From Nostoc sp. DedSLP01 (GTDB lineage: Bacteria > Cyanobacteriota > Cyanobacteriia > Cyanobacteriales > Nostocaceae): 64,000 nucleotides of DNA. This document shows, piece after piece, positions 1-64,000 of the stretch (position 1 is the stretch's first letter; each line of letters starts with the position of its first letter). The notes beneath the pieces are model-generated. The model did no database searches, was not told where the DNA came from, and saw nothing but the letters and a program-made list of their open reading frames with translations. The translations under genes and the position numbers were made by a program. The stretch lies in NCBI GenBank assembly GCA_034530875.2, contig JAVRCJ020000001.1:32001-96000 (forward strand), read 5' to 3'.

Positions 1-134
1 AAATACACACCACAAGTTTAAATTCCAGAAACTGCCCAGAACCGTTGCTATTGGGCTGATGAAAGGACAAAGGGACAAAAATGGGCACAGAAGAGGGCTT
101 TACCTCTGCCTCTCTTCGCAATGCCCAACTTATA

Positions 135-461
135 TTATTTTTTTGCAATCTCTTCAAAGTCTGTTATCGCATAAGCAAACTCCCTAAAAGCTGTCTTAAT
201 GAGAACTTCTTTAGTTCCTCTTTCCAGAGAAGAATTGCGTATGAGGTCTGTTAATTCTATAAACAGCAGAGAAAACATGAAACGATCTTGACGGTCAACT
301 TGTTTCAAACAAGACAATATAAACTCATAAAGCTCCGTTTTTCTCGGCTTAGTTTGCTCATCCCATATCTGCAACCCAAGCCGAAAAGTCCTCAAACGGA
401 TTTCATTAGTGTTGTAGGACGCGTCTTTGTAGCGCACTGATACGCGTTGGGGTAAGTCCAT
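135..461 (-). CDS. hypothetical protein (108 aa)
   Basis: Open ORF with ATG start and plausible helical composition; no recognised motif. Confidence 0.6.
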   Translation of the reverse strand: MDLPQRVSVRYKDASYNTNEIRLRTFRLGLQIWDEQTKPRKTELYEFILSCLKQVDRQDRFMFSLLFIELTDLIRNSSLERGTKEVLIKTAFREFAYAITDFEEIAKK

Positions 462-566
462 GAGTTTTAGTTATGCATCTTTAATGTAAGGTAATTATTC
501 AGTTATATTTCGCCTCATCCGGAAAAATTTTTGATTAGTCATTGGTCATTGGTTATTTCTCTCCTT

Positions 567-636
567 GCCTCCCCACCTCCCCACCTCCCCATCTCCCCAT
601 CTCCCCATCTCCTCACCTCCCCATCTCCCCACTCCC
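567..636. repeat. STRR-type short tandem repeat array (CCCCAT/CCT units)
   Basis: Tandem ctccccac/ctccccat units directly after the CHAT gene stop. Confidence 0.85.
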
Positions 637-3492
637 TCATCTCCACTCGCCTTGTAGAGTGAAAGCTGCCCAATAATAAGGTGAGGTATATTTTTGAGTG
701 CGCCAAATTTCTAGCTGGGCTGTTCGTAATGCTGCGGCAGGTTTTAATCCTTCTTGTAGCATCTTTTTATAAAAGGCTTTCATCAGTTCCGATGTTGCCT
801 GGTCATCTACACTCCACAGACTCACTACAACTCGCGGACTGCCTGCATACATAAAACCTCTAGTTAATCCTACTAATCCTTCTCCTCTAACTTCCTCTCC
901 CAGTCCGGTTTTACAGGCGCTAAGAACCACTAGTTCTGCTTGGAGGTTGAGGTTGAAGACATCGTGCAAGCGTAAAAAGCCATTTTGTGGCATTCCTTTG
1001 TCGTCAAATAGCGACAAAACTATGCCTGATAATTCTGGATGTTTGCTGTTAAGAATGCCATGAGTAGCAAAATGAATGATGCGATATTGACTCAACTCGT
1101 TGCTAGTGGCAGTACTACGACTAGCGGTAAAGTCAAAAGCTGGCTTGGCTTTGTTAGCTGGAACAAGGGCAAGAATTTGCTCGGCTTCGTGACGTGTAAA
1201 TTGTAATCGGTCAAAGCTAATTTCTGAGTCTCTAGCAGCTCTAGATAAAGCCAAGTTGTTTAAATTCCCTTCTGCTACAGGTGGAGGAGACACTTGTTCT
1301 TTATTTTGCAGACGCTCATCATCAATACTAAAAATTGGATCTGCTAACACAACTAATGTTTTAGTAGCAGGTTTGCGTTTTTTATCTTCGCTTCTGAGAA
1401 TAGCAACTGTAGAAGCTGAGGGTAAAGTAATAATTTCGTGGTTAATTAATAATGGTTCGTAACTGGTATTTTTTTGAGAATTAGGTTTAGTCAGGGCAGC
1501 AAATGGTACGTATTGCAAAGCTCCATCGCTGACAACTACTAAGCGTTTCTTGTCGAGTTGTGCATTTACTGGTGCAAGTATAATTTTGGATAAAGCATCT
1601 ATAGATGGACTATTTTTGAGATATGGACTAGTGATTTCTTGACGCAATTTTTGAGCGATCGCTTCTATATCTGCACGCTTGGGTAGTTCGTAACTAGTTA
1701 TACTCTTATTAGTAACTGCCCACAGATAACTCCGACTTTCTCCTAAAGAATATTCTAAAAGTAAGGTGTCATCATCAAGTACTTGCTGTTGAATTTCGGC
1801 AAGTGAAAGAGGTTGAGGTTGAGTCAAGGCTGCATAATGCGGGCTGGTAGCACGTATTTTCACCTGGACTTGCTCGTATTGTTCTAAAGCTGCTTCATTT
1901 TCTTTTTCTAAAGCTTGTAGCTGGGCATTCGTGTAGTTTCCTCCTAATAGTTGTATGCGACGTTTTTCTAAAACATCAAGTTGTTTTTGTAAGTCGCGTT
2001 CTTGAGAAAGTAATTTTGGTTCTACACCTTGGCGAATATCAGCTTTAGCTTCTGTCAAAAGTTCCAAAAGACTCCGGGCGCGGGCGCGTTCGCTGGTTTG
2101 CAGTGCCAGAACATCATATCCTTTCGATGGTTGCTGCTTGTGCAGCTGCATCAACAAATCAATATAAAATTGATAATAATTTTGCACTGTCGCAAAATAG
2201 GAAGCCCGAAGTTCTTGAGAGTTAATTTTGGTACGTAAGTCTTCAACAATGTTGATGACTTTTTTGATTTGATTCAGGGCTGCGTCAAGATTGCCCTGTT
2301 TGCGTTCAGCAGAAGCAATCTTATAAAGAGTCAGAGCTTCTCCTCCTCTATTTCCTACTTTTTGATATAGAGATAGAGATTGCTGATAATAATCTGATGC
2401 CTTTTTTTGATCTCCTAAATCTGAGTAAATTAGACCAATGTTACCGAGGTTAGCTGCTAAACCTAATTTATTTTCCACAGCTTGAAACAAAGGTAAAGAT
2501 TGCTGGAAGTAATCTAAGGCTTTTTGTTTTTCTCCCATTTTGGAGTAGACATCGCCAATATTATTTATAGTCCGAGCTTCCCCTCCTTTGTCCCCTAGTT
2601 TCCGAGTAATAATTAGAGATTTTTGAAAATAATCAAGAGCCTTTTGGTGTTCTTGCAAATCTGAGTAGATAGTGCCAATATTGTTAAGAGAGATAGATTC
2701 TGCTGATTTGTCTCCCAGTTCTTGGCATAAAGCCAAAGATTGGAGGAAATAATCTAGTGCTTTTTGTTGTTGCCCTAAATCTAGATAAATCATGCCAATA
2801 TTATTAATAGTGCGGGCTTCTCCTAATTTGTCTTTTACTTCACGTCTGAGAGTCAGGGATTGTTGAAAATAATCTAGTGCCTTTTGGGATTCGCCTGAGT
2901 TTAAATAAACATTGCCAATATTGTTAATTGTACGGGCTTCCCCGACTTTATCTCCTATCTCTCGCTTAATTAACAAAGCTTGGTGAAAATAATCTAGGGC
3001 TTTTTGTAATTCTCCTATATCTGAGTAGACGTTACCAATATTATTGAGGGTAATAGTTTCTCCTGTTTTATCTCCTATTTCATGTCTGATTAATAGGGCT
3101 TGATTCAAATAAAGAAGTGCTTTTTGCTGTTGTCCTAAATCTGAGTAAATTTTGCCGAGGTGAGCAACGGTAAAAGCTTCTGAGGGACGATCGCCAATTT
3201 TTTGATACAGTGGAAGTGCTTGTTCAAATTTAGCGATCGCCTTTAACAAAGATTCCCCTGTTCCTTGCTCGTATAGCTTTTTCCCCTCTTTATATGCCAT
3301 ATCGGCAGCAGCACTAATTGCATCATTGGTCTGCGTTGTCTGTGCAATATTTACCGGATATTCTTTAGCAATTGCCAGATTTGATTCTGTAAATAATAAA
3401 ATGCCGATAAAAAAAAGAAAACTGCGACTTGCCACAAATGGTAAAAGTTGCCATTGTATTGAGTTAGATATTTTTAATTTAGTCATATACAT
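637..3492 (-). CDS. CHAT-domain (caspase-like, HetF family) TPR protein, probably exported
   Basis: N-terminal hydrophobic segment; ~8-9 TPR repeats ([20 protein letters not shown]); CHAT dyad IIHFATHG / VVLSACKTG; ends [13 protein letters not shown]. Confidence 0.93.
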
Positions 3493-3765
3493 CTGCGTTT
3501 TTCTAGCTTCCTTGATTTAGGATTCCCAAAAGGAAGTAAAAAATAATAAATTTCCTCGTTGTATTCCAGAAGTTTGTACGCGCTGATACAAGAGTGATGA
3601 ATTTATATCCGCGATCGCAAAACCTAAAAACCACGTTAAATAACTTACAGTTTGGAACTAGTAAAACTTTATTACATTTTTATGCTACACGTAGTACTCA
3701 AATATCTCTATGTCATAATTATTGAAACCAAAAAATCTACAGTGTAACCAATTTTTGTAACAACA

Positions 3766-4767
3766 ATGAAATCTTTAACCTTTACAATCGAGAAACAATT
3801 GAAGCATTTTGGTATTTGTGATGCCTCTGCAGCAGTTCCTTTAGGAGAAGATTATTTTATTGTTGGTAATGACGAAGCCGATGAAAAACTAGGTAATGTC
3901 CTGAGAGTTTATGCTTCTCATACATCAGGCCCGCCTATTAAAATCGGCTCATCCGAGCAGACAAGTATCGATATAAATGGTTATTTTGAAAACAATCCTA
4001 AAAATAAAGAAATTGATTTAGAAGCTGTTTCAGAACTGAATGGAGTAATTTATTGGATTACTTCTCATGGAAGAAATAAAAAGGGAAAATTTAAACCAGA
4101 ACGCCATCAATTTTTTGGTACGAGAATCACTCAAACTGACGGTTCGATTCTGGAACAAGTTGGGAAATCTTATACGCAATTAGTATTGCGAGATATGCTT
4201 GAAGATAGCAAACTTGAGATTTTGAACTTCAAGGAAGCAGAAACTTTAGCACCGAAAGCAAAAGGTGGTCTATGTATTGAGGGATTAACTGCAACACCTG
4301 AAGGAGAGTTATTAATTGGTTTTCGCAATCCTATTCCTCAAGGTAAAGCCCTATTAGTAACTTTAAAAAATCCTCACGAGCTAGCGAACGATCCTGATAC
4401 AGCAAGGGCAGTTTTTGGAGATACTATTGAACTTGATTTAGGAGGATTAGGAATTCGCAGTATCGAATATTGGTCGTCAATTGAAGCTTATTTAATTATT
4501 GCCGGGCCCTTTGATGGAGGTGATGAATTTGCTTTATATTCCTGGTCAGGTAATTGTCAGGATAACCCTAAATTGGTTGAGTCACTTCAATTTCCTGAAA
4601 AGTTCCGTCCTGAGTCAGTGCTATTTTATCCACATCTTAAAGATACATTTCAAATCTTGAGCGATGATGGTGCTGTTTTGAGAGCAAACGGTCAGCCATG
4701 CAAAGATATTCAAGATAAAAATCATCCGGAAAAATACTTCCAGAGTATTTGGGTAAAAGTTACCTAA
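3766..4767 (+). CDS. DUF3616-like protein
   Basis: DASAAV, GNDE, DLEA, YWITSHGR, IEGL, GFRNP, LDLGGLGIRS motifs typical of DUF3616 proteins. Confidence 0.75.
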   Translation: MKSLTFTIEKQLKHFGICDASAAVPLGEDYFIVGNDEADEKLGNVLRVYASHTSGPPIKIGSSEQTSIDINGYFENNPKNKEIDLEAVSELNGVIYWITSHGRNKKGKFKPERHQFFGTRITQTDGSILEQVGKSYTQLVLRDMLEDSKLEILNFKEAETLAPKAKGGLCIEGLTATPEGELLIGFRNPIPQGKALLVTLKNPHELANDPDTARAVFGDTIELDLGGLGIRSIEYWSSIEAYLIIAGPFDGGDEFALYSWSGNCQDNPKLVESLQFPEKFRPESVLFYPHLKDTFQILSDDGAVLRANGQPCKDIQDKNHPEKYFQSIWVKVT

Positions 4768-4772
4768 ACCCT

Positions 4773-4803
4773 TGTAGAGACGTAGCAATGCTACGTCTCT
4801 ACA
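4773..4803. repeat. GTAG-type REP palindrome between convergent genes (possible terminator)
   Basis: TGTAGAGACGTAGCA-A-TGCTACGTCTCTACA, perfect 15-1-15 inverted repeat. Confidence 0.85.
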
Positions 4804-4846
4804 TTACATTTTCGCTCCTATGTCTCAATACCTGGGAATAAAAAGA

Positions 4847-6424
4847 TTAGGCTGGTTGTATTTCTGGATTACCATCTGTAACTACAAATGAAGCCTTTTT
4901 GCTAATAGTGCCAAATTGAGTCGTTACCTCTGACACTGCAAGATAATCTGTTTTCCAGGTTGTGGGAGTTACCGCACAGCGAACATATCCTCGTCTATTG
5001 TTGTAAAACTTAACCTGTGGGTTTTCTGCGATGTAACTGGGGATAGTGTCTGAGCCATTTCCACCGGAGGATATTGAAGTACAGACGAATTCACTCCCCA
5101 CCGTAGGAGATTGTGGGTTATTAAAGTCAGCCTTTAAATTTATTGCCCAGTGGTTATGGACATCGCCTGTTAAGACTACTGGATTAGATGGTTTACGCTG
5201 TTCTAAGAAACGCAAAAGGCGATCGCGGGAAGCCACATAACCATCCCACTTATCCATACTATAGGTTGCGCCTGGCCCGGCTGTTCTGTCTATTTGAGCA
5301 ACTATAACTTGCTGAGCTAAAACGTTCCACTTAGCCTGCGATTTATTTAAGCCGTCATATAGCCAATCCTCCTGTGCTTTACCGGTAATGGTTCCATTCG
5401 GTTCTAGTCCACAAGGACGCGGTGTAGTACCATCACCACAAGGCTGATCGGTGCGATATTGGCGGGTATCTAATACATGGAAGGTTGCTAACTTACCAAA
5501 GTTCAGTCGGCGATAAAGTTGCATATTAGGGCCAACCGGACGTTGTAACGGACGCAAAGGCATGTGTTCGTAGTAAGCCTGATAAGCTACAGCCCGACGT
5601 TGCAGGAAGATTGCCGGGTCTTGGTCTGGTTCTGTATCAATTTCCGAGATGTCGTTGGCGTAGTTATTTTCTACCTCGTGGTCGTCCCAAGTAACAATCC
5701 AGGGAAATGCTGCATGAGCTGCTTGCAGGTTGGTATCAGTTTTATAGAGGGCGTGACGGTTGCGGTAATCTTCTAAGGTGAAAATTTCTGCACTATTGTG
5801 TTGTCTGGGGCCAGTGGTTGAGATTCCCCCTTCATAGATGTAATCGCCAACATGCACTACTAAATCGAGGTCGTCCTGTGCTAAATATTTGTAGGCGGTG
5901 TAGAATCCCTGCTGATAATTTTGGCAGGATACTAGGGCAAAGTTCAACTTATTCAAGTAGCCATTTGCCAAAGGTGCTGTACGAGTGCGACCAATGGGGC
6001 TAGAGTAGTCCTTAACAAAAAAGCGATACCAGTACCAAGTATCAGATTGTAGTCTTTCTACGACAACTCGAACCGAGTGACCTAGTTCTGGGGTTGCCAC
6101 TACTGTGCCTCTGGAGACAATGCGCCTCATCTGTTCATCAGTAGACACTTCCCAGTGAATTGGTACATTCTTCGGTGGCATTCCACCTCCATTTAAGGGG
6201 TCGGGAGCCAGACGAGTCCAAATCACAACGCTACTGGCATCGGGGTCGCCCGATGCTATACCCAAAGTGAAAGGATAATCGGAAAATCTGTCTTTAGCAA
6301 TCGCTGTTTGATGAGAAAATTGATTGGCGATCGCAAAACCACTTAACGCACCTGCACCAATAATTAAATTGCGTCGTTTGATTCGAGTATCCAAAAAACG
6401 CCCCAAATCCCGATAATCTACCAT
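4847..6424 (-). CDS. phoD: PhoD family alkaline phosphatase with Tat signal
   Basis: KRRNLI twin-arginine signal; FTLGIASGDP, HVGDYIYE, WDDHEVENN, LDTRQYR, TGDVH motifs. Confidence 0.95.
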   Translation of the reverse strand: MVDYRDLGRFLDTRIKRRNLIIGAGALSGFAIANQFSHQTAIAKDRFSDYPFTLGIASGDPDASSVVIWTRLAPDPLNGGGMPPKNVPIHWEVSTDEQMRRIVSRGTVVATPELGHSVRVVVERLQSDTWYWYRFFVKDYSSPIGRTRTAPLANGYLNKLNFALVSCQNYQQGFYTAYKYLAQDDLDLVVHVGDYIYEGGISTTGPRQHNSAEIFTLEDYRNRHALYKTDTNLQAAHAAFPWIVTWDDHEVENNYANDISEIDTEPDQDPAIFLQRRAVAYQAYYEHMPLRPLQRPVGPNMQLYRRLNFGKLATFHVLDTRQYRTDQPCGDGTTPRPCGLEPNGTITGKAQEDWLYDGLNKSQAKWNVLAQQVIVAQIDRTAGPGATYSMDKWDGYVASRDRLLRFLEQRKPSNPVVLTGDVHNHWAINLKADFNNPQSPTVGSEFVCTSISSGGNGSDTIPSYIAENPQVKFYNNRRGYVRCAVTPTTWKTDYLAVSEVTTQFGTISKKASFVVTDGNPEIQPA

Positions 6425-6689
6425 TTTTTACTCCTGGTTAACTGGTAATTTGTCATTTTTGAGTTAAAAATAAACAATGATTAATGACTAATCACCAATG
6501 CTTAATTACAAACAATGACTAATTCTTGAAATTGTTTAGTATTAATTATTTTCGTGTTAATTAATACATTGTCTTGTTTAATTTTCTAATCAGTAGCTTG
6601 TCATTGCTGATTACGGTGATGAGAATAAATATTTGGCAATTCAGCTTGAAAAACAAAGAGACAAGTTTTCCAATGCTTGAAACAAACAT

Positions 6690-6733
6690 ATAGTAAATTT
6701 GTAAGTTTAAGCAAAGTTTAATCATTGGTAAAA
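6690..6733 (-). promoter_or_regulatory. Pho box (SphR/PhoB) triplet plus -10 element upstream of phoD
   Basis: Minus strand TTTTACCA-atg-ATTAAACT-ttg-CTTAAACT with 11-bp period (6733-6704), followed by TACTAT (6695-6690). Confidence 0.7.
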
Positions 6734-7067
6734 ATTGCAGCAAATTTGTTTTGCTAATCAAAAAATTACTCAAACACAAAATATTTTTGTAAAAGAATTT
6801 TTGTTAACTTTTGCTGATATAATCTCAGCCTAAAAATCTGTTTTAATGATTTACATCAAACTACATACTGTAGCCTCTAAGCTTTAGAACTGCGACTTTT
6901 GAGAAAACTCCGGTATCTGTGTCGATAAAGCCTCATTCTGCTGAGACTTTGTAGTTGATTGTAGTTTAATGTAAAGTTTCAGCCTGCTTTTGGGAATACT
7001 TAATTTAGTCAACCATCGTTGGCAATTTGAGCTACCTAATCTAGAACCAAGGCATTTTGAGATAAAT

Positions 7068-7808
7068 ATGAAATTAACTAAGCTATCTCAATATTTTGTA
7101 ATCTTTTCTTTACCATTATGTTTGAATTTTGCTCAGTCTAGTTTTACGGCGCGGGCAGAAGCTCAGTTATCAAATCCGGGCAAAACTTGGCAAATTAGTC
7201 AAACATTTAAGCCACCAAAACGGGGGGCGCCTCCGGTAAGTGCTGGCGGTTCAACTCGTGGAGGCTCTTGTCTGGCGCGTAAAAAATTCATTATTCCCTT
7301 AATGCCTCAAAATAAGTTAGGGCTAACAGTTAGCGAACGTCCAACATTTTTCTGGTATATTCCTGAATCTTCAGTCAAAACAGCGAAGTTTTTACTTTTT
7401 GCTGATAATGACGAGACATTATTGTATGAAAAATCTTTTACACTTCCAGATAAACCAGGAATTGCTAGCTTTACACTTCCTAAAAATGTTCCGGGATTGA
7501 CAGTAGATAAAACTTATCACTGGTACATGACAATTGTTTGTAATTCTCAAGACTCTAGCAATAATCCGATTGTAGATGGTTGGGTAGAACGAATTAAACC
7601 TGGATTAGCATTGTCCGAAGCATTAGCAAAAGCAGATTTACGACAATTACCTAGCATCTATGCAGAAGCAGGAATTTGGCATGAAGCCCTGACTAGTTTA
7701 GTGCAATTACGCCAAACCGAACCGAATAATTTAAAAGCGAGACTGGGTTGGAGAGAATTTTTCAAATCAGTTGGTTTAGATGCGATCGCTTCAAGTCCAT
7801 TAATTTAA
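7068..7808 (+). CDS. DUF928 domain-containing exported protein
   Basis: F.PP.RGAP...GG.TRG, GLT..ERPTFFWYIP, YHWY, YAEAGIWHEAL motifs; ATG at 7068 gives a signal peptide (ORF track start 6990). Confidence 0.88.
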   Translation: MKLTKLSQYFVIFSLPLCLNFAQSSFTARAEAQLSNPGKTWQISQTFKPPKRGAPPVSAGGSTRGGSCLARKKFIIPLMPQNKLGLTVSERPTFFWYIPESSVKTAKFLLFADNDETLLYEKSFTLPDKPGIASFTLPKNVPGLTVDKTYHWYMTIVCNSQDSSNNPIVDGWVERIKPGLALSEALAKADLRQLPSIYAEAGIWHEALTSLVQLRQTEPNNLKARLGWREFFKSVGLDAIASSPLI

Positions 7809-7882
7809 AGCGACTGGGGACTGGGGATTAGGTACTGGGGAAACAGTGAGTGTGGGAGAGGCCGGAGGTATAAATTCTCTTT

Positions 7883-7972
7883 CTCCCCACACTCCCCATC
7901 TCCCCATCTCCCCACACTTCCCACACTTCCCACACTCCCCACACTCCCCATCTCCCCACTCCCCACTCCCTA
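7883..7972. repeat. STRR-type array (CCCCACT / CCCACACTT units)
   Basis: Tandem C-rich 7-9 mers; G-rich complementary units (gactggg) at 7812-7840. Confidence 0.8.
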
Positions 7973-7975
7973 CTT

Positions 7976-10198
7976 ATGATGTGGAAAAAGCTCAAACCCC
8001 GAATTTGGCAATGGCGGGGTGTTTTATTGGCAGTTCCCAATATTACAATCCTGGTAATTGGACTACGCTTAACTGGATTACTACAATTATTGGAATTGGC
8101 TGCACTAGACCAATTTTTTCTCCTGCGTCCGCGAGAGCCAGTTGATAGCCGGATTGTAATAGTTGAAATTAATGAGGCAGATGTCCGCAAACAAGGACAG
8201 TGGCCGATGTCGGATGCAGCGCTTGCTAGTGTATTAGAGAAGATTAAACAGCAGCAACCTAGAGCGATCGGTTTAGATATTTATCGCGATCTACCTGTAA
8301 ATCCCGGCCATGAAGCTCTTGTGAAAGTCTTTAAATCTACCCCAAATTTAATTGGCGTACAAAAAACATCTGAGAGTTTCGATAGTTCTTCGGTTAACGC
8401 ATCTCCAATACTAAAAGAACGCAATCAAATTGGAGGAAACGATTTACCTTTAGATGGTGATGGCAAAATTCGCCGGGGATTACTCTATCTGAATTTAAAG
8501 AATGATGAAGTTCTAGAAAGTTTTGCTTTGAAGCTGGCATTGTTGTACTTAAAACCTGAAGGCATTACCGAACAACCAGCTGCATATAACTCTAATTACT
8601 TACAGCTAAAACGAGGTGTTTTTCCTATTTTTGAAAGTAATGATGGCGGTTATGTTCGAGCAGATGCAGGCAGCTATCAAATACTTTTAAATTATCACGG
8701 ACGGATACAACAATTTTTGAAAATTACCCTTGCAGACTTACAAGAAAACCGCATTCCACCAAATTTAATGCGCGGTAAGGTGGTATTAATTGGAGCTACG
8801 GCCGAGAGTTTGAAAGATTTATTTTATACGCCTTACAGCAGTAATTTATTTACCGCTACGGAACGGATGGCTGGCGTGGCAATTCATGCTAATTTAATTA
8901 GTCAAATTTTGAGTGCGGCTATGGATGGCCGTGGAGCGATACAGACTTTGCCTGAATCGATAGAATGGTTATTAATTTTGGGCTGGTCAATTATTGGCGC
9001 GACTTCATGTTGGGTACAACGCCACAGTAATCACCAGAGAATTTTCTTAACTGTTGGCGTCGCAAGTGGCGGCTTACTCGGTGGGAGTTTTTTGGCATTT
9101 CTAGCTGGTTGGTGGGTTCCTGTTGTACCTTCACTGCTAGCTTTAGGAGGTTCTGCGATCGCAGTTACTCAGTATATCGCTCAAGGTTCTGCCCAGATGC
9201 GAAAAACTCTCGGTCGTTATCTCACTGATGAGATTATCGCCAATATCCTCGAAACTCCTTCTGGCTTAAAGTTAGGCGGCGAACGTAAAAAAGTTACAGT
9301 TTTGGTGTCTGACTTGAGAGGATTTTCGGCTATTTCCGAACAATTACCCCCTGAAGAAGTAGTCAGAATTATCAATCTTTATTTGGGAGCAATGACAGAT
9401 GTAATTAACTACTATAAAGGTACGATTACTGAGTTTATGGGTGATGGAATTTTTGTAATTTTTGGCGCGCCAGTTACTCGCGTAGATGATTCTCAAAGAG
9501 CGATCGCCTGTGCTATTGACATGCAATTAGAAATGCAAAAAGTCAACGAAATCAATCGACAAATGAATTTTCCCATTCTCGAAATGGGAATTGGAATTAG
9601 TACTGGCGAAGTCGTAGCTGGAAATATTGGTTCTCAAAAACGCGCTCAATACACAGTAACCGGCTCTCATGTAAATTTAGCTGCCAGAATTGAAACTTAT
9701 ACTGTGGGCGGACAGATTTTAATTTCTGAAAATACCTATAAAGATGCCAACATTGACCTCAAAATTGCGGGAGAATTAGAAATTAAACCCAAGGGTATAA
9801 AAGAGCCAGTGAAGATTTTTGACATTCACGGCATTGGCGGTCAATATAACTTGTTTTTGGTTGAAGATGATGAAGCAATGGTCGCTCTCAATCCAGAAAT
9901 ATCTTTAGAATACAATATTTTGGAAGGAAAACAGGTCAGCGGAACAGTATTTCCAGGAGCTTTAGTTTACCTGTCAGAAAAAACAGCACAATTGCAATCT
10001 TCTCATTTATTAGAACCTTTGAGTAATCTCAAACTCAAATTATTAATTGAGCCAGAATTAACGGCAGAAGGAGAACAAATTTACGCCAAGGTAATTAAAC
10101 AGACTGATGCTGACAAGCAACTTTTCCTGATTCGATTTACAGCTATTCCTCCAAAAGCGATCGCATTTCTCAATGCACTCCGTCAGTCGGGAAATTGA
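7976..10198 (+). CDS. CHASE2-domain class III nucleotidyl cyclase (Cya2-like), C-terminal PilZ-like region
   Basis: CHASE2 (IGLDIYRD, D.DG.IRR, GV.IHAN..SQI); ~3 TM helices; cyclase SDLRGF, EFMGDG, GNIGS, VNLAARIE. Confidence 0.92.
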   Translation: MMWKKLKPRIWQWRGVLLAVPNITILVIGLRLTGLLQLLELAALDQFFLLRPREPVDSRIVIVEINEADVRKQGQWPMSDAALASVLEKIKQQQPRAIGLDIYRDLPVNPGHEALVKVFKSTPNLIGVQKTSESFDSSSVNASPILKERNQIGGNDLPLDGDGKIRRGLLYLNLKNDEVLESFALKLALLYLKPEGITEQPAAYNSNYLQLKRGVFPIFESNDGGYVRADAGSYQILLNYHGRIQQFLKITLADLQENRIPPNLMRGKVVLIGATAESLKDLFYTPYSSNLFTATERMAGVAIHANLISQILSAAMDGRGAIQTLPESIEWLLILGWSIIGATSCWVQRHSNHQRIFLTVGVASGGLLGGSFLAFLAGWWVPVVPSLLALGGSAIAVTQYIAQGSAQMRKTLGRYLTDEIIANILETPSGLKLGGERKKVTVLVSDLRGFSAISEQLPPEEVVRIINLYLGAMTDVINYYKGTITEFMGDGIFVIFGAPVTRVDDSQRAIACAIDMQLEMQKVNEINRQMNFPILEMGIGISTGEVVAGNIGSQKRAQYTVTGSHVNLAARIETYTVGGQILISENTYKDANIDLKIAGELEIKPKGIKEPVKIFDIHGIGGQYNLFLVEDDEAMVALNPEISLEYNILEGKQVSGTVFPGALVYLSEKTAQLQSSHLLEPLSNLKLKLLIEPELTAEGEQIYAKVIKQTDADKQLFLIRFTAIPPKAIAFLNALRQSGN

Positions 10199-10509
10199 AG
10201 AATACACAATACACAATTAATCAGTAGAGGATGCCTTGTAGCTTCTTGCTATTATAGGCTGATTATTCTACCTTTTTTATAAAAAATTACATCTATCTTT
10301 GATTATAAATATTATAATAGCAATTTGTAATTATAAATTATTTTCTGTTAAAAGCATTAGTAGATTGGATTGGCAAAATCGCTGTTTGCTTTCTCAAAAT
10401 ACCTGTTTTTTCAATTTTTTACCGCTTTTCACTCAATTGTAGCAATGCCTGAACACAATGTTAGTCGTTTGTATGTTAGGTATAAAATTATAGAAACCTG
10501 GAGAAAACG

Positions 10510-11865
10510 ATGACATTAGAAACACAGACACTACAGGCTGGACTATCAAATTCTACCTTTGAGACACCTGAAAATAACCAAGAATTTAACTGGAGACAAT
10601 GTTGGTATCCTGTCTGTTTTCTGCAAGATCTGCCAGCAAATCGTCCTTATACTTTTTCGTTATATGAAGAACCTTTTGTTTTGTTCAAAGACCAAAATGG
10701 AAAGTTTGTCTGTTTAACAGATCGTTGTTCTCACCGTGCAGCTAGACTTTCTGATGGACAAATTATTGACGGTAAAATAGAGTGTTCGTATCACGGTTGG
10801 CAGTTTGGCAATAGTGGTCAATGTCTGCACATTCCTCAGTTACCAACTGATGCTAAAATTCCGGTGAATGCTTGCGTCCCATCCTTTAAAGTCGTGGAAG
10901 TTCAAGATATTATTTGGATGTGGGCAGGGGAAGCCCAAACGGCTGTTGATGAGCTAATTCCATCTTTACCAGATTGGGAAAAACCGGAATGCTTCAAGTT
11001 AGATTATCTACGCGACCTACCTTACGACCAAACCTATTTTATTGAAAACATTATCGATCCGGCTCACGTTCCTATCAGTCATGATGGCGTCATGGGAAGC
11101 CGTAAAGATGCCCAAGCGTTGGAAATAGAAGTTATTGAAAGTAACATTCATGGAATTAAGGGAAGGTGGCGGCGAACGCGCACAGCCAATTCACCTTGGA
11201 TTTCATTAGATTTCATTGCTCCTAATTTGATTCTCTACAAATTTGGTAACGAACAGCAAGGTAGGGTTGGAGGCACAGCCTTATATTCCATTCCATTAGG
11301 TAAGGACAGATGCCGGATTTTAATCAGAAATTATGGTAACTTTTTTACCCAAAAAACCAAGCTGATGCCTCCCTGGGTAGATCATATTTTGATGCAAAAC
11401 AAAATTTTAGAAGGTGATTTGCAATTAGTTGTCGAACAAAAGGCACAAATTGAGCGTTTGGGAAAAAGCCTCAAAGAAGTATATTTGCCGCTGAAAACTT
11501 CCGATCCATTAACGATCGAATATCGCAAGTGGCTAGATAAATTTGGGTCGGGTTTACCATTTTATCAAGGTTATTCTACCTCCAAAAATATTGGTAGTAG
11601 CGAGAGCGATCGCAAGTTGATGACCTTAGATCGATTTTCGCAACATACACTTATTTGTCATTCCTGCAATCGAGCTTATCAGGCGACAGATAGACTCAAA
11701 CAAAGTTTCATCGGGGTAGCGATCGCTTTCGCAGCTGTAGCGATACTTACAGATAATTCTGGAATCAAAATAGCAACAATATCGCTTTCTCTAGCAGCAG
11801 TTGCAATGTCGGCTATCGCCCGCAAATTCAAAAGTTTCTTTGAGCGTTCCTACACTCGTAACTAA
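10510..11865 (+). CDS. PaO/Tic55-family Rieske non-heme iron oxygenase, copy 1
   Basis: Rieske CSH...CSYHGW; mononuclear Fe site ENIIDPAHVPISH; C-terminal HTLICHSC and TM helices. Confidence 0.9.
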   Translation: MTLETQTLQAGLSNSTFETPENNQEFNWRQCWYPVCFLQDLPANRPYTFSLYEEPFVLFKDQNGKFVCLTDRCSHRAARLSDGQIIDGKIECSYHGWQFGNSGQCLHIPQLPTDAKIPVNACVPSFKVVEVQDIIWMWAGEAQTAVDELIPSLPDWEKPECFKLDYLRDLPYDQTYFIENIIDPAHVPISHDGVMGSRKDAQALEIEVIESNIHGIKGRWRRTRTANSPWISLDFIAPNLILYKFGNEQQGRVGGTALYSIPLGKDRCRILIRNYGNFFTQKTKLMPPWVDHILMQNKILEGDLQLVVEQKAQIERLGKSLKEVYLPLKTSDPLTIEYRKWLDKFGSGLPFYQGYSTSKNIGSSESDRKLMTLDRFSQHTLICHSCNRAYQATDRLKQSFIGVAIAFAAVAILTDNSGIKIATISLSLAAVAMSAIARKFKSFFERSYTRN

Positions 11866-12063
11866 TAATAAAGGCTGGGAAGTAATCTAAGTATATGTAG
11901 TGGCGCGATCGCCAAGAGGATGGCATCAAAACCTTTGGATAGTACGTTAAGTCCTATAGTTTGATTTATCTGGTTTGACAAGTTCACTCTATAAATGTTC
12001 TATCTCTGGAACTAAGCATTTACGAATCCAAAGGAATAAAATCATAAAAACCTGGAAAAAACT

Positions 12064-13428
12064 ATGTCATTAAAAACAGAGATACTACAGGCTACACCAC
12101 CAACTTCTGCCTTTGAGACACCTGAGGAGAAGCAAGAATTTAACTGGAGGCAATGTTGGTATCCCGTTACCTTTGTGCAAGACTTGCCTACTAACCGCCC
12201 TCATAGCTTTTCCCTGTACGATGAACCTTTGGTTTTGTTCAAAGACCAAAATGGACAGCTTGTCTGTTTATCAGATCGTTGTCCTCACCGTACAGCCAAA
12301 CTTTCTGATGGACAAATTATTGAAGGCAAAATTGAGTGCTTATATCACGGTTGGCAGTTTGGCAGTGATGGCCAATGCCTGCATATTCCCCAATTACCAA
12401 CAGATGCAAAAATCCCAGCTAATGCTTGCGTGCCATCCTTTAAGGTTGTACAACGCCAAGGCATGATTTGGGTGTGGGCTGGCGAAAAAGAAACTGCTAT
12501 TGATGCAAATATCCCAATTCTGCCAGATTTAGATAAGTCTGGATTCGTTTGTGCAGATTTTATATTGGATCTGCCTTACGACCAAACATATCTAGTAGAG
12601 AACGTCATCGATCCTGCTCATGTTGCTATTAGCCATCATGGTACGAGGGGTGGTGGCAATCGCAAAAATGCCCAACCGCTAGAAATGGAAGTGTTAGAGA
12701 GTTCGGTTCGGGGAATTCGAGGCCGGTGGCGGGGAATTAATAAATCAAATGAAGCCTGGAAGTATGTTGATTTTGTCGCTCCAAATCTTCTTCTCAACAA
12801 TGCTTATATTGAAGAACGAGGTTGGACATTTGGACTAGCTTTGTATTCGATTCCTTTAGGCAAAGGGCGATGTCGTCTTTTAGCTAGAGGTTATCGTAAT
12901 TTTATGACTTGGGGAGTCAAGCTAAGACCCCGGTGGCTCGACCACTTAAATACAAATAAAATATTGGAGCAAGATTTACCTCTTCTAATGGGACAACAAG
13001 CAGAAATTGAACGCTTGGGAACAAGTCTCAAAGAACTATATTTGCCGCTGAAAACATCTGACACATTAGCGATCGAGTACCGCAAGTGGCTAGATAAGTT
13101 TGGGTCATCTTTGCCTTTTTATCAAGGTTATTCTACATCTAAAAATGTTCAGAATGACGAGTTGAATTCAAAGCCAATTTTGCTAGACAGATTTTCGCGA
13201 CACACGCTTATTTGTCCTTCCTGCAATCGAGCTTACCAGGTGACAAACAGACTCAAACAAAGTTTTATCGGAATAGCGATCGCTTTTGCAGCTGTAGCGA
13301 TACTTGCAGATGATTCTAGAATCAAAATAGCAACAATATCGCTTTCTCTAGCAGCAGTTGTAATGTCAGCTATAGCCGGCAAATTCAAAACTCACTTTGA
13401 GCGTTCCTACACACGCCACAATCATTAG
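12064..13428 (+). CDS. PaO/Tic55-family Rieske non-heme iron oxygenase, copy 2
   Basis: CPH...CLYHGW; ENVIDPAHVAISH; HTLICPSC; tandem paralog of 10510-11865. Confidence 0.9.
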   Translation: MSLKTEILQATPPTSAFETPEEKQEFNWRQCWYPVTFVQDLPTNRPHSFSLYDEPLVLFKDQNGQLVCLSDRCPHRTAKLSDGQIIEGKIECLYHGWQFGSDGQCLHIPQLPTDAKIPANACVPSFKVVQRQGMIWVWAGEKETAIDANIPILPDLDKSGFVCADFILDLPYDQTYLVENVIDPAHVAISHHGTRGGGNRKNAQPLEMEVLESSVRGIRGRWRGINKSNEAWKYVDFVAPNLLLNNAYIEERGWTFGLALYSIPLGKGRCRLLARGYRNFMTWGVKLRPRWLDHLNTNKILEQDLPLLMGQQAEIERLGTSLKELYLPLKTSDTLAIEYRKWLDKFGSSLPFYQGYSTSKNVQNDELNSKPILLDRFSRHTLICPSCNRAYQVTNRLKQSFIGIAIAFAAVAILADDSRIKIATISLSLAAVVMSAIAGKFKTHFERSYTRHNH

Positions 13429-13552
13429 ACTTCTTGCAGAAGTTGGGAAAAGGGGAAAGGGAAAGGGGGAAAGGTTTGGTATTTTCCTTTCCCCAATAAA
13501 GATGCATCTCTTTGACCACAAGAGTGCAAAAAACACTTTTGCAAGAGGTCTA
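13426..13552. mobile_element. MITE, TA-flanked, TIR TAGAC(C/T)TCTTGCA(A/G)AAGT
   Basis: Left TAGACTTCTTGCAGAAGT and right ACTTTTGCAAGAGGTCTA (16/18 inverted match); relatives at 23330 and 47706-47948. Confidence 0.75.
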
Positions 13553-13708
13553 TTCGTAATACTCGCCTCCGGCGAGAAGCAAGCTACGTAATTCGTAATT
13601 AAATACGTACAACCCGCTTGATTCATCAATATAAATATAAAAACGGGTAGTATTATTATTTCAAGTCTACGACTGAAGTTATAGGATAAAATTACGAATT
13701 ACGAATTA

Positions 13709-16700
13709 TTAAGTGTTTATTAAAGAAATACCAGCTTGAGAAACTAAAAGTTGTAATATTTCCAAGCGTGGATTTGTAAAAACTCCCACAGATAAGTCAT
13801 TTTCTAAATAAAGTAAGCCAATGAATTGCCCTTGATGAATTAAGGGACAACAATAGACAGATTTTGGTTGAGTTTTGAGAATATAAGGATCGTTAATAAA
13901 AATGCCCTCAACTCTTGCATTATTTAAGACGATAGTTTTTTGCGTTCTCTCGACATAGTTAATCACTGAAATCGGCAATTCTGGTAGTGATTCTGCGATT
14001 GTAAGTGAAGATAACAAGCGTACCTCATGTTCCAGAGATGTTGATTTCGATGTTATTAGTTGGAGTTGATTGTTAATTGGAAAATCTTGGCGATCGCTAA
14101 CAGCTACTGGTTCTAATTGTCCAGCTTTTGACAATAATAGAACGCCTTTAGATGCACCAGCATACTCGACAGTAATAAGCATTAATTGAGCAAGCAATTT
14201 GTCAAAGCTCCTTTCAAATGCAATTGCTTGCAAAGCTTTGGCAATTGCGGCTACATCCAGCGCGGCTGTCTGTATTGTTGATTTAGCAGTAACTATTGTG
14301 TGGCTAATATCCCGGTTAATATTTTCTCGTTGCAAAATTCTGCAAAAGAATTCTGGATATCTTAATTCTAAATCTTTGACTTTTGCTTTTGCTCCCCAGC
14401 GAATATAGGCATAGTAAGACTTAATTAAATAAACTTCAGCTAGAGCCTCTTGATTGCTAGCAAAATAAAACTCAGCTACTAACTCATTGGCTAAAGCTTC
14501 TTCCTGAATATAACCAGATTTAGCAGCTGCTTCAATGGCTTCTTTGTAATGAGCGATCGCTTGCGTATGATTTCCTAAAACTCGTGCTTTTTCAGCTTCA
14601 ACTAATTCATATTTGTGCCGATAATTTTCTGGAGCTTGTTCTGCCCAATTGCGCATTTTTTGCTGATTAATTTCCACCTTTTGTAAAAGCTGATTTTTAG
14701 CTTTTGCATTCTGCTGCTTTGGATAACTAGCTAACAACGCCAAAGAATAATAAAAATTGTGTGCTGCTAAGGTTATAAATCCCAGAATATTTGCCGTATA
14801 TCTTTGTGCCAATTCTGCCTTTTCTACAGATTGGTCGTACTCTTTAAACAAATACAGCAGCATTGCTTTATAGAAGTAAGTCATAAACAATGAAGTCATG
14901 ACATTTGCCGCCTCAAAAACTGGCAGCATTTCTTGTTCATTAAAGCTATCGCCAATTAAACGGCAGGGATTGGCTGATTCACCTAATAAATTAGCTTCCG
15001 TTTGTCTGACCGTACTAATTGAATGAATGGCATATTCTTGTTTCAGCTTCCGCATTAAATCAATATAGGGTTTTTGGCAAGCATTAACATTATCTAAATG
15101 CTCTCCCAGTAAAAATGTGTAGTGACAATAATTAATACTGCTGTAACCTGCATATTCTATATCGCCTGCTTCTAAACTCATTTGCAGAGCGTCTACAAAA
15201 GCTGGAATTGTTTCTCTAGCATGTTCTTTCCAATGGCGAACAAAAGCATTAAATATATTCACAACTTTGCATTTTAGTTCTGAATTTTCAAAACGCTCTA
15301 GCAGCTTCATCGCTAGCTGTCCAAATTCATATCCGGACTTAATATCTCCAAACGCACCACATAGCAGCCAGCCATAAAGAGCATATCCATAAGCAGCCTG
15401 GGGCGAATTTCCATATCGCACACTCAGATTAACCATCTTAAATGTGACGAGGGGGAATAAATTAGGAGTTGTTAGATAAGCAGGAATAAGGACACTAATT
15501 AAAATCCGCATTGCCGCGATTTTATAAGGATCTGTCATCTCTGGCAACTGGGCTAAATTATCAATTCCCTTAGCTGCGACAACTATTTTAGTTACAAGCG
15601 AACTACTGTTAACTGCACATTTACTAGGTGCTTTCGGCAGAGAAATTCCCAGAATTTTTAATGCCTCTAAAGCGGTATCTATCGCCTCTAACATTTGGTT
15701 TTGAGCGACATAGACTTGAATTTTTGTCTCGTAGACCTTAATTTTTTCTAGAGGTTTTTTAGCTTTAGCTAAAACAATATTTGATAGTTGTTCGGCTCGC
15801 TCATAATTGGTGTTGAGGTACTCAGCTTCTACCATTGTGGTATAAAGATTAAGTGCTAGCTCGTAATTACTAGACCAAGCTGTTTTAGGAAGCAGTCCTA
15901 AACCAATATTTAAATACTTAACAGCGGCTTCATAAGCTGTTGCTTGCTTAGCTTTAGAACCAGCAATTAAATTTAACGAGGCTAGATGTTCTTTGTCTGT
16001 TGGTTGAGTTATTAATTCCAGCCCGATATTAAGCTGGTTGACAATATCAAAGATATTTTCTTCTAGGGCTGAATCAGGTGTCTTATGCAATAACAAGCGG
16101 CCGATACTTAAGTGTGTCTTTTGTTTGTCGTCATCGGGAATTAGAGAATATGCTGCTTGCTGCACGCGATCGTGGAGAAATTTGTAAGCAATTTTGACAT
16201 TATCTACTTGGCAATGCTCCTGTTCCGATCTTTCTACAAACATAGGAATTTTGTATGCTTGGGAGAGTGGCAAAATTAAGCCAGCTTGCAACGCTTCCCA
16301 CAGGGCATTAGCAGTCTCTTGTAATGATTTCTTATAAACAACTGCTAGATTTTCTAAAGTAAATTCATGCCCCATACAAGCCCCTAATTTTAAAACTTGC
16401 TGGGTTGCGTCTGGTAGTTTTTGGAGGTTTCTGGCTACCAATTCGACGACGCTATAATCTGTAATCCCTAGCGCTTGAATTTGCAGAATTTCCCACTGCC
16501 ATTGTTTAAGACTAAAGTTAAAATGCAACAAACCTTCAGCATAAAGTGTTTGCAGCATTTGAGTCAGGAAAAAGGGATTGCCCTGGGTTTTGTTATAAAT
16601 TAATTCAGCTAAATTTCTTACCTTTTCTCGATTGTTTTCTTGTACGTAAAAGCTTTGGGGCGTTAGAGTTTTATTGAAGGTATCGTTAATTAATTCACAA

Positions 16701-18286
16701 ATATTGTCAAAGTTTAATGGCTGAAGCACGATGTTATGCACTACATCTTTACGGGAGTAAATTCTTTCAATTGTAACGATCGTGGGATGAGTTGGGCTGA
16801 CTTCATTATCTCGATACGCACCTATCAACAATAAATATTTACTATCTTTATTGCAGATGACGTTCTCAATTAATTTTAGCGATGGAGCATCTGCCCACTG
16901 TAAATCATCTAAAAATAAAACAAGTGGATGTTCTACCTTAGCGAAAACATCGAAGAATTGTTGAAAAACTCGATCTAAGCGATTTTGAAATTCGGTAGCT
17001 CCGAGTTCAGGTATAGGCGGTTGAGAGCCAATAATGTGTTCTACTTCTGGAATTACGTCAATAATTACTTGAGCGTTTGCACCTAAAGCTGTTAAAAGAT
17101 TTTGTTTCCAAGTGGCAATTTTTTCGGGGCTTTGTGTTAGTATCTGCTGAATTAAAGCTTGAAAAGCTTGAATTAAGGCTGCATAAGGAATATTTTTCTT
17201 AAATTGGTCAAACTTACCAGAAATAAAATATCCACGTTGTTGCAGAATGGGTTTGTGGATTTCATTAATGACACTGGTTTTACCAATTCCAGAGTACCCA
17301 GAAACCAGCATCATTTCTGTAGTACCAGCGCTGACTCGCTCAAATGCTTGTAGTAGCGATCGCACTTCTCGAGTTCGTCCGTAAAGTTTTTGGGGAATCA
17401 AAAATTGGCCGGATCGATCTAAATCTCCTAAAGCAAATTCGGTGATTTCACCTTGAGATTGCAACTGATATAAGCAAGTTTCTAAATCTGCTTTTAAACC
17501 CAGAGCATTTTGATATCTATCCTCAGCAGTTTTCGCCATTAACTTCAACACAATATCTGACACCGCTTTCGGTATTTCTGGGCTAACTTCGTGCGGTAGT
17601 CTGGGATTTTTGGCTATATGACAGTGTACTAATTCCAAAGGATCGATTGTTGTAAAGGGTAACTGACCCGTCAACATTTCATAGAAAGTAACACCAAGAG
17701 AATAAAAATCTGTGCGGTAGTCAACAGACCGATTCATTCTTGCGGTTTGCTCTGGGGAAATATAAGCCAGGGTTCCTTCTAACTTTTCAGGATTGTTAAT
17801 ACAAGGATTTTCTTTAGAAAGTCGAGAAGCAATACTGAAATCAATTAATTTGACTGTCAAGCTATCGGGATCTAAAAGGATATTTTGGGGGTTTATATCT
17901 TTATGAATAATGTGGTTTTTATGTACGTTATGTAAGATTTCAGCTAACTGAATAGCAAGCGGAAGAAACGACAAAACTGGCAATTTCCCTAAAGTCAATA
18001 ATTTTTGAAAAGATATACCCCAAAAATCTTCTAAAATTATTGCCGAACTGTGGCCGTAATGCTCCAAACTCTTTACTTTTGCTATTCCTTTGATATCCGC
18101 TAAAACCTCAAGAATTGTATATTCATGGCGCAGCCTTGTAATCTCTTCTAAGGTTGGATATTCAGCGTTTATAGTTTTGATAATAACTGTAGAGAAGTCT
18201 GACTCTCGCCGAGCACGATAAATAGCGGTATCTATACCCTCATGCAAGCATTCGTTGAGTAAGTAACCAGGTAGGTTGACAACCAT
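13709..18286 (-). CDS. Ser/Thr kinase - AAA ATPase - GAF protein (HstK-type architecture without His-kinase module)
   Basis: IIHKDINPQN, KLIDF, GTLAYISPEQ; P-loop GYSGIGKT; LDDLQWAD; C-terminal GAF ending VSQAGISLINT*. Confidence 0.92.
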   Translation of the reverse strand: MVVNLPGYLLNECLHEGIDTAIYRARRESDFSTVIIKTINAEYPTLEEITRLRHEYTILEVLADIKGIAKVKSLEHYGHSSAIILEDFWGISFQKLLTLGKLPVLSFLPLAIQLAEILHNVHKNHIIHKDINPQNILLDPDSLTVKLIDFSIASRLSKENPCINNPEKLEGTLAYISPEQTARMNRSVDYRTDFYSLGVTFYEMLTGQLPFTTIDPLELVHCHIAKNPRLPHEVSPEIPKAVSDIVLKLMAKTAEDRYQNALGLKADLETCLYQLQSQGEITEFALGDLDRSGQFLIPQKLYGRTREVRSLLQAFERVSAGTTEMMLVSGYSGIGKTSVINEIHKPILQQRGYFISGKFDQFKKNIPYAALIQAFQALIQQILTQSPEKIATWKQNLLTALGANAQVIIDVIPEVEHIIGSQPPIPELGATEFQNRLDRVFQQFFDVFAKVEHPLVLFLDDLQWADAPSLKLIENVICNKDSKYLLLIGAYRDNEVSPTHPTIVTIERIYSRKDVVHNIVLQPLNFDNICELINDTFNKTLTPQSFYVQENNREKVRNLAELIYNKTQGNPFFLTQMLQTLYAEGLLHFNFSLKQWQWEILQIQALGITDYSVVELVARNLQKLPDATQQVLKLGACMGHEFTLENLAVVYKKSLQETANALWEALQAGLILPLSQAYKIPMFVERSEQEHCQVDNVKIAYKFLHDRVQQAAYSLIPDDDKQKTHLSIGRLLLHKTPDSALEENIFDIVNQLNIGLELITQPTDKEHLASLNLIAGSKAKQATAYEAAVKYLNIGLGLLPKTAWSSNYELALNLYTTMVEAEYLNTNYERAEQLSNIVLAKAKKPLEKIKVYETKIQVYVAQNQMLEAIDTALEALKILGISLPKAPSKCAVNSSSLVTKIVVAAKGIDNLAQLPEMTDPYKIAAMRILISVLIPAYLTTPNLFPLVTFKMVNLSVRYGNSPQAAYGYALYGWLLCGAFGDIKSGYEFGQLAMKLLERFENSELKCKVVNIFNAFVRHWKEHARETIPAFVDALQMSLEAGDIEYAGYSSINYCHYTFLLGEHLDNVNACQKPYIDLMRKLKQEYAIHSISTVRQTEANLLGESANPCRLIGDSFNEQEMLPVFEAANVMTSLFMTYFYKAMLLYLFKEYDQSVEKAELAQRYTANILGFITLAAHNFYYSLALLASYPKQQNAKAKNQLLQKVEINQQKMRNWAEQAPENYRHKYELVEAEKARVLGNHTQAIAHYKEAIEAAAKSGYIQEEALANELVAEFYFASNQEALAEVYLIKSYYAYIRWGAKAKVKDLELRYPEFFCRILQRENINRDISHTIVTAKSTIQTAALDVAAIAKALQAIAFERSFDKLLAQLMLITVEYAGASKGVLLLSKAGQLEPVAVSDRQDFPINNQLQLITSKSTSLEHEVRLLSSLTIAESLPELPISVINYVERTQKTIVLNNARVEGIFINDPYILKTQPKSVYCCPLIHQGQFIGLLYLENDLSVGVFTNPRLEILQLLVSQAGISLINT

Positions 18287-18769
18287 TTTTCTATTAAGTT
18301 TCTATTATTATTCGTAATTTTATTTGCCAATTGTGAGTATTTGATGAAGATGAAATATTCAGTAACAAAAGTTTATGCGTATGCGATCGCTAAAAAGCTT
18401 TATCTGCTGTGCATACTATTGTTTTATCGCTAGAACACTGATTCTATATGCACTGTTGGGGTATGGGCTGCTCAGCATTATGGGTAAAATTTTTGGCAAT
18501 GATTAAGAATCTGAAGCACACCTTTGTTAAGTAATTTTTAAGTAATATTTATTACTAAATATGTAATGAAACAAGTATAGAACCAACAGTGGGCATATCC
18601 TAAAAATTACAGCTAATACCAATTAAAAATGGCGTTGTTTGATGGATGCGGAGAATGGTAAATTATACTCATTACCTGTTTGCTCTCCAGTTTCAACCTG
18701 ACGATAAAAACTAAAAGCAGCTACAAAGTTCGTAATTGCAACTCTTACGAATAGAAAATGGCATAACTT

Positions 18770-19405
18770 ATGAAACTTCAGACATCACTTGTTGCAACTA
18801 TTTTCTCTTTAGCATCAATTGCTATCTCCTTGCCAGTGAAAGCGGATACCGTTAACGCTCGCTGCGATGTTTATCCCAAAGGGGAAGATCGGGCTACGTC
18901 TTCCACTCCCTGTACCTTTTCCCAACGGCAGGGTGCAATTGGTATCGAATTGCAAAATGGCAAACGCTATGACTTACGTCCCGTCGGTAATAAACCCGGC
19001 AACTATCAAGATCGAGATGGTCGTCCTGCCTATCGACAGTCCGGACTGGGTGACAGGGGGCAAATTTATCGCCTCGCCAATGAGTCGATTTATGTCTACT
19101 GGGATACTGCTCCGTTTCGACAAAATTCAGGTCGTACAAATCATCGCAGGTCTTCTACTTCTAGTTCCCATCCTGATGCTGGTACATCTGTCTCTGGCTT
19201 GAGTGATTTGGTGGGTGCTAGAGCAGGACAGGCAGAAAACTCGGTGAAAGAACGGGGCTATCGGTTCTTCAAGAGTTCTCCTTCAGCTGATGCCGTCTAT
19301 AGCTATTGGCGTGAAGCCAATACCAACTACTGTGTGACGATCCGAACAGAGCAAGGACGTTACCAGTCGATCGCTTATGCAACTCCTCTTGATTGTAATA
19401 AGTAG
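18770..19405 (+). CDS. hypothetical secreted protein
   Basis: Signal peptide (MKLQ...PVKA); two small Cys-containing domains joined by a Ser-rich linker. Confidence 0.8.
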   Translation: MKLQTSLVATIFSLASIAISLPVKADTVNARCDVYPKGEDRATSSTPCTFSQRQGAIGIELQNGKRYDLRPVGNKPGNYQDRDGRPAYRQSGLGDRGQIYRLANESIYVYWDTAPFRQNSGRTNHRRSSTSSSHPDAGTSVSGLSDLVGARAGQAENSVKERGYRFFKSSPSADAVYSYWREANTNYCVTIRTEQGRYQSIAYATPLDCNK

Positions 19406-19416
19406 CTTCTATAGCT

Positions 19417-19522
19417 CAATACACTTGGGTTAAGGAATTTGTCTGTTAAGGCAGGGGGGCAGAGGGAGCAGAGGGGGCAGAGGAGGCAGGGGGGGAGAAG
19501 AAAGCTTAACTGAAGGTTATTG
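19417..19522. mobile_element. MITE-like element with internal GGGGCAGA repeats
   Basis: Imperfect TIRs CAATACACTTGGGTTAAG ... CTTAACTGAAGGTTATTG. Confidence 0.6.
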
Positions 19523-19526
19523 TGCT

Positions 19527-19636
19527 ATGGGACTCATATTTGATTTTTGCGAAGCTAGGTATACCTTTATTCCTTCTTCCCAGTCCCCAGTCCCCAGTCT
19601 CTACTAGTAATTCTCCGAATCAAATCGGATTGGTAC
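19527..19636. mobile_element. MITE-like element with internal CCCCAGT STRR
   Basis: Degenerate ends GGACTCATATTTGATT ... AATCAAATCGGATTGG around (ccccagt)n. Confidence 0.45.
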
Positions 19637-19641
19637 ATAAT

Positions 19642-21132
19642 TCACAACAATTCAAAATATTCTCTTTGCTCCCAGCTAGTTACTTGCTTTAAATACTCTT
19701 CTGGTGGTATCTCGCCAACTGACTGCAAAAAGCGATTAATTTCGCTCTCTTTCATCTTGACAATAAAGTTTATGAACTGCTGCCCCAGTTTTTGAGTAAA
19801 AAGTTCGCTTTCGCTCAAATATGAAATTGCCTCTGGCAAACTTTTGGGCAAGGTGGGATTTTCTGTATTGTAAGGTTCCTCTGTTGGCGAACCAGGATCG
19901 AGTTTATTATCTACACCATCTAAACCAGAAATTAATTGCGATGCCATGTAGAGATAGGGATTGGCTGCTGGTTCTCCAATTCGGTTTTCGATGTGGGTAG
20001 TGGGGTCATCAAAACCGCCTTGCAATCTAATCATTGCGCCGCGGTTTTCTAATCCCCAGCCTGCACGGTCGGGGGCTAGGGAATAAGGTCTAAATCTTTT
20101 GTAGCCGTTAATTGTCGGGGCTGCGAACACAGAAGCAGCATTGGCATGTTTGAGAAGGCCGCCAATAAAGTGTTTGCCTAAATCCGACATCAAGGTTTGG
20201 GAGTTTGCAGACATGAAAGCGTTTTCGCCTGTGGTTTTGTCTACAAGGGATTGGTGCAAATGCCAACCATTAGAAGAACATCCTTGCAGTCCTGGGCGAC
20301 ACATAAATGATGCAATGTAACCTTGTTGACGGCAGATTTGCTTGGTTGCCATGCGGAATATCATCATTGTATCCGCAGCTTGCAATGCCGGAATTGGCTC
20401 GAAGGTAAATTCAAATTGACCGGCGCCGCCTTCGCTTTCTACACTCCTTAAAGGCAATTCCATTTCAACTAAGTTTTCTGCTAGGAGACGCAGTAAATCA
20501 TGAATCTCTGGATTGGGAGATTCTAAAAGGTATTGGTAATTATGCTCTACGGCGCTGACTTTGGCAGGTTCGCTGGGTTTACCAGAAGTACCAACATTAG
20601 CGATCGCTAACATCGGATCTTCTAATTTTGCCAGATACCACTCGACTTCTAAGCCGACAATATGCTCTAACCCTCTTTGATGTAACTCTCGCAATGCTTG
20701 GCGCAAAATCCCGCGACTGGAAAACGGCATTGGCTGACCATTTTGAAAGTACTCATCGCAGAGAATAAACCCAGTGCGTTTTGCCCAAGGCACAATTTTA
20801 AAGGTATGAGGATCGGGAATAGCGACGAGATTTGGCGCACCTGTCATCAAAGGCATGTCTAAGCTACCGCCGGGAACGAAAGGATTAAATACGATCGCCC
20901 CACCAGTATCAAACAAAAATGTCCCCGTGCTGATTTGCATACCGTTTTCCAAGGCGCCCAAAAACGCTTGCGGTAACAGCGACTTACTGCGAAGAATGCC
21001 ATGCTGGTCTGTCCAAGCAGTACGAATCAATAATAGATCCTGCTCTTTAATAACAGCCTTAATCTTTTGTGCTGCTTCTTTTTGGATGTCTGTCCACAGA
21101 TGATGGCGATCGATAAATCCGGGTCTTTTCAT
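19642..21132 (-). CDS. Glutamine-synthetase-like gamma-glutamyl ligase, AtdA1/TdnQ-like
   Basis: GS fold motifs GLEVEWY, GWHLHQS, RPYSLAPDR, ENRIGEPAANPYLY; N-terminal FI..H.LWTD.Q..AA and C-terminal VT.WE.REYFELL as recalled for AtdA1/TdnQ. Confidence 0.88.
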   Translation of the reverse strand: MKRPGFIDRHHLWTDIQKEAAQKIKAVIKEQDLLLIRTAWTDQHGILRSKSLLPQAFLGALENGMQISTGTFLFDTGGAIVFNPFVPGGSLDMPLMTGAPNLVAIPDPHTFKIVPWAKRTGFILCDEYFQNGQPMPFSSRGILRQALRELHQRGLEHIVGLEVEWYLAKLEDPMLAIANVGTSGKPSEPAKVSAVEHNYQYLLESPNPEIHDLLRLLAENLVEMELPLRSVESEGGAGQFEFTFEPIPALQAADTMMIFRMATKQICRQQGYIASFMCRPGLQGCSSNGWHLHQSLVDKTTGENAFMSANSQTLMSDLGKHFIGGLLKHANAASVFAAPTINGYKRFRPYSLAPDRAGWGLENRGAMIRLQGGFDDPTTHIENRIGEPAANPYLYMASQLISGLDGVDNKLDPGSPTEEPYNTENPTLPKSLPEAISYLSESELFTQKLGQQFINFIVKMKESEINRFLQSVGEIPPEEYLKQVTSWEQREYFELL

Positions 21133-21141
21133 TTGGCTTAC

Positions 21142-22479
21142 CTAATCACGTTCAAGAGATTGTGCGCTTAGTTTCAAATCAGCTTTCATCAGGCGTTTCC
21201 ATTCTTGGTGATAACCGCGAATTGCTAACTCATCTGTTACAGGCCCGCTGATGACACCATCTTCATCTACCTGATGGCGATCGCTAATCCCAAACCCGCG
21301 ATTCGTTGCCACCCACTCGATTTCTGGAATACTTAACCCCCGATGACATTCGGCAAAATTCATCATATCGTCAGGAATCCCAAAACTGGGAAAATCTTCT
21401 TGGCTTCTCATCCGCAAAACGTTAACTTCATCGGGTACGCCAGAGATGGTAGTCGCATAGATTGTTAATTGAGTGCGATCGACAGCTAGCGGTTCAATTA
21501 CTTCAATTTGATTGCCAAAAATCAGCAGATTAGGGAAAATACTTAAATTCATCTGCGAACCAATAGATAAATCTAACCAGTAAGGCGCGCGATCGCCCCA
21601 TTGTTCTCTAATCTTTGCTTCATAAGCTTCCCGTCCCGGCTGCGGTCGTTGTTGTTGCCAGAAAGCGCCGTCTCGTTTTTCGTAACTGGGGCGCTGGTCG
21701 AGGAACGTATGCCCATGACCGAGGTACTGTACGTACATCGGCCCCTCATCAGGATTGTGGGCAAAATATTGCATATCTTTGTCAGGTTCTAAACGATTGG
21801 CCACAGCCAGCAGAGAACGGTGTGAAAAGGCGACATGATAACCATCAGCGGCATTATCGTAGGTAAATTTCCAGTTACCTTGATAAATCATTTTATGGGC
21901 GCTGCTTCCGACGGTAATTTGAGCATTAGGAAAACGGTCAATCCACTGGTCTAATAAATCCTTGGCTCGTCCGAGATAAGTTATTAAATCTGGTGCTTCA
22001 TAATTCAAAGTCCCAAAGATAAAACCGCGATAGCTTTCTACTCTGGGAACTTGTCCCAAGTCGAATTCTGGGCGCTGCAAGTTAGCAGCGTAAGCCTTTG
22101 CCCAAGGAACTCCTGTGAGTTTGCCCGTGTTGCTATAAGTCCAGCCATGATAAGGACAGGTAAAAGTTTTGGCACAACCACGAGGTTCGCGGCAAACCGT
22201 TGCACCTCTATGGGTGCAGCGATTGAATAAGGCGCGAATTTTATTTTGGCGATCGCGCACGATAATAATTGGACGATGCCCTAAATTAGATGTCTTAAAA
22301 TCGTTGGGGTTGGGTATTTCGCTTTCATGAGCCAGGTAAACCCACGTTCCCCCAAAAATCCGAATCATTTCTTCTTGGAAAATTCTCGCATCCGTATAAA
22401 CACAACGGTGGACTCGTTCTGGTTGAATTAGATAATCCCAATCATAGTCTTGCCTAATTTCGCCGTTTCTATGCAGCAT
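21142..22479 (-). CDS. Aromatic ring-hydroxylating dioxygenase alpha subunit, AtdA3/TdnA1-like
   Basis: Rieske NRCTHRG...CPYHGW; DNAADGYHVAFSH; subfamily motifs QQRPQPGRE.YE, MNL.IFPNLL..GNQI, RMR.QEDFP, PEIEW. Confidence 0.9.
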   Translation of the reverse strand: MLHRNGEIRQDYDWDYLIQPERVHRCVYTDARIFQEEMIRIFGGTWVYLAHESEIPNPNDFKTSNLGHRPIIIVRDRQNKIRALFNRCTHRGATVCREPRGCAKTFTCPYHGWTYSNTGKLTGVPWAKAYAANLQRPEFDLGQVPRVESYRGFIFGTLNYEAPDLITYLGRAKDLLDQWIDRFPNAQITVGSSAHKMIYQGNWKFTYDNAADGYHVAFSHRSLLAVANRLEPDKDMQYFAHNPDEGPMYVQYLGHGHTFLDQRPSYEKRDGAFWQQQRPQPGREAYEAKIREQWGDRAPYWLDLSIGSQMNLSIFPNLLIFGNQIEVIEPLAVDRTQLTIYATTISGVPDEVNVLRMRSQEDFPSFGIPDDMMNFAECHRGLSIPEIEWVATNRGFGISDRHQVDEDGVISGPVTDELAIRGYHQEWKRLMKADLKLSAQSLERD

Positions 22480-22659
22480 GGTTAGCTTTTCTCAAAATAA
22501 ATTTGATGAATAATTGATGTAATATTGCTAACTTTAAGCTAATACCTGTCTCAATTACACATTTTTTCCCCATTTCTAACTTCACCGAATATATTTCTTG
22601 AGAGACTACAGCCTTAACGGTGAATCGGGTGAAAAGAGAGTAATTTTGTCAAAGTCTCA

Positions 22660-23256
22660 CTATAGTAAGAAACTGAGATTTTGATGACCTCGATCTGCAT
22701 CAATTAAATTCACTTGCTTGAGAGCTATTTTCCATTTGCCATCCTGCTGCTGCAACCTATGTCCGTACCAACCGGCATAGGTTTGCATCCGTCCTTGGCG
22801 AAATTCATGAATGAGGAAGTTAGAACGAATGTTAACTTCTTCTTCCTTGGCACTAGAAAATATTTCAATGTTACTGATGATTCGGCTAGTACGCGATCGC
22901 GGTGTTTGAGCATAAGCAAAACCACACTGCAACCAAAATACTTTATCTTCCAAGCGTCTGCGATCATCGAAAGCGATGGATACTTGTTTTCTTGGATCTT
23001 TGCCATCTAGGTTACTAGGAATCCAATAAAGACATTTACTAGTAAATAATGCCAACCAATCATCAAATTTTCCATCATCGAGTAAGCGTGCTTCCTGAAA
23101 CAGCAATGCTTGGCACTCTCGCTCAATGGCTGTAGCGACTGGCTTTCCAAGATTCTCCCACTCTGGAAGTCGATTAATTAATTCACTATAAAATTGTTCG
23201 TCGATGTAATAGGAATATCGCGAACTTTCGGTGTTTTCTTCTTTATTAACTGACAC
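22660..23256 (-). CDS. Aromatic ring-hydroxylating dioxygenase beta subunit, AtdA4/TdnA2-like
   Basis: EARLLD..FDDWL, YWIP, DDRRRLED, AYAQTP.SRTSR, GWYG; GTG start. Confidence 0.9.
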   Translation of the reverse strand: MSVNKEENTESSRYSYYIDEQFYSELINRLPEWENLGKPVATAIERECQALLFQEARLLDDGKFDDWLALFTSKCLYWIPSNLDGKDPRKQVSIAFDDRRRLEDKVFWLQCGFAYAQTPRSRTSRIISNIEIFSSAKEEEVNIRSNFLIHEFRQGRMQTYAGWYGHRLQQQDGKWKIALKQVNLIDADRGHQNLSFLL

Positions 23257-23329
23257 AATTTACTTCTTTAAGTTCTGCGGTTTGATTTGCATTTGCAAGA
23301 CCAATTCTTGAGCTTGCACCAATAATCAT

Positions 23330-23455
23330 TAGACCTGCCTTAAAAATAGGGACTGGGGAAGAGATATTTTTATTGTTCCTTGTGAGTTCCACTAATGGAG
23401 TCTCTTGCAAAACTCTTTTTGCAACAGAGGGCAAAGGGAAAGAATTTTTTCTTAT
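23330..23455. mobile_element. Partial MITE related to 47706-47948
   Basis: TAGACCTGCCTTAAAAATAGGG...ATTGTTCCTTGTGAG...ATGGAGTCTCTTGCAAAA...GGGGCAAAGGGAAA matches 47706-47875. Confidence 0.7.
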
Positions 23456-23460
23456 CTCTT

Positions 23461-23697
23461 CCAGGATATTAGATGGCGGACAAGTCTAAGGAAAAAATGC
23501 GCTCTTAGCTGGCACAACTGGCTCAATTAGCTGGAATTAAGCAAGCCAAAGAACTCAGTGCTGCATTATTGATGTTGGTTGATGGAGTGTTTGCACAGCG
23601 CAGATTGTTCAACACGCATAACAATGGAGTCAGGTTAGCAAAAGCCGCAGCAATGATGATTGAGGCGTATTTGACCAAGCTAGATGAAGCTGATTAA
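23461..23697 (+). pseudogene. C-terminal remnant of a TetR/AcrR-family regulator
   Basis: Frame reads PGY*MADKSKEKMRS*LAQLAQLAGIKQAKELSAALLMLVDGVFAQRRLF...AAAMMIEAYL; two in-frame TAG stops; N-terminal HTH absent. Confidence 0.6.
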
Positions 23698-24045
23698 TTT
23701 ATTCTTTGGAAGTCCTTGTGTAAAAATCGATAACAGCAGAGAATCCTGGGTCAGCGGCGCAAAACCCAGGCGAGACAATTATATATTTGAGTATTTGGTG
23801 AGTAGTTGCTTGATTTATGATAATATATTGCCTATTCTCCTTCTAATTGAGTTAAAAAGTTACAGCAGAGAATTTGCATTTCCCTGGTGCAGCGTTCTCT
23901 GCTTATATTACTGTTTTAATTTAGCGATAAATCGGGGAAAAATAGGGGAGAAAATTTAAATTTGAGAAAAAACTGCTCTAAGTCAGTCGCCGAGAAAAAT
24001 TCAATTGGATAAAATACGCCGATTGGTAACGATTTTACAGCTGTG

Positions 24046-24237
24046 CATTGGTGTCAATTTAACATGAAAGTCTGATGAAAACGTGATGAGCGAGTTCTAC
24101 CCACTTACCATCAAGATCCCCATCACCCCACCCCAGTTTTGCTGACGCAAAACCTCCCCTCCCCTTAGCAAGGGGAGGGGTTGGGGGTGGGGTAAAACGC
24201 CTATGGGATAAGCGTTTGAGTTTAAGTTGACCCAATG
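24046..24237 (-). mobile_element. MITE with CATTGGTGTCAA(C/T)TTAA TIRs, inserted in a REP hairpin
   Basis: Ends CATTGGTGTCAATTTAA / TTAAGTTGACCCAATG; flanks ACAGCTGTG / ACAGCTGTA (9-bp TSD, 1 mismatch); inverted homolog at 37012-37199. Confidence 0.85.
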
Positions 24238-24692
24238 ACAGCTGTAAAGCCCCTACTGGGGATTATCGTTTAAATAGATGAAAAACGCTCTAAAAAATGC
24301 GATAGGTAAATAAGCATAAATCTTTGCGATAAGTGAGTCGATGTGAAAAAATCAAACTATCTTAAGAAAGATTAATCAAGGTAAAATTTTCTCCCCTATT
24401 GCCTACTGCCTTATCCTGACAATAAATATTCACGACGACCTACTTATATAGTTTGATTAATAGCCAAGTACTACAACAAAATGAAAATTACCAATTAATT
24501 AGATATAAGTTTAATTTCATGGAAAGATGCATTTGCTGAGTTTAAACTGAATATTTTACATCAGTAAATTAAAAATTATAGTTTATTAATCTAGAGGTAG
24601 ACCAAGTTTATCTCTAGAGGTCGATGAAAATCAGCTTTTTATATGTAGCAATAATAGTGTAAATGTATCTAGCAGTAATTTTTAATCAAGCT

Positions 24693-25133
24693 ATGGAAAC
24701 CCAAGTACAACAACTAGAATACGCTAATCCTAGCTCCCTAGATAATGTGGCAATAATTCAAGATTCTGAGCCAGGACAATTATCAACGATATCACCTCAA
24801 AAGAATTTCACTAATCCCTTGCCAAAAATCAAACAAAAATTTTCTGATTTTTCCGAAAGGTTACCGCGATATATAATTGATTTCTACAATGAGTACCCAT
24901 TCCCGATTATTAGCTTTACTTTACTTGTTGTCACAGTAAATTTGCTTAAGATATTACTGGCAGTCACAGATGCAATCAATGATATTCCATTCGCTTCTCC
25001 AATTTTTGAATTAATTGGATTAGGTTACGTCAGTTGGTTGGTTTTTCGCTATTTTTTCAAATCTGAGACTCGCGAAGAAGTAGCTAATGAAATTGACTCG
25101 CTTAAAAATCAAGTTACTGAAGAAAAAGCCTGA
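24693..25133 (+). CDS. CAAD/CURT1-domain membrane protein
   Basis: LKILLAV.DAINDIP...PIFELIGLGY.SW.VFRY motif; probable start METQ at 24693 (track 24663). Confidence 0.85.
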   Translation: METQVQQLEYANPSSLDNVAIIQDSEPGQLSTISPQKNFTNPLPKIKQKFSDFSERLPRYIIDFYNEYPFPIISFTLLVVTVNLLKILLAVTDAINDIPFASPIFELIGLGYVSWLVFRYFFKSETREEVANEIDSLKNQVTEEKA

Positions 25134-25267
25134 GGTTAAATTTATACTTGCTAACCCTGATGTTTAGTGAGAATTTAACTAGCGATCGCAACCTAATTCA
25201 TGTCGGCGATCGCATTAATTTTATGACGAGATTTTGCCATCAGCACTCCATCTCTAGCAGCCGCTTC

Positions 25268-25678
25268 CTAAAGCCCATCATAAATTTTTTTGGGAGCAAG
25301 ACCTAAGTAGTAGCGCAAAAATTCAATAAAATTATGCGGTATCGGTCTAGGATAATCAGAAAATTCGCCGCTAACAATAATAAACCCAATAATAAACGCG
25401 ATTATCATCCCTAATATTCCCATCGCTATTGATGCACGTTTTTTCATCCTGACACGCTGCGCTAACTTGAACATGATGTATCCGCTAGCGGTAAATAAAA
25501 CCAGCATTATAGGCGCTACAAAAAAAATTAAACTCAACAAATTAGCTGAGGCATTGATTCCAATATCATAGTAATTCCAGTAAGCAGAAATTAGATGAAT
25601 AAAGAAAAGTGTTGTGGGAAGAGAAATAATGCCATAAAAGCATATATTCATAAATATCATCCTTGATTTTGAAAGCAA
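25268..25678 (-). CDS. hypothetical membrane protein (~3 TM)
   Basis: Three hydrophobic segments; start uncertain. Confidence 0.65.
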   Translation of the reverse strand: MLSKSRMIFMNICFYGIISLPTTLFFIHLISAYWNYYDIGINASANLLSLIFFVAPIMLVLFTASGYIMFKLAQRVRMKKRASIAMGILGMIIAFIIGFIIVSGEFSDYPRPIPHNFIEFLRYYLGLAPKKIYDGL

Positions 25679-26055
25679 TTATTTATTATTCCCAAACATG
25701 GTTTTGGATTAATGCGATCGCCTTTATTTCTTCAATTCTTAGGCATTTACTAGGAATAAAAACAATAACCCAAGGGCAGAAGCTTTTATCCATTCTAGGA
25801 AAGCTAACTTTTCCTACTGCTTCAGCCTATTGCAGGCATATTCAAACTCTGTCTTGGCATCGAAATCTAAACATACCTTAGGAGAGAGGGATGTTTGTAA
25901 TTAGGAAAACACTATTAGAAATAGCGTAGTTTTTCAGACATTCGATGTTATTCAGCCCAAAAATTAATTTGTGCGACAACCTAACTAAAAATTTCGGCTC
26001 GATCTACCTAGTGAAAACCTACGCTGGTTTATCCATACTGCATTAGGGAATAATT

Positions 26056-26721
26056 ATGCTCAAACGGACTTTAGTAACTATTGTTCTGCTGATAGTCGGA
26101 TTCTTTATTTCACTAGGGTATTCTGCATTACAGCCGAGCAGTAACATAGTCAATGCTCAAGTAAATCGAACTGCACCAAGGCAAAATAACCAAGTTAACG
26201 AAATCGATAGGCAGTTCGTTTTAGATGCAGGACAAGCAAGCGTAGGTAATATTGCTTTGGGGCAATTGGCGTTGCAACGTGCAACTAATCCTCAAGTCAA
26301 ACAATTTGCCACAGCAGAGATTGAAGAACAAACACAAGTGAGAGTTGATTTGTCACGCATTGCCCCGCAGCTAGGTGTAACTCCTTCGACAACTCCCGCA
26401 CCAAAACACCAGGCTGCATTAGCACGACTATCTCAGCTAAAAGATAATACTTTTGACCAAGCGTATATGGACGAGGGTGGCGTTAATGCTCATTTGGAGA
26501 ATGCCGCTATTTTCCAACGCGAAGCAGCATTTGGGCAAAATCCCAATCTCGTGGCGGTGGCAAACCGAGGATTGCCAATTATTAACAGGCACTTCAACAC
26601 TGCTAGCAGCATCACCAATTACCGATTTGCTCAGGTTGCACGCAGATACAAAGATTTAGCTAATAATTCAGATGCATCAGCACCTCAACCACAAACTAGA
26701 CCTGGAACATCTGCTAATTAG
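26056..26721 (+). CDS. DUF4142 domain exported protein
   Basis: Signal peptide; D.QFV..A, LA.QRATNP.VKQFA, FDQAY. Confidence 0.85.
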   Translation: MLKRTLVTIVLLIVGFFISLGYSALQPSSNIVNAQVNRTAPRQNNQVNEIDRQFVLDAGQASVGNIALGQLALQRATNPQVKQFATAEIEEQTQVRVDLSRIAPQLGVTPSTTPAPKHQAALARLSQLKDNTFDQAYMDEGGVNAHLENAAIFQREAAFGQNPNLVAVANRGLPIINRHFNTASSITNYRFAQVARRYKDLANNSDASAPQPQTRPGTSAN

Positions 26722-26724
26722 AAA

Positions 26725-26751
26725 TAGAGACGTTGCATTGCAACGTCTCTA
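26725..26751. repeat. GTAG-type REP palindrome
   Basis: TAGAGACGTTGCA-T-TGCAACGTCTCTA just after the DUF4142 stop. Confidence 0.8.
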
Positions 26752-26981
26752 CAAAGATTTTGATATAATACACAATCGTTTCCATCCGTGAAATCAGCAA
26801 CGCCGCAGTTTGCTGTATTTCTCTAGACTGCAAAGATTATCGAAACAATCGGGTCTAAAACCGTACTTCGTCCAAAGTTTTTGAAACGGGGTATAAATCC
26901 TCGTTACAAAAACGGCCTCCTGCCCCCTGCCTCCTGCCTCCTGTCCCCTGCCTTCGTTAAATGTTACAAAATTGAAAAACT

Positions 26982-28064
26982 ATGAGCTTTAAATTTCAAG
27001 CTTTGCAACTTCCCACTTTGCAAAAAAGCTCGGAAGGGCTGGCTGTAAGTGCTTGGCAACAATTTCTTTTAGATAATGACTTTCCTGTTGCTAATATTGA
27101 TGGAGATTTTGGCAATATTACCTATCAGGCGACTCGTCAATATCAAATTAAGAACGCTTTGACGGTAACAGGAATTGTCGATACTGCAACTTATAAAAAA
27201 GCCCTAGAGCAAGGTTTCGCAATTGATTTTGCAATTTATACTGATGCAGCTAAAAAATTATTAGCTTATTTGAATTTTGGAGATGAGCAAGTTAAAGACT
27301 TACAACAAAGCCTGAGTGCGATCGCTACGTTAAATCCACCTTTGGTAGTTGATGGCGATTTTGGCTCAAATAGCCAAAAAGGATTAGCTGAAGCATACAA
27401 AAAAAGAGACATTAATTTCCGACCCGAGTTAGCACAAAAACTTTCTCAAGCAACAAAAACCAAACTTGGCAGTGATTTTGATTTAGCTTTAGAAAATATT
27501 ACCGAATACGCTAAAAGATTAAGAGAACGACTGAGTGGCAAGCACTGGATTAATGCTTTTCCAGAAAGCGACTCAATTGATGATTTAGCTTCTCCTTTTC
27601 GCCAAAAAGTACAAGCTTTTGAACGAGCGTTAACAAATGCTGGAGCTACTATCAATATAGCTTCGGTATTGCGCCCTCCAGAGCGAGCTTATTTGATGCA
27701 CTATGCTTTTAGAATTAGCACAAATGAAATTGCAGCTAAAGATGTTCCGCCTCTACCCAATGTAAACATTAATTGGGTGCATTATACGAATGCTGGTTCT
27801 GTACAAGCTGCTCAACAAATGGTGTCTGCTTATAATATTGCTTTTCGTCCTGTGTTGGTTTCTCGCCATACCCAAGGATTAGCTATTGATTGGGAAATCT
27901 CTTGGTCGGGAACCTTAAATATCAAAAAGGCTAATGGAACTATGGTCAGTATTAAAGAGCCACTAACTAGCTATGAAAACCCAAATTTATGGGAAGTAGG
28001 TCGTTCTTACGGCGTCATCAAATTATCTAGCGATCGCCCCCACTGGTCTAATGATGGGCATTAG
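26982..28064 (+). CDS. Peptidoglycan-binding protein with C-terminal M15-like Zn peptidase domain
   Basis: Two PG_binding_1 motifs (IDGDFG..T, VDGDFG); SRH.QGLAID (H-x6-D) and D.PH. Confidence 0.78.
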   Translation: MSFKFQALQLPTLQKSSEGLAVSAWQQFLLDNDFPVANIDGDFGNITYQATRQYQIKNALTVTGIVDTATYKKALEQGFAIDFAIYTDAAKKLLAYLNFGDEQVKDLQQSLSAIATLNPPLVVDGDFGSNSQKGLAEAYKKRDINFRPELAQKLSQATKTKLGSDFDLALENITEYAKRLRERLSGKHWINAFPESDSIDDLASPFRQKVQAFERALTNAGATINIASVLRPPERAYLMHYAFRISTNEIAAKDVPPLPNVNINWVHYTNAGSVQAAQQMVSAYNIAFRPVLVSRHTQGLAIDWEISWSGTLNIKKANGTMVSIKEPLTSYENPNLWEVGRSYGVIKLSSDRPHWSNDGH

Positions 28065-28084
28065 TACAATCGATAAAATTATAT

Positions 28085-28372
28085 TTAACAATATTTTGTC
28101 GCGTCTTCACCACAGACATCGACTAAATACAACAAACACTTAAAACGCAGACCAACTACTTGTTCGTAAAGAGGATTGAGTTTGCACAAAGGTGGAATGC
28201 GAAAAAGCGTGCGACCTTTAATTTTGACAATTCTTTCAAAAGGACAATTAGAAGGGATAATTTTGCATAAGAGTTTAGCCAAATTATAATCGCGTATTTC
28301 TATAGCCTCAAGCTGATATCGGATATGGTTTAATAAACTGTTATTCCCACTGGTTGTATTTAATAAGTTCAT
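28085..28372 (-). CDS. Mo-dependent nitrogenase C-terminal domain (Mo-nitro_C) small protein, copy 1
   Basis: LCKIIP..CPFER...IPPLCKLNPLYEQ.VGLRF.CL.YL...CGED...YC. Confidence 0.9.
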   Translation of the reverse strand: MNLLNTTSGNNSLLNHIRYQLEAIEIRDYNLAKLLCKIIPSNCPFERIVKIKGRTLFRIPPLCKLNPLYEQVVGLRFKCLLYLVDVCGEDATKYC

Positions 28373-28574
28373 AACTTAAATTTCCTACATCAATCTTTGC
28401 TCCTTTAAAAATACAACTATATTCTGAGAAAAACATAGTATAACTACCAAACTATTTTTCCAATTTTAGAAAATCAATTTAAATATCAGTAATCTTGCTG
28501 AAAACAGTAAAAGTACTGAACTTTTACTCAAAAATCTAGGGGGAAGATATAGAGCAATACCCTTGGCCGAACAG

Positions 28575-31493
28575 CTAATTTCTACCAGCCAGATTCGCTA
28601 CTGCTTTCACCAAATCGGTTGGCTCAATCGGCTTAGATAGATGCAATTGAAATCCAGAGTTTAATGCTTGCTGCCTTTCTTCATCTTTAACATAAGCTGT
28701 GAGTGCAGCAGATGGAATCTGCCCACCTTCACAAGCAGGTAGAGCGCGAATTTTTTGTAGCAATGAATAACCATCTTCCAATGGCATCCCGAGATCGCTC
28801 AACAAAACATCTGGTTGCCATTGCCTAAGTACTTCTAGCGCCTGGGCTGCTGATGTTACTGCTTTGACATCTGCACCGTTAGCTGATAATACCATAGTCT
28901 GATAATTGAGTGTATCGGCTTCGTCGTCTACAATTAGCACTTTTAATCCAGCTAATGTAGGTAAATTTACAAATGGATCGCTATTATTGTTTGATACTCC
29001 ACGCTGTGGAACTCGCCCAGGTAATAGTACGGGTATTTCACTAGGTAGGTTTACTGTAAATTTTGCACCTTGATTTTTACCAGCGCTTTCTACGCGGACT
29101 GTACCGCCATGCAGTTCAACAATATGATAGACGATTGCTAAACCCAGCCCTAAACCACCATAAGCTCTAGTAATTGTGGCATCAGCTTGGCGAAAGCGCT
29201 CAAAGACAAAAGGCAGAAATTCCGCTTCTATGCCGATACCTGTATCGCTGACAGTAATTTCTACATGGGAATTAACTCTATCCAACTGCACTTGGATGCG
29301 TCCGCCTGTGGGGGTAAATTTAATCGCATTCGATAATAAATTCCAGATGACTTGCTGTAATCGCCCTAAATCGCCTTTAACTGTTTCGACTCTGGGATCT
29401 AATAAACATTCCAATTGAATTTGCTTGGCATCAGCTACGGGACGAACTGATTCAATTGCTGTTTGGACAATTGGAGCAATTTGCAGGGATTCCATTTTTA
29501 ACTTCAGTTTGCCCGTAATAATGCGCGATACATCGAGTAAATCTTCAATTAGCTGTGTTTGCAATTTAGCATTGCGCTCGATTGTTTCTAAACCTTTGAT
29601 TTTGGTCGCTTCATTGATGCGATCGCCTCGTAGTACGATAGACCAACCAAGGATGCCATTGAGGGGCGATCGCAATTCGTGGGAAACTATCGCTAAAAAG
29701 TCGTCTTTCATACGGTTGGCTTGCTGCAACTGCTCGGTTTGTCGTTGCAAAGAAGCCATGAGTTCGGAGCGATGCATGGCGATGGCAATTTGGTCGCATA
29801 TTGTTTGCAGTAAGGCGATTTCCTCTGCTGTTAAACTAGAACGGCTGCGGCTGCCAAAAGATAGAGTCCCTTTCACTTTCCCTCTCACCCGCAACGGCTG
29901 ACAAGAATAAGTTTGGATGCCGATGGAACGCACAAGTTCAGTTTTTTCGTCTGTGATTTGTTGGATATTAGCGATCGACATTTGATAGCCTTCTAATGCC
30001 ACAGTACCGCATACTTTTTGGCCTAATTCCAACCACTCAATTTCTTGAGCAAGTTCTTCACAAATCCCACCCGCAGATGCCAAATGCAACATCTGCCTTT
30101 GTTCATCAACTAAGTAATTGAAGTAAGTATCCAACCCAAGGGGTTGAAGTTTGGCAAATAAATTTTTAATTAGTGCTAGTGGTTGTTCGCTTGATAATAG
30201 TTCGCTGGTTGTTTCTGATAGCAGTTGCAGCCTTTGGGTACGCTCAGACAGTGCTTGTGTACGGTCTCGCAGCTTCTTTTCCGTGCGCTTGAGATGGGTG
30301 ATATCTGATACCGCAACGCCAATTCCTAATATTTCTCCATCTTTTGTATAAACTGGATAGTAGTTTGCCAAAGCGTGTTGTTCGCCGCGCTCGGTGGCTT
30401 TTGTTTCTCCGCTAATTTCTATATTGTTAATTGCTTCTCCAGTATCCAACACTTGGCGCATCAACGTTTCTACTTGATTTGCAAACTCTGGTAGAAACTC
30501 TTGCATTGTCCTACCGATGGTCTCGGTTAAAGACACGCCATTGACCCCTGCAATATATTGATTCATCCGCAGGCAGCGTAATTCTTTATCAAAGAAAGCT
30601 AAACCAACAGGGGCGCTGGCTAATAATGTATCTAGCAATGCTAACGATTCATCAGCTTGTTTGCGGGCAAGTTGCTCGCGGGCGAGGATTTCGGCTTTTT
30701 CTGCTTCTGCCCGTTTGGATTCGCTGATATCTCGGGAAATGCCGAGGATACCAAGCGTATTTCCCTTCTCATCAAGATACGGTGTTTTTGTCGTTGAATA
30801 TGTTTTAGTAATACCTGAGGCTGTAACGGTTTCTTCGTATGTCCTAGAAGCACCTATACAGAGGATATGGCGATCGTCTGCAATAATTTTTTGTGCTGAG
30901 TCAGGTGCAAATAATTCTGTATCCTTTTTACCAATAATGTCTGCTACTTGCTTGCCAATAAAATTAGCTCCAGCAGAATTAATTAATAGATAATTACCTT
31001 GAATATCTTTGACAAAAATAGCATCGCTAATGCCTTCAATCACAGCATTGACCAGAGAGTGACTTGTTCGTAATTCTTCCGCCATTTTGCGTTCTGTCAT
31101 GTCCCGCGTCACTTTTGCAAAACCGCACAGATGGCCATTATTGTCTCGTAATGCTGTAATTACCACATTTGCCCAGAAATACGAGCCGTCTTTGCGAACC
31201 CGCCAACCTTCATCTTCAATCCGACCGTAATTTTCTGCGAGTTTTAGTTCCTGTTGGGGTTTACCTCGCTCAATATCTTCCGAACAATAAAAACGCCCAA
31301 AATGTTGGCCGATAATTTCTGCTGCTTTATAGCCTTTAATGCGTTCGGCTCCAATATTCCAACTAATAATATATCCTCCAGGATTGAGCATAAAAATTGC
31401 GTAATCCTGTACGCTTTCTACCAATAAGCGAAAGCTTTCTTCACTTCGATCTAAAGATTCTTGAATTTGAGTATTTAAGCCTAATGAAGCCAT
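28575..31493 (-). CDS. Hybrid sensor histidine kinase (3 PAS, GAF, HisKA, HATPase, REC)
   Basis: SHELRSPL, QVIWNLLSNAIKF, GGLGLGL, SDLGMP. Confidence 0.95.
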   Translation of the reverse strand: MASLGLNTQIQESLDRSEESFRLLVESVQDYAIFMLNPGGYIISWNIGAERIKGYKAAEIIGQHFGRFYCSEDIERGKPQQELKLAENYGRIEDEGWRVRKDGSYFWANVVITALRDNNGHLCGFAKVTRDMTERKMAEELRTSHSLVNAVIEGISDAIFVKDIQGNYLLINSAGANFIGKQVADIIGKKDTELFAPDSAQKIIADDRHILCIGASRTYEETVTASGITKTYSTTKTPYLDEKGNTLGILGISRDISESKRAEAEKAEILAREQLARKQADESLALLDTLLASAPVGLAFFDKELRCLRMNQYIAGVNGVSLTETIGRTMQEFLPEFANQVETLMRQVLDTGEAINNIEISGETKATERGEQHALANYYPVYTKDGEILGIGVAVSDITHLKRTEKKLRDRTQALSERTQRLQLLSETTSELLSSEQPLALIKNLFAKLQPLGLDTYFNYLVDEQRQMLHLASAGGICEELAQEIEWLELGQKVCGTVALEGYQMSIANIQQITDEKTELVRSIGIQTYSCQPLRVRGKVKGTLSFGSRSRSSLTAEEIALLQTICDQIAIAMHRSELMASLQRQTEQLQQANRMKDDFLAIVSHELRSPLNGILGWSIVLRGDRINEATKIKGLETIERNAKLQTQLIEDLLDVSRIITGKLKLKMESLQIAPIVQTAIESVRPVADAKQIQLECLLDPRVETVKGDLGRLQQVIWNLLSNAIKFTPTGGRIQVQLDRVNSHVEITVSDTGIGIEAEFLPFVFERFRQADATITRAYGGLGLGLAIVYHIVELHGGTVRVESAGKNQGAKFTVNLPSEIPVLLPGRVPQRGVSNNNSDPFVNLPTLAGLKVLIVDDEADTLNYQTMVLSANGADVKAVTSAAQALEVLRQWQPDVLLSDLGMPLEDGYSLLQKIRALPACEGGQIPSAALTAYVKDEERQQALNSGFQLHLSKPIEPTDLVKAVANLAGRN

Positions 31494-31585
31494 TTTTATT
31501 ATAAGTTTTAACTCTCAAAATTTTTTTCAATTAACAATAGCACCAAATGTCCGTACCTATAACATTTGATAGATGTTTAGTCTTA

Positions 31586-31681
31586 TATAGCGCTTCTCAA
31601 TTGAGTAAAATACGCCAATTCGTAGGGGCTTTACAGTGTAAAGCCCCTACAGCGTATTGCATCCAAACGAGAATCGCTATA
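31586..31681. mobile_element. Small REP-containing element (intact host of the CATT-MITE insertions)
   Basis: TIR TATAGCGCTTCTC / GAGAATCGCTATA around hairpin GTAGGGGCTTTACA-G-TGTAAAGCCCCTAC (31622-31650). Confidence 0.7.
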
Positions 31682-32176
31682 GTTATTCGTCAAATAAGGC
31701 TGCCGGCTGTAGACCGATGAAACCTGTGTTGAGCGAACTCAACAATTAAAAACTAACAAATCGTAGCTTTTTGTGGAGGCTAGTACCAAGAGTGCTTTCA
31801 AAGCAGAATGTATAAAAATATACTTTTCTGCTTAGACCCTAGATCCTAGTTTCCATCGGATTTCAAACTGCGATCGCATAAAAATTTTTCATTAGACATT
31901 TTATTTTCTGCTCCCTAAAATTGCTCTTTCAACGTCTTACACTTTTCTTGCAGCTCTTATATACGAAAAAATACATGCATTTTTGTAGCCTTTATATCTT
32001 AGGAAAGAAATAAAGGCCTGAAGATGGCAACAAATCTTTAAGTCCCTTCCCCTTACCCGCTTTCCTACCAATTCCCTAAATCACATACATCCGTATTATT
32101 TCTGACTTTGTGTAGCGATTAAAGAGTGATAATAATGAAGAATGTTATACGTAAGCATCTTGTTTGGATGCCACTC

Positions 32177-32422
32177 ATGAAAATTTTGTTGGTAGAGGAT
32201 GACGTTTTAGTTAGCACTGCACTAGTGGAATTGTTAGAGGCAAATCACTACACTGTTGACTTAGCCAACAATGGGCAAACTAGGCTAGATTTAGCAATGT
32301 CGTCTGAATATAGCTTGATTTTGCTCGATTGGCTAATTCCAAAATTAGATGGGATCGGTCTGTGTCGAGAACTGCGATCGCTGTGGGGCATAGCCCATTC
32401 TGACTCCGGAATTCTGCGGTAA
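32177..32422 (+). pseudogene. Truncated response regulator (N-terminal part of REC only)
   Basis: MKILLVEDD...LILLDWLIPKLDGIGLCRELRS, then similarity stops at HIP1 32374-32381. Confidence 0.75.
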
Positions 32423-32672
32423 AATTTAGCCTTTGAACAAGTACTTTAATTTTAAAGTTATTACTAATCATCAATTATCAAGTTCAATTCTATTTATCTT
32501 CTTGCTAATTTGTAATAATATTAAAAATCTGATTTATTTTACGTGTAGATACAAATATAGTTCGCATTAGTCTGTTTTTTATCCCCTCTGTTTACCGTTC
32601 CCTGTGAAGAGTTTTCTTACTTGAAGAGAGGAACTTTGTTAACCCAAACGTATTGGTTGAAATACAGCAAAT

Positions 32673-35600
32673 ATGATGAAAAATTTCACAGTTCAGCCAA
32701 AATTAAAGTTGAGGGCAATAAAAAGAACTTTGCACAAAAATTATCAAAAATCCATTACAAAAGAAATGGTATTGTCAAAGCATATATCAGCCACAGACTT
32801 GATAGCATTTGACCGCTTACAGACTCCCATTTGGATTTACGATATTGAGAAATTGCAGATGTGGTGGGCGAACAAAGCGGCGCTTCATATTTGGAACGCT
32901 CAAAGTCGAGAAGAATTGCTCAATCGCAACTTCAGCGATGTTTCTGAACCTACTCGCATTTCGCTACAAACTTATCTCCAAGAGTTTGAGCAAGGTAAAA
33001 CCATTGCTGAAAACTGGACATTTTATCCACAAGGTAGACCTGTTTGTGTTCGCTGTCTGTGTTCTGGGATTGAAATTCAACCAGGGCGAATGGCGATGCT
33101 GGTTGAAGGTACGCCAGAAGTTGCTAATCAGATTGAGCGAAAAACACTGCGGTCAATTGAAGCAATGCGTCATACCACGGTGATGATCTCGCTTTATACG
33201 ATAGATGGCGTACCGTTAATGCAAAACCCCGCAGCCTTGAGCTGTTATGGAAATATCCTGCATCTGAACTCGTCAAGCGAGAATACTTTTTTGGCACACT
33301 TTGTTGACAAAAATGTTGGGCTTCAAGCTATCGAAGCGATTAATTCAGGTGAAATTTTTAGTGTTGAAACCCAGGTGTTGACAAACCAGGGCATTCGCTG
33401 GCATGAGATGGATATACGACGCACCATCGATCCGATAACGGGTAAGCCTACAATCCTCGTCAACGAAAAGGATATTACCAAGCAGCAAATTGCACTAGAA
33501 GAACGCCAACGTGCAGAAGACGAGTTACGCTGGCAAGAAGCTTTGTTGCGTTCTATGACAGAGACTTCTTTACTGGGATTCTTTGTGGTTGACAATCGCA
33601 CCGATGAAATTCTCTATTTCAATCACCGCTTTTGTAAAATTTGGGGCATTGAACATTTAGAAACTCAAATGCGCCAAGGCGCTTTAAAAAATAATGACAT
33701 TATTCCTGAATGTATGCGGTTGGTTGCGGATTTACCAGCATTTATAGAATCTTGTAAACCATTACAGTCTAAAGAAAATTGCACCGTAGTTGAAGATGAA
33801 ATTTTATTTGTTGATGGGCGAACGATTCGACGTTTTTCTAGCCAAATTCTGGATAGCCAAGATAAATATTTTGGACGGCTATACATTTTTGAGGATATCA
33901 GCGAACGGCAAGCCGCGCTGTGCGAACGCAAGCAGTTAGAAAAATCCCTGCGTTTGGCTGATTACTCTTTTGAAAGTATTGGTATTTGTGCAACTTGGGT
34001 AGATAAAAATGCCCGGATTTTGCGCGTCAACAATGCCTCTTGTCAAAGTTTGGGTTACTCCCGTGCTGAGTTAGAATCCATGCACGTTTATGATTGCGAT
34101 CCTAATTTTCCCAAGTCAGCATGGCCAGAACATTGGCAAGAGCTAAAAAAACACAAACATCTGACGTTTGTTTCGCAACATCAAACAAAAGATGGGCGGC
34201 TTTTGCCGATGGAAATCACTATTAACTATGTAGAGTTTGATGGCGAAGAATATAATTTTGCCATTGCCCGAGATATTAGCGATCGCCTCCAGACGGAAAC
34301 TGCACTCAAAGAAAGTGAAGAACGCTATCGTTCTGTAATTACAACCTTGGCAGAAGGTATTGTTTTGCAGAAAGCCGACGGAGAGATTACTGCCTGTAAC
34401 GACAGCGCCCAAAGAATTTTAGGGTTAACAACCGATCAAATGATGGGGTTAACTTCTATCGATCCGCGATGGCAAGCTATTCACGAAGATGGTTCCGCTT
34501 TTCCAGGCGAAACCCATCCTACTATTGTCACCTTACGCACCGGACAACCCCAATTTAATGTAGTTATGGGAGTTTACAAACCTGATAGCAGCCTGTCGTG
34601 GATTTCAATTAATTCTCAACCACTGTTTAAACCAGATGAATCAAAACCTTATGCAGTGGTTACCTCGTTTACAGATATCACACCCTGCAAACAAGCTCAA
34701 CTGACATTACAACAGCAGGCTCAACGGGAACGCGTGATTGCTGCCATCGCTGTGCGTATTCGTCAGTCCTTAGATTTGAACGAAATTTTGAACACAACTG
34801 TGGCCGAAGTCAGACAATTTCTGCAAAGCGATCGCGTTATTATCTACCGCTTTAACCAAGATTGGAGTGGTGTAGTTCTCACAGAGTCAGTAGCTAAAGG
34901 TTGGCTGCCGATTTTAAATATGGAACTGACAGACTCCTACTTTATCAACAATCAAGGAAAGTTCCAGCCGCAGGGAATAATTAAAGTCACTCCAGACATT
35001 TACACCGCAGGATTGAGTGCTTGTCACGTGCAGTTATTAGAAAAATTGCAAGTCAGAGCCAAGCTAGTCGTATCGATTTTACAAGGCGATCGCCTTTGGG
35101 GACTGTTAGTGGCGCATCATTGCAGCGCCGCGCGTGAGTGGCAAGCTTGGGAGAGCGAATTACTTCAGCAATTGGCAACGCAAGTGGCGATCGCCATTCA
35201 GCAATCAGAACTTTATCATCAATTACAGCTTGCCAACCAGCAACTTGAAAATATAGCGATGGTCGATCAATTAACTCAGATTGCCAATCGTCGGCGTTTT
35301 GATAGCAAGTTGGAATGTGTATGGAAATATCTTTTACGCGAACAAGGTTGTGTCTCACTACTGTTATGTGACATTGATTATTTCAAACAATACAACGATA
35401 CCTACGGACATGCCGCTGGAGATGAGTGTTTGCGCCTTGTTGCCCAAGCTTTACAACAAAGCGTCAAACGTTCTACAGATTTAGCTGCTCGTTATGGCGG
35501 AGAAGAATTTATAGTGATTTTACTGAATACTGATAGTGACGGGGCTTCTCTAGTTGCCCAAAAAATTCATCAAGCTATTAAACAGCTAAATATCCCTCAT

Positions 35601-35753
35601 GCTGCGTCAACTGTGAAGCAATACGTCACATTAAGTATTGGAATTGCCACCGTCATTCCTACGCCTGACATGGTTCCTTTGGATTTGATTGAGAAAGCAG
35701 ATCGAGCGCTTTACCAAGCGAAAGCACAAGGACGCGATCGCTCTTGTAAGTAA
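32673..35753 (+). CDS. Multi-PAS / CBCR-type GAF / GGDEF diguanylate cyclase
   Basis: Several PAS domains; GAF with DSYF and ACHV; DIDYFK.YND.YGH..GD; RYGGEEF. Confidence 0.93.
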   Translation: MMKNFTVQPKLKLRAIKRTLHKNYQKSITKEMVLSKHISATDLIAFDRLQTPIWIYDIEKLQMWWANKAALHIWNAQSREELLNRNFSDVSEPTRISLQTYLQEFEQGKTIAENWTFYPQGRPVCVRCLCSGIEIQPGRMAMLVEGTPEVANQIERKTLRSIEAMRHTTVMISLYTIDGVPLMQNPAALSCYGNILHLNSSSENTFLAHFVDKNVGLQAIEAINSGEIFSVETQVLTNQGIRWHEMDIRRTIDPITGKPTILVNEKDITKQQIALEERQRAEDELRWQEALLRSMTETSLLGFFVVDNRTDEILYFNHRFCKIWGIEHLETQMRQGALKNNDIIPECMRLVADLPAFIESCKPLQSKENCTVVEDEILFVDGRTIRRFSSQILDSQDKYFGRLYIFEDISERQAALCERKQLEKSLRLADYSFESIGICATWVDKNARILRVNNASCQSLGYSRAELESMHVYDCDPNFPKSAWPEHWQELKKHKHLTFVSQHQTKDGRLLPMEITINYVEFDGEEYNFAIARDISDRLQTETALKESEERYRSVITTLAEGIVLQKADGEITACNDSAQRILGLTTDQMMGLTSIDPRWQAIHEDGSAFPGETHPTIVTLRTGQPQFNVVMGVYKPDSSLSWISINSQPLFKPDESKPYAVVTSFTDITPCKQAQLTLQQQAQRERVIAAIAVRIRQSLDLNEILNTTVAEVRQFLQSDRVIIYRFNQDWSGVVLTESVAKGWLPILNMELTDSYFINNQGKFQPQGIIKVTPDIYTAGLSACHVQLLEKLQVRAKLVVSILQGDRLWGLLVAHHCSAAREWQAWESELLQQLATQVAIAIQQSELYHQLQLANQQLENIAMVDQLTQIANRRRFDSKLECVWKYLLREQGCVSLLLCDIDYFKQYNDTYGHAAGDECLRLVAQALQQSVKRSTDLAARYGGEEFIVILLNTDSDGASLVAQKIHQAIKQLNIPHAASTVKQYVTLSIGIATVIPTPDMVPLDLIEKADRALYQAKAQGRDRSCK

Positions 35754-35854
35754 GCGGACGCTTATTTAAAGCTAAATTTACACATTGGCAAAAAAGCTAC
35801 GTCTTTGGTTTTAATATGGATAGCTTTGCGCTTGTCATTTTACCCAACAAACTC

Positions 35855-36091
35855 TTAGGATTCGCTAGCTTCTCCCAAACGCTCGGGATTTTGTACTCCA
35901 ATTAATCGATTCCAAAGTTGATAGCTGACCTCACTCTTAGGTACATACCAGTTGTTATCGGTAGCTTCCATACCACCCATTGCTGTAAACTCCTGACGTT
36001 GTGGGTCATTCAGGTCAAGGTACTTCGCGCCTTGCTCCAATCGGCTGCCAACTGCTAAAAGAGAGAATTTAAACTCTGTTCCCCACAGCAA
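35855..36091 (-). pseudogene. Probable 3' fragment of a conserved hypothetical protein
   Basis: Protein-like GSRLEQGA.YLDL.DP.RQEFTA.G.MEA...NWYVPK.EV.YQLWNRL, but no convincing start. Confidence 0.5.
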
Positions 36092-36440
36092 AAGTGTCGA
36101 TCGCTTCTTGAGATATTAGTCTATAGATAGATTTTATTCCCAATAAAAACTGATGCTATTTGTGAAGAAGAAGGGAAGGGAAAAGTATATAAACTAGGAG
36201 CGATACGAATATTTCTAGGTTTAGCGATCGCTCTTTAATTTATCTCATTTTTCAGTGCAATTTTTATCACATTTGAAGGGGGATTATTTCTCGCTAAATC
36301 CCAAAAGCATCAATTTTTTGAAGAGGCGTAAAAATAATAAAATCGAAAAATCTTCTTTAGAATTTCGTATTTGTAGAGTTTTCTAACCTAGTATTAACCA
36401 GAAGAATTTTTTAATCGATTTTGAGAGAAACAACTCCTAT

Positions 36441-36728
36441 TTAACAATATTTGGTTGCATCTTCACCGCAGACATCAACTAAATACAACAAGCACTTAAA
36501 ACGCAGACCAACTACCTGTTCGTAAAGAGGGTTAAGTTTACACAAAGGTGGAATCTGAAAAAGTGTCCGACCTAAAATTTTCACAGTTCTTGCAAAAGGA
36601 CATTGGGAGGGAATAATTTTACACAAGAGTCTGGCTAGGTCAGAATTATGTATTTCTACAGCGTCAAGCTGATATCGAAGTTGGTCTAATAAAGTGTTAT
36701 TTAAGCTGGCTTGATTTAATAAGTTCAT
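36441..36728 (-). CDS. Mo-nitro_C small protein, copy 2
   Basis: Paralog of 28085-28372; C-terminal 36 aa identical. Confidence 0.9.
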   Translation of the reverse strand: MNLLNQASLNNTLLDQLRYQLDAVEIHNSDLARLLCKIIPSQCPFARTVKILGRTLFQIPPLCKLNPLYEQVVGLRFKCLLYLVDVCGEDATKYC

Positions 36729-37011
36729 AACTCAAATCTCTCTGCATAAATCTTTTCTGCTTTAAAGATACAACTATGACCAGAGAAAAACATGGTAGAA
36801 TTACGAAACTATTTTTCCTATTTTGGAAAATCAATTTAAATATCAGTAATCTTGCTTAAGAACGCGTACAAGTACTTAGTTACGACCGATTTATAAAGTG
36901 CGATCGCTGTCTTAATGTCTTGACATCAAGTCCTGGTAATTGCTGATGATGACAGTGGAAACCCATCAATGTCAGTTCATAGAGGTACATGGGTAGGGGC
37001 TTTACAGCTGT

Positions 37012-37199
37012 CATTGGTGTCAACTTAAGCTCAAACGCTTATCACACAGACGTTTCACCCCACCCCCAACCCCTCCCCTTGCCAAGGGGAGGGGCGGTTT
37101 TGGCTTTAGACAAAACCGGGGTGGGGTAACGCTTGATGGTAAGTGAGATAGCTCAATATCACATCTTTACAAGGGTTTCACGTTAAGTTGACACCAATG
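37012..37199 (+). mobile_element. MITE with CATTGGTGTCAACTTAA TIRs, inserted in a REP hairpin
   Basis: Perfect 17-bp TIR CATTGGTGTCAACTTAA / TTAAGTTGACACCAATG; preceded by GTAGGGGCTTTACAGCTGT. Confidence 0.88.
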
Positions 37200-37231
37200 T
37201 TCTGTACCTTACCCATGCGGGAACCGCTATA

Positions 37232-38050
37232 TTATTTACTTTCTTTCATTCCAAAGGTGCGCCGGAAAAGCGACTTCATCAAACTAGGAGATAAGTTATA
37301 AATTGCGTGCCAAAGGTTTGTTGTACCGACAAGAACTTCAGAACGCTGGTCTTTAACTGCACTCCAAATTGATTTGGCTACATCTTCTGGCGTTTCCAGT
37401 ACGGGAGTATGAACTGCTGTATTTACCAATTCTGAACGTGCGTTAGTAGTTTCTTCATCTTGACCGCGAAAAATTGCTCGTTCCATCAGTTGAGTCCTGA
37501 TAAAGCTAGGATAAATACCGCTAACGTGAATACCTTTAGGTGATAATTCTGCGTGTAGCGATTTTGTTAACCCAGTTATGGCGTACTTGCTAGTTGTATA
37601 AGGAATTTGGTAAGGAATTGCTTCTATCCCACCAATAGAACTGACATTGACAATGGTTCCTTTACCGCGCTCTAAAAAATGCGGCAGGATAGCATTAATA
37701 GTATGGATATAACCCCACAAATTAGTATCAATTATTTGATGCCAATCATCTAAGCTAAAATCTTCCACAGGCCCTAAGCCAAATATGCCTGCATTATTAA
37801 TTAATACATCTACACCATCGAAGCGATGTATTGCCTTTTGAATCAAATCGTTTACTTGTAAAGGATCTCTCACATCAACAGAAATGGCGATCGCTTCTTG
37901 TCCCATTTCCCGTATTTCAGCGGCGGTAGCTTCTAAGCGATCGAGTTGGCGAGCTGCCAATACAATATTATAGTCGTGACGCGCAAATAATAATGCTGTG
38001 GCTTTGCCAATGCCTTGAGATGCGCCTGTGATAATTACTGTGTTAGTCAT
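37232..38050 (-). CDS. Short-chain dehydrogenase/reductase
   Basis: TGASQGIG, NNAG, YTTSK. Confidence 0.95.
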   Translation of the reverse strand: MTNTVIITGASQGIGKATALLFARHDYNIVLAARQLDRLEATAAEIREMGQEAIAISVDVRDPLQVNDLIQKAIHRFDGVDVLINNAGIFGLGPVEDFSLDDWHQIIDTNLWGYIHTINAILPHFLERGKGTIVNVSSIGGIEAIPYQIPYTTSKYAITGLTKSLHAELSPKGIHVSGIYPSFIRTQLMERAIFRGQDEETTNARSELVNTAVHTPVLETPEDVAKSIWSAVKDQRSEVLVGTTNLWHAIYNLSPSLMKSLFRRTFGMKESK

Positions 38051-38073
38051 TAATGTCCGTTATTTTTAACTAA

Positions 38074-38313
38074 TTACTGCTGGTTTTTAATTTCTTGAAG
38101 TAACTCCTCATCAGAGTAATTTTCCTCCCATTTGTCTTTTAGCTTTAGCCGCACAGACTGCGCGCCGCCACTGGGAGTACAAACAACCCAATAAGTATTT
38201 GCTTCGTCTTTGACTCGAGCTGCATCTTCAGCTTCTGCGCGATCGGAAAGACCTGAAAATGCTTGAATACAAGTCCACGTAATTCCATCTGAATCTTGAA
38301 TTTCTCTTTCCAT
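38074..38313 (-). CDS. hypothetical protein (79 aa)
   Basis: Compact ORF between cytochrome and SDR genes in the same orientation; WTC...VVCTPSGG motif. Confidence 0.75.
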   Translation of the reverse strand: MEREIQDSDGITWTCIQAFSGLSDRAEAEDAARVKDEANTYWVVCTPSGGAQSVRLKLKDKWEENYSDEELLQEIKNQQ

Positions 38314-38367
38314 ATCTGTTTTAAATAAGGGAGTGGGGAGTGGGGAATAAGGAGTGGTGTTGAGTAG

Positions 38368-40431
38368 TTAACGCGAACTAGGTAAAACCTCTGGCTCATC
38401 ATCTAAACTGAGGAGGAATTGAATTAAATCTGTCTGTTCTTGAGTTGTGAAGCCTGCTTTTTTATCTACCCAGTAAGCGTGTCCAGTGCCATCTACATTA
38501 GACTTTTGCAAATCTGGATGAGCTTGGTTAGCTGCAATAGTTGCCTCACGAAGGTTGCGGTCAACTAGCACCCGCAGGCTGGCTTCTGGGTCGGGTAAAA
38601 TATTTTGCTCTAATGTACCAGCCATCCCCAACTCTTGAGGTTTTGCGACTACAAATTGTCCGTCCTGTTCGTTTTGCTTGAGTGCTGAAGCACTAGCAGC
38701 CACACCGCCATCGTGTAAATAAGGCGCAGTTAAATACAAACCAATTAAACTTGGTACTTTATAACCGCCGGCGGGATTATTAATACCAAAAGCTAACTGT
38801 TGTGCTTTCTGTGGCGTAATATCTGTAGGCACATCTAACAGTGGAGGATTAGATGGTAAAGGGACAGAAACGCTGTTCGGGTAGGTTTGGGGTTTAGTGA
38901 AGTTCTTCGCAAATACTGCTAATGTAGGAGCGCGTGATGGTTGAGTGCCAATCTCATTTTGAGCGATGACATCATGATTAGTAAAGTAGCGTCCGCTATG
39001 GCAGTCTATACAGCCAGCACGAGTAAATACAGTCGCGCCTTTTTCTAAAGAAGCAACATCGCTAATTTGAATCGGTGGTGGTGCGAGAGTATTTTGCCAA
39101 GCAGACATGCCATTTAATTGGTCGCCAACGGGGTAGCCTGGAGAAGATGCCATTAACCCATCTAACATAAACGGCGAACCTTTGGGATATCCAGGCATCC
39201 GAATCACTTGATTAATTGCAGGTTCTCCTGGAGTGGGATCGATTTTGTCAAAAAATTCTGATGGTTTTGCGCCTTGGGGTAACCTAAACGCTGGATTGGC
39301 AGCATTTTGCAGAATCACTCCTAAATAAGTTTCTTTGTCAATACCTAATGTGGATTGGCTGGCATCAGCGCCATTTGTCGCGTCTGAGTTTGTGGCGTGG
39401 ACGTTGCTATTTAAAGTAGTTAAACCGTGGAACCAACCAACGGCGGAATGACCACTCCAACCATAAGGCCAGGCATCAAAAGTATAAGACGAGGGAATTT
39501 GAGAGGGATTATTTACTAAAGTGCCGCTAGAATCAAAGTTTCCTGGCGGCCAAGTTAATAGTTTGGCGTCAACTGCATCTTCTACAGCTTTGGCATCTGG
39601 TAAGCGGGATTTTTCACCATCAGCATTAATGTAACTATGTTCTCCCGCTGCAAATTGCGTCGGGTTAACATCTGTTTGGCGAAACATCGCTGCGGAATTG
39701 GTAGCAAACGCCAGAACCAAGCCAGTATCAAGGTCGTTGTTTGGTGCGCCTTCTAAGATGCGTCCGGTTTCTCTGTCAACTGTGGTATGACATAAAGCGC
39801 AGGTAATCCCAAATCTCAGTTTCCCTTTAGTTATGCTGGCACGCATACCCAAGGGGACAAGGGAATTGGGAGGTACATCTAAGCCTGTATTCAATAATGT
39901 GCCTGCTTTGAAAGTGCGTCCGCCAATTGTCACATCTTCATTGATGGGGATTTGCAAATTCGTTGTGTGCTTCCCTGCAAGTTTGGCGATCGCTTGCCCC
40001 ACAGTTATCATATTTATCGGGCCATTCAGCGCTCCTACAACATCGGTTTGGAAGATTTCGTTCCCAAAAGTTTCGGAATAAAAAGCATCTCGTCCTAGCT
40101 TTAATGTTTCTTCTGTAACAGCAAACGCGCCATTTTCTGGGGATAGTTGTTTGCTTAGAGCTTCAGTTTGCAATAACCGTGTAGCTTCATCTTTATTAAT
40201 GGCGTACCCCAACACATCATAAGACCCTATTTCCTGGGGTGCAGCTTGTGTTATGGGTGTAAAAGTCTTATCGAGGCTGGGAGTTTTACCTAAAACAATT
40301 TCTAATCTATAAGCGAAGAAACTAACAATAATAATTAAAAACAACAGTATGCCAATAGTCCGCCATTTCTTTTTTTGAGGCTCAATTTGAGGCGGCTTGG
40401 TATCTATAGTGATACTTGAGTCAGTTTTCAT
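38368..40431 (-). CDS. Membrane-anchored di-heme c-type cytochrome (bCcP/MauG/RoxA superfamily-like)
   Basis: N-terminal TM; CALCH and CIDCH; YKVPSL.GL..TAPYLHDG; probable start MKTD at 40431 (track 40473). Confidence 0.8.
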   Translation of the reverse strand: MKTDSSITIDTKPPQIEPQKKKWRTIGILLFLIIIVSFFAYRLEIVLGKTPSLDKTFTPITQAAPQEIGSYDVLGYAINKDEATRLLQTEALSKQLSPENGAFAVTEETLKLGRDAFYSETFGNEIFQTDVVGALNGPINMITVGQAIAKLAGKHTTNLQIPINEDVTIGGRTFKAGTLLNTGLDVPPNSLVPLGMRASITKGKLRFGITCALCHTTVDRETGRILEGAPNNDLDTGLVLAFATNSAAMFRQTDVNPTQFAAGEHSYINADGEKSRLPDAKAVEDAVDAKLLTWPPGNFDSSGTLVNNPSQIPSSYTFDAWPYGWSGHSAVGWFHGLTTLNSNVHATNSDATNGADASQSTLGIDKETYLGVILQNAANPAFRLPQGAKPSEFFDKIDPTPGEPAINQVIRMPGYPKGSPFMLDGLMASSPGYPVGDQLNGMSAWQNTLAPPPIQISDVASLEKGATVFTRAGCIDCHSGRYFTNHDVIAQNEIGTQPSRAPTLAVFAKNFTKPQTYPNSVSVPLPSNPPLLDVPTDITPQKAQQLAFGINNPAGGYKVPSLIGLYLTAPYLHDGGVAASASALKQNEQDGQFVVAKPQELGMAGTLEQNILPDPEASLRVLVDRNLREATIAANQAHPDLQKSNVDGTGHAYWVDKKAGFTTQEQTDLIQFLLSLDDEPEVLPSSR

Positions 40432-40794
40432 AGTCCGAGTTTTACTCAATGCAGTTACATTCAAGCGGAGCATGAAACTAAAAGCTTCATCCTTATAGAT
40501 GATGTCCGGTTGAGCAAAGGAGTAATTTTTGGGGAAAAAGGTTTAATGTTAGCCTTGTTTGGCTTTAAGCACTCGGCGTATACGTCCAACAAAGGTAATT
40601 TGGTAAGAATGGAAAACAGTCTCTCGATTAGAGTAACTAGCCAAAATAGGACTTACGCAGCAATACGAAAAATCAAGGGTTTGAACTAGGGGTGTAGGGT
40701 ACACAAATGGAAGGGTGTAAGTTACCAAAACCTTTACACCCAGTCTCAACATTTGTCAACGCAGACAAATAATTTGGCAATCGACAACATTTAA

Positions 40795-40866
40795 AGCGGG
40801 CGATGGGACTCGAACCCACGACGTTCACCTTGGGAAGGTGACATTCTACCACTGAATTACACCCGC
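40795..40866 (-). tRNA. tRNA-Gly(CCC)
   Basis: GCGGGTGTAATTCAGTGGTAGAATGTCACCTT-CCC-AAGGTGAACGTCGTGGGTTCGAGTCCCATCGCCCGCT; full cloverleaf, CCA not encoded. Confidence 0.97.
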
Positions 40867-41107
40867 GAGTAGCTGTTAACTAAAACTTTAATATCATACT
40901 ACAGCATACCATTATTTATAGGCGTTTTCAATTGACTAAAATACACACAGTTTTGCAACTGGCGATATTTTCAGCAAAGCTTTGATAAGGCACTTAAGCT
41001 TCAACAGAGCCAAAGACGCTCCGCCTTTGCCCGATATCTAACACTGTATATAGAATCACTCAAAATCCTACACTGTGCCAAGGAAACTCAATGTAGGATT
41101 ATCCGAC

Positions 41108-41785
41108 TTATAGAACAATGTCTTCACCTCGCTCAGTGAAGCGAACCTCTTTAATATTCCATGCAGCATTACTTGTGAGAGTTTTGCGGAGACTACCAAA
41201 CAAAGCAAACTGTTCGCAACTAGAGAGAGAAGCTATTTGCCGCTTAGACTCAGGCGATATCCGTAAATCAACTGTAGCAACCCCATTTTTGACGTTAACC
41301 CGATACCCAGACAAGCTAAAGTCACTTGTATCTCGTTTTTCTATGATTTTACCGACTGCATTTGTAACTGGTTCTTCAGCTGGTACTGAAACTTTTTCTG
41401 GAATTAGTTTTTGACAGTCAAGGTCACTAGTGTAAATTGTAACGTTTGTAGTTTTGTTACTGGCAACTTTAGAAGGTGATGGAGAAGCGGTATTTTCCGC
41501 AGGAGATTGTTGATTTGCAGACTTTTCTCTCAACTGTGCGACGGTAGGAACTTGTCTGGAAGTCTTAGAAGACGAGGTATTTGTCGGTGTTGGAGTCGGT
41601 TGTGGAGTTAATGTAGTTGTCGGTGTTGGAGTCGGCTGTGGAGTTAATGTAGTGTTTGGTGGTGTGGTAGGGGATGGTGTTTGAGTCTCAATATTATTAG
41701 TGGCGGGGTTAGAATTACAACTGCTCAAGCCAAGAACCATTGTTATAGCAATCAGGGGTAAAAAATATCTTTTGGTTGTCTTCAT
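41108..41785 (-). CDS. GerMN-like lipoprotein with Pro/Thr linker
   Basis: Lipobox LSSC; duplicated TTLTPQPTPTPT; GVATVDL, SLSSCEQFALFGSLRKTL. Confidence 0.8.
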   Translation of the reverse strand: MKTTKRYFLPLIAITMVLGLSSCNSNPATNNIETQTPSPTTPPNTTLTPQPTPTPTTTLTPQPTPTPTNTSSSKTSRQVPTVAQLREKSANQQSPAENTASPSPSKVASNKTTNVTIYTSDLDCQKLIPEKVSVPAEEPVTNAVGKIIEKRDTSDFSLSGYRVNVKNGVATVDLRISPESKRQIASLSSCEQFALFGSLRKTLTSNAAWNIKEVRFTERGEDIVL

Positions 41786-42097
41786 AAATTTGCTCTTAAG
41801 TTAGATCGCTGCTATGAACTTCAATATTGCTGGTATCAATTCCGTATGAATTTGTGAATTTTGAGCCAGTATCTAAAGTGTCAACTTAGCATCTGTTAAG
41901 CCGAAATTACGTTAACGGTATAAAAATTAAAACTACATCTTTCTTAAGGATCTACTCGATCGCATCCAAATGAGTTTAAGTAGAATCCCAGAACCTGAGG
42001 TCGAGAGATATTATTCTCAAGAATGATGCCAAGTAAGTGGATTTCAGTAATCATTAGAGAAAATAAACCAAATTTTAATGATTTTAAAGACAAAAAA

Positions 42098-42295
42098 ATG
42101 AATAGAGGCTCTCAAGAAAGAACATTAAGAAGGCAAAATACGATTCTCGCTGCTAAAAATTTTTTAGCAGAAATGAATAAAGATGCTAGTTCGGAAGAAC
42201 TGAGATTTATTGCTGATAATGTGGGTGAGATTGCACTATTTTGGCATTTGATTGAAAATCCAGAAGAAATTTCTTTGCTGGAATTGCAAATATAG
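42098..42295 (+). CDS. small hypothetical protein
   Basis: MNRGSQERTLRRQNTILAAKNFL... (65 aa), followed by a REP. Confidence 0.55.
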   Translation: MNRGSQERTLRRQNTILAAKNFLAEMNKDASSEELRFIADNVGEIALFWHLIENPEEISLLELQI

Positions 42296-42336
42296 TCGAA
42301 GCATTGCATTGCAAAGAGGCAGTAGGGATTGGGTAG

Positions 42337-42366
42337 AGTAGAGACGCGATTAATCGCGTCTCTACT
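42337..42366. repeat. GTAG-type REP palindrome between convergent genes
   Basis: Perfect 30-bp palindrome AGTAGAGACGCGATTAATCGCGTCTCTACT. Confidence 0.88.
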
Positions 42367-42419
42367 GAGTGCGGGTGCAACAATTTTTATGCTCTTGCAT
42401 TCTGAATTCTCCTGTATTA

Positions 42420-43100
42420 TCAAATTAACTTCATATTAGAGGAGAGGCGACCTACCATTTCTGCGCGAGACGAAACATCAAGCTTGCGGAATATTCGTTT
42501 CAAAGCTTGCTTGACAGAATTTTCCGTAATCCAAAGAGTTGCGCCAATTTCAGCATTTGTTAGTCCTTGTGCAACTAATTCAGCAATTTGAATTTCACGT
42601 TGTGTTAAGGGATTAGTACTCAGAGAATTGAACAGTGTCGATCGCAATTGTAATGTCGCACGCCAAGTTGAAATATGCAGACACAAGGCGCTTAAATCTG
42701 CTAATTCTTGTGCATTAAAGGCAGGAGCGTTTCGAGTCCGAGTCAGACCGATGGCACCAAGTAGGTGGCCACTACCGACAACTGGCCCAACCATCACATG
42801 ATAGTGGTCAAAACGCGGACAAATAACCTGCCATTCTCCAGGCGATAACAATAATTCTTCGTGAACTACAGCGTGATGCTCGACTAAGTAACGCAAGACT
42901 GGATTATGCTCCAAAGAAAATGCTAATCGCACCACACGAGGAATGTTTTTCTCAAATTGCCAAAGCTTATCGAAGAAAAATATCCCCGAACGTTCGGCAG
43001 CAAAATACTCACTCAATTTACTAATGACTTGCGATCGCAATTCTTGCTCATCACTAGCACGAGCGATGGCATCAAATAAAGATTGTAAAGAATTCGCCAT
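42420..43100 (-). CDS. GAF + LuxR-type HTH transcriptional regulator
   Basis: HNPVLRYL..HH..VHE, CPR.DH.HVM.GP; LTQRE.QIAELVA.GLTNAEIG..L. Confidence 0.92.
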   Translation of the reverse strand: MANSLQSLFDAIARASDEQELRSQVISKLSEYFAAERSGIFFFDKLWQFEKNIPRVVRLAFSLEHNPVLRYLVEHHAVVHEELLLSPGEWQVICPRFDHYHVMVGPVVGSGHLLGAIGLTRTRNAPAFNAQELADLSALCLHISTWRATLQLRSTLFNSLSTNPLTQREIQIAELVAQGLTNAEIGATLWITENSVKQALKRIFRKLDVSSRAEMVGRLSSNMKLI

Positions 43101-43117
43101 AATCTTAACTGCAAAAT

Positions 43118-43149
43118 GTACTCGTTCGAGGACTAGGCGTCGTTATAAT
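43118..43149 (+). promoter_or_regulatory. Palindromic operator and TATAAT -10 upstream of the rhodanese gene
   Basis: GTACTCG-TT-CGAGGAC (43118-43133), TATAAT at 43144-43149. Confidence 0.55.
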
Positions 43150-43199
43150 CCAGACTTTATTCTACCTGCATAACAATTGCAGAATCAGGCAGAATAAAC

Positions 43200-44027
43200 A
43201 TGTCTCAATATATACACAGCAATATACTTGTCGATACCCAGTGGATATTTGAACGCTTGAATGACCCCCATATCCGTTTGATTCAAGCAGACATGAATCC
43301 ACACGCATATAACACCGGACACATTCCTGGCGCTGTCTTTTGGAATGTTACTACTGACCTTCTACTACCCGATTACCGCATTAATTTTGACCGAGCTGCA
43401 TGGGAAAAACTCTTGGCTAATTCTGGGATTACAAGTAAAACTACTGTCGTTGCTTATGGTGATTTCCCTGCGACAAGTGCATGGTTATTTTGGCTTTTCA
43501 AAGTCTTCGGTCATAGTGATGTGCGCGTTTTTAACGGTAATTATCAAAAATGGTTGTCCGAAGGTCGTCCAGTAGCCATAGAATCAGAAGCGATCGCACC
43601 AACCGAATATCAACTGCAAACTCTTGATGCAAACTTGCGAGCATTTTCTCATGATGTACGGGAATCTATTGGCACAGATAGCGTTTTAGTGGATGTCCGC
43701 ACGCCTCAAGAGTACAGTGGGGAATGGTTTTTCATGCAGCCACCTCAAGGAACGGAACGTGCAGGTCATATTCCTGGTGCAGTGTCCGTGTATTATGAGT
43801 TAGCTCTCAATGAAGATGGGACTTTTAAATCAGTCGAAGAATTGCAAAAACTTTATACCAGCAAAGGTATTACTTCCGATAAAGAAGTAATTACTTACTG
43901 TGCTGTTGGCGGACGTTCAGCGCATACTTGGTTCGTCTTGAAATATTTACTTGGTTACTCAAAAGTCCGAAACTACGATGGCTCATGGAATGAATGGAGT
44001 CGAATATCGAATATGCCCATTGAATAG
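43200..44027 (+). CDS. Tandem-domain sulfurtransferase (rhodanese, SseA/RhdA family)
   Basis: GHIPGA twice, DVR.P.EY.G, active-site YCAVGGRS, NYDGSWNEW. Confidence 0.95.
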   Translation: MSQYIHSNILVDTQWIFERLNDPHIRLIQADMNPHAYNTGHIPGAVFWNVTTDLLLPDYRINFDRAAWEKLLANSGITSKTTVVAYGDFPATSAWLFWLFKVFGHSDVRVFNGNYQKWLSEGRPVAIESEAIAPTEYQLQTLDANLRAFSHDVRESIGTDSVLVDVRTPQEYSGEWFFMQPPQGTERAGHIPGAVSVYYELALNEDGTFKSVEELQKLYTSKGITSDKEVITYCAVGGRSAHTWFVLKYLLGYSKVRNYDGSWNEWSRISNMPIE

Positions 44028-44148
44028 CTGTTAATATACAGCAGAATTCTGAATTTTTCTTCAGCCATAAACTGTTGTTTGCTAAGGATTATTGGGAAAC
44101 ATAGAAATGAAGTCAACTTCATTTACTTAGCTGGCAACTAACAACATT

Positions 44149-46758
44149 ATGGTTAGTAATCTGATTGCTGTAGATAAAAATATTTATGAATCACTGCAAC
44201 AAGAATTAATAGAACTGCGTCAGATAGTTGCCAGTTTACAAGGTGCTAAATCTGCCAATCCTTTAAAACCTAATCTAGAGCAGATGGGTTTGTTTATCGA
44301 ACATATCCCTGCGGCGATAGCTATATTCGATCGGCAAATGCGCTACGTCTTGATGAGTCGGCGTTGGCGCGAAGATTACGGCCTCAGCGATAAAGAAATC
44401 ATCGGTTGCTCTCATGCTGAAATCTTTCCAGAAATTTCTCCGTATTTGCAGGAAATCCATCAACGTTGTTTGGTAGGAACCATTGATAAATCTGAGGAAA
44501 ATATTTTCCCTTTTAGAAACGGGACAATGGATTTGGTGAAATGGGAAATCAATCCTTGGTACGAAGAGTCCGGAGAAATTGGTGGGATCGTCATCTTCTC
44601 TCAAGGGATTACTGCTGAGAAACAAGCACAAGAAACACTACAACATCTCTATCAGGAGCTAGAAGCCAAAACCGAGGAGCATACAGCAGATTTACAAGAT
44701 CCCGAAGCACGATTCCAGCGGTTAGCTGACAATGTGCCAGGAATGATTCATGAATTTTGTTTGTATCCTGATGGTACGATGTCCTTCCCCTTCGTTTCTT
44801 CTGGATGTCGAGAAATCTTTGGAGTAGATCCCGAACAAATCAGAAATGATGTATCTCTAACATTTGCTTGCATTCATCCTGAGGATGTTTCAGATTTACA
44901 CAAAGCAATTATGCGTTCTGCCGAAACTCTGGAAAACTACGAGCATGAGTGGCGGATAATAACTCCCACTGGTCAGTACAAATGGCTTAAATCCATCGCT
45001 AGACCGGAACGCCAACCAACAGGAGAAATTCTCTGGTATGGTTATATGGTCGATATTAGCGAACTGCAAACGGCAATCTGCGATCGCCAACAAGCCACAG
45101 CTCAACTACAAGAGAAAGAGCAGTTCTTACGCAATATTTTTGATGGCGTCGCTCAAGTAATAACCGTAATAGATGTTTTGGAAAACTTTGAATTTCGTTA
45201 TGCTGGCTGGAATTCAGCAGCAGAAAAAATAACAGGAATTAGCAACGCAGAGGTTATTGGTAAAACTCCAGAATATGTACATGGCTCTGTTGAGGGTCTA
45301 GAAGTACGTCAACGATTCCAAATCTGTGCAGAAAGTGGTATCGGTCTAAAGTATGAAGAATGCCTGACTTTTCACGGTCAAAAAACTTGGTGGTTAACTA
45401 CAATTAATCCTTTAAAAAATAGCGAAGGTCGAATTTATCGACTAGTAGGAACAGCCTTAAATATTACAGAACGGAAACAAGCTGAAGAAGCACTCCAAGC
45501 CAGCCAACACTTCATTCAACGCATTACAGATTCTTCCCCTAATATTCTCTATATCTTCGATTTAGAAGAACAGCGTAATATTTACGCCAATCAAGAAATT
45601 GGTAAACTTCTTGGTTACTCTAATGAAGAAATTCAACAGATGGGAACACAAATTTTACCCACAATTACTCATCCAGATGATTGGGAAAAAGTTGTAACTC
45701 ACCTACAAAATTTTACTAAAGCCAAGGATGGCGACATTTATGAATTTGAATTTCGCGTCAGAAAACCAAACGGTGAATGGTGTTGGCTATACACTAGAGA
45801 AACAGTATTTAGTCGCAGTATTGATGGAAAAATAAAACAAATTCTTGGCGTTTCAACTGATATTACCGAGCGCAAACAAGCCGAGATGCAATTACAGCAA
45901 CAAGCTCAAAATTTAGAAAACACACTCCGGGAATTACAACGTACCCAAAGCCAACTTATCCAAAGTGAAAAAATGTCTTCGCTTGGTAATATGGTTGCAG
46001 GTGTTGCTCATGAAATTAATAATCCCGTTAATTTTATTCATGCTAATCTGATTCCAGCCAGTGAATACACCCAAGACTTATTACGTTTGGTAGAACTCTA
46101 CCAACAATATTTCCCCTATCCCCCAGAAGAAATTCAAGCAGAAATCACAGCTATTGACCTTGATTTCCTCAAGGAAGACTTTGTAAAACTCTTCCAATCC
46201 ATGACTTCAGGAACTCAGAGAATTCGTGAAATCGTTCTATCATTGCGGAACTTTTCCCGACTTGATGAAGCTGAATTTAAAGATGTAGATATCCATGAAG
46301 GTATCGATAGTACTTTGATGATTCTACACAACCGCTTGAAAGCTAAACCAAATCATCCAGAGATTTGTGTAATTAAAGAGTATGGTAAACTTCCCGCTGT
46401 AGAATGCTATCCTGGTCAATTAAATCAGGTGTTTATGAATATTTTAAATAATGCTATTGATGCCTTGGAAGATTTATCTTTAGAAAAACAAGGACAAATT
46501 CGCATTTACACTGAAGTCGATCGTAGTAAATGGGTAATCATTAAAATTTCAGATAATGGTGTAGGGATTCCTCAAGAAATACTGCCAAAACTTTTTGACC
46601 CTTTCTTTACTACTAAAGATGTCGGTAAAGGTACAGGACTAGGATTATCTATTAGTTACCAAATTATAGTAGACAAACATCAGGGAAATTTGTCTTGTAG
46701 CTCTACATCTGGACAAGGAGCAGAATTTGTAATTCAAATTCCTATAAGTCAATCCTAA
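44149..46758 (+). CDS. Multi-PAS sensor histidine kinase
   Basis: Four PAS domains; AGVAHEINNP; FDPFFTTK.VGKGTGLGL. Confidence 0.95.
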   Translation: MVSNLIAVDKNIYESLQQELIELRQIVASLQGAKSANPLKPNLEQMGLFIEHIPAAIAIFDRQMRYVLMSRRWREDYGLSDKEIIGCSHAEIFPEISPYLQEIHQRCLVGTIDKSEENIFPFRNGTMDLVKWEINPWYEESGEIGGIVIFSQGITAEKQAQETLQHLYQELEAKTEEHTADLQDPEARFQRLADNVPGMIHEFCLYPDGTMSFPFVSSGCREIFGVDPEQIRNDVSLTFACIHPEDVSDLHKAIMRSAETLENYEHEWRIITPTGQYKWLKSIARPERQPTGEILWYGYMVDISELQTAICDRQQATAQLQEKEQFLRNIFDGVAQVITVIDVLENFEFRYAGWNSAAEKITGISNAEVIGKTPEYVHGSVEGLEVRQRFQICAESGIGLKYEECLTFHGQKTWWLTTINPLKNSEGRIYRLVGTALNITERKQAEEALQASQHFIQRITDSSPNILYIFDLEEQRNIYANQEIGKLLGYSNEEIQQMGTQILPTITHPDDWEKVVTHLQNFTKAKDGDIYEFEFRVRKPNGEWCWLYTRETVFSRSIDGKIKQILGVSTDITERKQAEMQLQQQAQNLENTLRELQRTQSQLIQSEKMSSLGNMVAGVAHEINNPVNFIHANLIPASEYTQDLLRLVELYQQYFPYPPEEIQAEITAIDLDFLKEDFVKLFQSMTSGTQRIREIVLSLRNFSRLDEAEFKDVDIHEGIDSTLMILHNRLKAKPNHPEICVIKEYGKLPAVECYPGQLNQVFMNILNNAIDALEDLSLEKQGQIRIYTEVDRSKWVIIKISDNGVGIPQEILPKLFDPFFTTKDVGKGTGLGLSISYQIIVDKHQGNLSCSSTSGQGAEFVIQIPISQS

Positions 46759-46895
46759 AATAAAAGCCATAATAGAGAATTTTCTAATTTGTAATAAGTC
46801 ACAAATACCCCAATTATTAGAAAATTAGGGGATGTTATCTCCGATGAATAATTTAGATTTGTTATAGTTAGGTTAAGTTTAGGGGTAAAAAAGTA

Positions 46896-47534
46896 ATGTT
46901 ACTTGAACTCAATCAACTAATTGTACCTGTTGGTCATCAGTTGTTGATTAAAGGTATATCGTGGTCAGGGTACAAAAATATTTTGGCGGAATTGGGTGAA
47001 AATCGTAGTTCTCGGATATCTTACAGTCAAGGGGTGCTGGAAATAATGGCTCCATTACCAGAGCATGAAGTAGGTAAAGTTATTATTGGGGACTTAATAA
47101 AAGTTATCCTTGAAGAACTTGATATTGAATTTTGGAGTCTAGGTTCTACGACTTTTGACCAAGAAAAAATGGATGCTGGGGTAGAACCGGATGATTGTTT
47201 TTACATCGAAAACGAAGCTGCTGTTAGAGGTAAGGATAGAATTGATTTAACAGTCGATCCGCCGCCAGATTTGGCAATCGAAATTGATATTACTTCCCGC
47301 ACCCGTTTTAATAATTATCAATTATTGGGAGTACCGGAATTGTGGCGATGGAATGGCAATAAATTAGAAATTAATGTTTTGATTGATGGAAAATATATAG
47401 AATCTAATAACAGTCGGATTTTTCCTAGCTTACCTATTGCTCAAGCGATTCCTGAATATTTAAAGCGGTGTAAAACGGATGGCAGGAATGCAACTATGAA
47501 AGTATTTCGTGCTTGGGTGAAACAGCAAATATAA
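46896..47534 (+). CDS. Uma2 family (PD-(D/E)XK) putative endonuclease
   Basis: LEIMAPLPEHE, GVEPD.CFY, PPPDLAIEIDITS, LGVPELWR. Confidence 0.93.
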   Translation: MLLELNQLIVPVGHQLLIKGISWSGYKNILAELGENRSSRISYSQGVLEIMAPLPEHEVGKVIIGDLIKVILEELDIEFWSLGSTTFDQEKMDAGVEPDDCFYIENEAAVRGKDRIDLTVDPPPDLAIEIDITSRTRFNNYQLLGVPELWRWNGNKLEINVLIDGKYIESNNSRIFPSLPIAQAIPEYLKRCKTDGRNATMKVFRAWVKQQI

Positions 47535-47705
47535 TTGGCTGATGCAGAGATGCAAAATTGAAAATACTTTTAGCGCCTAGTTTTGAGAATATCAGACTGG
47601 CGATCGCACTTATATAAAAATGATTTTTCCGCGAACATGTTGATTCTGCCAAATATTACACTATAGTACATTCGTGCGATCGCAGTTACTCGCAATAATA
47701 CACAT

Positions 47706-47948
47706 TAAACCTGCCTTGAAAATAGGGAGTAGGGAATGGGGAACTCGGGGCCCCCACGAAGTGGGGATTAGGGGCATGGGGAATAGGGAAAAGAAATTTT
47801 CATTGTTCCTTGTGAGCGCAACTCATGGAGTCTCTTGCAAAAAGAGTTTTGCAAGAGGGGGCAAAGGGAAAAGGTAAAAGGGAAAGGGTTTTTGTTATCC
47901 CTTTACCCTTTCCCCCTTACCCTTTTTCCAACTTCTGCAAGAAGTCTA
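47706..47948. mobile_element. Composite TA-flanked MITE with STRR and small inserted repeat
   Basis: Right end ACTTCTGCAAGAAGTCTA is the inverse of the 13426 left TIR; left part matches 23330-23455. Confidence 0.72.
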
Positions 47949-48100
47949 TTAAACTGGCTGAGTACGGTTATAATATCGGCTGACTCTTTCTTAACCTGAG
48001 TACTCCAAAGTTTTTTGGACTTGCTGAGGAGATTATAAATACTTTACCAAACAATCGGTATTAGCTATAGTAGCTGAGTTTTAAATATTAACGAAAACGA

Positions 48101-49186
48101 ATGACTAAAAGACGACAATTTTTCAAAGGAGTAATAGCACTTTCTAGCTTGTCTTTAACGAGTTGCGGTTGGAGGCTAGCTCAAGTACGTGCTAATTCTA
48201 ATTTTTCTAGTCGCAGCGACCAACTTTATATCTATACTTGGACGCAATATACTGATAAACAATTACTAAAAACTTTTAGTACTCAAACTGGCATGAAAGT
48301 GCTGGCAGATGTGTATGATTCTAACGATGTGATGCTGGCTAAGTTGCAAGCTGGGGGTGGTAGCGCTTACAGCATTATCTATCCATCTGATTATATGGTA
48401 CAGAAGATGGTAGATAAAGGTTTATTAACAGAAATAGCTCGCGATCGCCTAATCGGTATCGAAAATTTATTTCCTCGATTTTCTAATCCTATTTATGACC
48501 CCAATAACCGTTACAGCATACCTTTTAATTGGGGTACAACAGGTTTTATTTATAATTCTGAAAAACTTAAAGAGCCGCCCCAAGATTGGGATTATCTTTG
48601 GCAAAATCAAGGCAAACTTAAGAAGCGAATGACTTTGCTCAATGATGTACGCGAGGTGATGGGTGCAACATTGCGGATGTTAGGTTATTCTTATAACTCC
48701 AAAAACGAATCAGAAATCAAACAAGCTTATGAAAAATTGAAACAGTTAAAACCTGCGATCGCTGCTTTTGATACAGATGCTTGGCAAAATCAAATTCTTG
48801 GCGGAGATTTACTCTTAGCAATGTGTTATTCAGCCGATGCAGTAAAAATCTCTAAAGAAAATCCTAAATTAAAATATGTGATTCCTCGCAGCGGTTCTTC
48901 ATTATGGACAGATACTATTGTAATTCCTAAAACAGCCCCCAATTTAGCTGGAGCCTACGCTTGGATTAATATGATTTTGCAACCAGAGGTAGCAGCCGAA
49001 ATCAGCGAACGCTTAAGTATTGCTACGCCTAATCGTGCTGGATTTGAGCAATTACCACAAACGATACAAAACAATTCTAATTTATTTCCTCCAGAATCAC
49101 TTTTAGTAAATTGTGAGCGTATCAGTCCTGTAGGAGAATTTGAAGAAGTTTACGATCGCTACTGGACTCAATTAACCAGCAGCTAA
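48101..49186 (+). CDS. potD: Polyamine ABC transporter substrate-binding protein
   Basis: KRRQF...LTSC signal; YTW..Y, DSND.M.AKL, YPSDY, P.NWGTTG, W.D..VIPK. Confidence 0.92.
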   Translation: MTKRRQFFKGVIALSSLSLTSCGWRLAQVRANSNFSSRSDQLYIYTWTQYTDKQLLKTFSTQTGMKVLADVYDSNDVMLAKLQAGGGSAYSIIYPSDYMVQKMVDKGLLTEIARDRLIGIENLFPRFSNPIYDPNNRYSIPFNWGTTGFIYNSEKLKEPPQDWDYLWQNQGKLKKRMTLLNDVREVMGATLRMLGYSYNSKNESEIKQAYEKLKQLKPAIAAFDTDAWQNQILGGDLLLAMCYSADAVKISKENPKLKYVIPRSGSSLWTDTIVIPKTAPNLAGAYAWINMILQPEVAAEISERLSIATPNRAGFEQLPQTIQNNSNLFPPESLLVNCERISPVGEFEEVYDRYWTQLTSS

Positions 49187-49233
49187 ATAGATTTGGGAGT
49201 TAAGAGTTAAGAATTAGGAGTTAAGAGTTAGGA

Positions 49234-50130
49234 ATGATTAATTTTAAAAGAAATGATATTTCTGAAATAGAAGAATTGCATCAACAGCAAGCAAGTTGGC
49301 TGCAACCTTTAGTATTACTTGCACCGTCAGCAATTTGGTTGTTACTTTTGTTGGTGCTGCCAAGTTTAATAATTTTCGAGTTAAGTTTAGTTGCAGACAT
49401 ACGGCCGGGAGATATAGTTAATCCTAATGGAATCAAAAATTATATCCGCATCTTCGATCCTCTTTACTTGCAAGTAATCTTGCGATCGCTATATTTAGCT
49501 TTTGGCACTACAATTATTTGTTTGATTTTAGGTTTTCCTGTAGCTTATTGGATTGCTGTAATTGCACCAAAGCGTTGGCAGAATTTACTGCTATTAGGCT
49601 TTGTTTTGCCTTTGTGGACTTCTTCGTTACTGCGTTCTTATGCTTGGATTACAATTCTTCGTCCTACTGGTTTATTGAATAGTTTGTTAAGCTATTTCGG
49701 TTTACCGCCTTTGGAAATACTGAATACAAGTCAAGCTGTATTGATTGGTATGAGTTACAGCTTATTACCCTATATGGTTTTAATTTTGTATGCCTCTCTC
49801 GAAAAGTTAGATAAGCGTTTGCTAGAAGCAGCAGCAGATTTGGGTGCAAATCCGGTGGAAGCTTTTTTCCAAGTAACTATACCGCAAATTTTTTCAGGAA
49901 TTGCAGCCGGTTCGATGCTTGTATTCATCACAGGTTTGGGAGATTTTATCGACCCCGAATTACTTGGTGGTGCTTCTAGTATGACCGCAGCACGATTAGT
50001 TTATAACCAGTTTCTTGGAGCAACTCAAAATTGGGGATTTGGTTCGGCTTTGAGTATGACATTAATTTTAGTTGTGAGTATTGCGATCGCTCTGTTAATT
50101 AAGTTTGGTGAAGCTACGCCCAAACGCTAA
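49234..50130 (+). CDS. potB: Polyamine ABC transporter permease
   Basis: PLWTS.LLR.YAW; EAA motif LLEAAADLGA. Confidence 0.9.
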   Translation: MINFKRNDISEIEELHQQQASWLQPLVLLAPSAIWLLLLLVLPSLIIFELSLVADIRPGDIVNPNGIKNYIRIFDPLYLQVILRSLYLAFGTTIICLILGFPVAYWIAVIAPKRWQNLLLLGFVLPLWTSSLLRSYAWITILRPTGLLNSLLSYFGLPPLEILNTSQAVLIGMSYSLLPYMVLILYASLEKLDKRLLEAAADLGANPVEAFFQVTIPQIFSGIAAGSMLVFITGLGDFIDPELLGGASSMTAARLVYNQFLGATQNWGFGSALSMTLILVVSIAIALLIKFGEATPKR

Positions 50131-50184
50131 ACATTTGCCCACTCACTTATAATAAGGGCATCGAACGCCACCGAGACAAAGGTT

Positions 50185-50907
50185 ATGCTTTCACCCGATC
50201 TCAAAAATGCGTTACCAACTACTGATGAACTTCCCTGTTCGGACGATACACCAGTGGATAACGAAGACCAAAATTTTTTACCCAACATTTTACTTTTTTT
50301 GCTCAACTCCATTTGGGCAAATCGTATGGATTGGTACTTTGGGGTAGATATGGGAGTCTATCACACTACAGGAGTAAATCCTAGAGTTCCTGTAGTGCCA
50401 GATGCTTTTTTAAGTCTGGGAGTAGAACGCAAAAAAGGTGGTAAATCCCGCAAGAGTTACGCAGTTTGGGAAGAAAATGGAGTAGTTCCAATACTCACAT
50501 TAGAAATGGTATCCCACACCCCAGGAGGTGAATACGAAGAAAAGCTAGATATATACAAAAAACTTGGTGTATTGTACTACGTAATTTATAACCCTGAATT
50601 TTGGCGGCGCGACCAACACCAACCATTTGAAGTGTATAAATTGATAGATGGGAGTTACCAACTACAAATAGGTGAACCTTATTTCATGCCAGAAATCGGG
50701 TTGGGTATTGGCCGACAGCAATCTGTAATTGCGGGAATACAACAAGAGTTTTTATCTTGGTATGATGAGCGAGGAAATCGCTATTTGACAGACGCAGAAC
50801 AGGCACAACAAGAACGGCAAAGGGCTGAACAAGAACGACAAAGGGCTGAACAGTTAACCGAGTATTTACGTTCTCTAGGTATAGATCCAAATAATCTTCC
50901 TCTTTAA
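50185..50907 (+). CDS. Uma2 family putative endonuclease
   Basis: LP.SDDTPVDNE.Q, VPD.FLSLGVER, LE.VS, EQERQRA repeats. Confidence 0.92.
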   Translation: MLSPDLKNALPTTDELPCSDDTPVDNEDQNFLPNILLFLLNSIWANRMDWYFGVDMGVYHTTGVNPRVPVVPDAFLSLGVERKKGGKSRKSYAVWEENGVVPILTLEMVSHTPGGEYEEKLDIYKKLGVLYYVIYNPEFWRRDQHQPFEVYKLIDGSYQLQIGEPYFMPEIGLGIGRQQSVIAGIQQEFLSWYDERGNRYLTDAEQAQQERQRAEQERQRAEQLTEYLRSLGIDPNNLPL

Positions 50908-50972
50908 AAAAAAGTAACTGACTCTTAAACCATTATTTTAAATTTTGCCTTATTTTGTAACTAATGCAAACA

Positions 50973-53900
50973 TTACTGATTTGCCGCTATAAGTACATGA
51001 TTCAAATTTTCTGTATCGCTGTTAATTAAACCTTTAATCGTTGTCAAAAATTCATGTTCTAAATAAGGTTTAGTTAAATAAGCCTTAGCACCTAATTCTT
51101 GGGCAAGCTGGCGATGTTTTTCTGCACTGCGAGAAGTCAGAATCACCACGGGTATTTTTGCAAAATTTGGATATTGGCGGAAATTCGTCAATAATTCAAA
51201 ACCATTCATCCTTGGCATTTCTAAATCGGAGACGACAACTTCAATTTCTGGATGTAACTGCAATTTTTCTAAAGCTTCTACACCATTTTGAGCTTGTATA
51301 ACTTGATAACCAGATTTTTGCAGGGTTAGAGAAATAGTTTGCCGCAGGCTAATTGCATCGTCTACTACTAAAATAACTTTTGGTGATTGATGATTTGGCT
51401 CTAGAGAATAACTAGGTTGAGTTTTTATAGTATCTGTAGAAGTAGAGGGAGTGATTGATGGTGTAGGTGAAAACGTGTTTGTTGATGATATCGGGACAGA
51501 TTTTTTATTTGGTGAAGCTGTAATATCGAGTGTTTTTTGCGGCATTTCGCTCAACTCTGCCAAAGATAAAGCATCAATCACTAAGATGAGATTACCATTC
51601 GGTAAACTACTACAACCATAGATATATTTTGGTGGTGCGATCGCATTTCCTAAAGGTCTAATTACTAATTCGTGTTCGCCAATAATTTGGTCAACTTCTA
51701 AAGCAAACATTCCTTGATTTCGCCGTAGCAAAAGCACCGGATTTTTAGTTATATTTAAATCGTGAGTATTTGTTCGATTGTATTGATTATTACTATTAAA
51801 TAACGAACCATGATAATATATCAACTCTGAAAGTTCACGGAGGCTAACCATAGTTTCATCTTGGTCTGCATTCCAATGTAAAACTTTTTTACCTTCCGTT
51901 TCTTTGATTTGGTCATCAGCAGGAATTAAGATTTTTTCGATGCTGTCTAAAAGTAAGGCATAAACAATACCTTTGGCTTGAACTAGCATTAATTTTTCTG
52001 TAGTCATAGAAAAAGGAATTTTGAGTATAAATTTTGTTCCTTGGTTGGGTGAAGTTTCAACTGAAACTGAACCATTGAGCGCCTGCATTTGAGTACGGAC
52101 AATATCTAACCCCATACCGCGTCCAGAAATTTCGCTCACTTGATTGGCAGTAGAAAATCCGGGAGAAAATATCAAATCTAAAAGTTCGGATTCTGTTAAT
52201 TTAGAAGCATAGCTTCTGGCTTTTTCTTCGCTTTCGATATTCCCGAGTTCAACAGCTTTTCTGCGAATGCTGTCTAAATTCAATCCCTGTCCATCATCCC
52301 GAACTTCGATCACAGTTTGACTACCTTGATGGTAAGCGCAGATTTCAATTAAACCTTGTTCTGGTTTGCCAAACTCCCGGCGGAAGTGTGGAGGTTCAAT
52401 ACCATGATCGAAAGCATTACGTACTAAGTGCAACAGAGGATCGTAAAGTTTTTCGGCGATCGCTTTATCAACTAGTACTTCAGTACCACAAAGTTTTAAT
52501 TCTACAAGTTTTGCATAAACATTCCCCAATTTATTTACCATGTGGGGGAAGCGATTCAAAATATTGCCCAAAGGCAACATTCGTGCTTCTACTAAGTTAT
52601 CTATAATATTGAGAGTTAAATTCTCTTTATTACCACTTATTTGAGTAGCTTGGTTTACAAGCAAATCAAGAGATTCTGTAGTTTCTTGTAGTTGCAGTGT
52701 CTCTTCTATTGCTTCATGCAGTGTCATCTGAAATTCTGTATATACATCCATTTCCAGAGAGTCAAATTTCACTGCCAAATTTGGTGTTTGCTGCGAAGCG
52801 AAATTTTGTATTTGTAATGGTAAATCGCGTAATTCATTTAAAATTGTTTGATGTTTAGCAAGTCGCTGCATTAATTGCTCAATTATTTCTTGAATTTGTT
52901 CATCTTGTAAACTCCGGCGCTTTTGGTTAATCAACAATTCTCCCGCGAGATAATTGAGGTTTTGTAATTTATCTGTATCTACTCGAATAAAAGAAGGCTG
53001 GCGAGTATTTTTAATTGGCAGATTTTCTGCTTTTTTGTCTATTTCCTTGTTAAATTGTGGAGATGAATTAGGAATATCTTCACTAACTGTTTTAGGAGTA
53101 TCTATCTGCTCTAACTCACTTTTGTTAGTTTCAACTTCAGCCGTCAGGTTTTGGTCAGGTTCTTCTCCCCATATCACTTCTAAAAGAGGATCGGTAATTT
53201 CGGAAGATATAGATATTTCTTTAAGAACTAACAGGGTTTGTAACTTGGGACTATCAAGCCAGTTTTTCTCTTTGGCAGTAACAGGAGGATAGTTTTTATA
53301 TTTTTTAGCTAATTTATAAATCTTATTTTGCAAGGCTTTAACTACCAGAAGGTAATTATGCGATTTATCAACATAGTATTGGAATTTTGCAACTGCAAAT
53401 AAAATAATTAAAATGATACCTTGACGATAAATACACAGACTTTGGCTATCTTCGTCTTCCCGAACAAAAAGTAAGAACTTGTTCAGCCAGCTTTCAATAT
53501 AATTGAGCAATTCTTTTTTAGGTAATTTAGGAACAAGTAAGCTCAAATTCAGTTCTGATTCTGGTATTTGTATTTCGTGATTAAACCAGCCAAAAATATA
53601 ACGAATTACTTTTAAATAAAATTTAGCAGTTGTTGGTTTGACAGCTTCATTTTTAGTGTCATCTGATGTAGTTAAGAAGAGATAAAATTGTTCTTCGTTA
53701 AAGACAAATTTACTAGGAAATGAATTATTTGGTAATTCTTCAGATTCCTCTTGATTTTCTAAGTTAGCCAGTTTTTGCAAACTTGCAGAAGCTTTTCCAC
53801 CAGAAGTGCGATCGCCTGCTAATACGGATTTTTGTGCTTCTTGCAAATCTGTAAGCGCAATTTCTGCAATTTGCTGCACTTGTGTAGGATTTACTTGTAG

Positions 53901-54545
53901 TGCTGAGATAATCGTTTGGGAAATTTCACCTAATCCAGGTAGTTTGAGAGATTCTGCTAAACCGAGAAACACCTCAGCTTGAGAGTTGATAAATTCAATA
54001 AATTCGGCATTATCTGGAGGATTATTAATAGCTTCAGCAATACTGTTTAAACGCTGTTCTACTCCGACTTCAAAAACAGACTGTACAATATCAAAACCTA
54101 ATTCTTCCGAAGTGGGAATATGAGCTTCAGCACCAAAAGCATCGCCCAGTTTTTCTTGCAGTTGGGCAAAAACTGAAGTCGCTCGTTGGAGTAGTTCTTT
54201 ATTATTAACAGTACTTCCGATTAGTTCGGTATTTAATGCTATGCTAAGACATTCATAAGCATGTATTAAAAGTGTTTGTAATTCATCGTCAACTACAACA
54301 TTTGGATTATATAGAGCCTTAAATACATCTTCTAAAAAATGGGCGATGGTTTTAATTACTTCCAGCCCAACATTGGCTGCGCCACCTTTAAGCGTATGGG
54401 TAGCTCGCATTAAATTATGAATTTTGGCAGTACTATAACTTTCTGATAAGCTAAATAATTCTTGCTCGATAATGTGTACTAATTCAGGGGCTTCTGCCAG
54501 AAAATAAATGTATCCTTGTTCGCGAATTGAAGTGTCAGTAATCAT
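50973..54545 (-). CDS. pixL: CheA-like hybrid kinase (HPt-HATPase-CheW-REC)
   Basis: RATHTLKG, HLVRNAFDHGIE, SGRGMGLD, SDLEMP; last gene of the taxis operon. Confidence 0.85.
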   Translation of the reverse strand: MITDTSIREQGYIYFLAEAPELVHIIEQELFSLSESYSTAKIHNLMRATHTLKGGAANVGLEVIKTIAHFLEDVFKALYNPNVVVDDELQTLLIHAYECLSIALNTELIGSTVNNKELLQRATSVFAQLQEKLGDAFGAEAHIPTSEELGFDIVQSVFEVGVEQRLNSIAEAINNPPDNAEFIEFINSQAEVFLGLAESLKLPGLGEISQTIISALQVNPTQVQQIAEIALTDLQEAQKSVLAGDRTSGGKASASLQKLANLENQEESEELPNNSFPSKFVFNEEQFYLFLTTSDDTKNEAVKPTTAKFYLKVIRYIFGWFNHEIQIPESELNLSLLVPKLPKKELLNYIESWLNKFLLFVREDEDSQSLCIYRQGIILIILFAVAKFQYYVDKSHNYLLVVKALQNKIYKLAKKYKNYPPVTAKEKNWLDSPKLQTLLVLKEISISSEITDPLLEVIWGEEPDQNLTAEVETNKSELEQIDTPKTVSEDIPNSSPQFNKEIDKKAENLPIKNTRQPSFIRVDTDKLQNLNYLAGELLINQKRRSLQDEQIQEIIEQLMQRLAKHQTILNELRDLPLQIQNFASQQTPNLAVKFDSLEMDVYTEFQMTLHEAIEETLQLQETTESLDLLVNQATQISGNKENLTLNIIDNLVEARMLPLGNILNRFPHMVNKLGNVYAKLVELKLCGTEVLVDKAIAEKLYDPLLHLVRNAFDHGIEPPHFRREFGKPEQGLIEICAYHQGSQTVIEVRDDGQGLNLDSIRRKAVELGNIESEEKARSYASKLTESELLDLIFSPGFSTANQVSEISGRGMGLDIVRTQMQALNGSVSVETSPNQGTKFILKIPFSMTTEKLMLVQAKGIVYALLLDSIEKILIPADDQIKETEGKKVLHWNADQDETMVSLRELSELIYYHGSLFNSNNQYNRTNTHDLNITKNPVLLLRRNQGMFALEVDQIIGEHELVIRPLGNAIAPPKYIYGCSSLPNGNLILVIDALSLAELSEMPQKTLDITASPNKKSVPISSTNTFSPTPSITPSTSTDTIKTQPSYSLEPNHQSPKVILVVDDAISLRQTISLTLQKSGYQVIQAQNGVEALEKLQLHPEIEVVVSDLEMPRMNGFELLTNFRQYPNFAKIPVVILTSRSAEKHRQLAQELGAKAYLTKPYLEHEFLTTIKGLINSDTENLNHVLIAANQ

Positions 54546-54548
54546 AAT

Positions 54549-54665
54549 GAGGGAGTGGGGAGTGGGGAATGGGGAGTGAGTAACCGAGTGGGGAATGGGG
54601 AAGGGAGTGGGGAGTAGTTAATATTTAAATTCCCTACTCCCTACTCCCTATTCCCTACTCCCTAC
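54549..54665. repeat. Inverted STRR arrays (GGGGAGT / CCCTACT)
   Basis: G-rich heptamers followed by C-rich heptamers running into the 3' end of the four-helix-bundle gene. Confidence 0.8.
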
Positions 54666-55043
54666 TTCTTTATTATCTAAAGAACGAATCAAAGCGCGGA
54701 GTAGTCTTCCTACAGATTCACATTGCATCAAAATTGGACTGACTACTTGACTATCTGTAAGTCTCACGTTGGCTCTAGCCGATAGTAATAAGTGAGTTTC
54801 TAACTCTTTCAGAGAACCTTGTGCAATTCGGAGATATTTGATATATTCTGGGCGATACTCTCGCCCATAACCCTCAGCAATATTTGCTGGGATTGATGCA
54901 GCTGCTCGACGAATCTGTGAAGTCATTCCGTAAAGTTCCTCTTTCGGAAATGCAATCGTGAGTTGATAGCAAGCTTCGGCTAAATTCATACCTTCTTGCC
55001 AAACTTTCAAATCTTTATAAGAGCGAATTTTAGAATCTGTCAT
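54648..55043 (-). CDS. Four-helix bundle protein (23S rRNA IVS / bAvd-like family)
   Basis: SYKDLKVWQ, FPKEELYG.TSQIRRAA.SIPANIAEG, YL.IA.GSL.E.ETHL. Confidence 0.93.
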   Translation of the reverse strand: MTDSKIRSYKDLKVWQEGMNLAEACYQLTIAFPKEELYGMTSQIRRAAASIPANIAEGYGREYRPEYIKYLRIAQGSLKELETHLLLSARANVRLTDSQVVSPILMQCESVGRLLRALIRSLDNKEVGSRE

Positions 55044-55071
55044 TCCCTACTTCCCACTCCCTATTCCCTAT

Positions 55072-58000
55072 CTAATTCACTTTGAACTTACTTGCAGTCG
55101 TTAATAAATCTTGCGCCATTCCTGATAATTCTTGAAACACAGTAGCAATTTCTTGAGATTCGGCAAAAGTTTTATTAGCGATTTCTGCAACGTCTTGCAT
55201 TGATGCAGTTACTGTTACAGATTGCGTCATTTGTTGTTGAGTTGCTGCGGTAATTCGCTCGATTAACTGACTAATTTCGGCAGTTGCAGAAACGATCGCA
55301 TTTAAGTTTTGGCGAGTATCGCTGACAAGATTTGTGCCTTCTACTACCTGCTGAATACCAGTTTCCATCGCTACTGCAACTTCACCTGTTTCTGCTTGAA
55401 TTTCTTGGACTAATTTTTCAATTTCGATGGTTGCTGCTGCTGACTGTCGAGACAAAGAACGGACTTCATCCGCCACAACTGCAAAGCCTTTGCCATATTC
55501 ACCTGCGCGGGTGGCTTCAATAGCTGCATTCAAAGCCAGGACGTTTGTCTGCGTAGCAAAATTACCAATCAAATTCACGACTTTAGAGATTTTTTGCGAG
55601 GATTCACTCAGGCGTTTAATCTTTTTGCTGGTTTGGGCGACGGTTTCACGAATTCCTTGGATGGCTTTGACAGTCAAGTTCATCGCGGTATCGCCAGACT
55701 CTACAGTTTGGTTGGCTTGTTGTACTGCTACTTGCACCAATTGGGCGTTTGCTACCACAGCTTGAGTCGAGTCCACCATTTGTTTAATATCTTCCAAGGC
55801 TGCCGTAATCTCTTCAGACTGATGTTGAGCTAAATTTGTCAGTCCTGCCAGCGAACCATTGCTATCGCTGGAAGTTTGAGCAACTTTTTGGGCTGCTGTC
55901 TGTACGTGAGTCACTATTTGCCGCAGTGCTTGCAAAGTATTATTGTAAGCGTCAGCGATCGTGCCTAGTTCGTCTTCTGTAATCGGCGCGCGTACTGTTA
56001 AATCGCCGTTGAGGGCAGGTCTTAGGGCTGTTAGAAGTTGAATCGATCTTTGTTGGAGTAATTCCTTAGCTGCTTTTTCCCGCGCTGCGGCTTCTGCTAA
56101 TTTTGTTGACTGTGCTTGTAGCTGTTGCATATATTCAGTTTGTTGTAATGCTATGCCCAACTGGCTGCCAATGCGTGCTAACAAACTGACTTGCGATTCT
56201 TCCCAATGACGCGGGCCAGAATTTTGATAAGCTGCCAGCAAGCCCCACAATTTTTCCCCAGAAAACACAGGGACAATGACATAAGCTTTAACTTCAAACT
56301 GTTCTAATATTTCAATATGGCAGGGGAAATGATTTGCTTCATAGATGTCATTGACAACAAAGTTTTCACCTTGGGCATATCGACCCCCATGAGTTTCTTG
56401 CAAATGCGTATCTTCCCAAACAGTTTTGATATCAGGGCCTACCAGTTTTACCCAATTGTGACCCACAGATTCAGCGACAAATTCACCACTCCAATTAGGA
56501 TGAAAGCGATAGACAGCGACGCGATCGCATCTTAATAATTGGCGCACTTCTAGAGTAGCTGTTTTAAAGATTTCTTCTACATCTAAGGATTGTCGAATGC
56601 GGTTAACTATCTTGGTAATCGATTTTTCTTGTTCTGCTATCTGAACTAATTGTTGAGATTTTACCCGCACTTGTTCGAGATATTCTGCTTGCGATATTGC
56701 TACACCAAATTGCAAGCCAATTTGAATTAAAAAGTTGAATTCCCAGGGCTGCCAATCACGAGAACCTGAGTTTTGATAAGCTGCTAATAAGCCCCACAAT
56801 TTTTCTCCAGAAAATACAGGAACAATTACATAAGCTCTCACTTGCAATTGTTCTAACATCTCAATATGGCAAGGAGAATGCCCTACTTGATAAATGTCGT
56901 TAGCAACAAAGCCTTCACCTTTGGCATATCTACCTCCTTGGTTTTCTTGCATGTAGGTATCTGCCCAGATAGTTCTAATGCCAGGCCCTACTAATTTTGT
57001 CCAATTATTACCCACTGACTCAGCAACAAATTCACCACTCCAATCAGGATTAAAGCGAAAAACACCAACGCGATCGCATTTTAATAATTGCCGTACTTCT
57101 TGAGTAGTTGTTTTAAAAACGCTTTCTATATCTAAGGATTGCCGAATGCGATTGACTATCTTAGTTACTGTTTTCTCTTGTTCAACTATCTGCGAAAGTT
57201 GTTCGGATTTTGTCTGCGCTTGCTCGAGATATTCGCTTTGTGAAATAGCTACACCAAATTGCAAGCCAATTTGAGTTAAGAAAGTTTCTTCCCAAGGCTG
57301 CCAATCACGAGGGCCAGAATTTTGATAAGCTGCCAGCAAGCCCCATAATTTTTCTCCCGAAAAGATTGGCGCAATGATATAAGCCATCATTTGGAACTGC
57401 TCTAAAATATCAATGTGACATTGAGCATGGCCTGTTTGATAAATATCTTTAACAACAAAACTTTCACCTTTGGCGTAACGTCCTCCTTGGGTATCTTGGA
57501 GGTGGGTATCTTCCCAGACCATTTTAAAATCAGGCCCGACCATTCTTACCCAACCATTGCCCACTGACTCGGCTACAAACTCGCCACTCCAGTCAGGTCT
57601 AAAGCGATAAACACCAACGCGATCGCATTTTAATAGTTGGCGGATTTCTTGAGTAGTTGTTTGGAAAAGTTTATCGACATTTGATATCCGTAAAATCTTG
57701 TCGATGACTTTAGCTACCGATTTTTTAGCTAGTGTCTGTTGTTGCAGTTCTTTTTGAAATTCAAAGCCGTGAAATCTGTAGCTTAATTCAGTAGCAATTT
57801 GAGACAACAAGCTGATTTCTGCCTCTTGCCATTGCCGCGCACAAGAGCAATTATTTACTGCTAATAATCCCCAGACTTTACCTTCTACTAAAATTGGTAA
57901 ACTCAAACTAGCTTTGACTTGAAACTTTTCTAACAGTTGCTTGTGATGGGGTGTCAGTTGTATCTGATCGATATCGTCAATAGCAACAGACTCTAAATAG

Positions 58001-58380
58001 TCTTGATTCGTATATAAGCCAAAAAGAATTCCCGGAATATTTTCGCTTAGAGTCGGCGTCCAACCTAGCGTTCGAGATTCTGCTAAAACATTACCTACCT
58101 CTCGGGAAGTAAATTGGTAAATTAAGGCGCGATCGCAACCAATTTTTTCTCTAATTTGTGTTACAGTAATTTTAAGTAAAGTATCAAAATCTGAAGCTTG
58201 CTGCATGTGAATGGCGATATCTTGTAACTGTCGCCGCCATACCTTAAATTCTTGAGCGATCGCATTTAATAAAGAAATTTCATCCCTAGCAATATTGGCT
58301 ACATTAGGGTTACCGTTTTCGTTTTCTACTTCACAGAGTGGATTCTCATTTTCGCGATCGTTGTGATATACAAATGTCAT
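55072..58380 (-). CDS. pixJ: Cyanobacteriochrome methyl-accepting photoreceptor (4 GAF + MA)
   Basis: GAF2-4 carry W(E/A)DT(H/Y).Q..GGRY and CH; GAF1 lacks the Cys; MA domain [20 protein letters not shown]; same layout as AnPixJ/NpR6012. Confidence 0.9.
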
Positions 58381-58465
58381 TAGTTAAACCTCAAAATTTA
58401 TTATGAGTAATAATTTGATAATTCTGCGTTTCAAAACCATTTGGTCTTAGATAATTACCAAATTT

Positions 58466-58948
58466 TCAATTATGAATTCCCCAGATGGTAGCTTGGATGA
58501 TAGCTAACGCATCTAAATTGAGTATCATTTCCTTTGAATCATTAATAAAATATCCGTCCAAAAAAGCTGACATTTTTGGATCGAATAGTTCGCTATTTGG
58601 CGGTTTTATTTGCTTAGTATCTAACCATTCGATATCCATAAGTTGTCTCACCAATAATCCCAAGGACTTATTCTCATATTCCAAAACAATCGCCATCATT
58701 TTTGAAAGCAAATTTGAGCCTTGAGAAATTGGAGGATAACCTAGCATTGCTTCTAAATCTACTAACCAAAGCATCTCGCCGCGCCAGTTATAAATACCCA
58801 AAACGCAACTCGGCATCTGAGGTACTCCACATATTTCTGGCAATGATACTTGCACAACTTCTGTGATGTGTTCTAACGAAATTACGGCTGTATCTCTTAT
58901 TCCCAAATGAAAACTTAAAAATTTTTGCTTGGTTTCCAAAGTTAACAA
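58466..58948 (-). CDS. pixI: CheW-like protein
   Basis: VPQMP..VLG.YNWRGE.LWLVDL. Confidence 0.85.
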   Translation of the reverse strand: MLTLETKQKFLSFHLGIRDTAVISLEHITEVVQVSLPEICGVPQMPSCVLGIYNWRGEMLWLVDLEAMLGYPPISQGSNLLSKMMAIVLEYENKSLGLLVRQLMDIEWLDTKQIKPPNSELFDPKMSAFLDGYFINDSKEMILNLDALAIIQATIWGIHN

Positions 58949-59054
58949 TCCTTTGCGATAAATAATTTTTATTGAGCTATAATTTGCAGTTAAGATTGAA
59001 AATTATTTAGATAATTAGAGACAGCAATTTTCGGTTTTTGTTTTATATGAAGAA

Positions 59055-59420
59055 TTAATTATTAGTTAATTGTTTGAGAATTACTAATAATTCTTCTCGA
59101 TTGATTGGCTTTGATAAATAGCCGTCAGCACCCAGCATGTTACCCCAAATTTTATCTACATCGCTATTTTTTGTAGAACAAAAAACTACAGGTATTTTGC
59201 TAGTTTTGGGATTATTTTTGAGTTCTCGGCAAATTTCAAAGCCACTTTTACCTGGTAAAATTACGTCAAGAAATATTAGATCTGGCTGATTTTTATTTAT
59301 TTTTTCTTGAGCCTCTTCACTACTTGTGGCGCTAATCACAGAATAACCTGCCTGTTGTAAGTAACGGCTGATTATTTCCATATCAGTTAAGCCATCTTCA
59401 ACAACTAAAACAGTATTCAT
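59055..59420 (-). CDS. pixH: CheY-like single-domain response regulator
   Basis: VLVVED, FLDVILP..SGFE.CR, YL.KP. Confidence 0.85.
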   Translation of the reverse strand: MNTVLVVEDGLTDMEIISRYLQQAGYSVISATSSEEAQEKINKNQPDLIFLDVILPGKSGFEICRELKNNPKTSKIPVVFCSTKNSDVDKIWGNMLGADGYLSKPINREELLVILKQLTNN

Positions 59421-60046
59421 GGTAATTACCTATCAAATCTTTCTAAGAATGTAAAAAAACTGAAATATCTAGCCAAATTAGATATACAAACCCTAAAGGA
59501 TTTGCATACATACTGCTACCTTCAGGGTTAATACAGATGTCCAAGAAGGGAAGCAAGAAAATTGATTTATATCAATTATTTCGTGAAATGGTATAAGCCT
59601 TTTGCCATAACCAATATTCCACAAATAAAATAGAATTGCTATAAATACAAAAATTTGTACCTATCTAATTTTGATTCAAGCTTTATATATCAACCTCAGA
59701 AAAAGTACGTAACCAACATAATTTAATACTTTTATATAAATTGAAAATACTTTTATTAGTTAATATTTTGTTAATTAAAATCGGTATAGTAATTAGTGGA
59801 CTATTTTATAAATAATTAAATTGAATTTTCCAATAAAGATGTGATTTGCAACAAATTAGGTGGGTGTCGAACTCCACCTAAATTTTTTGTTGGCAATTCT
59901 AGAATGTGGCTTTTATTTATCACTCTAGGAAATTAGTTTTTTATAAAATCGTGAAGTTTATAGTTGGTTAATTAATCTCCTAGTGTCGATGTCTATAATT
60001 TTATAATTGTTGAGATCGTCTAAAGAGTAATTATTCTTAATAATTA

Positions 60047-61264
60047 CTAACTAACTTTTTGATTTAAAACCTCTACATTTGATTTACTTTTATCAATAGA
60101 TACACTTGGTGTAGGTAAATATTTTTTTACGATACCCATCACCTTATCAGCCACTACAGGTTTAGTGAGAAAATCTGTAGAACCGACCACCTTAGCACGA
60201 ACTCTATCTAAAAGCCCATCACTGCCTGTTAAGATAATTACTGGTGTGTTGGCAAAAGCAGATATTCGTCGCAATTGAGTGCAGATTTCGTAACCGCTGG
60301 CTACTGGCATAATCAAATCTAAGAAAATCAAATCTGGTTTATCCTGAATCAGAGTTGGTAAAGCTTGTACTGCATCTTGAATTTTGACAAACCTCAGTCC
60401 ATTGCCAGTAATAATTTCCTCAAGCATTTTACAAACCTGTGGGCTATCATCTACACAGGCTACTAATGGAACAGTCGGCTTCTTTGCTTGTTGTGGTGTG
60501 GTAAATTTATTGTTGGTGTCAGCCATTAATAATGGTAAGTCAGGCACTTCTACTAATTCAATGATTCCTTTGAGGATATAAGGAAGCAAAGAACGAGTCA
60601 GCGGTAGTACGTTCTGCTTCATTTTCATGGCTAAATCTCGCAGAGTGAATTTACCATTGATTAAATTCACAAAGTTTTTGTAGACAGATGGACTTACTAT
60701 CTGTTGGAGTTGTTCTGGTCGCCGCAAAACAGGTGCTAAGTCGGGAGAAAAATTTGCTAAACCTGCTTCTGACCAACTTTTCCACGAGTCTTGCATCTGC
60801 CTTACAGACATTTCTGCACTCGTGAAGCTCATTGGTGTTTCTAAAATAACTTCTTGAGTGCGATTGCAAGTTACAGAAGCAAAATTTGCTTGTAAAGCTA
60901 GGTCAAACAGTAGTTCTGATATGGTATTTTCGGCAATAGATTGAATCTGTTCTCTTTGGATTTTCTGCTTTTTATACAAGATTTCTATTAGGCGATAGTC
61001 CCAGTAATCTATTGAGATATCTTGCGATCGCAACTGCAATTTATCAAGATCGATTTGCGGGCAATTTTGAGCAATATGTCTGCGCCAGCGCCGAAAGGGA
61101 TGAGTTCCGCCTGTTGCCCAAACTATACGTCCCAGGCGATAATAAAAAGTCCATTGGCTACCCTTTGAACTTTTAATATTTAATTTGCCATTGTATTGCA
61201 GTTGAGTACAAGTTTTAAATTCATTAACTAAATCAGTTGAAACTATCACTTCCGTATGGGCCAT
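60047..61264 (-). CDS. pixG: PatA-family response regulator (PATAN + REC)
   Basis: W..YYRLGRIVWATGG.HP.RRW.R; C-terminal VDDS, LDLIMP, FLTKP. Confidence 0.85.
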   Translation of the reverse strand: MAHTEVIVSTDLVNEFKTCTQLQYNGKLNIKSSKGSQWTFYYRLGRIVWATGGTHPFRRWRRHIAQNCPQIDLDKLQLRSQDISIDYWDYRLIEILYKKQKIQREQIQSIAENTISELLFDLALQANFASVTCNRTQEVILETPMSFTSAEMSVRQMQDSWKSWSEAGLANFSPDLAPVLRRPEQLQQIVSPSVYKNFVNLINGKFTLRDLAMKMKQNVLPLTRSLLPYILKGIIELVEVPDLPLLMADTNNKFTTPQQAKKPTVPLVACVDDSPQVCKMLEEIITGNGLRFVKIQDAVQALPTLIQDKPDLIFLDLIMPVASGYEICTQLRRISAFANTPVIILTGSDGLLDRVRAKVVGSTDFLTKPVVADKVMGIVKKYLPTPSVSIDKSKSNVEVLNQKVS

Positions 61265-61893
61265 ATTTTATTCCTTTTATTAAAAAGCTAGCTCTTGAAA
61301 ACCCACACTAGCTATATACTGGTCAGCAGACACGCTAATAATTGCTAATATATTTATTACATAGCAGTCTCAAACAAAATTATTTAAAACAGGGTAAATG
61401 AGTAGATAGTAAAATCCTTACTAGTTAAGTTATTTAGCAGAAAATTTTTGCTTATTAAACTCGATTTTGATGCTAATATTAACTACTCAACTAGTTTCAT
61501 ATAGTCTACATCATTTAAAATTTATTCAGTATTGATATATCATTGTAATGATTATGATAAAAAATCATATCCGTACAAGTCCTGAATTATTGTTGAAAAA
61601 ATACCAGTTTCCATCCCAGATATTATTTATATTGATTCTGAAATATGAATAAATGCCAGAAAAAGATTAATTAAATTGAAATAATATTAATAAATTATAA
61701 ACAAGCTGCGATCGCCGCTAGGGGAATGTTGAATTCGGCAGCTATCCTAAAAACTAGAAATCAGAAACTAGTTGCAACCAAGCAGGAAACCTGCCGAAGT
61801 TCTGATGGTTAGTCAGCAAATAAAACTTCAAAGCAGGTGTCCCGTTTTTTAATTGTTTGAGAAAAGTTAGCAGCAATACACCAATTATCAGGC

Positions 61894-62814
61894 TTATTTG
61901 TGGTTTTGATAGCTGACAACAGCGGCTCTGAGATTACCTTGATGTTCGGCAAGAAGGCGATCGCCTTCTTCTTTTTCTAAACCAGTCCAGTGCATTAATA
62001 AGGCTAACTTCACCCACTTACCACTACGTTCTAATAAAAAACCAGCAGCTTCGCGGCTTAAACCTGTGAGGTCTTGCAAAATTCGCAAAGCGCGATCGCG
62101 TAACTTTTGATTTGTGACTGCCACATCCACCATGCGATTGCCGTAAACCTTACCCAGCTTGACCATTACCCCAGTTGAAAGGATATTTAAAGCTAATTTG
62201 GTGGCTGTACCAGCTTTGAGGCGAGTTGAACCAGCGATGATTTCTGGCCCTGTCAACAGGCGAATATCAACATCGGCATCAAACCTAACTTGTTCGGTGG
62301 GAACGCAGGCGATAAAAATAGTAGCGGCTCCTCGTTGACGAGCCGCATTGAGAGCACCGTGGACATAAGGCGTTGTACCGCCAGCAGTAATGCCAACTAC
62401 GACATCTAGCTGTGTGATATGTCGTCCGGCGATCGCAGTTTCGCCATCTTCAAGCCTGTCTTCTAAATCTTCAGAACTGCGTACCAAGGCACCAGCGCCC
62501 CCAGCGATAATCCCTTGTACCAACTCTGGCGGCGTGCAAAAAGTAGGTGGACATTCAGCAGCATCTAATACCCCTAACCTGCCACTGGTACCCGCACCAA
62601 TATAAAATAGGCGTCCTCCTTGGTGCAAACGCTCTGCGGTAAGTTCGATTGCCCGTGCCAACTCAACTTTTGCTGCTGCAACTGCGGCGACTGCCTTTTG
62701 GTCTTCATGATTAAACAGCTCCACCAACTCCAAAGAACTCAGCTGGTCTAAGTTCAGACTGTTAGGATTTACTAGTTCAGTTAATAGATGCCCGCGTTCC
62801 TGTAGATTTGTCAT
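61894..62814 (-). CDS. murQ: N-acetylmuramic acid 6-phosphate etherase
   Basis: GAGTSGRLGVLDA.ECPPTF, GPE...GSTRLKAGTA.K, YGNRMVD. Confidence 0.97.
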   Translation of the reverse strand: MTNLQERGHLLTELVNPNSLNLDQLSSLELVELFNHEDQKAVAAVAAAKVELARAIELTAERLHQGGRLFYIGAGTSGRLGVLDAAECPPTFCTPPELVQGIIAGGAGALVRSSEDLEDRLEDGETAIAGRHITQLDVVVGITAGGTTPYVHGALNAARQRGAATIFIACVPTEQVRFDADVDIRLLTGPEIIAGSTRLKAGTATKLALNILSTGVMVKLGKVYGNRMVDVAVTNQKLRDRALRILQDLTGLSREAAGFLLERSGKWVKLALLMHWTGLEKEEGDRLLAEHQGNLRAAVVSYQNHK

Positions 62815-63133
62815 TTCTTGTTTATCCTAATTGTTACAAAGTTCTGTTCGCTCTTAGCGTTGGCGTATCTTTATGGGGAAGCAAGCTAGCAAGAGCGTCT
62901 CGTAGAAAAGCCAGACGCTCGCAGACACGGCGAATCGCTCTCATCGCCTCAAGCCGGCGCATCCTGACAGGATCTTGCTACAGACTTTGCGCTTTGTCAT
63001 TTTTCTTCTGTTACCAAGTTCTGGCGCTTCTGGCAAGTCGTCCTCTAGATTTCGATGACCGGAGTCAGCGCTGAAACTTTGTGCTTTTTCCTTCGTCAAA
63101 ACCAATGACCAATGACTAATGACCACTACCCAA

Positions 63134-63568
63134 TTACAATAATCCTTCCAATTTGCGACGAATTTTCTCTAATTCAGAATCAGACAATTCTGATTCTTCT
63201 GGTGGCTGTTCGTTAGGATAGGAGGTGTCTTCAAGAGTATCCTCTGTTTGGGCGTCTGGTTGCCAGTCGGTTTGTTCGACATTAATTTCTGGGGGAGTAA
63301 TAACTGAATCGCTGTTTTCTGGGATGATTTCCCAGTCATATCCGGCACTTTCACAAAATCCCTTAATTTCTTCAGCATCCATTTCCTCTGGTGTAGGTGT
63401 GGGGAAATCTTGAGCTTCTAGCATCAAGGCAAAGCGCGTGGCGTCGTCTTCTGACTCGAACATCAGAATTGTATTGCGTAGCTTGCCGCCTTCGGCATCG
63501 CCCTTGAGAATCGTGTGAATACCTTCATTTTCGGTTCCGGCATTAAACATTAACACAAAAACACGCAT
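63134..63568 (-). CDS. DUF3110 family protein
   Basis: VFVL.FNA.TENEGIH, LMFES.DDA.RFA..LEAQDFP.P, acidic tail ending RRKLEGLL. Confidence 0.88.
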   Translation of the reverse strand: MRVFVLMFNAGTENEGIHTILKGDAEGGKLRNTILMFESEDDATRFALMLEAQDFPTPTPEEMDAEEIKGFCESAGYDWEIIPENSDSVITPPEINVEQTDWQPDAQTEDTLEDTSYPNEQPPEESELSDSELEKIRRKLEGLL

Positions 63569-63847
63569 AAATTTGCTTATCTAATTATTTTTCAGATGTA
63601 GATCTTATTTATATTAAAGTTCTAGGTTATGCCTCAGGGAAAGTCACATTCATAATTTTCACTTTATTCCGATTTTCCTGAAAGTACTAACATCATTCAG
63701 CATAAGTATTGGATCGAGCAAATGCCGTAACTTAACCCATGAGGTCTTGGGTTTAGTAACGTATCCTGGAAATGGCATACTGAATCAATCTGTCAGTTAA
63801 TGCTTGTGTGTCCTAGTTGCATCCGGCAATTAAAGCAGTGAAAGGAA

Positions 63848-64000
63848 ATGACTAAATCTCCCAATCAAAACCATCGATCCCTTTCTCCTATTCGTAAACG
63901 TCCGTGGTTGCTGGTGTTGAGTCGCGGTGGCATTGTTTTGGGTGGAGTTTTGTTGATTGGAATTTTCGGTGGTATTTGGCGGTTGTGGATTTTTGTCCAA
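63848..64000 (+). CDS. N-terminus of a probable TamB-like (translocation/assembly module) protein, runs off the window
   Basis: RBS AAAGGA then MTKSPNQNHRSLSPIRKRPWLLVLSRGGIVLGGVLLIGIFGGIWRLWIFVQ; N-terminal anchor resembling Nostocales TamB. Confidence 0.55.
   Translation, partial: MTKSPNQNHRSLSPIRKRPWLLVLSRGGIVLGGVLLIGIFGGIWRLWIFVQ

Follow-up and report, generated by a model that had tools for sequence, protein, structure and literature searches.

Work on aniline-type dioxygenases concerns plasmid-borne systems that degrade pollutants and comprise five or six components. In the NpaA1A2A3A4A5 system of Pseudomonas sp. JS3066, which handles 1-naphthylamine and aniline, NpaA1 makes a gamma-glutamyl amine and NpaA3A4A5 oxidize that product; the oxygenase refuses the free amine, nitrogen stays on the glutamyl carrier in Atd/Npa chemistry, the reductase is counted as essential, and the amidotransferase-like component NpaA2 is not needed (PMC11335346). 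AtdA1-A5 of Acinetobacter sp. YAA is a 90%-identical relative of Npa. DcaQTA1A2B is the five-gene set on pNB8c of Delftia acidovorans, to which a set in Sphingobium sp. YBL2 is homologous. For the six-component type found in Actinomycetota, conversion of aniline to catechol has been shown with SktABCDEF of Rhodococcus ruber R1, and the same 2024 preprint already lists cyanobacterial homologues without nearby electron-transport genes (bioRxiv 10.1101/2024.12.29.630347), so the occurrence is not the unnoticed one that our first-pass annotation had supposed.

The locus described here lies in a 64,000-nt window of a chromosomal contig of the phototroph Nostoc sp. DedSLP01, and the protein domains encoded in the window are those of a cyanobacterium. 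It consists of three co-oriented ORFs on the minus strand that encode, in this order, the beta and the alpha subunit of a Rieske oxygenase and a glutamine synthetase (GS)-like ligase. The small (beta) subunit of this ring-hydroxylating oxygenase is encoded at 22660..23256 (198 aa, GTG start; Pfam Ring_hydroxyl_B, PF00866, 2e-32). A 180-nt beta-alpha spacer on the same strand (22480..22659) is strain-variable by nucleotide comparison with other triad loci, homology to which breaks between about 22652 and 22567; in one of these loci (L016), the spacer carries an insertion of about 1.9 kb. The large (alpha) catalytic subunit follows at 21142..22479 (445 aa; Rieske, PF00355, 2.4e-20, and Ring_hydroxyl_A, PF00848, 8.3e-15). 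Its TAG stop codon is separated by 9 nt (gtaagccaa, 21133..21141) from the ATG of the ligase ORF (19642..21132, 496 aa; Gln-synt_C, PF00120, 1.7e-78), a predicted gamma-glutamyl organic-amide (arylamide) synthetase. This spacing, given as 11-12 nt in the genome comparison, is the same in all 15 alpha-holding Nostoc genomes. The ORFs, the 9-nt junction and the rearranged order thus stand exactly as first annotated. Scans for promoters and terminators returned chance-level matches only. Third-position GC content (GC3) is 0.42 for the ligase and 0.40 for alpha, exceeding that of all 28 other window ORFs compared (maximum 0.397).

All three proteins are homologous over their full length to components of the Npa system (BLASTP): beta is 38% identical to NpaA4 (3e-42), alpha 45% to NpaA3 (2e-131), and the ligase 44% to NpaA1 across 492 residues. 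Against the NpaA1 structure (8WWU) the ligase scores an E-value of 1.9e-140, with the next structure at 2e-48. The closest proteobacterial alphas are those of pNB8c (49%) and YBL2 (48%), whose ligases are 47% and 44% identical to that of Nostoc, whereas benzoate-type (benA-type) and other oxygenases among the matches listed reach at most 37%. Nearer to Nostoc than these proteobacterial systems is the actinomycete type, represented by the pDND3A cluster of Rhodococcus gordoniae (alpha 59%, beta 47%, ligase 45%); a Rhodococcus aetherivorans alpha is 64% identical. Among named sequences from outside the cyanobacteria, Bacillaceae proteins come closest, at about 55% identity for the ligase and 62-65% for alpha.

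The subfamily motifs named in the first-pass annotation are present, and each is shared, wholly or in part, by the characterized Npa proteins. The alpha subunit has QQRPQPGREAYE where NpaA3 has QQRPQPGRESYE, and RMRSQEDFP where NpaA3 has RMRTQEDFP; at its C-terminal end the ligase has WEQREYFELL, against WEQKEYFNLL in NpaA1; the DDRRRL of beta is only partially matched by HDIRRL in NpaA4. The Rieske motif of alpha (CTH-X17-CPYH, of the form CXH-X17-CXXH) and its iron-ligand motif DGYHVAFSH, which supplies the histidine pair, align with those of NpaA3; for the carboxylate ligand, the assignment comes from alignment alone. Matches to curated NCBIfam models fall far short of their cut-offs for alpha (BenA 268 versus 781 bits, AntA 195 versus 672, HcaE 194 versus 830), beta (BenB 83 versus 226) and the ligase (type III GS 231 versus 470, GlnA 221.5 versus 429, GGputSyn 220 versus 650). 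We accordingly rejected benzoate, anthranilate and 3-phenylpropionate dioxygenase as identities for alpha and beta, and true glutamine synthetase or gamma-glutamylputrescine synthetase for the ligase, which annotation should keep apart from glutamine synthetases. Together, the sequence comparisons support membership of all three proteins in the GS-coupled aniline-dioxygenase family (Atd/Tdn/Dca/Ado/Npa/Skt).

Phylogenetic placement agrees with family membership but not with the narrower affiliation first proposed. Both trees come from quick searches with SH-aLRT as the sole measure of support, and the deepest splits of the alpha tree are unresolved. Within them, the ligase falls in a 58-row family clade that excludes the GS paralogues of the same genome (support 98), and alpha falls in a 51-row family clade opposite BenA; long branches split off the family from these outgroups (3.3 changes per column for the GS paralogues and >3 for BenA). 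In the alpha tree, a well-supported reference clade of NpaA/DcaA/AdoA proteins (100), to which the pNB8c and YBL2 alphas belong, excludes the cyanobacterial-type clade that holds the window alpha. In the ligase tree, the proteobacterial references are basal and the window ligase is nested with Bacillaceae sequences, its clade being sister to them. Kinship to Atd/Tdn therefore holds at the level of the GS-coupled family, and membership of the proteobacterial Atd/Tdn/Npa subclade proper is rejected on these quick trees for both alpha and ligase.

The ligase retains several features of the amine pocket described for NpaA1. In that description, the amine tunnel has an N-terminal loop motif and the aromatic bottleneck residues F75 and F86, plus W235 or W81; W235 is needed in NpaA1, where a W235A mutant is inactive (PMC11335346). 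The loop motif (the "15th motif") is present in the window ligase and missing from both of the further GS paralogues in this genome. Also kept are F74 and F85 (F75 and F86 in NpaA1), E232, E234 and Y201, the last as in AtdA1. However, W235 is replaced by Gly in Nostocales proteins, the window ligase included, and its position 80 (81 in NpaA1) has Ile in place of M81/W81, the tryptophan being that of AtdA1, so that neither tryptophan of the tunnel is present. Because of these substitutions, the amine tunnel of the Nostoc ligase differs, and its substrate may be an amine other than aniline.

The gene content of the locus is small. In contrast to Npa, whose genes lie on an IncP plasmid in the order GS-GAT-alpha-beta-reductase, the Nostoc triad has no A2 amidotransferase, A5 reductase or regulator. 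Beside the oxygenase, the pNB8c and YBL2 loci encode a regulator together with an amidotransferase and a reductase of the FNR type. Rhodococcus clusters are extended by genes for a ferredoxin and an FAD reductase, by catA and by one or two amidotransferase-like genes (in pDND3A, a ferredoxin, a reductase, an amidotransferase and catA). No such gene is linked to the triad in Nostoc. Consistent with the absences first noted, Pfam searches of the other window ORFs that reach 120 aa (32 in all) found no LysR regulator and no ring-cleavage dioxygenase, and neither an amidotransferase nor a reductase of the FNR type. A tblastn search of the whole genome with Npa, Dca, Ado and Rhodococcus partner proteins agrees: neither the reference amidotransferases nor the ferredoxin/reductase pair has a close homologue there. 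The Rhodococcus-type ferredoxin and reductase had no match at E 1e-5, the amidotransferase queries gave weak matches (27-34% over part of their length), and a DcaB-type reductase query found one full-length FNR-Fer2 relative, an FHA-fused protein of 28% identity in an unrelated signalling context. An unlinked Peptidase_C26 gene lies at C1:260041-260775.

The idea that this reduced form is special to a phototroph is not supported. Uncharacterized loci on metagenome contigs from soil and sea, and presumably also in genomes of Bacillaceae, have the same three-gene content, and GS-alpha-beta triads without amidotransferase or reductase are common in metagenomes. The ligase adjoins alpha in 31 of the 44 metagenome loci examined, and five of the ten with full 8-kb flanks hold ligase, alpha and beta only. 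The orders there are GS-alpha-beta or alpha-beta-GS; the Nostoc order occurred in none of the 44. The Nostoc triad is, in sum, an uncharacterized reduced variant of a known system.

The first-pass annotation had also proposed surveying cyanobacteria for the triad and its partners. Among 127 Nostoc species genomes, the triad is present in 15, but the ligase mostly occurs without alpha: 61 genomes carry the ligase gene, alpha adjoins it in all 15 genomes that have alpha, 46 are ligase-only, and 66 have no match at E 1e-80. The sole intradiol dioxygenase-like gene occurs in six of the 15 triad genomes and is unlinked to the triad. Leftover alpha 3' ends in ligase-only loci extend to differing points of the window (about 21205 to 21350), and eight such loci retain a 46-63-nt beta remnant (22900 to 22838/22855) beside the ligase start. 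The same flanking genes are found both with and without beta and alpha. Because remnants of alpha or beta persist in loci that have the ligase only, the sequences indicate that the oxygenase genes were deleted in separate events across most ligase-holding Nostoc.

Both genes nonetheless bear marks of constraint. Taking dN/dS as pairwise, non-independent values, omega among triad loci is 0.10 for alpha (91 pairs, dS about 0.30), which has no stops in 13 loci and the window, and 0.13 for the ligase (105 pairs). In eight GS-only loci with shared upstream synteny, six of which show the beta remnant, ligase omega is about 0.19 (28 pairs); in three further syntenic ligase-only loci it is 0.12. Judged by these values, the ligase stayed under purifying selection after oxygenase loss. 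Several genomes hold ligase copies broken by internal stops. This pattern of oxygenase loss and ligase retention in Nostoc is new here, and it argues that amine glutamylation is useful by itself.

On balance, we think it probable that the locus encodes a reduced GS-coupled arylamine dioxygenase, working by glutamylation and then dioxygenation, and that it is an accessory trait in decay whose ligase is kept. In the first step, the GS-like ligase would use ATP to couple glutamate, through its gamma-carboxyl, to a primary amine that is hydrophobic and probably aromatic, as suggested by its 44% identity to characterized NpaA1 and the conserved pocket features. In the second, alpha and beta would dihydroxylate the gamma-glutamyl arylamide at the nitrogen-bearing carbon, yielding a catechol-type product while nitrogen departs on the glutamyl carrier; alpha is 45-59% identical to its aniline-dioxygenase counterparts and the genes are tightly linked, which points to this activity. 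Since no dedicated reductase or ferredoxin was found encoded, electrons would have to come from host proteins instead, and lack of the amidotransferase-like hydrolase may be tolerable, that component being dispensable in the Npa system. The triad would be old in heterocyst-forming cyanobacteria and probably of Gram-positive origin, with most Nostoc lineages having separately deleted the oxygenase and kept the ligase. Glutamylation alone would then be valuable, most simply for detoxifying or masking a reactive amine, and the oxygenase would be an optional second step still present in Nostoc sp. DedSLP01.

The role initially favored for the locus was nitrogen scavenging, with arylamine nitrogen passing into glutamine and GS-GOGAT at the expense of photosynthetic ferredoxin. 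The family's chemistry leaves nitrogen on the glutamyl carrier (PMC11335346), and the lack of a ring-cleavage gene beside the triad fits use of nitrogen and not carbon. However, the stretch from beta to the next gene has no NtcA-type site (GTAN8TAC); across the window, 11 such sites occur versus 9.5 expected, those nearest the triad being at 18542 and 26118. Nostoc fixes N2, so that trace nitrogen from arylamines is worth less to it. In addition, alpha is missing from 46 of the 61 ligase-holding Nostoc genomes, with deletion scars marking the loss and the ligase still constrained, an enzyme that cannot by itself release nitrogen. The ligase-only pattern and the missing NtcA site argue against scavenging as the main role, which we now regard as unlikely.

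A biosynthetic function, in which an endogenous amine would be glutamylated and the conjugate hydroxylated to a catechol-type secondary metabolite, draws on the absence of catabolic neighbors, on a microviridin-type gene set directly adjoining the ligase in 13 of 57 loci, and on halogenase or methyltransferase genes near the ligase in Brasilonema and Aetokthonos loci. Such neighbors are not conserved between contexts, though, Pfam searches place no biosynthetic genes within reach in the window, and the nearest relatives of known function are catabolic, making this reading improbable. We give similarly little credence to the oxygenase being an inert relic, non-functional in Nostoc without its own reductase and part of a triad heading for loss. 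The 112 of 127 Nostoc genomes without alpha, the broken ligase copies, the partner genes not found by whole-genome tblastn and the raised GC3 of ligase and alpha, which fits a foreign origin, would all accommodate it; against it stand the low omega and intact frames of alpha, the conserved 11-12-nt junction, and the reductase-less triads common elsewhere, which suggest that generic electron donors suffice. That the genes encode unrelated enzymes, an oxygenase for a free aromatic acid or hydrocarbon beside a separate amine- or ammonia-assimilating ligase, is very improbable, since the best NCBIfam models that would favor it (benzoate, anthranilate and phenylpropionate dioxygenases; GS and gamma-glutamylputrescine synthetase) match far below cut-off, ligase and alpha share contigs in Bacillota, Actinomycetota and metagenomes, and the Npa oxygenase does not take the free amine (PMC11335346).

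Returning to the reduced arylamine dioxygenase, the conserved phototroph triad and the many environmental triads suggest that glutamylate-then-dioxygenate chemistry is far wider than pollutant degraders imply, and its core may run on generic electron donors. With its triad, ligase-only and no-match genomes, Nostoc provides a natural experiment. We speculate, as a rather doubtful extension, that the stand-alone ligase masks a natural aromatic amine encountered in soil or symbiosis and that the optional oxygenase takes electrons directly from photosynthetic ferredoxin. If true, triad strains would carry out light-driven deamination of arylamines to catechols and glutamine without a dedicated reductase, a new way to power an alpha3beta3 Rieske dioxygenase, and the presence of the triad, the ligase only or neither would be a strain-level polymorphism with ecological meaning.

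The triad lies on the minus strand as beta subunit (22660-23256; 198 aa, GTG start; Pfam Ring_hydroxyl_B), alpha subunit (21142-22479; 445 aa; Rieske and Ring_hydroxyl_A) and glutamine synthetase (GS)-like ligase (19642-21132; 496 aa; Gln-synt_C), with 180 nt between beta and alpha and 9 nt from the alpha stop to the GS start; the coordinates agree with the first-pass annotation. The partner genes it reported missing are indeed absent from the window, where the 32 remaining open reading frames (ORFs) of 120 aa or longer include no amidotransferase, FNR-type reductase, LysR regulator or ring-cleavage enzyme. The window sits on contig C1 of an 8.57-Mb assembly, and its Pfam domain content is cyanobacterial (CAAD, CHAT-TPR, DUF928 and PaO-type oxygenases). 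In GC3, ligase (0.42) and alpha (0.40) rank above every one of the 28 further window ORFs tested (mean 0.316, maximum 0.397), which hints weakly at a foreign source. Elsewhere in the window we observed two tandem PaO-type Rieske oxygenases (Rieske and PaO domains; 10510-11865 and 12064-13428, plus strand) 8-12 kb from the triad, a 1525-aa protein combining a Ser/Thr kinase, an AAA_16 ATPase and a C-terminal GAF domain (13709-18286, minus), and a 23S rRNA intervening-sequence protein gene (54648-55043, minus) within a chemotaxis-like operon of CheA-like, MCP-GAF, CheW and response-regulator genes.

NCBIfam assigns beta, alpha and ligase to no named equivalog, every match falling far under its curated cut-off (for example, BenA at 268 versus 781 bits and GlnA at 221.5 versus 429 bits). 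Among solved structures, the ligase matched 8wwu with an E value of 1.9e-140 (472 bits), and the next structure stood at 2e-48. PMC11335346 describes 8WWU as NpaA1, a gamma-glutamylating enzyme for 1-naphthylamine and aniline from Pseudomonas sp. JS3066. BLASTP comparison with the npa reference genes of plasmid pJS3066 gave 44% identity between ligase and NpaA1 (216/492, E = 9e-157), 45% between alpha and NpaA3 (190/418, E = 2e-131) and 38% between beta and NpaA4 (70/185, E = 3e-42). The subfamily motifs cited in the first-pass annotation are present in the window proteins and common to the Npa proteins, the beta motif being matched only in part by its Npa counterpart. In a tblastn search of plasmids with alpha (60 of 556 records, sampled evenly down the ranking), the alphas of Delftia acidovorans pNB8c (49%) and Sphingobium sp. 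YBL2 (48%) were followed by a sharp step down, and benA-type and other oxygenases were at most 37% identical among the matches listed. Both of those loci encode GS, amidotransferase, alpha, beta and reductase, in that order. Against the Rhodococcus gordoniae pDND3A cluster, alpha is 59%, beta 47% and ligase 45% identical; catA and genes for amidotransferase-like proteins, a 2Fe-2S ferredoxin and an FAD reductase are also part of that cluster.

Trees of ligase and alpha were obtained by quick IQ-TREE runs, with branch support from SH-aLRT. In the ligase tree (60 rows), all arylamine-type sequences form one 58-row clade, parted by a branch of 3.3 changes per column from the two other GS-family paralogues of the genome. 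Within this clade the proteobacterial references branch off at the base, as do two Rhodococcus sequences, and the window ligase falls inside a 14-row cyanobacterial-type clade (98) whose sister is a five-row group with Niallia oryzisoli and Bacillus sp. V3B (98). The alpha tree (52 rows) sets 51 family members opposite BenA; the base of the family is not resolved, the proteobacterial references form a separate clade (100), and the window alpha lies inside a 10-row cyanobacterial-type clade (94). The trees thus place both proteins in the GS-coupled aniline-dioxygenase family, and the initial Atd/Tdn-like assignment stands for this wider family but not for the proteobacterial Atd/Tdn subclade, outside which both fall. 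Ligase and alpha have their nearest named non-cyanobacterial relatives in one and the same set of Bacillaceae and actinobacterial genomes (e.g., Peribacillus and Alteribacillus), which suggests that the two genes travel together.

Mapping window ligase residues onto NpaA1 numbering bears on the likely substrate. The window ligase has the N-terminal loop (the "15th motif" of the eLife paper), which both other GS paralogues of the genome lack. NpaA1 F75, F86, E232 and E234 are kept (window F74, F85, E232 and E234). V201 is replaced by Y201, with Tyr also at the AtdA1 equivalent (Y205) and in the pNB8c and YBL2 ligases, and M81 by I80, where AtdA1 has Trp. W235 corresponds to G235, a Gly found in all Nostocales sequences shown, with Trp in three deeper cyanobacterial-type sequences; among the NpaA1 mutants described in PMC11335346, W235A was inactive and W235L had little effect. 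The tunnel would thus remain hydrophobic and aromatic, yet differ at its bottleneck. The substrate is likely an aromatic or other hydrophobic amine, and aniline itself is not assured from these residues.

The triad is most likely a working two-step arylamine module dependent on host electron donors: the ligase would glutamylate an arylamine, alpha/beta would then dioxygenate it, and the host's donors would power the oxygenase. Gene content, homology, distribution, deletion scars and selective constraint are observed; the kind of substrate, the product, the source of electrons and the role in the cell are inferred. According to PMC11335346, the Npa oxygenase acts on the glutamylated rather than the free amine and the amidotransferase-like protein is dispensable; of the components counted there as essential, the window triad lacks only the reductase. 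Searching the whole genome by tblastn with reference partner proteins, we obtained weak partial matches to the amidotransferases and no match to the Rhodococcus ferredoxin and reductase. With the DcaB-type reductase as query, a single full-length relative came up (contig C50; 28% identity), an FNR-Fer2 protein that is fused to FHA and encoded amid signalling genes; it and the genome's one Peptidase_C26 gene (C1, 260 kb) both lie in unrelated contexts as partner candidates. One intradiol dioxygenase-like gene (contig C23) was rejected as a dedicated partner, since its context is also unrelated and, although 31 of 127 Nostoc genomes carry such a gene, only 6 of the 15 triad genomes do.

Nor does the region ahead of beta encode a conserved regulator, ferredoxin or other small ORF: stop-to-stop frames in 23257-24662 contain nothing Cys-rich, and the genes upstream of beta differ in every triad locus. 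Nucleotide homology between strains begins just 13 nt ahead of the beta start. A scan returned 9 promoter-like sites against 9.4 expected and 5 terminator-like sites against 4.6 expected, both at chance level. Among sequencing runs, no RNA data set carrying the stretch was listed, and the sole match was a DNA-type run with 0.27 of its sequence words. A 62-codon frame divergent from beta (23509-23697, plus) resembles by eye the C terminus of a TetR-type regulator; only this fragment is there, a stop immediately preceding it, and the other triad loci do not conserve it above beta. In the gene-poor 1.4 kb ahead of beta there is also a G+C-rich palindromic stretch (ccccacccccaacccctcccc ... ggggaggggagg ... 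ggggtgggg; 24130-24210) that may be a repeat element.

A ligase orthologue (E ≤ 1e-80) occurs in 6 of 401 evenly sampled cyanobacterial genomes, all from the window's genus, and in none of the other 154 genera sampled. Public contigs add carriers from Dendronalium, Stigonema, Brasilonema, Aetokthonos and Scytonema, and protein names add Nodularia chucula and one marine cyanobacterial metagenome-assembled genome (MAG); ligase and alpha both occur on a marine cyanobacterial contig. Within Nostoc, 61 of 127 species genomes have ligase matches, 53 of which, counted from the table, span the full length with no stop; the others are incomplete or interrupted by stops, some at contig ends. Alpha matches occur in only 15 of the 127, in each case ending 11-12 nt ahead of the ligase start on the same contig. 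Beta, alpha and ligase occur together in 14 of the 57 public loci compared with the window. Some copies are plasmid-borne: alpha and ligase lie on a 1.04-Mb plasmid in the closed genome of Nostoc sp. UHCC 0926 (L074, NZ_CP117772.1, plasmid pn1), and Nostoc sp. HK-01 has a ligase without alpha on a 485-kb plasmid. In a Nostoc MAG (L016), an insert of ~1.8 kb with extra ORFs separates beta from alpha (L016:6757-8562). Directly after the GS-like gene, 13 of the 57 Nostocales loci encode a microviridin-type set, absent from the window, of an Inhibitor_I10 precursor and two MvdD-type ATP-grasp ligases, in some cases with a GNAT acetyltransferase upstream (associated genes at, e.g., L020:11772-12050, L034:12236-13225, L024:12791-13765 and L024:7151-7735). 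A Stigonema locus (L028) has a PaO-like gene downstream of the ligase.

Comparing the window region with the 57 loci by nucleotide BLAST, we found pieces of the oxygenase genes left in ligase-only loci as deletion scars, with breakpoints taken as alignment ends and hence approximate. In many ligase-only loci, homology continues beyond the ligase start into the alpha 3' end and stops variably (e.g., at ~21205, 21210, 21222, 21237, 21243, 21284, 21299-21304 and 21350). In eight loci (L030, L041, L044, L045, L047, L050, L059 and L068), a remnant of beta 46-63 nt long (window 22900 to 22838/22855) instead abuts the ligase start or lies within ~10 nt of it, and tblastn detected an alpha remnant in L023. 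Common flanking genes accompany the triad in L024, L025, L034, L035, L039 and L064 and occur without beta/alpha in L020, L036 and L040. From scars and shared flanks it follows that the triad is the older state and that beta/alpha were lost in several deletions. The ligase is clearly still constrained once the oxygenase is gone: Nei-Gojobori median omega, over pairs that are not independent, is 0.10 for alpha (91 pairs; 13 triad loci plus the window) and 0.13 for the ligase of 14 triad loci plus the window (105 pairs), versus ligase values of 0.19 in eight GS-only loci with common upstream synteny, six of them with the beta remnant (28 pairs, dS 0.11), and 0.12 in three syntenic ligase-only loci (3 pairs). 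Most likely, the triad is old in Nostocales and now an accessory trait.

The minimal form is not peculiar to cyanobacteria. A metagenome scan with alpha, from which 80 loci were kept, yielded no close cyanobacterial loci, only relatives at 30-64% identity. In an architecture census of 44 of these (L089-L132, 28-64% identical to the window alpha), the adjacent genes counted were ligase (31 loci), beta (34), amidotransferase (11) and DcaB-type reductase (6), although divergent electron carriers may escape such queries. Ten loci had full 8-kb flanks: five contained GS-alpha-beta only and one beta-alpha only, two had the proteobacterial set in full, and a further two combined amidotransferase, alpha, beta and GS. 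The beta-alpha-GS order occurred in none of the 44, and Pfam searches of 22 neighbouring ORFs gave no substrate clue. A preprint (bioRxiv 10.1101/2024.12.29.630347) reports aniline-to-catechol activity for the actinobacterial six-gene type of Rhodococcus ruber R1, alpha-subunit homologues in Cyanobacteriota, and no electron-transport genes near the Bacillota and Cyanobacteriota homologues; our literature search found no other paper on the cyanobacterial system. A separate case is Prescottella equi p1-WH99 (L071), where a 49%-identical GS-like gene stands without a Rieske oxygenase in the company of two amidases, an AmiS/UreI transporter, an amidotransferase and an acetate-CoA ligase; there the ligase family is put to another use.

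Nitrogen scavenging, proposed initially, is disfavoured as the main role because the ligase is often kept without the oxygenase, and alone cannot free nitrogen, and because no exact NtcA consensus (GTAN8TAC) lies upstream of beta; the original interpretation is supported in part. The simplest benefit of a ligase alone would be to mask or detoxify a reactive amine. The triad is a reduced form, so far uncharacterised, of a known system whose cyanobacterial occurrence is already in print, and what is new, and testable, is the recurrent loss of the oxygenase with the ligase kept.
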